A stretch of DNA of 63,891 nt, counting the filler, from Octopus bimaculoides (taxonomy: Eukaryota): assembly GCF_001194135.2 (NCBI RefSeq). It is 7 parts of 7 records of this genome, joined end to end, with 100 filler letters (N's around TTAATTAATTAA, not from the genome) between each part and the next. Parts side by side here need not be neighbours in the genome. Positions count along the whole stretch, not along the records: positions 54,584 to 62,768 come from NW_026323509.1; 6 more parts are not named here. One strand, 5' to 3'. The notes beneath the pieces were generated by a model that worked only from the letters and a program-made list of their open reading frames with translations, was not told the DNA's origin and searched no databases. The position numbers and the translations under genes are program-made. Positions 1 through 63,891 of the stretch are shown in pieces (position 1 is the stretch's first letter; each line of letters starts with the position of its first letter).

Positions 1-13607: not shown

Positions 13608-13640
<33 letters not shown>
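13305..13640. repeat. Compound trinucleotide microsatellite (GAT/GAC/GGT/GAA/CAT)
   Basis: Directly visible successive tracts. Confidence 0.95.
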
Positions 13641-13642
<2 letters not shown>

Positions 13643-14161
13643 AGACAACAGTAAAAATATCCAAATTGGAAAAAAAGAAATCGGAAGAAAAAGAAGAGAA
13701 ACAATCAGCGTAAAAACAAACAAACAAATTCATTGTACGCAGGCACATCTGAATACGTGTGAGCTTTATATTATATACAACACTAATATAATATACAGAT
13801 AAACAAACAAATACATAAAAAACAGCAGAAATAGTGAAGGTGGCATGGAGGAAAGGAGGNNNNNNNNNNNNNNNNNNNNNNNNNNNNNNNNNNNNNNNNN
13901 NNNNNNNNNNNNNNNNNNNNNNNNNNNNNNNNNNNNNNNNNNNNNNNNNNNNNNNNNNNNNNNNNNNNNNNNNNNNNNNNNNNNNNNNNNNNNNNNNNNN
14001 NNNNNNNNNNNNNNNNNNNNNNNNNNNNNNNNNNNNNNNNNNNNNNNNNNNNNNNNNNNNNNNNNNNNNNNNNNNNNNNNNNNNNNNNNNNNNNNNNNNN
14101 NNNNNNNNNNNNNNNNNNNNNNNNNNNNNNNNNNNNNNNNNNNNNNNNNNNNNNNNNNNNN

Positions 14162-14223
<62 letters not shown>

Positions 14224-14682
14224 TATATGTGTATGTATATATGCGTATAAACAGCATGCAAAATATATATTGTATGCGTGCATGTATATATATATATACA
14301 GGCACACATGTTATATACGTATGTGTATGTTCATACATAGATGCATATATACGCATATATCTTTATATATATATATGCATATATTATGTATACATACATA
14401 CATTCATACATATAAACGTTTATAGACAGAAAGAAGGACATAAGTGTGTATGTATATAATTCTACACGCGTGTTATTCCAAAGTAGGAGTGGTTTTATTT
14501 CACGCTGCGACAGGAAGTGAAAGAAAATTGTTAATTCCAAGGCACCACCACCACCACCACTACTACTACTACTACCACTACCACTACCACTACCACCACT
14601 ACCACCACCACCGTCACTAATACTACTACTACTACTACTACTATCACCACCACCATCACCAATACCACTACTTTTATAGATC

Positions 14683-14743
<61 letters not shown>

Positions 14744-14866
14744 CTTTCTTTTATTAGCCACACAGGGCTGCACACAGAGGGGACAAATACAACTGTAGAG
14801 CTTTTCTTAAAAAAAAAAATTTTTAATTAACAAATCCGATCAAAAGGACGGTAGGGGCAAAAAAAA
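14744..14866 (-). mobile_element. Tx1 second-subfamily 3' tail inserted in (GATA)n
   Basis: tttcttttattagccacacagggct...ggacaaatacaa..tagagcttttctt matches 45363-45424. (TAGA)n lies on both sides (to 14742 and from 14867). Confidence 0.8.
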
Positions 14867-15134
14867 TAGATAGATAGATAGATAGATAGATTCATCTTAT
14901 GGTGGTTGATCTCCGTTGTTCGATGATACTATTACAGCCGTTTAATCATTTGAATTACCTGCCATTTAACTAACATGTAAATGGTTACGTATCTCAAAGA
15001 TTCATCGACGTTAGACGTATGGTTGAGGCCAAATGGAGCGTTGACTCGAAAGCAGTGTGAGAACGCGGTACCATTTGAATTTCACGTAGAATGATCCAAC
15101 TAGACCCCCGACTGATGGGATTTTAAGCAGTTTC

Positions 15135-15250
15135 CAGTTTCTCGGTGTCCTCTTGCAGGGTATGGATGAACACCCAAGTAATAGAACATGGCAGTTGCCC
15201 GAAATACCACGCAGTAGAATCGCAACCAGACCTCGTGGCAGCAAAGCGAA
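15135..15250 (-). mobile_element. SINE family B-related head fragment
   Basis: ttgcccgaaataccacgcagt is the reverse complement of actgcgtggta....gggcaa. Confidence 0.45.
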
Positions 15251-15444
15251 TTCCTGAAATATTCGTCTAAATTAGTCAAACAGAAACTGTGTCACGCGCG
15301 ACTTCCTGAATGGCACGCCTAATGAAAGACTACCGTGAATTTTCTTTTAGTAGTGCGGCCCTGTCTGTTAGATACGACACGCTTCTGGTAAAATGCTGCC
15401 CAAGCCCTTACCTAAGTTGCGCCTAGTTTTTACATGCGTATGCA

Positions 15445-15662
15445 AGGCGGCGGGTTGGCAGAATCGTTACCGAGTCGGCCAAATTAGTTAGCGGCATTTC
15501 GTCCGTCTTTACGTTCTGAGTTCAAATTCAACCGAGGTTGACTTTGCCCTTCATTCTTTCGGGGTTTATAAAATAACAACCAGTTGAGTACAGGGGTCGA
15601 TGCAATCGACTATTCCCCTCGCCTAAAATTTCAGGCTATGTGCTTATAGTAGAAAGGAATAT
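15445..15662 (+). mobile_element. SINE family A
   Basis: ggcggcgggttggcagaatcgtta...gttcaaattc..gaggttgactttgcc...gtagaaaggaatatt. Confidence 0.85.
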
Positions 15663-15840
15663 TATATGCGAGTGCGTGTACTCGTATAAGATTTTAAAAT
15701 TATTTTTTATATTTCTACATTTCTATATATACATACGTGTGCGTGCGTGCGTTATATATACAGTAGAGTAATAACAAGAAATTTCTTGGTACAGTATTCT
15801 TTCAAATATATATATAAATATATACGTGTGTGAGTGTGTG

Positions 15841-15915
<75 letters not shown>

Positions 15916-16255
15916 ATACATAAAAATGTAGAGATACAGTACATTAATTTCGCAAACTTTTGTTCTCCCTGATGAAGCGATAGTTGAAACGCTATGGCCA
16001 GTTTGCAGAGAAACACTGAATACAATGAAAGTACAGTTTCTAACAGTGAGATATCTTTTAATTGTAGTTTGTTTCGTTCGAACTGAACTATCTCTCCATC
16101 TCTNNNNNNNNNNNNNNNNNNNNNNNNNNNNNNNNNNNNNNNNNNNNNNNNNNNNNNNNNNNNNNNNNNNNNNNNNNNNNNNNNNNNNNNNNNNNNNNNN
16201 NNNNNNNNNNNNNNNNNNNNNNNNNNNNNNNNNNNNNNNNNNNNNNNNNNNNNNN

Positions 16256-16298
<43 letters not shown>

Positions 16299-17019
16299 AT
16301 ATATATATGCATATATATATATGTATGTTTATGTATCTATGAATGTATATGTTTGTATGTATGTATATATGTATGTACAGTTATTAGCACCCTAGTCGTA
16401 ATTAGTCGAGGGACCTGATTCTCAAAGCCTATACATTCTTCAATAACACATTTCGCCTTACTTCTTCTCTCCAACCCAAGCTTGTCTTTCCCCCAACTCC
16501 CCTCTAACTCTTCATTCTCACTATCTTCATCTATCATTCCTCGTTCTTTACTTCTCACTCTAAAATGTTGCTCTTCCTCTCTCTCCCTTTCAATTAATAT
16601 ACTTACTCACCGATTCCTTCCTCTCCTATTAATTCCCCATCCCCAGCTGCCTGCCTTCCCCCCACCCTACCTTTACACACTCTGTCTGTCTGTCTCTCCT
16701 AATTATCACCAATTCCATTGTTCAACATAAACCGGAATATCATTTTTTTTTTTATTTATTTACTATACATTCTTATATACAATTTTTGTTTTATTTTACA
16801 ATTTATTTATATATTCTTCACTCATTAATTTTGTTTGTTTGTTAGTTTGATTGATTTTGTATGTTTTTAAAAATATATTTATACCTACCAACCAACAGAC
16901 CCCTCCCCGTATCCTCTTCCCATTCCCAACCCCTTTTTTTTTTACTTTCTTACTCAATGGTCCCTTTGATGTCATCTCACTTAATTACTAATTGTTATTG
17001 TAAGGAGACATGTCCATCT

Positions 17020-17798
17020 TCTTCTTTTTCTTCTTCTTCTTCTTCTTCTTCTTCTTCTTCGTCTTCTTCATCTTCTTCTTCTTCTCCTTCTTCTTCTTCT
17101 ACTTCTTTTTCTTCTTCGTCTTCTGCTTCTTCTTCGTCTTCTTCTTCGTCTTCTTCGTCGTCTTCTTCGTCTTCATCCTCTTCTTCGTCTTCTTCCCCTC
17201 CTCCTCCTCCTCTTCTTCTTCTTCCTCCTCCTCCTCTCCTCCTCCTCTTCTTTTCCTTCTCTCTATTTTTGTCTCCTCTCGTTTTCTCTCTCTCTCTCTC
17301 TCGCTCTCTCCTTCTTTCGCTCTCTCACTCTCTCTCCCTCTCTCCCTCTCAATTTCTCGGATCGCTCAACCGCTGTACGTTTCTCTCCCTTTCTTTGTCT
17401 CTCTATCTATGTCACTCTGTCTGACCCTCTCACTCTCACTCTCACTCTCACTACTCTCTCATTCTCTCACAGTCATTACATTTCCGTCTCTCTTTCACTC
17501 TCTATCTTTCTCTTTCTTCCTCTATCATTCTTCTCATCCATATCTCTCTTTCCCTCGCCCGCTCCTCCCCACACATATACTGTCTATATCTCAGTTCCTG
17601 TCTGACCACCAAACCCTCTCCACTCGTTCTCCAAATACTTCTCACCCTCATTCATTTTTCTTTCAAGTTCTTTCTTACTACCTCCACACTCACCCTTCTT
17701 TCCACCCTCCGTCTCGTCTTTCTTATCTCTGTCACTATCACAAAGAAGGTCTTCTGCCAATATTACAAATACATTACCTCTACTTCATTGTCTCCCCC

Positions 17799-17849
<51 letters not shown>

Positions 17850-17905
17850 ATTCACTCACTCTTTCTCTCATTCCTCCATCCTGTAATATCACTCTTTCGT
17901 TCTTG
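17020..17905. repeat. Long polypyrimidine region ((TCT)n, (CCT)n, (CT)n)
   Basis: Directly visible; the source of several spurious poly-S/poly-F ORFs. Confidence 0.95.
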
Positions 17906-18016
17906 ATACATCCTTCNNNNNNNNNNNNNNNNNNNNNNNNNNNNNNNNNNNNNNNNNNNNTTAATTAATTAANNNNNNNNNNNNNNNNNNNNNNNNNNNN
18001 NNNNNNNNNNNNNNNN

Positions 18017-18647
18017 CCCCCCCCCATTGGAGGGGGAGACAAAGAAAGTCGTGGAGGCGAAAGCCTCCAGAAAAAGAAAGGTGAGCAACGGTGGTTGCTC
18101 ACCAGGTGAAATGCAGGTTGCTGGGGAGGAAGAGGATCTCTTGGGTGTGCCGGGGGAGGCCATAACCTCCGCAACAGGTAAAAAGAAAAAGAAGAAAAAA
18201 AGAAATAGGAGACGGTCGGCGGAAGTCACTGCGCCGCCGATCGAACCCGAGACTCCTCCGGTGGGAAGTGTGCCACCGGAGAAGAAGACTCTGTCAGCGG
18301 GAATTGTGCCGATGACAGAGTGGTGTGACGTCCCTCCCAGTGAGGATCTTGATTTTTACGTTATCATGTACCATGAGGGAGGGACTGTAAATAAGTTCTT
18401 GGACCGCGAATGCAGCCAAGATAGGAACTACTGGGAGTGTGCGAGTAGTTTCACATGGCCTCCGCAGGTGGCTGCGGAGGTTATAAATGAGAACATGATG
18501 ACAAAAGTCATAGAAAAATGTAACCAAAAATATTTCTTCTACCTCGCCACAAATTCAAGCCTAACAATAGATACTTGTTTATCAGGGGCAGCATATCTGC
18601 TTACGGAGGGATGGAGTGTTGAAAATTGTGAATTTTTAATATATTGA
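18017..18647 (+). CDS. Orphan ORF (>=207 aa, open into the gap) with basic NLS-like tract and a C-terminal globular-looking domain; possibly ORF1 of a non-LTR element
   Basis: Uninterrupted, relatively GC-rich ORF in an AT-rich setting: PPPLEGETKK...GKKKKKKKRNRRRS...DLDFYVIMYHEGG...WECASSFTWPPQ. Followed by an A-rich tract near 18715. No family recognised. Confidence 0.5.
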
Positions 18648-19518
18648 AATTGTGTAAAAATTGTAATATTGATCGTGTAAGAGGTTTGCAACCTCATAAG
18701 TGTTTTTTAAAGGAAAAAAAAAAAGAACAATGTTTTCGAGGGGTTATCAGTCGGCGGGCACTGGTGCCTCTCTCATTATTTGTTTCATCCTTATCACCCT
18801 CATCGCATTAATGTTCATGTCCAGCCCGCAGCTACTTTATGTCTGTCTAATCGATTAATCCCTTCCCGAAACTACACACACACACACACACATACACACA
18901 TATATAATCGGTCAGGAGTTCATATCTATGAAAAGAAGCACACGCTAAAACATTAGAGCATTAATACTTTGAAGGCCGTTTGTTATGGCAGGTCAGAGAG
19001 TGACCATTGGTTTCGCACCTATAAAGCACTTTATTGTATAGGTGGATCGGCAGGCTCTTTGGTCGGAGGTACATTACCTCTCTAGCTGAATGGAGAGGAA
19101 TGCGTTATGGTTAGTTAATTTTGTAAACAAAAAATTTCGAAACGAAATTCTATTGACAAAAATCGTGGCCGAGGTGGACTTGACCCAATGAGATCGGTTC
19201 TAGTCATGTTTGAAACGGTTCAGTGTATAGTCGGCTACTTTATCCTCGTCTGTAAACGGGGAATTCCATGTTTTCAACTTGAATTTCCTCTGATGGGGGC
19301 ATCAACTAAACATATCTTTTTTGGAGTTTAAGAAGGCTCTAGATTAAGCGAGTATTTCAGTATTTTTGTTGGTGAAGCATAACGACGCAGAAGTACGTAT
19401 CTAACACTACGACGGCATCCTTCATAGCCCAGTACGATGTGTTTTCACACGTGTCAAAAAATATTTGTACTCTTAGTCATCAAGAACAGGCAGGAGTCTC
19501 TTATAGAGTTTAGAGGAG

Positions 19519-19802
19519 GATAGGCTCTCAAAGTGGGCTCTACCGCTCCGGTGGGCATTGAGAGGGTCCAGGTGGCCGGGTGGGGGGCATTGGGAGGAAG
19601 GCAGTGGATTGGGGACGCTATGAATTTATATTGTTATAGTATTGTATACAAATTATATAATATATTAAATAACAGATGATTCATAGTATATATAAATTAG
19701 TTAAATATAAAATATTTATTTATACATAAAAATAGGGGTGGGGCGCAGAGAATATTATGTGGCCATGAGGAGGCGGTGGCCCCCAAAATTTGGGAACCTC
19801 TG
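19519..19802. mobile_element. hAT/Charlie-like MITE (degenerate)
   Basis: Left end ..ctctcaaagtgggctctaccgc; right end ccaaaatttgggaacctctg (reverse complement cagaggttcccaaa). Confidence 0.45.
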
Positions 19803-19983
19803 GTTTAGAGTTACTGTCTAGTGAATGATGAATGATCAATGCAACGCAGAAGCATTGGTCTACGTGGCAAAAATAGTATCGGGTAACACCAACGTGTAAT
19901 GTCAAGTTCAGTTAATATTATACGATCTTCCTTCTTCTTTTAGTCATCATGTACACAGCTTTTATGCATAAAGAGATGTATGA

Positions 19984-20018
<35 letters not shown>

Positions 20019-20096
20019 TACACCACACCACACAAACACCACACCACACAAACACACACATGTACGTTTGTATGTATTTTTGCATGTATGTATGTA

Positions 20097-20825
20097 TATG
20101 GCTGTGTGATAAAAAGTTTACTTCCCAACTTGATGGTTTCAGGTTCAACCCAACTGCGTGGTACCTTCGGTAAGTATCTTCCACAATATACCCCGGGTAG
20201 ACTAAAGCCTTGTGAAACAGTTTGGTAGAATAAATCCGTTACGTGTATATATATAAAGATATACACACACACACACACACACATATACGCATATATATAT
20301 ATATNNNNNNNNNNNNNNNNNNNNNNNNNNNNNNNNNNNNNNNNNNNNNNNNNNNNNNNNNNNNNNNNNNNNNNNNNNNNNNNNNNNNNNNNNNNNNNNN
20401 NNNNNNNNNNNNNNNNNNNNNNNNNNNNNNNNNNNNNNNNNNNNNNNNNNNNNNNNNNNNNNNNNNNNNNNNNNNNNNNNNNNNNNNNNNNNNNNNNNNN
20501 NNNNNNNNNNNNNNNNNNNNNNNNNNNNNNNNNNNNNNNNNNNNNNNNNNNNNNNNNNNNNNNNNNNNNNNNNNNNNNNNNNNNNGTGTTTGTGTTTGAT
20601 TCCATCACCGCCTGAAAATCAATTGGTTTGATTACGTCCCTGTTACTAACGGTTCGGCAAGAAAATATAGATGGAATAAAAATCAAGTTTAGAAAAAAAG
20701 TACTGGGATCACTTTGTTTTACTAAAAATTTTCAAGGCGCTGCCCCAGCATGGCCGCAGTCTAATGACTAAAACAAGCAAAATATAAAAGATAAAACGAA
20801 AGATAAATGATGAAAGATAAAAGAT
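20097..20825 (+). mobile_element. SINE family B spanning a gap
   Basis: Head tggctgtgtga..ggttcaacccaactgcgtggtacc. The 3' part gcgctgccccagcatggccgcagtc matches the 12891-13175 copy. Confidence 0.75.
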
Positions 20826-21299
20826 ATGTCACATAAAATTATGTTGTTGATTCGTGGTAATAAAACTCTCACTACATCGAAAGTATCTCTCTACTTATAT
20901 CTTAAGTTTGGTAGGATATTTTGGAAATAAAATAAAATAAAACGAAACAAAAAATAAAACAAATATATCTCTCAGATACAGCAAAAGAGTGAAGTAAATT
21001 TCTTTGTTGTAAACATTGTCAAGTAGCTTCTTAGCTACAGTAATTATTCAGTGAATTGGGTGGTTATCCACTATTAAATATGGTAGTTTAGATAACATTA
21101 AACAGATAATTACCAACACCAGAAGCATGTAAACATTGTCGAATATATTAATTCATGGAGTGTCTCCAAACCAATGAGAGTTTGAACAATAACATATCTA
21201 TTCAGTTTTAATACGTTCTGGCAGATTCGAACGTGAATATCTGATCGCTTTTGTTTGTTTATCATCGGAGAACACCTATTCCCTCATACTTTCGGGATG

Positions 21300-21352
21300 G
21301 CTTTGACTGAGGACACACATAACAAGGTCGAAACATCGTGGTATCTCAAAGC
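21300..21352 (+). ncRNA. Decayed type I hammerhead, copy 1
   Basis: Perfect 7-bp stem I (gctttga/tcaaagc), stem II gac/gtc, GAAAC intact. The core reads ctgag (2 nt short). Confidence 0.55.
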
Positions 21353-21783
21353 TCCCTTTCACCGATGAACCAACGAATCGCATGTGTTATAAACACACAT
21401 AATCTAAAGCAGGTATTGACATTCTCTGTCGAAAAGCAGGCCGTATGAGACATGGTTCATCATCAGGTGGGTTGCACTACTGAGAGATATGAAGGTAATT
21501 GTTCGTTAGATCCGCGGAGCATAGTTTGCCCATGATTAGTCTAAAGAGAGAAGACGTTCTCCGGTGGCGAAGAAATCACAGAGATCAGTTATTCGCGCTA
21601 GAATCTGCTAGAACTTATTAAGATTGAATAGATATGTTATAGTTTAGATTCTCACTGTTCTACGTGTGCCCCGTGAGTTATTATCTGTTTGGCAGACATC
21701 AGCATGCATCAGTAAATAATTTGTTGGCTGATTCCTAGAAACAAGAGCTTGTGCACTTGTTTACTCATCAGTCCGGTGGGGTA

Positions 21784-21835
21784 GCTTTAACTGATGAGAC
21801 ATACAACAAAGTTGGAACATCACAATGAGTCAAAG
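21784..21835 (+). ncRNA. Decayed type I hammerhead, copy 2
   Basis: CTGATGA-GAC intact; gtt ggaac is a decayed gtc gaaac. Lies in a direct repeat of copy 1, 484 bp downstream. Confidence 0.55.
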
Positions 21836-22426
21836 ACCCTTTACATTGGTGAACCTGTGAATTGCGTGTATTATGAACGCGCATCGCCTAAAAGGTGGAA
21901 GTGTTATCTTATGACGAACAAACCAAAGCGGTCAGCAATCAACATATCCACGTTTGAATCAGCTAGAAGGTTATTAAGAATGAATAGATGCATTATTGTT
22001 GAAGATAACATTTCAAGGATTAAAAAATCAAATCAAGCAAACGAACAAACAAGGCTGACAACTTGAAATCAAAAGGAAAAGAAAGGAAGGAGCAAAAAAA
22101 CAAAGCAAGACAATTTTCTAGAAAGAAATGACGCACCAGAAAATCACCATGTACTAAAATTGGAATTAGAAAATCCGCTGAATACAGATATGGCTGTCTG
22201 ATCTTTAGTAAACACGATGTCATTGATGAAATTTTGTAATTTATGCGATGATATAGCGATGGAAGAATTTTTTTCTCTGAAAATGGTAAAGGTTATAGTA
22301 GTCGTAGTAGTTAAAGTTAGATTTTAAATTAAAAGATGAAGCTCACTTTTTTCATTTTGGTGTACGTGCCTATCCTCATCTAAAATCATAAATGTTGGGT
22401 AATGACCGAAGCAGTACGGTCGAGAG

Positions 22427-22809
22427 TGTTGTTGGCACTCCGTCGCTTACGACGACGAGGGTTCCAGTTGATCCGATCAACGGAACAGCCTGCTCGTGAA
22501 ATTAACGTGCAAGTGGCTGAGCACTCCACAGACACGTGTACCCTTAACGTAGTTCTCGAGGATATTCAGCGTGACACAGTGTGACAAGGCTGACCCTTTG
22601 AATTACAGGCACAACAGAAACAGGAAGAAAGAGTGAGAGAAAGTTGTGGTGAAAGAGTACAGCAAGGTTCGCCACCATCCCCTGCCGAAGCCTCGTGGAG
22701 CTTTAGGTGTTTTCGCTCAATAAACACTCACAACGCCTGGTCTGGGAATCGAAACCGCGATCCTATGACCGCGAGTCCGCTGCCCTAACCACTGGGCCAT
22801 TGCGCCTCC
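22427..22809 (-). mobile_element. SINE family C, well-preserved tRNA-like head
   Basis: ggaggcgcaatggcccagtggttagggcagcggactcgcggtc...ggtttcgattccc (A and B boxes). 11-bp TSD tac(g/a)gtcgaga at 22415-22425 and 22812-22822. Confidence 0.9.
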
Positions 22810-22829
22810 ACTACAGTCGAGAATACAAG

Positions 22830-23300
22830 CGGTCAAAGTGGGGTTCCTTCGAAAGAACTCTGGGTTAATGTTATTCGACAAGGAACATAGTTCGGAGATC
22901 AGGGAGTCTCTTCATGTTGAGGTACTACTTCTCTGCATTTGGAGGTAACAACTTTAGTGTTACGGACATGTGAACAGAATGTTACAGGAGCGAATTGCAA
23001 GACGGATTCTTCAAGTCGAGCCGACCATTTGGAGACCTTGAGGTAGACCAAGAACGGGATGGCTAGATGATATCCGTAGTCTCAGTTCGTCACGTTTGGG
23101 AATCCAGCCGGAAAGTGTAATGGCCGTTGCCATTATGATAAGACTCCTAAGGACTCTGCCCTTACGACTCTCCCAGGAATATTGAACAGAGAAGATGGAT
23201 AGGCGGATGGAAAATGAAACTCTGTCTTGAGCCTACAGGTCCATTACATCAGGTCTTGTACACGGTTTCCATGGTGTCTAACCAGCTCTTTAAGACGACA
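22830..23300 (+). mobile_element. Degenerate RTE-like LINE 3' end
   Basis: RIARRILQ...RP.GRPRTGWLDDI.SL...LGIQPE motif typical of RTE C-termini; stops present. Confidence 0.5.
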
Positions 23301-23884
23301 GTCCCTAATCTACTGGCAGCACCAACTGTTGCTGGATTAAAGTAACGCGAAATGAAGTACTTTGTTCAAGAATAAAATATGTGGTCTGGTCAGAGAATCG
23401 AACCCGCGCCACGCACCTTCACAGTAGCTGTAGTAAGTAGTAGTAATGGTAGTGGTAGTAGTGTTAGTGATGGTGGTGGAATCAATAGTAGTAGTAGTAG
23501 TAGTAGGGGTGGTGGTGGTGGTGGTAATGTTAGTAGTTGTAGTGGTGGTGGTGGTTTGGTGGTGGTGGTCGTAGTGGTAGTAGATGGTGGTGCGGTTATG
23601 TGCTTGGGGGAGCACAATTTAAGATTAGTAATTACCATTTCTTTTCGCTGAATTATTCCTGATAAAACTAAAATTCCTCCTTCAGTTGTTATGAAAGAAA
23701 AAGAAACGAAAAAGATACTAAGAAGTAAAATATGAAAAGAAAATTATAGAAACATTGACTTTTTGAGAAATTTTGTTTAATGTCCNNNNNNNNNNNNNNN
23801 NNNNNNNNNNNNNNNNNNNNNNNNNNNNNTTAATTAATTAANNNNNNNNNNNNNNNNNNNNNNNNNNNNNNNNNNNNNNNNNNN

Positions 23885-24169
23885 NTGGCGTGTGTTTATA
23901 CCATCTTTTTTCTGTTGCTATTCCATAATGTTGGCATAGCTTCCAGTGTATATAGGTCCCAGCTTTGTCGTGTCTGTGAATATATTCCTTCTTAGCCAGG
24001 ACTGGGCAGCCAGAGATAATATGATTTATTGTTTCTTGTCGATCTCCACATATTCTACAGTTACTTGTTATATTTCTTTTCATTATGTGTTTTTGGTAAT
24101 TTCTGGTGGGGAGGCTTTGGTCTTGTGCAGCAATTAAAAATCCTTCAGTCTCTGCTTTGAGTCCTGAGC

Positions 24170-24170
<1 letters not shown>
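23885..24170 (-). mobile_element. R4/Dong fragment (TAA-associated lineage)
   Basis: GLKAETEGFLIAAQDQSLPTRNY, CRICGDRQETINHIISGCPVLAKKEYIHRHDK. The 5' end abuts (AAT)n at 24173-24225. Confidence 0.9.
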
Positions 24171-24224
<54 letters not shown>

Positions 24225-24235
24225 TTACTATTGAC

Positions 24236-24455
24236 AAGGTGGCAAGCTGGCAGAATTGTTAGCATGCCAGGTGAAATGCATGGCGGCATTTTGTCTGCAG
24301 CTACATTCTGATTTCAAATTCCACCAAGATTGATTTTACCTTTCATTCATTTGGGATCGATAAATTAAGTACCAGTTAAGTACTGGTGTCAATGTAATCA
24401 ACTAGTCCCCTCCCTCAAAATTCCAGGCCTTGTGCCTTTAGTAGAAAGGATTGTT
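24236..24455 (+). mobile_element. SINE family A
   Basis: Same head, core and tail; CpG-decayed; flanked by (ATT)n. Confidence 0.85.
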
Positions 24456-24467
24456 ATTATTATTATT

Positions 24468-24930
24468 GATTTGACTTCGGTTCAGTCTTATTCTTGTTTG
24501 GATTTATGTGGGTAGTGGATTACTACTCATAACATTAGGTAATCACAATCTTTCAATAGTCCTTCAAGTGCTTAAGTCCCTCTTGATAATCTTTCCTGTC
24601 CCCAAGAGGCAAATTCTCTGTAAAAACTCTTTAGGACATTCTATTCCAATCTCCTTTAACAATTTGTTTATATCTTTGCTTACAGTTCCCAATGCACCAA
24701 TTATTATAGGTGCAACCTTTACTATTTTCATATTCCAAATTCTTGCAATTTCAAAATTTAAGGGATTGCTTTTTTTATTATTTTCTTTTTTTTATTTTGT
24801 TTTTTTTTTAAATCTTCTTTTTTTACAATCCTGGAATCAAATGGACATGATGGATCAATTAGCAAGCAACTTTGCATTTCTTTGTCTATTATTATGTCTG
24901 ATCTATTATTTTTTAGTTTCTTGTCCTTGT
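24468..24930 (-). mobile_element. R4/Dong 3' fragment with (AAT)n tail
   Basis: RLE end (RSDIII.DK, EIARIWNMK.VKVAPIIIGALG, CLLGT.KII) followed by a 3' UTR ending in aataataataa. Confidence 0.85.
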
Positions 24931-24984
24931 TTTTTTAAATTTTTTATTTAATTTTTATTTATTTATTAATTATTTTTTTGTCAT

Positions 24985-25075
24985 TTCATTATTAGATGTA
25001 AACCACCACACTTAATCTCTGTCTCTGTATTGTCGCCCTCATCCTTCGCCCTTGTGGCAAATAAATGAAATCATT
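24985..25075 (+). mobile_element. Tx1 3' tail, same subfamily as 36338-37172
   Basis: tgtattgtcgccctcatccttcgcccttgtggcaaataaatgaaat followed by (ATT/ATC)n; matches 37125-37170. Confidence 0.8.
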
Positions 25076-25539
25076 ATTATTATTGTTATCATCATCATCA
25101 TCATCATCATCATCATAGCTGATCTGTGCTTTCAAATTACTCTTCAAAGCTCTGGATTTTAGTAAGTTTAAACTGCATCAACAAGCAATTTCTTGGTGAT
25201 TTTCAGAGAAGGATTTAAAAGTCTGCCCATACAAAATGAAGATGGGAAACTAGTCTGCTGTTAAGGAAGTTTTATTTTATGTCTTCTCGTTTTGTTTTGT
25301 TTTTCTACACATATACACAACATGGGCGTGAGAAAGAAATAGCCATACCTCAAAAGAAAGGGAAAAAAATAACAAAAATAATCACATACAAAACAAAAAG
25401 AAATAAACAAAAAAAACGCTGTAAACACATGTTTCCTAAGTATCAACATTGACATACTGGGCAACAACATCAACTCTTACATGAATACATACACACATGT
25501 GATTTGTCAAGTGCATATAATGACAATAAACTGAGTACA

Positions 25540-25995
25540 GCACAAGTTTCATCTTAGAAGACTTATGAAGCCAAGTGAAATCTAGTTGTAGCCAATGCCT
25601 GTGCTGTCTGAATGGCACCTGTGTTAGTGGCATGTAAAAAGCACCGTTAAAGTGTTGGGCCTCGTGGAAGCAGTGACAGGTGACTGAGACCTTTGGTGAT
25701 ATACCGTTCTTGTATAGACCTGTCAAGCCAAGTGGAATTGTAGTCATGGCTGATGCCGGTGTCATGTCAGTGGCACCTGTACCAATGGCACATAAAAAAC
25801 ACTCTTGGAGTGGATGGTGTTAGGAATAGTGTCCATCCATATAAACTTTGCCAAATCAGACTGGAACCTGATGCAGCTCCTCGGCTTACCAATTTTCAGT
25901 CAAGCCATCCAACTCATGCCAGCATGGAAAGCAGACATTAAATGATGATGATGTTGATGATGATGATGATGTTGATGATGATGATGATGATGATG
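25540..25995 (+). mobile_element. Non-autonomous element with RTE-type 3' end and (GAT)n tail
   Basis: Internal duplicated unit (aagccaagtg.aat...tggcac.taaaaa.cac). The end is ccatccaactcatgccagcatggaaagcagacattaaa(tga)n. Confidence 0.6.
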
Positions 25996-38705: not shown

Positions 38706-41700
38706 ACCATCATCATCATTACCACCAACCAGGAAATCTGTCAGTAGACGTCGGCTAAAACTATTAGCTCAAGTACTTTGAAAATCTTCTAGAAATGAAT
38801 GGTTTCTCAAGGATTTCTGGAGGCTTTTCAAATTACTACTACGGAATACTACCGGTTTGGGGCAAGCTTTTCAGTCAGAGAAGTATCGTCAGTTGGGTGT
38901 ATTCGAGACGTGCGGAGAACTATGAAGCCGAAATTCCATGCTCTCTTTCAGTATTTGAAAATGTTTGTTCTGTGGAGTTGTATCAAAAACTATTAGTGCA
39001 GGTAGAACTGAACATGCCGTCAGCTCAGGTAGATATTGCACCATCTCTCTCTGCTGGCAAGTTGAGGCAGGTAGTTTTCTTCCAATTTACGCAGACTGAT
39101 TGCTTAAGCAAAAGAGGTTTGTGGTGGACGTGCTTGAAATGTTGAGGGCTCTAGTTTACCAGCCTCATCATCAAGAATTTTTACTTAAAGTGGAAAATTA
39201 GGGCGAAGAAGAAGGTTCTACGTTCAAGTAAATTTGATGAAAATCCAGTCTTGGTAAAATAAAATAAATATGACTTGTGAGAGGATCATTCATTTAAATT
39301 TACCTAGAAGTTGCAGTTGGGGAGACTAAGGATCTTGTAGTCTCTTGGTATTCCATTGGTGGAGGTTCAGAACACTTCAAGAATGCGTTTATAATAGTTT
39401 AATCTGTCTTTGATACTGTTACATTTTTGCAACTCTTCCGTCTTAATAAATACAGTCCGTTACGTTCGTTATCATTTTCTAGTTATGTTTGAAAACCTTG
39501 TGGGCAATAAAAAAATCATTAAATTGTTTTTTTTTTTTTCAGTGGTCATATATTTATTGCTCAATTTGACTATACTACCGAGGGGAGTTCTGTGGGTATT
39601 CGGTATGTGTAATATTATATTTTAGTATTGTATTTTATACTATATAGAAAGTTGCCCGTGTAATATGTGCGCAGTGATTAGCCGTGCTCTATTTTTTTGC
39701 ATATTTGTAAGTCCTGGAGTTTTGTGTATTTCACTGTATGTTGTTTATTGGTTCTTTAAAACAAAATTCTTTTTATAGACGATGGGCTAGTTAGTCGTTG
39801 GTATTGGAATGACGGATGATATACTAACCCCATAAATGTTTTCTTCTCCTTTTGCAATGTCCTAGCATAACTAGAAGAGAAACTGCTTGTAGTTTGCTTC
39901 TATTTCTGGTAATCTTTGATCAGTTCTTCTTTCTAAGCCTGTAAGTAAAATCCAGCTCAATTTAGTGCAGTGTTAAATTGCTTTATATTTGAATACATTG
40001 TTTCATTCCTTCATATCTGGGAGAAATAATACCAGTTGACATCTACTTTTGTATGGTCCATTTCAAGAGTGGTTTTCTTGTTTTACAACCCGCTCCATTG
40101 GTATCATTGTATTACTCCAAATTATAATGTTAGATAGGGATTGTAAAACTCTCTCATTCATCCCTGAGGGATGAATGAGAGAGTACGTGAGTTAAACGGT
40201 GATAATATTTTTACTGTTCAAGTGGGATTTTAATGGGGTTTTTGTAACTGTTAATTTTTTTTTTGTTTTTATACTGTCAACTTCCAAAACCACTGAACAT
40301 TTGCAGCTGTTTTCTTTATCAATTTGTTTTATATCCTAACCTGTAAGGGGTCATCGTACGTAATCCATCCTTGTGTCTTCGTTTCATCACTGCTTCTCAA
40401 ACTGTTGCCAGATTTGAAACACGGCGATGAAAAATGTGCATGTATTTCAATCAGTCACAACAGAAGTCAAAGATAGCGTTTCCTTCGAATTTTAGATTTA
40501 TCTTAATGTCTTAGATGGTGAAAATCAGCTGAATGGTTAAGAAAGTTACGTGACATCTAGATCTTAAACTAGCTTTGGAAAAACTTCGACAAATGAATTA
40601 TAGAATTTTAACTGCTTAGAGTAATTGTTGGAGATGCTTTTTCTCGCCTCTACTAGAACATATAGAAATCATTATAGGGAAGACATGTCCGGTATCACAG
40701 CGAATATTCTAAATAAATAGAAAGCTAATTTGGAAATATAAGAAGGGGTTGAATATTAAATCATCAGCACAGAAATAGTTAGAGCTGAAGCCAACTTCTT
40801 TCTCCGCACAAGATATTTTACCTGACACTGTAACTATTCTAATGATCTAAGCAATCTAAGAAACAAACAACAAAGCGGACCATAAGCAGGAAATAAACTT
40901 TAAATCGTGAAGGATGTCAAATTCTCCAAACAACGTCCACTTAACATCAATAAAACACCTTAACAGCTATGATATTTAAGTCGATTCTCTATTCCTCTAT
41001 GACGTACATTATATTGAAAAAGGGCGGAGTCTACATTTGTTAAAGAAGCCGTTAGTAGTGTGCATGGAGAACTGTCTAGAATTATGTGTACTTTTCTATT
41101 TATATTATATATTACATTTTAGAACTAATAGTGTCAGGGATAGTTGCAGTACTTGGGCGTTACCCTCGATTGAGCAAATCGTAGATCTGTTGTATGTTAA
41201 GTTAGATCCATTATAAGCTTGTATCATTGATTGCTGAAATGTTTTCTTTTTTTATTTCTTGCTTTATAAGTGATGTATATTTATAAGTTAGTGCAAAAGA
41301 CAAACGAACAAAAAGATGGTTTATTGAGAACTATTACCTTTTCAGAAATAGCAGAAAGCTGGAATAAAGCCCTGCACCGTTTGGTTTCATTCCTCATAGT
41401 TAAAGACCGGCCACATCGATTTTATTATCATCCCATCGGAATCAATAAAATGATTGCCTCGAACCAACAAGGGAACGTCTACGTGGTCACCTAATCTTCC
41501 AGAAATAGCACCCATTTCTCCTTCAATCCTACCTCACTTCTTAAAAAAGAGACGGATCAGAAAAGATAATGTAGTACTAGATAGCCATCCACCAACACGA
41601 CTGTATGGATTGCTTTTGAATATATGTTTGCGCGATCAGGGTTGAATGAAACAAAAATTACAATGGGCTTCTCCAGTTTTCTGCTTATTAAGTTCACTCA

Positions 41701-42635
41701 CATAACATTTGTTGGCCAGTAGCAACAGTAACGTTTATTCTAAATATCAAACACATTTAGGATAAGGAAATTACTAAACAGATTACTGTTGTCGTACTTT
41801 AGTCTAATGTCATCCCTGATTGGACACAATTATGATCAAAAGACATTCGGGCTGATCACATTGAATATTTTATTCGGCCATAATGCATCTACAATAAAAT
41901 TACCCAATATGTCTCTTCACTTTTACGATGGTAGAATATGATTTGAAGATTTGGTATGTTTCTAGCAGGTCTAGCGTTCGTTGCGAGTCGCCTACGTTGG
42001 CCGGTGCTCAAGTTATAAAATTCTAAAATGCAGTTGTTTTAAGACTTGCCGCAAGTTAATTATTTATCATTTACTATAAGTTAATTTGATTGACCTTATA
42101 CTCATTGTCTACAGAAATAGCCTTCAACCTAATCCAAAGAATTTAATATTTGTTTTATTCATAATTTTTGGCTGTTATTTATTAGTGGATTGTTAGTTCA
42201 GATTTTATATTATTATGTAATAGAATTGTTTTCTTTTTGCTTAGTGGACTTATTAGTAAACCAATAAACTCTTAATGCTTACTGCAATTCTTACTGTAAT
42301 GTTAGCTAGACTAGTTAACTGTTTTATTTTATGTAAAGGCGGGGGATAAGCAGAATCATTAGAGAGTCAAACAAAATGTCTTTCCATATTTATCCAATTT
42401 TTGCATACTTAGTTCATTTCCTGTCGACGTCAAGATTGCCTTTCATTCTTCCGGAGTCGATGAAACAATGACCTAGAGAAGCGCTTGGAGCAATTTGAGT
42501 GCCGATTTGTGACAACATGTAGTGAACTAGCTTGGTACATGAGAGTCCAAACCTCGCTCAACGGTGGGGATCTGGTGACAGATGAATGGCACACTGGTGA
42601 GTGCACTACTGTCACATCAATATTATCTATTTGTA

Positions 42636-42836
42636 GGCAGCGAGTTGGCAGAATCGTTAGCGACGTCAGGCAAAATGCTCAGTGACATTTCGTCCGTCTT
42701 CATGTTCTGAGTTCAAATTCCGCCCAGGTAGATTTCAGGGGTCAATAAAATAAGTAATAGCTGAATACCGGTGTTGATGTTATCGTCTTATCCCCTTCCC
42801 CAAAGCTGCAAGGCTTGCGCTAAAATTTGAAATCAG
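42636..42836 (+). mobile_element. SINE family A with 15-bp TSD
   Basis: TSD tattatctatttgta at 42621-42635 and 42837-42851; internal deletion in the core. Confidence 0.9.
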
Positions 42837-43342
42837 TATTATCTATTTGTAACACTATATTACCGCCAACAAAACACGCACACTATAAAGAGGTACACAA
42901 TGCACACGGACATGCTATATACACGCACTCACTTCATGTCAGTTACCCATACATACACATACTCTCATGAATGAACATTAATAAAAGGAATAATGCAAAA
43001 TAAAATAAATGTTTTATTTTAAGCACTATTAGACAATAGTTTCTTACACTTTTTTCAATTAAATTAACAGAATTATTCGTTTTATTTGATTGGCATTTAT
43101 CCAATTTGCCAATAGATTTCGTGGGGTTCCAGCCACAGTACATTGCCCAGACACGCATGCCATGTTCCTTAGTTCCTCTGTATAAGTTTTGTAGTGTGCC
43201 AGGTGAATGCTAGCCTTCAACTGAAACCTACTCCATTTCTGAAAGGAAGAGATGCAGTTAATGGAACCCAACAACCTTCTCACAGCGATGTGTAAGTGAT
43301 TCAAAGAGAGCGAAAGAGAAGGAGGGGATGGAGGGAAAGAGA

Positions 43343-43440
<98 letters not shown>

Positions 43441-45139
43441 AAGAAGACTTGTCCCAGAACTTGATTTGTGCATTATCGATCTTAGAAGAATAACAGGCAA
43501 ACAGCCGAAACAACTACCGCAAAGTATTTGTCCGATATTCTAACGATTCTGTCGATTGATTAGCCTAAACTAGATGCATCATACCTGAAAAGAATGCGGG
43601 AACGGGTGGTCACCTCTGGAAAGCCTTTGATTATAGATCTCTTCAGTCAGGACAGACTCGAGACCAGGAAACAAGAAAATAAAACAAAACAAACAAGCTT
43701 TATTAGAATCTACACTTGAAAAGTAAGTATTTGTGTGAACGTCTAGTTGAAACTCTACCGGATGTGGGACTATAAAAGAGTTTATTTCCTCATTACTATA
43801 TCTCTTATATAATGACGTCATTTAATATGATCATACTAAAGGTGTTGTTATTGTTTTTGTCATCAGCTAAATATTTTTTCCGCTTTGCTCAGCTACTCAT
43901 ATACCAATGTAAAAAAATTATACATGATGGCATGAGATACATTATTTATTTTTGAGATAACCGAACAATGCTTTTATAAAAACTAAATCAATATCTATAT
44001 TTACCAATTTGTTGAAGGGAATGTCATGTACTCCAGGCAACCTGACCTCACACCAACACAACTTAACCTCAGTCCTACCCATAAATTGACCTCACTCCCA
44101 CGATTAGGGAAAGCGAGACTCTGTGACCTCTGCGACTTCGTTTTTCTTTATGCAAGTATAATATAACAAGTGATACAGTTCAACTTTCTTTCCTTCACCA
44201 CAATACTTTTATTCATCACGAAGACAAATCATTATAAAAAGGTGTAACCTGTTCAATAGAAGTAAAAAAAAAAAAAAGATACTGCACTGACTTTCCTCAT
44301 GCTACTTTTTGTAGCACACCTATTTTTTTATTATTTTTTTCTTTTAGCTGATTTTGTTTCTTAAAAGTTATTGTTGCAAATATTCTCATTACTCGATATA
44401 GATAGTACTTACTTCAAGAAAACTCATTCTAAGTTTGATTTAGTACTTTAGAATGAGAACAACACGGAATGAATTTAGAACAATAGAGCGAATGCGTAGG
44501 GGGACACCGTTTCTCTTGATGACTCCTACATAAATATTTTTCTCTCGTTTACTCACTCTTGTTTAGATCAAAGCATAAGGTGGTTAACTGAATAGAAAGA
44601 CACATGGTGTACCCTTAGCGGTCTGCTATCGTAGGGGAGACGATGCCTCCAATGTTATGTTAAGGCTGGATTGGAAGTTTGAAATCTAAACCAAAGACTA
44701 AAAAAGATGTTGTACAGAATAAACGTGTTTCATATTTCTTTTTTTATTATCTACGTATCTTAGAATTTTTATCTTAGAATTTCATTTACTTAAAATGATA
44801 CTGTGACGATTCGAAAAAAGTGTGTATCTGAATCTTTTAAATTCTGAACTTATTCAAAGTCAAAATGATCTAGTGCCCAATTGTTTATCGAATTATTTAT
44901 ATTTTTTTCTGATGAGGAAAAAATGGGTGCCATTACCTTTAGGCATTAATGTACTTGTAATTATGATGCGAATGATGCCCAGTATCAAAATCAATGTCGG
45001 CAAAAAATGAAGAAAAAATGTAGGTGGACAGAAACCCGAGAGTCCCGCCAAAATACTTGCAATAGATTGCAACAGGGTACAACAGTGTGAGTAATGCTAC
45101 AGGCACCTAGGGACAAGATGATCTTATATCGGACGACGA

Positions 45140-45305
45140 GTCAGTCTGCTATCCAAGAATAGAAACCCTTCCTCCGACGAGCTTCCCCGCAGTTTCCGTC
45201 TACCAAAATTCATTCACAGGAATTTGAGTGATTCGAGGCTATGGCAAAACATATTTTTAAAAATCGCACCTTCAGAATGAACCCGAAGCCATGTAGTTTG
45301 CGTCA
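45140..45305 (-). mobile_element. SINE family B-related fragment
   Basis: gtttccgtctaccaaaattc is the reverse complement of the family B core (tttggtagacggaaac). Confidence 0.55.
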
Positions 45306-45361
45306 AGTCTCCGCCCATTTCTGAGGAATCGATTCACATGTATTTCATCGGATACAAATAC

Positions 45362-46150
45362 ATTTCTTTTATTAGCCACACAGGGCTCAACGAAGATGGG
45401 ACAAATACAATGTAGAGCTTTTCTTTTTGGGAGGGGAAAGGAAGGAAAAAAAANNNNNNNNNNNNNNNNNNNNNNNNNNNNNNNNNNNNNNNNNNNNNNN
45501 NNNNNNNNNNNNNNNNNNNNNNNNNNNNNNNNNNNNNNNNNNNNNNNNNNNNNNNNNNNNNNNNNNNNNNNNNNNNNNNNNNNNNNNNNNNNNNNNNNNN
45601 NNNNNNNNNNNNNNNTCGATCAAAAGGGATCGTAGGAAGGGAAAAAGGGGCAGTTCGATCAAAAGGGATCGAAAAAAAAGAAAAAGAAAGGCCGATCAAT
45701 AGGGATCGTGTATCACACAGTAATGTTCTCGTGTAAAAAGAGGGGAGGACAGTTTAGGTTTAGCCGTGGAAGGAAAAGCCCACGGAAAAGACCACGGTAA
45801 CCTTGGTCAATATTCTCATTGAAGAAACTATAACAGTAAGTGACTCTCTTTTGCCTTTTTGTTTTATTTTTATTTTTTCTTGTTCATAGGGTTATGCTCA
45901 AGATGGATCCGTCGTTCACACGTGCCATCCTTGCTACATTCACCCATCTTTTTTTGAAGCATTCACTAGACAAGACTTCCCTTTCTACTCTCAACTTCCT
46001 CTTCAGGTGATACTTGAAGAAGTTGATGAGAGATTGCCCAGAGAGGAAAGTCTTTGTCTCTAGACCTTTCAGACGCGTCCACCATACACATTCTTTCGCC
46101 ATAGCCACAAGTACGATGAAAATAGCTCTTCCTTCCCGTTTGAAGGAAGG
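45362..46150 (-). mobile_element. Tx1-clade LINE 3' fragment, second subfamily
   Basis: AIFIVLVAMAKECVWWTRLKG..FFKYHLKRKLRVEREVLSS..F.KRW. The 3' end is tgtatttgtcccatc...ccctgtgtggctaataaaagaaat. Confidence 0.85.
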
Positions 46151-46290
46151 AGGCATCGGATACAAATAAACAATACGAACTATTGGTGAAAAATATCGGG
46201 TATCAGCTGGAGTTCACACATTCTGGTTTAAAAAGAAAAAAAAACCTAACGCTTTCATGCATGAACCAAATAGACTATAAACACACCCTG

Positions 46291-46352
46291 TATGTAAGAT
46301 CACTTCCAATCACTGCTATGCGAGATCACTTGATTGGAAGTGATCTTGCATA
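46291..46352. other. 62-nt hairpin, 22-bp stem with one mismatch
   Basis: tatgtaagatcacttccaatca [18 nt] tgattggaagtgatcttgcata. Confidence 0.8.
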
Positions 46353-46885
46353 GGAGCAAGAAGCTGAAATAGAAACCGGGTTGGGATAAACATCAATGTT
46401 TACTATGAAATTTGGATTCATGTGCAACTTATTTGGAAATGGATGCAACGCGTTTAATTAAATAATAAATAATAAATAATTTATAATATATATATATATA
46501 TAAGAGGAATGACCACTAGGTGGATTCCTAATATGCTAAAGGTAGGCCGCATATGGTCTGACCACTAAGGAAAATTGTTCTCAAGAAAATTCGGCAAACA
46601 CCAGAAAGTAAAGCGAGCAAGACAAATGCAAAGATACAAAATATAGGGATTTATCAAATACCATGGTTCCATTGTTACCATTTACATTATGTAAATGTCT
46701 GCAGATCCTCAGTGTGACCGTCATGGAAAATATAATTTGCAGAACTATACACGAGACGTCCTCTCGAGAGAGAACATACGTACAGTTTTATCAATTATAT
46801 TTGGGGGTATATTTCAAATGTCTTCGTTTTGGCGCGCCGAAGCCGGAAATGACTCTGCAGAAAATAATTTTCTGCATCGAATTTA

Positions 46886-46993
<108 letters not shown>

Positions 46994-47329
46994 CATATAT
47001 GTTTACAAGACGTCATCAACTGTGCAAATAACATGAAATACGTAAACAAACGAGGGAAAAACGAATGATATACGTAAACAACAAGAAAATAAATGGAAAA
47101 CAGAACAAGTTAACACAGAGAAAGGACCCTTTATCAGTTGTCAGCTGTCTTTCTATTCCTCGTTTCGAGCATTCAGCGACAATATGAGTCTTTAAAGACA
47201 GTTGCTCCTATAAATTCTAAAACACACACACATATACACACACACACATATATACACATACATACGTACACACACACACACACACACACACGTACATGCA
47301 TTCATATATACATACTTACATACATACAT

Positions 47330-50253
47330 TCGAAGCGATAAGTCACGTATTTGGCGTGGGAGACTATTTATCGAAAATACGATGAATACTATCTCCAACT
47401 TTGGAGCCACAACTATCAGCCTTGTTAAATAACTGGTTAATCTTCAGATGAATTAACTAAGGGAGCCTTTTATTTACGATTGTAGTGATTTTCGACTGAA
47501 ACATGAACTTAGCATGCAGAGAGTTACTACAAACAACTTGACTGGACACAACATAAACAACAACATAATCGAGGAACAGAACGAAAACAACAGCTCAACA
47601 GGTAAACAAATTCTTTCTAGCTGTAGTTATAGAAGAAACCGTAACTACAAAACTCATTTCTCTTGAATAATGATCTGTTTTACTGCTACGAAAAAGCGAA
47701 ACAAAACCCCGCTGTTGGTTATATGAAACGATTGAAATCATACTGGGACGATCTGCATCCAGAATTAAATCATTTTACTGCGAAGCAACAACGTCAACAA
47801 ACGACATTTGTAGAATATAGAAAGAAGGTTAGTAACTGTAACTTTATTAAGAAATCGAAAATTAACCTCCTTCCCAACTCTATAAACAAAAACGAAAACA
47901 TGAATGATATAGGGCCACGACGTGGTTTCGCAGCTAGTGACATTCCAATATATTCTATAGTGCCTGCCAGTCAAACTACGTTACTGGCTTAAATAATTGA
48001 CCACTGTTCCCCTACTACGACTATAGTAAATAATAGGCACAACCGCAACGATTATTGTAGTAGTAGTGGTAGTCAGGATTATATGCCAGTGAAATGTGCC
48101 CTTACTGAAATTTTCCGAGAAAAAATGACTGTGACTTTGAAGGACTCTCGAAGAGAGAGTATTCTTTACCAAACTAAGTAAAAATCCACCAGATACGGTA
48201 TTAAAAGCTATTAACGAAATTGGTGATGAGTATTTACAACAGTGTGATGAACCCACATACTGGCAGATTAACGCCTGTCTATATGCTCTGGCTACTTCTG
48301 TAAAACAGTACATGAATGATATTCAAAAAGTAATCAATACCGAATTAACAAAGAAAGTACCATCATGGGTTTTGAAGGCAGAAGAAAAGATAACTGGTCT
48401 ACGAAAGACCATCAGTCATGTAATGATGCTTATTGTATGCAAACAAGCAAATCACTATATGTCCCACCATCAGAAAATAAAGAAGGAGATAGAAATGATG
48501 TTTGGAGACTCACTAGCAAACTGATTTCCTTAGAGCAGGAGCTAAAAGCTGTCAGTGAAAAACTCCGACGTGAGAGGAGAATAACTGAGATAAGAACAAT
48601 AAACAAAAAATTTAATCGCAACCAGATAGCAATATACAGAGACATGAGAGGAGGAGCAGTAGATATTACTGAAGCTCCTTTACGAGAAAACATAGACTCC
48701 TTCTGGAGGAAAATCTGGAGTGAAGAGAAGGAATTTAACCAAGATGCTCTGTGGCTGGAAGAAATCCAAAAAAGTTATTGCTCCTGCATTACATCCACAA
48801 CATACAATATTGATGGTGAGACTCTTGCAACTGTGATCCAGAAACTCCAGGATGGAAAAACACCTGGAAGAGACTTGATTGTTGGATATTGGTACAAAAA
48901 GCTAACATTCTCCCGTCCATATATTATCATTCTGTACCAGCAAGCTTTTATTGGGAACAGTAGCATACCACATTGGTTAGCTCTGGCAGAGACAAAATTG
49001 ATCTCCAAATGCAGAACCACCCACATGGCAAAAAACTACCGGCCAATTGCATTCCAGAACTTAATGTATAAAATATATACAGCATGTTTAAACCTCTTCC
49101 TCCAGGACCATTGTGAAACTAATAACATTTATCACAGCAGAACAAGCAGCTGGGAAGAAGGGAGTCTGGGGATGTGCCGAGCAATTGCTAATCAACAAAA
49201 CTGTGATGTCAGAGGTGCGAGAGCATAGGAGGAACCTAGTTTCAATGTGGCTAGATTACAAGAAAGCTTTGACTTTATTCCCCACTCATGGATGCTAGAA
49301 GCCCTTCAACTTGCTAAAGTTCCAGTGAGAATAGTCAAAGCCATACCTGACCTGACTTCATCGTGGCCACCATCTTGGAATTAGACACAAAGAGTGACTG
49401 TATTATCAGAGATAGAATACAATATCGCAAAGGCATATTCCAAGGAGACAGCCTCTCTCTGTTGTTATTTATACTCTCTGTAAACCCCTTGTTATTCATG
49501 TTAAGGAAGTCTGAAGGGTATCTCACTGGTTCACAAGGAAACAGAAATACCAAAATTACAGACTGGTTCTTTGCTGATGACTTAAAACTTTATGCAAAGA
49601 ATATGCATGAGATGAAAAAGAGCCTTCACCTAGTTACAACATTCTCAAAGGATGTAGGGATGGAGTTAGGTCAAAGTAAATGTTGTTATATGGTTGTGAA
49701 AAGGGAGAAAACTATAAACCAGACTAGTAACATGCCCATTAATGATTTGACTGTTTCCCTTGTATCTGAGGAGGAATGTTACAAGTATCTAGGGGTGGAT
49801 GAAAATATATCTTAGAGTGGCACCTGTAACAAAACATGTGTCACTAAAGAATATTACAACCGAATAAAGAAAATTTGAATATCAGAACTCTCTGCATTCA
49901 ATAAAACAGTGGCCCGCAGTGTGTTTGCAGTGCCAGTACTCATACCAACATTTGGGCTGCTTGTCGGAAGGATAATCTCGAGGACAAATTAATAAGAACC
50001 CACAATATGGTAGTAGCCATAGCCACTCATAATAAAAAGGAGTGCTGGTGGAATGTACCAGTGAAGACCTCAATAAAATGGAAGCACAACAGACTGATAT
50101 GATGATTTGGGATAGAGAAGAGAAACTGTGCATAGTTGTGGAAATTAGCTGCCCAGCGGATGTTAAAATAAAGCTGAAGATCAGTGAAAAAGAGAACACC
50201 TATGCTGAACTATTGAGAAATCTGCAGTTACTCTATCCAGATTACAAGTTCAG
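47330..50253 (+). mobile_element. R4/Dong-clade non-LTR retrotransposon, copy 1 (degenerate, internal deletion, 3'-truncated)
   Basis: N-terminal GYMKRLKSYWD.LHP motif; RT motifs KTPGRD, NYRPIA..NLMYK, QAAGKKGVWGCAEQLLINK, WLDYKKA, GIFQGDSLS, FFADDLKLY, YKYLG; RLE motif D.MIWDREEK..VEISCP. Bounded by ATAC repeats. Confidence 0.9.
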
Positions 50254-50319
50254 TTTATACATACATACATACATACATACATACATACATACATACATAC
50301 ATACATACATACATAAATA

Positions 50320-52230
50320 CGAGCCAGTATCAATCACAAGTTGCTTCCAACCCAGAAGCATTATACAGAGATGAGGAAGGAAAATATTACCATTAAGAAA
50401 GCTTCCTCGCAAGAAGATCTACAATCATTCTGGTAAAAAAATTGGAGCGAAAAGAGGGATTTCAACCTGAATGCATCATGGTTAAATGCAATTGAGAGAA
50501 TACTGTACCAACACTAACAGTAAAACATACAAAATTGATGCAGAAACCTTCGCTATAGCAGTAGGAAAGCTGCAGAATAGGAAGGCACATGAAAGGGACC
50601 TAATAGTTGAAAATTAGTACAAGAAGCTGACATTTTATAGAAACCAGTTGATATGTATATTCAAAAGGACTAAGTAAAGACAGACTGATATACCAAATTG
50701 GTTTGCTACAGCAAGGACAAATCTTGTTGCCAAACACGAAATCACCGAGATGGCAGGAAACTACAGGTTCATTGCTTGCCTAAACATTATGTACAAACTG
50801 TACGCAAGTTGCCTCAACCAATTCCTCCAGGACCATTGTGAGTCAAACAACATTGTGACTGATGAACAGGATGATGGAAAGAAGGGAATGTGGGGATGTG
50901 CCGAACAACTTTTAATAAACAAAGCTGTACTATCTGAAGTAAGAAAACAACGCAGAAACGTTGTGACAGTAAGACTTGACTTCAAGAAAGCATTCGACTC
51001 TATCCCTCATTCATGGCTGTTGGAAGTGCCTACATCTGGCAAAGGTAACTACTACTTTAATTACTGCGATAGAGAGACTCACAAAACATGGACAATTATT
51101 CTTACCCTCACAGCTGAGAACAGAATAATTGTTTCTAATAATATAGGCATTACAAAGGGAATATTCCAGGGAGATAGTCTTTTTGTACTTCTTTTCATTT
51201 TGGCACTGAATCCATTATCGTTCCTACTGCAGAAAACAAATGGTTACATGCTAGGATCTTCAACTGCCAGAAATATCAATGTAACTCATAATTTCTTTGT
51301 AGACGACCTGAAGATGTATGCTAAAAGTGTTAACAAAGCCAAAATAATAACTGGAATTAATAACATTTTCAGTTGATACAGGCATAGAATTTGGCCAAAA
51401 GAAATGTTCATATTTGGTTATAGAACGAGGGAAGTCAGTCCCCCAGACCCAAACCTGTGTATCAACTGTCTCTCTATCTCCCCCATTCCACACAAAAGAA
51501 TGTTACAAGTTCCTAGGCATAGATGAAAATGTATCATATGAAGGCACTGTGAATGAAGACAGAGTGACCCGAGAATATTTCACTAGACTTAGGAAAATAT
51601 GGCAGTCGGAACTTTCCTCTTATAACAAAGCACTATGCCACAATGAATTTGTAGTATCAGTGTTGATCCCATCATTTGGGATACTTGATTGGTCTGTAGA
51701 GGAAATCCACTCCATAGATATCAAAACCCGCAAAATCCTGACAACAACTGGGAACTTCCACAAAATTAGTGATGTTGACAGGCTCTACCTAAGACAAAAT
51801 GAAGGTGGTAGAGGCCTGAATTAAGTGCAGACGGCCTTCGAATGCCGTATGGTATAACTCAGGCAGCACCTGCTAAACAACAGCAAAAATAAATATATTA
51901 ATGCAGTCCTGAAAAATGAAGTGAGCAACATGGTACGAGTTGGTACTCCTCAAGAAACACTCTCTTCCTGATGATCTCCTATACAGTTCCAACACAGCTG
52001 GGCTCTCTTACCTCAGAGAAAACATGGATGGAAAGCACTCAGCATACAAAAAAAGACCATGCATGGGTATGTTTCACGGAGCTTGAAGAAGAGAGTGGAA
52101 GTGACACGAAGCGCAGCCTCTCTTGGACACAAGACCACTGGAACAGGAGATTGCCACAAATTACCTCGTGAGCAAGAGAGACAGTGACGATCTTGTAATC
52201 CCAAGGTGCAAACGCATGTGTAGGCTATGT
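50320..52230 (+). mobile_element. R4/Dong-clade element, copy 2 (5'-truncated, ends at the CRLC zinc knuckle)
   Basis: NYRFIACLNIMYK, KGMWGCAEQLLINK, DFKKAFDSIPH, GIFQGDSL, FFVDDLK, YKFLGIDE, RLYL...GGRGL, EQEIATNYL..KRD..CKRMCRLC. Confidence 0.9.
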
Positions 52231-52555
52231 ATACATATATGTATACATACATGTCTACATACATACACACGCACCCCGCCCCATATATATATCCCTTTAA
52301 TTTGTTCAGGGTGTAGCACATCTGAAACAAAACTAAGTTACAAACTAAAAGCAGTTCAAATAATGGTCTAGGACATACGGTGTTCTTCAACATTCGGCGC
52401 CGTGTAGGAAACTTTCCCTGGACACTATTTCGTAACGAATGGGCGTATAAACAAAAGACATGCATTATGTATGTGCAGCCGATATTTACATTACTGCATG
52501 AAATTACATACATATATACACATACATGCATACATACATACATACATACATACAT

Positions 52556-53285
52556 AAACAGGAAATATCAACCAAATGCACGAAAGATACAGAGATGCAG
52601 GAAAAGCAGTAAAATGTGACAACTGATGCAGTGGAGTTAACACTGAAGATATTGCCCACATCATAAGCAGTTGTCCGAAAATGTCATCACGGTTTTATCT
52701 ACCGATGAGACATGATGTTGTAGCTAGGACATTGTATAACGAAATCCATCGGAAGGATAAGCCCGAGGACAAAGAAATAAGAACCCACAATATGGTAGAA
52801 GTCATAGCCACTCATAATATAAAAAAGGAATACTGATGGAGAAGACCCCAGTAAAATGTAAACATAAGAGACCTGATATAATGATGTGGGATAGAGAAGA
52901 GAAACTGCAGACAGTTGTGGAAATCAGCTGCCCAGTGGATGTTAACATGAAGCTGAAGATCAGCGAAAAAGAAAATACTTACGCTGAACTATTGAGAAAT
53001 CTGCAGTTACTCCATCCAGATTACAAGTTCAGGCTTATACCTACAATTATTGGGGTACTGGGATATGTAACACACTGCCTAAATACCAATCTTGAGAAAT
53101 TAGGCTTCTCAAAACCAGAAGGGAGTTATAGCTGATTCGAAGAATACAGATTCAATCCATCGCTGGAACTGTAAAACTCTGTAAAACTTACCAGAAGTTT
53201 ATCATTTAAGTATATATGAGCATGTCTAGATATGCAACTATATGCATGAGAATACATAGATAAAACAAAACATAGAAATCTGCAC
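52556..53285 (+). mobile_element. R4/Dong-clade element, copy 3 (5'-truncated, intact 3' end, (ATAC)n tail)
   Basis: EDIAHIISSCPK..RHDVVA, KHKRPDIMMWDREEK..VEISCP.D.N, PTIIGVLG. The 3' UTR runs into (ATAC)n at about 53286. Near-identical to copy 1 over the RLE region. Confidence 0.9.
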
Positions 53286-53737
53286 ATATACATACATACA
53301 TACATACATGTATACATACATATGTACGTACATCATACATACATACATACATACATACATACATACATGCAAGCAAGCATATGTATATAATCTTTATTAC
53401 TTTTGATCAACCGAAAATCACAAAGGTATCTCAAAACTAGAAAGTTTCGTGTATGGCACTTATCAAACTAATAAATGAGTGTGATAAGTGGCATACTGGA
53501 AACTTCCAGCCCTCGCGGCACTTTTGTAACTTTCGCCAATTGACGATAATAAAAAAAAAACGCACATATATTTAGGGATTGATTTTTCTTTCCCCTCTTT
53601 CTTCGTCCCCCCCACCCACTCTCTCTCTCTCCCTCTCTCTCACACACACAGAAGCAGAAAAAATATATATATGTGCGCACGCGCGCGTAAATATATATAT
53701 ATGCCTACACATTTATATATATGTATATATCAGTGTG

Positions 53738-53777
<40 letters not shown>

Positions 53778-53894
53778 CATATATATATATATATATATAC
53801 ATACGCATATATTGTGTATGTGTGCGCGCGCACGTGTAGTTGTATATTCAATCTTTTCCCAAGGTATAACAGTATCTTTTACTTGGAATAATTG

Positions 53895-53928
53895 AATCGA
53901 TCAATGAATCGATCAATGAATCGATCAA
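53895..53928. repeat. 12-bp tandem repeat x3
   Basis: (tgaatcgatcaa)x3. Confidence 0.85.
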
Positions 53929-54217
53929 AACATATCACAGCTAATGATTTTATCGATAAGCTAATTACTGCCAACGCTATTCAACTGAAAACAATGCAGC
54001 GTTGAATGCGATACAGTATAATATGTATTTGGACAGACGGCGGTCTCGGCTAACTCCACACCCAAATGCTCAATCAAACTTAAGGAAGCACTAACACCAC
54101 CCGCTTCGCCCGATCACGTCTGCTATGGCCCCTGCTGTATTGAGAATTTGTATACATACCACGAACACTCCTAAGCCCACACACATACACAAACTGGTAC
54201 GTACATACAAATGTACA

Positions 54218-54251
<34 letters not shown>

Positions 54252-54428
54252 CATACATATACAAACAACTATTCATGTATGAATGCATGCGTGCATGTAT
54301 TTATGTATCTATATGGCTACATGTACACAATCCCACATATATACACATATAGATAACTTTTATATAGATAGATAGATAGATAGATAGGAAGATACACACA
54401 CACACATATACATGTAAGCATGTATGTA

Positions 54429-54483
<55 letters not shown>

Positions 54484-54585
54484 NNNNNNNNNNNNNNNNN
54501 NNNNNNNNNNNNNNNNNNNNNNNNNNNTTAATTAATTAANNNNNNNNNNNNNNNNNNNNNNNNNNNNNNNNNNNNNNNNNNNNAA

Positions 54586-55248
54586 CTCGTGTGTGGTGGT
54601 CATTATATTAGAGACATGACTCGAAAAGAGAGACTCAAGAAATACAGAAGAATATGGAAGAAGAACAAGTTTTACTATTATTGCAAAGACCCCGACATCT
54701 TTGACCCTTATTATGTGGATTTGTTTGATATAAAAGATGGGAAATGTAAAGATGAAGTGTGTTGGGGGAAGATGAGGAGAATAGGAAGGTTGGAGGGAGA
54801 TGAAGGGGTGGAGGATGTGGGAGTCACATCTTTTGGTGATGTTGTTGTTGTGAGGAGGGAGAAGAAGGAGTTTGGATGGTGGAAAGATTGGTGTGTTGTG
54901 GAATGGTTCAGGGAAAAGTCTTTGGTGAGGAGAATAAGAATAGAAGGAAGAAAATATTCTGGTCTGGTATGTTATATTGCAAGACCTCATTTAACCATAA
55001 TTGGTGAATGTGTTTATATAACAGATACAATAAACAATATTTACGAAATACCTCGACATATTGAAGGGAAAACACCTGAAGATGATGAAATCCTGATATC
55101 TGAAGATAATCCAAAATATTTACTTCTCAGTGAAGACGATAATGAAGTCTTTGAAGTATTTGGTTTTGATGTTTCAGAAAATTCTTTGATGGTTTTTGGA
55201 ATTATTCCTGGACCTCAATCCTTTGCTTTCTTTCATTATGACAAATAA
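54586..55248 (+). CDS. Paralogue of the beta-propeller gene, C-terminal part only (5' end lost at scaffold join)
   Basis: 219-aa ORF, frame open from the gap edge (LVCGGHY...). Aligns with the last module of the 59880-62768 protein: LVCGG-HYI.DMT, YYVD, VTS.GD+VVV, Y+.D..NNIY.IP.HIE, GFDVSENSLMVFGIIPG.QSFAFFHYD. Confidence 0.85.
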   Translation, partial: LVCGGHYIRDMTRKERLKKYRRIWKKNKFYYYCKDPDIFDPYYVDLFDIKDGKCKDEVCWGKMRRIGRLEGDEGVEDVGVTSFGDVVVVRREKKEFGWWKDWCVVEWFREKSLVRRIRIEGRKYSGLVCYIARPHLTIIGECVYITDTINNIYEIPRHIEGKTPEDDEILISEDNPKYLLLSEDDNEVFEVFGFDVSENSLMVFGIIPGPQSFAFFHYDK

Positions 55249-55951
55249 ATATTTCCAGAAATATTAAACTTCAATCTTATTCTTTTTATTATTATAAATG
55301 GGTTCACCCGGGAATNNNNNNNNNNNNNNNNNNNNNNNNNNNNNNNNNNNNNNNNNNNNNNNNNNNNNNNNNNNNNNNNNNNNNNNNNNNNNNNNNNNNN
55401 NNNNNNNNNNNNNNNNNNNNNNNNNNNNNNNNNNNNNNNNNNNNNNNNNNNNNNNNNNNNNNNNNNNNNNNNNNNNNNNNNNNNNNNNNNNNNNNNNNNN
55501 NNNNNNNNNNNNNNNNNNNNNNNNNNNNNNNNNNNNNNNNNNNNNNNNNNNNNNNNNNNNNNNNNNNNNNNNNNNNNNNNNNNNNNNNNNNNNNNNNNNN
55601 NNNNNNNNNNNNNNNNNNNNNNNNNNNNNNNNNNNNNNNNNNNNNNNNNNNNNNNNNNNNNNNNNNNNNNNNNNNNNNNNNNNNNNNNNNNNNNNNNNNN
55701 NNNNNNNNNNNNNNNNNNNNNNNNNNNNNNNNNNNNNNNNNNNNNNNNNNNNNNNNNNNNNNNNNNNNNNNNNNNNNNNNNNNNNNNNNNNNNNNNNNNN
55801 NNNNNNNNNNNNNNNNNNNNNNNNNNNNNNNNNNNNNNNNNNNNNNNNNNNNNNNNNNNNNNNNNNNNNNNNNNNNNNNNNNNNNNNNNNNNNNNNNNNN
55901 NNNNNNNNNNNNNNNNNNNNNNNNNNNNNNNNNNNNNNNNNNNNNNNNNNN

Positions 55952-55991
<40 letters not shown>

Positions 55992-56026
55992 TATTTAGGT
56001 ATGTATGTATTATGTATTAGGTATGT

Positions 56027-56204
56027 ATAACGGATTTTGGTGCCCAATGGTGATACGATTAGACAAATTGAACATTTTTTTGGCCTATGACACTACATGG
56101 ACACATTTCTTTTTCACTGCTGTGACCGGGTGTTGACCTAATGGATTTTTTCAATAACTTTTCAAAATATTTTCGTATCACCATTGATCACCAAAATCCG
56201 TTAT
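56027..56204. mobile_element. MITE, 178 bp, 32-bp terminal inverted repeats
   Basis: ataacggattttggtgcccaatggtgatacga (56027-56058) versus tcgtatcaccattgatcaccaaaatccgttat (56173-56204): 30/32 complementary. The termini are compatible with a TA target duplication. Confidence 0.75.
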
Positions 56205-56312
56205 TTCAACTGACTAATGAAACGAGATCGCTTCCGAACGGTAATATATAACCTATCATTGACACGAGCACTTTAATTAGCACCAATTCCTTTTAATTAG
56301 CACTAAATCAGG

Positions 56313-57802
56313 ATGGTATCTTGCACTGCCTGTACTTTAACTTTGTTTGACGGGATTTATAGATTTCGATATAATGATGACTTGGCATTGCAATTTTTCC
56401 GCCAACATGGAGTTGTCCCTGCATCTGTGAATTGCCTAACATGTAATACACCTTGCATTATTAGAAATGGGACTAATATGGTTCGATGTAGGAAGATGGT
56501 TCGTCATCGGAGACAAAGGAAAACAGAATGCAGGTTTTCAGTGTCCATTTTCAAGAACACCTTTTTGGAGCGAAGCCGTTTACCCCCTTGGAAAGTTCTT
56601 GTGTTTCTTTAATTGTTTCCTAACAGATAATTGGTTGCATAAATCTGTTATGGAAAATTTAGATATAATGCTTGCTATGTCTGTTGATTGGCGATCTTTC
56701 TGTTGTGAAGTTTGCCTTCATTGGGTTGAAAACTGCCGTGCACAAATTGGAGGGCCAGGGATTGCAGTGGAGATTGATGAAGCGGTTTTGGTTAGAAGAA
56801 AATACAACCGAGGTAGGCTTGTAAAGACTATTTGGCTCTTCGGGGGAATTGAACACAAATCGAAAAAACAATTTTTGATGCCTCTATCATCGGAATGTGG
56901 GGAAGGGGAAAGACGAAATGCTTCAACTCTTCTCCCGCTAATCAAATGTCACATATATACTCAAAACATTNNNNNNNNNNNNNNNNNNNNNNNNNNNNNN
57001 NNNNNNNNNNNNNNNNNNNNNNNNNNNNNNNNNNNNNNNNNNNNNNNNNNNNNNNNNNNNNNNNNNNNNNNNNNNNNNNNNNNNNNNNNNNNNNNNNNNN
57101 NNNNNNNNNNNNNNNNNNNNNNNNNNNNNNNNNNNNNNNNNNNNNNNNNNNNNNNNNNNNNNNNNNNNNNNNNNNNNNNNNNNNNNNNNNNNNNNNNNNN
57201 NNNNNNNNNNNNNNNNNNNNNNNNNNNNNNNNNNNNNNNNNNNNNNNNNNNNNNNNNNNNNNNNNNNNNNNNNNNNNNNNNNNNNTTATCACTGACCTTC
57301 AACTCTCGGGGTGCCCCTCTTTCGCTCTACTCGCCCATATACACACACAAAAAAAAAACATGGGAATTTCGTGTAGCCACTTTGTTTACCATGTAGGAAA
57401 TTTACGATTTTCAAATCGACACATAACACCCATTTATGTTTTGGACTAGAAACTCAATGATGTTGGAGGTTCTGCAGAGGCCATGGGCTCTACTCAACCA
57501 TCCAGACTATTATTTATAGTGACTGTTGGGGCGCTTATAGTTCCCTTCAAAATTTAGGTTATACACATTTTCAAATTAACCATAGAACTTCGTCGATCCG
57601 GCAAACGCGTTAGTTCACACACAGACCATAGAACGATTGTGGGGGCGGGGGCCTCAAGAGAGCTGTTTTACGGCCCGGAATTAAACCGTGTTTCTTAAAG
57701 CAATATATTGCTCGATATCAGTTCATGCAGGCTTTCCGTCCTGCTTCCAAAAGAATGCACGATTTTTTATTGCAGGCTGCCAGGCTGTATCCTGGACCAT
57801 GA
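56313..57802 (+). pseudogene. Merlin (ISXO2/IS1595-like DDE) transposase, frameshifted and interrupted
   Basis: N-terminal zinc-ribbon (CLTC...C); IGGPGIAVEIDEAVLVRRKYNRGR..WLFGGIE; after the insertion IIYSDCWGAY, GYTHFQINH/NFVDP..VHTQTIERLWG, and C-terminal YIARYQFM..FLLQAARLYPGP* (TGA 57800-57802). Frameshift near 56610. Confidence 0.9.
56951..57509 (-). repeat. Duplicate of the 59228-59560 transposase segment, inserted inside the Merlin ORF
   Basis: 56951-56970 (acatatatactcaaaacatt) matches 59228-59247. 57286-57509 matches 59361-59560 except for 22 extra nt (ttggactagaaactcaatgatg). The middle is an N gap. Confidence 0.85.
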
Positions 57803-57905
57803 AGATTTTCGTCCTGAGAATAAATATCTTTACACGCAGCTTCTGCACCAACTGACAACATTTCATCAATCCATAGGGTACTATTCAAGAAGAGTGGTCC
57901 CTGTG

Positions 57906-57975
57906 CGCGCACTCGCACACACGCGCTAGCTAGTCGTGACTAGTCGATCCTACGACTACCTAGCGCGAGTGCGCG
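57906..57975. other. CpG-rich imperfect palindrome downstream of the Merlin ORF
   Basis: cgcgcactcg[cacacacg]cgctagctagtcgt versus acgactacctagcgcgagtgcgcg: 23/24 complementary apart from an 8-nt bulge. Confidence 0.75.
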
Positions 57976-58759
57976 TCATGCGCAAAGCATGTATGAGGGT
58001 TTTTTTCTAAACAAAATAAATTATTTTTTTAAACAAAGTAAATAAATTATGCACTACCTGTTTTTGGTAAAGAGTCCATTAAATAGTCGGTCTTTCAAAA
58101 TCTACTGGTTGTTCAATGGTAACAGTACATGAGGGACATTACAAGGAATTATCTTTTGCCTAACCCCTACCAAATTGATGGACGTTTTAAGAGTAAGATG
58201 GGGAAGATTCNNNNNNNNNNNNNNNNNNNNNNNNNNNNNNNNNNNNNNNNNNNNNNNNNNNNNNNNNNNNNNNNNNNNNNNNNNNNNNNNNNNNNNNNNN
58301 NNNNNNNNNNNNNNNNNNNNNNNNNNNNNNNNNNNNNNNNNNNNNNNNNNNNNNNNNNNNNNNNNNNNNNNNNNNNNNNNNNNNNNNNNNNNNNNNNNNN
58401 NNNNNNNNNNNNNNNNNNNNNNNNNNNNNNNNNNNNNNNNNNNNNNNNNNNNNNNNNNNNNNNNNNNNNNNNNNNNNNNNNNNNNNNNNNNNNNNNNNNN
58501 NNNNNNNNNNNNNNNNNNNNNNNNNNNNNNNNNNNNNNNNNNNNNNNNNNNNNNNNNNNNNNNNNNNNNNNNNNNNNNNNNNNNNNNNNNNNNNNNNNNN
58601 NNNNNNNNNNNNNNNNNNNNNNNNNNNNNNNNNNNNNNNNNNNNNNNNNNNNNNNNNNNNNNNNACCATTAAGTCTTTAAAAATAACACGATTGAATAAA
58701 CCAAGACCCATAAGTTTTTTTCATCAAATCATTAAATAAACTAACAGCAGAAATAAAAC

Positions 58760-59560
58760 CTTCGTGACCATAAGAACTTTGGTAAAATGTTTGTCTTTCT
58801 TGATTGTCTGTCATGTTCAATGCTATTTAAGTCTCTTTTGATACTCCAGCAGGAGTCAGGCATCATTAGTTTGTCCCACCGTCCCTGGTCGCTCTCTGCC
58901 ATTGTTTTGATATCCTGATGGAATCGTTCTCCTTGCTCATCACTCTCTTCGCATAAATGGCTATGTAAAGAAAGGAACCTTTAATACTCATATTAGCACC
59001 AATGTCCTCTAGACTTTTCCACAGCTTTTCCATTAATTCCTTGTAATTTTCGGCCCGGCGATTGCCCAAGAAGTTTCTCACCACATCAACATACGCTATC
59101 CAAGCACGGAATTTCCAAGTCATTCATTGAAGTAACAAACTTATCATCCCTAATTAGTTTTCTGATATCAGGACCCTCAAACACTCCTGCTTTGAGTTTT
59201 TCGGTGTTAAGTCCTGCAAACAATTTACATATATACTCAAAACATTCACTTTCTTTATCGAGTGATTTTACATACTGTTTCATTAATCCCAATTCGATAT
59301 GCAAGGAAGTGAAGATGATTTTTTTTCTCTTTCGGAACTAGCGCTGCACTAATAACTTTCTTATCACTGACCTTCAACTCTCGGGGTGCCCCTCTTTCGC
59401 TCTACTCGCCCATATACACACACAAAAAAAAAACATGGGAATTTCGTGTAGCCACTTTGTTTACCATGTAGGAAATTTACGATTTTCAAATCGACACATA
59501 ACACCCATTTATGTTGGAGGTTCTGCAGAGGCCATGGGCTCTACTCAACCATCCAGACTA
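58760..59560 (-). pseudogene. DNA-transposon transposase remnant, Chapaev3 (CMC)-like
   Basis: Minus-strand motifs KWVLCVDLKIVNFLHGKQSGYTKFPCF, LHIELGLMKQYVKSLD..F.YI.KLF, KLKAGVFEGPDIRKLI, AW..VVRNFLGNRRAENYKEL, GANMSIK, RYQGRWD.LMM.D.CWSIKRD. Superfamily assignment is from recollection of this conserved protein family. Confidence 0.7.
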
Positions 59561-59879
59561 AGCAAATAAAAACACATACATACATGCATGATGTATACAC
59601 ACGTGTACTTGTATATACATACAGCATCTTTCCATAAATATACACATTCAGCATCCTTGAATACATGGATACAAATGCACATCTACGCATACATACACAT
59701 GTAAAAATGTATATAGAGTTTAATACACACACACACATACATGTATCTAGTGAGAAAGAATATTGAAGAAAGTTACAATAACTGTTAGTGTGTAGAATGC
59801 AATGTCAGTGATTTCGGTTCAATTTCCAGGTGAGCCCTGTAGCAATAATAACAACAAAGTTAAGAATTTATTAAAATAT

Positions 59880-62768
59880 TTATCTGTCATAATGAAAGAA
59901 AGCAAAAGATTGACAACCTGGAATAATTCCAAAAACCATCAAAGAATTTTCTGAAACATCAAAACCAAGAACTTTGTAAACTTCATTATCAATACCTCTC
60001 AGGAGTAAATATTGTTGAATATCTTCAGATGTTTGATGTTCAATATGTCCAGGTATTTGGTAAATATTGTTATATCTGTCTACTATATACACATATTTAC
60101 CATGTGTAGTTAGATAATGTCTATGAATGTTGTTATACAGATATCTTGGTAGTTTTATACTTCTGACCAAATGTTCACTGAACCAAATGACATCATAGGC
60201 ATAGCCACTCCAGGATCTTTCCCGCTCTTCCTTCACAACAACAATATCACCACCAGATGTCACTACTATATCCAACACCACCTCTATCTCCACCTTCTTT
60301 CTCAGCCAAGAGCACACTTTATGTATGTATTTACATATCTCTCCATCAATAGCAACTACATCTACATAATAGGAAGACCAACATCTTCTACATTCAGTCA
60401 TGTCTTCAATATAATGACCACCACCACACACAAGTTGATTGTCGTTGTATTTATAAATCCTGTTGTAGAATTTTTCAGTTCTGATGGTTTTTAAACAGCA
60501 GAGATCTCTGTTGAAGAACATCAGCTGTTCACCAAAGGCGACAATGAAACATTCATCAGTCCACCAACATATGTCTAGTGGTTGTTGTTGTAGTAGTTGT
60601 TTGTGTTGAAGTATGTCTCCTGTCATTGTGTTAATTAATGTGACACTTTCTCGAAACATCAACACACTCACATTCTCATCTAACTTAATTAGTTTACTGT
60701 TGTAATCTCTACTGTCTTCGATATCATAATTAACAGGTTCAGTGCATGTAGGAATGGAAAGAGGGACCATTGCTGTTCTATATGGAAGTCTCCTCACTGA
60801 TATTTCATCAGTTCCTGATATACTTTCTGCTATGTAATTACCACATCTCACCTTTATTCTACCTTTACTAATTATTTTACCTGATTCACCTCTTCTTCCT
60901 CCATCTCCTCCACTGTATTTCAATTTATTAATCAAGTCATTACTGAATATTTCCTTGTTTGTCTCAGATGTAATGGAAGGGAAATGAAGACCAGAATCAA
61001 GATTTAATAACGACACAGATTCCAGAACCTTCACTTGGTCCCCATCAATCTTTATGCAATGACATTCAATCAATTCAATATGTTGACACCAGTAAATACC
61101 CCCCACTTTTCTCCATATTACACCATAAGGGATGAGACTTGTCCAAGCTTGAGATGTCTTCAAATTTTTTCCATTCAGTTGAAATATTTCTTTTCTTTTG
61201 GAAACCGTGGCCATTATGTGTTTTTCTTGTGTAAAACACACACCACCAACTAAACTTCCAACATCTCTGTGACATAGCAGCTCCCCGTCTTCATCAAATA
61301 TTTTAACATTTCCATTATTGGCTTTTTCACACANNNNNNNNNNNNNNNNNNNNNNNNNNNNNNNNNNNNNNNNNNNNNNNNNNNNNNNNNNNNNNNNNNN
61401 NNNNNNNNNNNNNNNNNNNNNNNNNNNNNNNNNNNNNNNNNNNNNNNNNNNNNNNNNNNNNNNNNNNNNNNNNNNNNNNNNNNNNNNNNNNNNNNNNNNN
61501 NNNNNNNNNNNNNNNNNNNNNNNNNNNNNNNNNNNNNNNNNNNNNNNNNNNNNNNNNNNNNNNNNNNNNNNNNNNNNNNNNNNNNNNNNNNNNNNNNNNN
61601 NNNNNNNNNNNNNNNNNNNNNNNNNNNNNNNNNNNNNNNNNNNNNNNNNNNNNNNNNNNNNNNNNNNNNNNNNNNNNNNNNNNNNNNNNNNNNNNNNNNN
61701 NNNNNNNNNNNNNNNNNNNNNNNNNNNNNNNNNNNNNNNNNNNNNNNNNNNNNNNNNNNNNNNNNNNNNNNNNNNNNNNNNNNNNNNNNNNNNNNNNNNN
61801 NNNNNNNNNNNNNNNNNNNNNNNNNNNNNAGCAATACATTTATATTCATTTCCTGTCAGGTACGTTACCAACAACAATGGGAATTCAACTTTTAATGTCA
61901 ACAATTGGCACTTAGCACCATAAGTTGTAATAACCAGCGTTTTTGACTGCCAACGACACATATTAATAGGAAAAACATTCAATTTGATAGAGTCCACAAG
62001 CTGACCATCAAATGTGAATATCTTAATGTTTTTATTTTTCCAGTCATATGATGCTATCAGGTTATTTTCAATAACACACAAACGGCGAATGTACACTGGA
62101 TATTTGTCTCCAAAACCTGGAGGGACAGCAACATGTCTAGCTTTGTCAGAAACTGTCAGATCCTGTACATATAACGAAGAAGACAACATTTCACTGACAC
62201 AGATTTTTCTGGAAAATACATCCATCAGATTGATATAAATGTTAAGTTGATTATTTGTAACGAGATCATTAACCAACAAATTATGATCGTTTATAGCAAA
62301 CATACGGCTGTTGTCTATCAGATAAATAAACATTTTATCAATAGATCCACCGTAGAGATTGGGGGGACGTTTCACTTGGGACATTAAAACACTGGGGACC
62401 ATCTTACTACTACTACTACTACTATAACCACCACCACTACAGTTACTAGTGTTGTACTGAAATGCTATTTTCCTAGTAACAATTAATAATTTTGGTGTTT
62501 CAATTTCAATTGCTAATGATTTCACAAAAAAAGGGATATTAATTGTCTTAATTGTTTCAACTTGATTATAATAATTGATGGCTAAAATATCTAAATGTGA
62601 TGGTTTATCACAATAACAAACAATTTCACCTTCACCCATCTTACACACCCGTACATAAGGCTGCCCTAATGATACACTTCTCACTGTCTTCGATAGGTTT
62701 CCAATGACCCTCAATTGCTTCTGTAGGGGTAATGTGACACCTATTTGATGAGAATCCCATTGACATAT
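59880..62768 (-). CDS. Intronless tandem beta-propeller (NHL/TRIM-propeller-like) protein, 5'-incomplete, internal gap
   Basis: 944-aa ORF in the track (59880-62714). I read the frame further upstream and it stays open to the gap at 62768 (ICQWDSHQIGVTLPLQKQLRVIG...), so the true start is missing. Recurrent propeller-type motifs: YDWKNKNIKIFTFDGQLV..PINMCRWQSKTLVIT, NNGNVKIFDEDGELL..GGVCFTQEKHIMAT, PLDICWWTDECFIVA. N gap 61334-61829. Stop TAA at 59880-59882. Fold assignment is by motif pattern only. Confidence 0.8.
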   Translation of the reverse strand: MCQWDSHQIGVTLPLQKQLRVIGNLSKTVRSVSLGQPYVRVCKMGEGEIVCYCDKPSHLDILAINYYNQVETIKTINIPFFVKSLAIEIETPKLLIVTRKIAFQYNTSNCSGGGYSSSSSSKMVPSVLMSQVKRPPNLYGGSIDKMFIYLIDNSRMFAINDHNLLVNDLVTNNQLNIYINLMDVFSRKICVSEMLSSSLYVQDLTVSDKARHVAVPPGFGDKYPVYIRRLCVIENNLIASYDWKNKNIKIFTFDGQLVDSIKLNVFPINMCRWQSKTLVITTYGAKCQLLTLKVEFPLLLVTYLTGNEYKCIAXXXXXXXXXXXXXXXXXXXXXXXXXXXXXXXXXXXXXXXXXXXXXXXXXXXXXXXXXXXXXXXXXXXXXXXXXXXXXXXXXXXXXXXXXXXXXXXXXXXXXXXXXXXXXXXXXXXXXXXXXXXXXXXXXXXXXXXXXXXXXXXXXXXXXXXXXXXXXXXXXXXXXXCEKANNGNVKIFDEDGELLCHRDVGSLVGGVCFTQEKHIMATVSKRKEIFQLNGKNLKTSQAWTSLIPYGVIWRKVGGIYWCQHIELIECHCIKIDGDQVKVLESVSLLNLDSGLHFPSITSETNKEIFSNDLINKLKYSGGDGGRRGESGKIISKGRIKVRCGNYIAESISGTDEISVRRLPYRTAMVPLSIPTCTEPVNYDIEDSRDYNSKLIKLDENVSVLMFRESVTLINTMTGDILQHKQLLQQQPLDICWWTDECFIVAFGEQLMFFNRDLCCLKTIRTEKFYNRIYKYNDNQLVCGGGHYIEDMTECRRCWSSYYVDVVAIDGEICKYIHKVCSWLRKKVEIEVVLDIVVTSGGDIVVVKEERERSWSGYAYDVIWFSEHLVRSIKLPRYLYNNIHRHYLTTHGKYVYIVDRYNNIYQIPGHIEHQTSEDIQQYLLLRGIDNEVYKVLGFDVSENSLMVFGIIPGCQSFAFFHYDR

Positions 62769-62868
62769 NNNNNNNNNNNNNNNNNNNNNNNNNNNNNNNN
62801 NNNNNNNNNNNNTTAATTAATTAANNNNNNNNNNNNNNNNNNNNNNNNNNNNNNNNNNNNNNNNNNNN

Positions 62869-63891
62869 TACGTACGAACGAACGAACACACGAATGAACG
62901 TACGACCGAACGAACGAACAAGCGGACGAAAGTACGTACATACGTACGAACGAACTAACGAAAGAACGAACGATCGTACGTACGAACAAATGAACGAGCA
63001 AGCGAACGTACGAATGAACGATCGTACGTACGTACGAATGAAGGAAAGAACGAACGAACGTACATATGTCCGTACGTCCATACGTACGAATAAACGACCG
63101 AACGAACGTACGTTCTTTCGTTCGTTCGTACGTACATATGTTCGTTCGTTCGTTCTTTTCTTCGTTCGATCTTTCGTTCGTTCTGTCGTTATTTCCTTCG
63201 TTCGTTCGTACGTACGTAGGTACGAACGTACATTCGTTCATACGTACGGACCTGTACATGCTTTCGTTCATTTGTTCGTTCATTCGTACGTACGTAGGTA
63301 CGTTCGTTCGTTCATTTCGCTCGTTCGTTTGTTCCTTCCTTCCTTCATACATACGTACGTTCGTTCGTTCGATCGGTTGTACGTATGTACGTACGTTCGT
63401 TCGTTTGTTTGTTCCTTCCTTCGGACGTACGTACGTACGTTCATTCGTTTGTTCGTTCGTACATACGTACGCACGTACGTTCGTTTGTTCGTTCGAACAG
63501 ACGTACGAACGAACGTATGTACGTACGTACAAACAAACGAACGTGCGTGCGTACGTATTACGTAGGCAGCAAATAACGAAAGAACGTTCGTACGTAAGAA
63601 CGAACGAAGGAATGAAAGAACGAACAAACGTACGTACGTACGAATGAAACAACGAACGTACGATCGAACGACCATACGAACGAACAAACGAATGAACGTA
63701 CGTAAGAATGAATGTACGTACGAACAAATGAATGATCGAACGTACGAATGAATGAACGAACGTAAGAACGACCGAACGAACGTACGTAGCAAAGAACGAA
63801 CGAACGAACGAAAGAATGTACGTACGTATAAACGTACGTATAAAGATCGAACGAAGAAAAGAACGAACGAACGAACATATGTACGTACGAA
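62869..63891. repeat. Compound (CGAA)/(CGTA) tetranucleotide satellite with two orientation switches
   Basis: cgaa-rich to about 63110, ttcg-rich to about 63493, then cgaa-rich again. The switches fall at the palindromes aacgtacgtt and gttcgaac. Confidence 0.9.

What the first reader, a model, noticed from the sequence alone, without database searches (positions are those of the whole stretch)
54586..62768. Convergent pair of intronless multi-beta-propeller genes with hypervariable loops: candidate diversified recognition family
Seen: at least 2.9 kb of continuous frame (apart from an N gap) encoding about four related propeller-like modules, and a tail-to-tail paralogue 4.6 kb away. Over the shared module, the scaffold strands are conserved but the loops differ radically in length and charge. 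Examples: DMT-RKERLKKYRRIWKKNKFYYYCKDPDIFDP-YYVD versus DMT-ECRRCWSS-YYVD, and TPEDDEILISEDNPKYLLL versus TSEDIQQYLLL. Loop DNA is purine-rich and low-complexity, and an (ACT)/(CCA) microsatellite is translated as SGGGYSSSSSS. Established: NHL-type propellers are ligand/RNA-binding surfaces, and B-box/TRIM-propeller genes are expanded in molluscs. Inference: a lineage-specific, clustered, rapidly diversifying family (innate immune or anti-transposon recognition is plausible). Several propellers in one large exon is unusual. The N-termini are missing, so TRIM membership is unproven.
Basis: partly seen in the sequence, partly recalled or inferred. Interest (0 to 1): 0.78.

Follow-up and report, generated by a model that had tools for sequence, protein, structure and literature searches.

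The report
Octopus-only giant multi-propeller gene pair
The piece holds the tail-to-tail ends of two members of an uncharacterised, octopus-restricted family of very large single-exon proteins built from about six divergent NHL-like beta-propellers; one copy is conserved and the other drifts at the neutral rate, so the evidence fits an ordinary birth-and-death family better than a hypervariable recognition system.

Summary
The sequence observations hold. Gene B (minus strand, 62768 to 59883) is an open frame of 313 + 483 codons around one N gap. Gene A (plus strand, 54586-55245) is a 220-codon C-terminal fragment, 46% identical to B's end and lying 4.6 kb away, tail to tail.

Both belong to an orphan family found only in octopods (Octopus, Argonauta). 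Intact relatives are 1,650-1,925 aa. In the five copies whose DNA I read, the coding sequence is one exon. Relatives start with a basic/helical N-terminus without RING or B-box.

B's C-terminal module models as a beta-propeller. The repeated modules are distantly but significantly related to the C-terminal domain of a cuttlefish TRIM2/3-like RING-B-box protein.

An O. vulgaris locus carries the same convergent pair. B's counterpart there is open and colinear across the gap, and B's "loops" are almost unchanged (dN/dS about 0.4). A's long loop is family-typical. A evolves at dN/dS about 1, in strands and loops alike in its subfamily.

Verdict: a new multi-propeller architecture of a known fold. 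"Lineage-specific and expanded" is supported. "Hypervariable loops" and "TRIM" are not. An immune role is untested.

The parts
54586..55245 (+). Gene A: the last 220 codons, most of the C-terminal propeller module. It is the long-loop subtype. The 5' part is cut off by the piece edge.
   Evidence: Open frame. 46% identical to B's end. 74-77% aa identity to many Octopus relatives. Positional counterpart in O. vulgaris L009(+): 75.9% aa, dN/dS 1.02.
55246..55315 (+). Stop codon of A plus a conserved 3' flank, running up to the assembly gap.
   Evidence: DNA similarity to paralogues and to B continues past the stop.
54613..54720 (+). A's long blade loop (DMT-RKERLKKYRRIWKKNKFYYYCKDPDIFDP-YYVD).
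   Evidence: Present with the same length in most family members and in the O. vulgaris counterpart. It lies where the B model has a low-confidence loop between strands.
54736..54825 (+). Purine-rich low-complexity coding tract (80-83% purine).
   Evidence: Composition. Two O. vulgaris gene models (P0010, P0012) slip into the +1 frame in or just after the matching stretch.
62139..62768 (-). Gene B, module 3 of about 6. It starts roughly 60 residues into the module at the piece edge and includes a low-complexity linker. Boundaries are approximate.
   Evidence: Maps to residues 760 onward of the 1,867-aa O. sinensis relative. Cuttlefish-domain HMM hit at B_N 1-79, 20.7 bits.
62406..62438 (-). 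Microsatellite-encoded linker SGGGYSSSSSS inside module 3.
   Evidence: (TAC)n array. Coordinates. This linker varies in length and sequence among relatives.
61830..62138 (-). Gene B, start of module 4. The rest of the module lies in the gap.
   Evidence: HMM hit at B_N 228-282. Colinear with relatives.
61334..61829 (.). Assembly gap inside B's coding sequence. It is expected to hold about 208 codons (about 622 nt): the rest of module 4 and the first part of module 5.
   Evidence: Relatives are open and colinear across it. 622 nt in O. vulgaris L009(-), same residue mod 3 as the N run.
60747..61333 (-). Gene B, module 5, ending in the GGDGGRRGESG linker and a conserved stretch (GRIKVRCGNYIAE...RRLPYRTAMVP). 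Module 5 is among the best conserved across paralogues (87-91% aa to B's closest relatives). Bases 61332-61333 are a partial codon.
   Evidence: HMM hit at B_C 12-107. 91% aa identity to O. bimaculoides P0001. dS 0.08 to paralogues against 0.23 to its own orthologue, which suggests gene conversion.
59883..60746 (-). Gene B, module 6: the C-terminal propeller, short-loop subtype.
   Evidence: AF2 model of 59883-60878: pLDDT 71.4, pTM 0.73, 26-27 strands in groups of four. Foldseek PDB matches listed are beta-propeller proteins. dN/dS to orthologue 0.32-0.35.
59707..59882 (-). Stop codon of B plus a conserved 3' flank.
   Evidence: Aligns to the 3' flanks of paralogues and of the O. vulgaris orthologue.

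Best explanation
A and B are the 3' parts of two neighbouring, convergently transcribed members of an octopod-restricted orphan gene family.

**Architecture (shown in relatives).** A full-length member is a protein of about 1,650-1,925 aa. In the copies whose DNA I read, the coding sequence is one exon, preceded by what looks like a splice acceptor just before the ATG. The protein has an N-terminal region of about 195 aa that is lysine/arginine-rich and then helical, with no signal peptide evident. It is followed by about six modules of about 220-330 aa, joined by low-complexity linkers.

**Origin of the modules (shown).** The modules are highly divergent beta-propellers, probably NHL-type and six-bladed. 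They share ancestry with the C-terminal domain of cephalopod TRIM2/3-like RING-B-box proteins. The octopod proteins themselves have lost, or never had, the RING-B-box part.

**The two genes (shown).** The pair is old: the same tail-to-tail arrangement exists in O. vulgaris. B is a maintained gene under moderate purifying selection, with patches homogenised by gene conversion from paralogues. A belongs to the expanded subfamily that fills one small chromosome next to C2H2 zinc-finger genes. That subfamily evolves at about the neutral rate, and three of the four sampled O. vulgaris copies outside this pair carry frameshifts or stops, a typical birth-and-death pattern.

**Mechanism (inferred, not shown).** The product is an intracellular, possibly nuclear, multivalent binding scaffold. 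Its propeller faces bind RNA or peptide ligands, as NHL domains do, and the fast-changing last propeller would set specificity.
For: **Family range and size**
- All hits are Octopus or Argonauta, apart from two unnamed records, weak WD40 matches and the distant cuttlefish TRIM-like proteins. There are about 50 clusters.

**Gene structure and N-terminus**
- An intact 1,867-codon single-exon ORF in O. sinensis, with CAG 8 nt before the ATG.
- Single-exon 1,674- and 1,680-aa orthologues on other chromosomes.
- No Pfam or PDB sequence match, and no RING or B-box in any N-terminus.

**Fold**
- AF2 and Foldseek results.

**Distant homology**
- The family profile finds the cuttlefish RING-B-box protein at E 2.7e-5 in a library of 1.8 billion proteins. 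hhalign gives 78.7% probability.
- That protein's N-terminal part is closest to TRIM3 and TRIM2.
- An HMM of its C-terminal domain hits relatives 4-5 times in tandem and B four times, far above shuffles.
- Nine of the ten weak PDB profile hits are NHL domains of Brat, TRIM2 or TRIM71.

**Synteny and selection**
- O. vulgaris locus L009 holds the counterparts of both genes in convergent order.
- B: dN/dS 0.42-0.47, and 0 of 20,000 neutral simulations stay stop-free.
- A: dN/dS 1.02, with Nd:Sd equal to the neutral expectation and different from B at p 0.006-0.01.
- Broken copies in L001, L002 and L003.
- dS varies 0.08 to 0.52 along one gene pair.
Against: - No NHL or WD40 Pfam model reaches threshold on any member. 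The best is 18.5 bits against a cut-off of 20.
- The blade count (6 or 7) is not settled. Top structural matches are mostly 7-bladed WD40 domains, at TM only 0.45-0.6.
- The 781-aa model was poor (pLDDT 52.7), so the number of propellers rests on motif spacing and HMM hits.
- Direct profile comparison between modules was not significant.
- Function, expression and localisation are untested.
- The dN/dS values are simple pairwise Nei-Gojobori estimates on short regions, in a family with gene conversion.
- A is only a fragment, and 26% of neutral simulations keep it open. It may be a pseudogene.
- The window's species is inferred, not known.
Confidence: 0.6

Rival explanations
1. This is a rapidly diversifying recognition family, for innate immunity or against transposons. 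Positive selection reshapes hypervariable propeller loops on a conserved scaffold, possibly as part of TRIM-type proteins.
For: - The family is multi-copy and lineage-specific.
- The A-type C-terminal module evolves at dN/dS about 1 while long ORFs stay open in several copies.
- All indels fall in loops, and non-strand columns are somewhat more variable: 0.94 against 0.73 bits, p 0.015.
- There are two very variable patches in blades 4-5.
- The module descends from a TRIM-type C-terminal domain.
Against: - The loops quoted as hypervariable are subtype-specific and conserved between species.
- dN/dS is no higher in loops than in strands in the A subfamily.
- B is below 0.5 everywhere.
- A's Nd:Sd equals the neutral expectation.
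- Many copies are broken.
- There is no RING or B-box.
- No signal peptide or other immune-type domain was found.
Confidence: 0.15
2. Both copies in the window are dead relics of a decaying gene cluster, and the open frames are left over by chance or refreshed only by gene conversion.
For: - Three of the five other sampled O. vulgaris copies carry stops or frameshifts, and the counterpart of A has one frameshift.
- A's rate is neutral, and 26% of neutral simulations keep 220 codons open.
- Transposon debris fills the space between the genes.
Against: - B keeps 796 visible codons open, against 0 of 20,000 neutral simulations.
- Its orthologue keeps at least 1,275 codons open.
- dN/dS between them is 0.42-0.47, and 0.24 in strands.
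Confidence: 0.08
3. The modules are WD40-type, or another non-NHL propeller class. The link to TRIM-NHL-like proteins is convergence or chance.
For: - The best structural matches are WD40 propellers and the clathrin terminal domain.
- There are weak profile hits to two WD40-repeat proteins, at E 7e-6 and 8e-4.
- Pfam NHL is below threshold.
Against: - There is reciprocal sequence similarity to the C-terminal domain of a TRIM2/3-like protein, covering about 100-115 residues (up to about 210 in one conserved paralogue) at several tandem positions.
- Nine of ten PDB profile hits are NHL domains.
- Strand grouping fits six blades plus a closing strand.
- Module length of about 220-330 aa fits six blades of about 45 aa.
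Confidence: 0.15
4. The large ORF is cargo of, or derived from, a mobile element, which would explain the many dispersed single-exon copies with a conserved 3' end.
For: - Copies are dispersed along one chromosome.
- The 3' flank is conserved.
- Isolated copies of the last 82 codons plus flank occur in L009.
Against: - No transposase, reverse transcriptase or integrase domain was found in 1,867 aa.
- No terminal repeats were seen.
- Homology between loci extends into ordinary upstream non-coding DNA and fades gradually.
- Two family members on other chromosomes are single-copy orthologues conserved in three species.
- The convergent pair is syntenic between species.
Confidence: 0.02

Closest known systems
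TRIM-NHL proteins (TRIM2, TRIM3, TRIM71/LIN-41, Brat), and in particular the cuttlefish TRIM2/3-like protein CAE1277228.1 (P0075)
   Same: The repeated module is homologous to the C-terminal domain of the cuttlefish protein. The weak PDB profile hits are NHL domains. Module size and strand pattern fit a six-bladed propeller. By analogy, binding of RNA or protein on the propeller face is expected.
   Different: There is no RING, B-box or recognisable coiled coil. There are about six propellers in tandem instead of one. The coding sequence is a single exon. Pfam NHL is below threshold. The family is restricted to octopods.
Multi-propeller scaffolds: DDB1/CPSF160/SF3B3 (three WD40-like propellers) and tandem WD proteins such as Utp21, EML and IFT-A subunits
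   Same: They are the best structural matches to the 781-aa model (E about 1e-11 to 1e-12). They are also chains of propellers in one intracellular polypeptide that act as binding platforms.
   Different: There is no sequence relationship. TM-scores are only about 0.2 on a low-confidence model. Those proteins have seven-bladed WD-type blades, are universally conserved, and are not expanded.
LRP5/6-type arrays of YWTD six-bladed propellers
   Same: Several six-bladed propellers lie in a row within one protein.
   Different: Those are extracellular and separated by EGF domains, and they have signal peptides and many exons. No sequence similarity was found. This comparison is from general knowledge and was not tested here.
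Lineage-specific expanded gene families of octopus (C2H2 zinc fingers, protocadherins)
   Same: Large coding exons, many octopus-specific paralogues, and physical neighbourhood with C2H2 genes. One chimeric gene model fuses the two (P0024). The expansion of C2H2 genes in cephalopods is described in PMC12513265.
   Different: The protein fold is unrelated. The family is far smaller (tens of copies, not hundreds). No published description was found.

Membership tests
TRIM (RBCC) proteins | N-terminal RING finger | tested here: not met
   The window lacks the N-termini. Full-length relatives (O. sinensis L004, O. vulgaris L002, P0051, P0053, P0054, P0055) start at a Met, conserved as MED(Q/H)T in the close relatives, with no RING. 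Pfam finds none.
TRIM (RBCC) proteins | B-box zinc finger(s) | tested here: not met
   No B-box hit in any relative. The cuttlefish relative scanned in the same run shows RING and B-box clearly.
TRIM (RBCC) proteins | Coiled coil after the B-box | tested here: inconclusive
   The N-terminal region looks helical, but hhalign against the first 400 residues of the cuttlefish protein gives 0.4% probability. No coiled-coil predictor was run.
NHL-repeat six-bladed propeller (Pfam PF01436) | NHL repeat profile matches at or above the curated score | tested here: not met
   No hit for A or B at E<=1. The best in the wider family is 18.5 bits against a cut-off of 20 in P0055, and 12.1 bits in P0062.
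NHL-repeat six-bladed propeller (Pfam PF01436) | Sequence relationship to bona fide TRIM-NHL C-terminal domains | tested here: inconclusive
   Significant similarity to the C-terminal domain of a TRIM2/3-like cuttlefish protein, but that domain itself has no Pfam NHL hit. Nine of ten PDB profile hits are NHL domains, at E 0.2-2.
NHL-repeat six-bladed propeller (Pfam PF01436) | Six blades of four antiparallel strands | tested here: inconclusive
   The model of 59883-60878 has 26-27 strands: five clear groups of four, a last group of three, and three low-confidence N-terminal strands. That fits six blades with a closing strand, but seven is not excluded.
Beta-propeller fold in general | Predicted structure matches solved propellers | tested here: met
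   pLDDT 71.4, pTM 0.73. 777 PDB matches at E<=0.001, and the 50 best listed are propeller-containing proteins, with TM 0.45-0.60. The poorer 781-aa model matches multi-propeller proteins.
WD40 repeat proteins | WD40 profile matches | tested here: not met
   There is no Pfam WD40 hit above threshold. One stretch of about 55 aa gives weak matches to two WD40-repeat proteins.
   About 50 clusters at 90% identity in three Octopus species. Most O. vulgaris members lie on the 29-Mb chromosome OX597841.1, at 3.1, 6.0, 17.9, 22.0 and 22.5 Mb. They are spread along it with local pairs, not in one tandem array.
   - A subfamily: about 1 in strands and in loops.
- B against its orthologue: 0.24 in strands, 0.40 outside them.
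- The quoted loops are conserved between species.
   No expression data are available here.

The most novel reading that the evidence does not exclude
Octopods evolved a private class of intracellular sensors by stringing together about six copies of a TRIM-NHL-type propeller without the ubiquitin-ligase part. In this reading, conserved members such as B act as a fixed scaffold. The expanded A-type members, whose last propeller changes at the neutral rate while long reading frames stay open, form a diversified repertoire that recognises RNA of viruses or transposons. The conserved convergent A/B pair would then be a functional unit.
Probability: 0.1. Interest if true: 0.8.

Novelty: new variant of a known kind. 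Interest (0 to 1): 0.42.

Why it matters
All members of this family are labelled "uncharacterized" or "hypothetical" in the databases, and many are split into frame-shifted fragments. I found no paper that names the family.

This work gives it a first anatomy: about six NHL-like propellers in one coding exon, descended from a TRIM-type C-terminal domain. It also gives a range (octopods) and a split into conserved and fast-evolving branches.

That adds one more lineage-specific expansion to the octopus genome, next to the C2H2 zinc-finger clusters. It offers a clean natural experiment: a conserved and a neutral-rate paralogue held tail to tail across species.

It also corrects the annotation. 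The true genes are about 5-5.7 kb single-exon ORFs.

Tried and rejected
- **Pfam on A, B and relatives** found nothing above threshold.
- **PDB sequence search with the full-length relative** found nothing.
- **Profile comparison between modules.** hhalign of six arbitrary segments gave probabilities of at most 33%. Module relatedness therefore rests on the outside HMM.
- **A first MAFFT alignment** of fragments misplaced several of them. I replaced it with BLAST-anchored mapping.
- **N-terminus against the TRIM RBCC region:** no similarity.
- **Mobile-element origin.** Flank comparison shows ordinary fading homology and no terminal repeats, so I rejected it.
- **L001-L005 as orthologues of the window.** All are paralogues at 71-88% nt identity. 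The true counterpart appeared only with L009.
- **O. bimaculoides record for P0003:** not on file.
- **tRNA and Rfam scans of the piece:** empty.
- **Literature searches** by topic and by six locus names found nothing on the family.
- **ISXO2-like transposase.** My recollection that the intergenic ORF is one got only a sub-threshold Pfam match.

Full report
**1. What is in the piece**

Only 54584-62768 is real sequence. On the plus strand, a frame open from the piece edge runs from 54586 to a stop at 55246-55248. This is 220 codons, called gene A here.

On the minus strand, a frame enters at the other edge (62768) and ends at a stop at 59880-59882. It consists of 313 codons (B_N, 62768-61830), a run of 496 N (61334-61829), and 483 codons (B_C, 61331-59883).

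A aligns to the end of B at 46% identity, E 1e-42. The two genes end 4.63 kb apart, tail to tail, and the repeat finder also reports them as an inverted repeat.

The (TAC)n array at 62405-62424 is part of the stretch translated as SGGGYSSSSSS. The tract 54736-54825 is 80-83% purine.

**2. The gap**

B_N and B_C map, in order, to residues 760-1130 and 1344-1866 of an intact 1,867-aa relative from O. sinensis.

In the O. vulgaris counterpart of B (section 6), the segment between the two flanks is 208 codons, or 622 nt, of open frame. Both 622 and 496 leave remainder 1 on division by 3. The two bases left at the gap edge (xTG) fit the GTG valine that relatives have there.

So the halves very probably belong to one continuous ORF. 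The true gap is probably about 125 nt longer than written. This rests on homology, not on reads. The other three N runs lie in non-coding DNA.

**3. The family**

Three word-indexed searches and one exhaustive profile search were run. Together with the cluster look-ups, the named hits come from these sources:
- Octopus bimaculoides, O. vulgaris and O. sinensis.
- Argonauta hians.
- At the weak end, a cuttlefish protein and two WD40-repeat proteins.

Two further entries carry no source name.

No member has a curated domain, and none resembles a solved structure by sequence. Most O. vulgaris members sit on one 29-Mb chromosome. O. bimaculoides members sit on an 18.6-Mb chromosome and several O. 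sinensis members on a 15.1-Mb scaffold.

Many gene models are fragments. Reading the DNA shows why:
- O. sinensis L004 carries an uninterrupted 1,867-codon ORF in one exon.
- O. vulgaris L002 has the same ORF with one in-frame stop.
- L001 has at least two frame breaks.
- L003 has a frameshift and a truncated 5' end.
- Some models (P0010, P0012) end in the +1 reading of the purine-rich tract.

Two more distant members (P0053/P0066/P0067 and P0055/P0069/P0070) are single-copy and at least 90% identical across the three Octopus species. Those read at DNA level (P0053, P0067) are also single-exon, about 1,674-1,680 aa.

I found no paper on the family.

**4. N-terminus: not a TRIM**

Close full-length relatives start with a conserved MED(Q/H)T. 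It is preceded by a pyrimidine tract and CAG that look like a splice acceptor. A lysine/arginine-rich stretch (for example KKQKRHK) follows, then a helical region, about 195 aa in all.

No RING, B-box or signal peptide is present in any of eight N-termini inspected. Profile comparison with the RING-B-box part of the cuttlefish protein is null.

The window itself lacks the N-termini, so for A and B this is inference from relatives.

**5. Fold and origin of the modules**

A 781-aa O. bimaculoides relative modelled poorly (pLDDT 52.7), but it is all-beta in groups of four strands. It matched multi-propeller proteins such as DDB1 and tandem WD proteins.

The window's own C-terminal module (59883-60878, 332 aa) modelled acceptably: pLDDT 71.4, pTM 0.73, 26-27 strands. 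It gave 777 PDB matches at E<=0.001. The 50 best listed are propeller-containing proteins, with TM 0.45-0.60.

At sequence level:
- The family profile reaches a Sepia pharaonis protein (E 2.7e-5 in 1.84 billion proteins; hhalign 78.7%).
- That protein has RING and B-box domains, and its N-terminal part is closest to TRIM3 and TRIM2.
- An HMM built from the C-terminal domain of that protein and two relatives hits the O. sinensis protein at 725-841, 1057-1169, 1342-1449 and 1603-1653. It hits other members four to five times.
- It hits the window's B at B_N 1-79 and 228-282 and at B_C 12-107 and 246-302.
- Observed scores are 26.9 and 24.6 bits, against at most 6.3 in 1,000 shuffles of each sequence.
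- The family profile against PDB sequences gives only weak hits (E 0.2-2), but nine of the ten are NHL domains of Brat, TRIM2 and TRIM71.
- One relative has a near-threshold NHL repeat (18.5 bits against 20).

A recurring motif, of the type (D/G)IC-W...I-(V/A)T-P....L..I, occurs at about residues 240, 494, 770, 1083, 1371 and 1604 of the O. sinensis protein. This is from my reading. It suggests six modules of about 220-330 aa.

I conclude that the modules are divergent propellers, probably of NHL type, that share ancestry with a TRIM-NHL-like C-terminal domain. Blade number (6 or 7) and the NHL label remain unproven. Direct module-to-module profile comparison was not significant.

**6. The pair is conserved, and the two genes behave differently**

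O. vulgaris locus L009 (chromosome OX597841.1, about 22.0 Mb) carries a plus-strand member and, 6.2 kb downstream, a minus-strand member.

B aligns to the minus-strand gene colinearly through the last module and into the 3' flank, at 88-92% nt identity. A aligns to the plus-strand gene at 87.6%. The minus-strand gene is open for all 1,275 codons held in the locus. The plus-strand gene has one frame break far upstream.

B against its counterpart:

| Region | Result |
|---|---|
| Overall | 85-88% aa identity, dS 0.13-0.18, dN/dS 0.42-0.47 |
| C-terminal module, strands | dN/dS 0.24 |
| C-terminal module, outside strands | dN/dS 0.40 |

B's DMTECRRCWSSYYVD differs from its counterpart by one substitution and one deleted residue. 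TSEDIQQYLLL is identical.

A against its counterpart: 75.9% aa identity, dN 0.131, dS 0.128, dN/dS 1.02. The long loop keeps the same length. A's replacement:silent counts (64:15) equal the neutral expectation (0.81 against 0.80). They differ from B's at p 0.006-0.01.

As a yardstick, the conserved single-copy paralogue gives dS 0.099 and dN/dS 0.39 between O. vulgaris and O. bimaculoides.

In a substitution-only neutral simulation, B stayed free of stops in 0 of 20,000 runs and A in 26%. B is therefore a maintained gene. A cannot be told apart from a pseudogene or a very relaxed copy.

**7. "Hypervariable loops"**

In the family alignment, A's long loop and its EDDEILxxxDNPKYLLL loop are the majority state. 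B's short versions are shared, in form, with O. vulgaris P0006/L002 and B's own orthologue. They are old subtype differences, not fast-changing sites.

Across 22 sequences, non-strand columns are only modestly more variable than strand columns: 0.94 against 0.73 bits, p 0.015. All indels lie in loops. Two patches (B 60192-60236 and 60102-60146) are the most variable.

In pairwise codon comparisons within the A subtype, dN/dS is about 1 in strands (0.8-4.0) as well as in loops (0.6-1.6). That pattern fits relaxed constraint better than loop-directed positive selection. Pairwise estimates on about 100 codons are noisy, though.

**8. Mosaic evolution**

dS between B and one paralogue (L004) runs from 0.08 in module 5 to 0.52 in the last half-module.

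B's module 5 is closer to paralogues than to its own orthologue: 91% aa identity to O. bimaculoides P0001 and dS 0.078, against dS 0.227. This points to gene conversion. It also warns against simple tree-based tests.

**9. Likely mechanism and its limits**

Shown:
- the architecture;
- the fold of one module;
- the taxonomic range;
- synteny of the pair;
- the selection regimes.

Inferred:
- The protein is intracellular, because no signal peptide is evident.
- It is possibly nuclear, because of the basic stretch.
- By analogy with NHL and multi-propeller scaffolds, it acts as a multivalent binder of RNA or peptides.
- The last propeller is the most changeable part.

Nothing here bears on an immune or anti-transposon role. 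The neighbourhood of C2H2 zinc-finger genes may only mark a duplication-prone chromosome.

**10. Verdict**

The TRIM and hypervariable-loop ideas do not survive comparison with relatives.

The thing is a new architecture of a known fold, in a family that has not been described. Interest is moderate.

The window's species is not given. The closest matches and the gap-rich assembly style suggest an Octopus, possibly O. bimaculoides, but I could not confirm that.

Noticed in passing
window 57286-57440 and 59361-59515 (also 57452-57509 and 59503-59560): A 155-nt direct repeat at 100% identity, plus a 58-nt one at 95%. The first copy begins exactly at the edge of the N gap 56971-57285. The 20 bases before that gap (56951-56970) recur at 59229-59248. 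This is either a young dispersed repeat or an assembly duplication. Its translation (GGSAEAMGS.PPSRLS) also ends an O. sinensis gene model (P0029).
   Followed up: partly
window 56313-57800 (+): Broken ORFs that resemble an ISXO2/IS1595-like DDE transposase, interrupted by the gap and the repeat above. Only a sub-threshold Pfam match supports this (PF12762, E 0.0019, 18.7 bits against a cut-off of 27).
   Followed up: partly
window 58741-59304 (-): Three short overlapping ORFs in different frames that look like a decayed transposon-type gene. They have no Pfam match.
   Followed up: partly
window 55952-56028; also L001 14236-14381, L003 about 12118-12260, L004 about 11147-11200: A (TA)16/(GTAT)n microsatellite follows the conserved 3' flank of gene A. 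A similar one sits at about the same distance behind the paralogues in O. vulgaris and O. sinensis.
   Followed up: no
L009 15761-16006 (+), 20730-20975 (-), 21163-21408 (-): In the O. vulgaris counterpart of this locus, the space between the two convergent genes holds three extra isolated copies of the last 82 codons of a family member; the flank beyond them matches gene A's 3' flank too.
   Followed up: no
window 60912-61331 (B module 5): This module is closer to paralogues (dS 0.08) than to B's own O. vulgaris orthologue (dS 0.23). A patch of gene conversion is the likely cause.
   Followed up: partly
Relatives P0010, P0012, P0024; L001, L002, L003: Public gene models of the family are often fragments. 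Two slip into the +1 frame in or just after the purine-rich tract, one is fused to C2H2 zinc fingers, and one 1,782-codon ORF is split by a single in-frame stop. These could be real lesions or assembly errors; I did not settle which.
   Followed up: partly
window 59883-59990 and 55140-55245: The last 35 or so codons (DVSENSLMVFGIIPG.QSFAFFHYD) are nearly identical between A and B at DNA level. Over the last 40 codons dN is only 0.11 (against 0.37 for the whole last half-module), while dS (0.54) is not reduced. The motif is conserved in most members whose models reach the C-terminus. Its role is unknown.
   Followed up: partly
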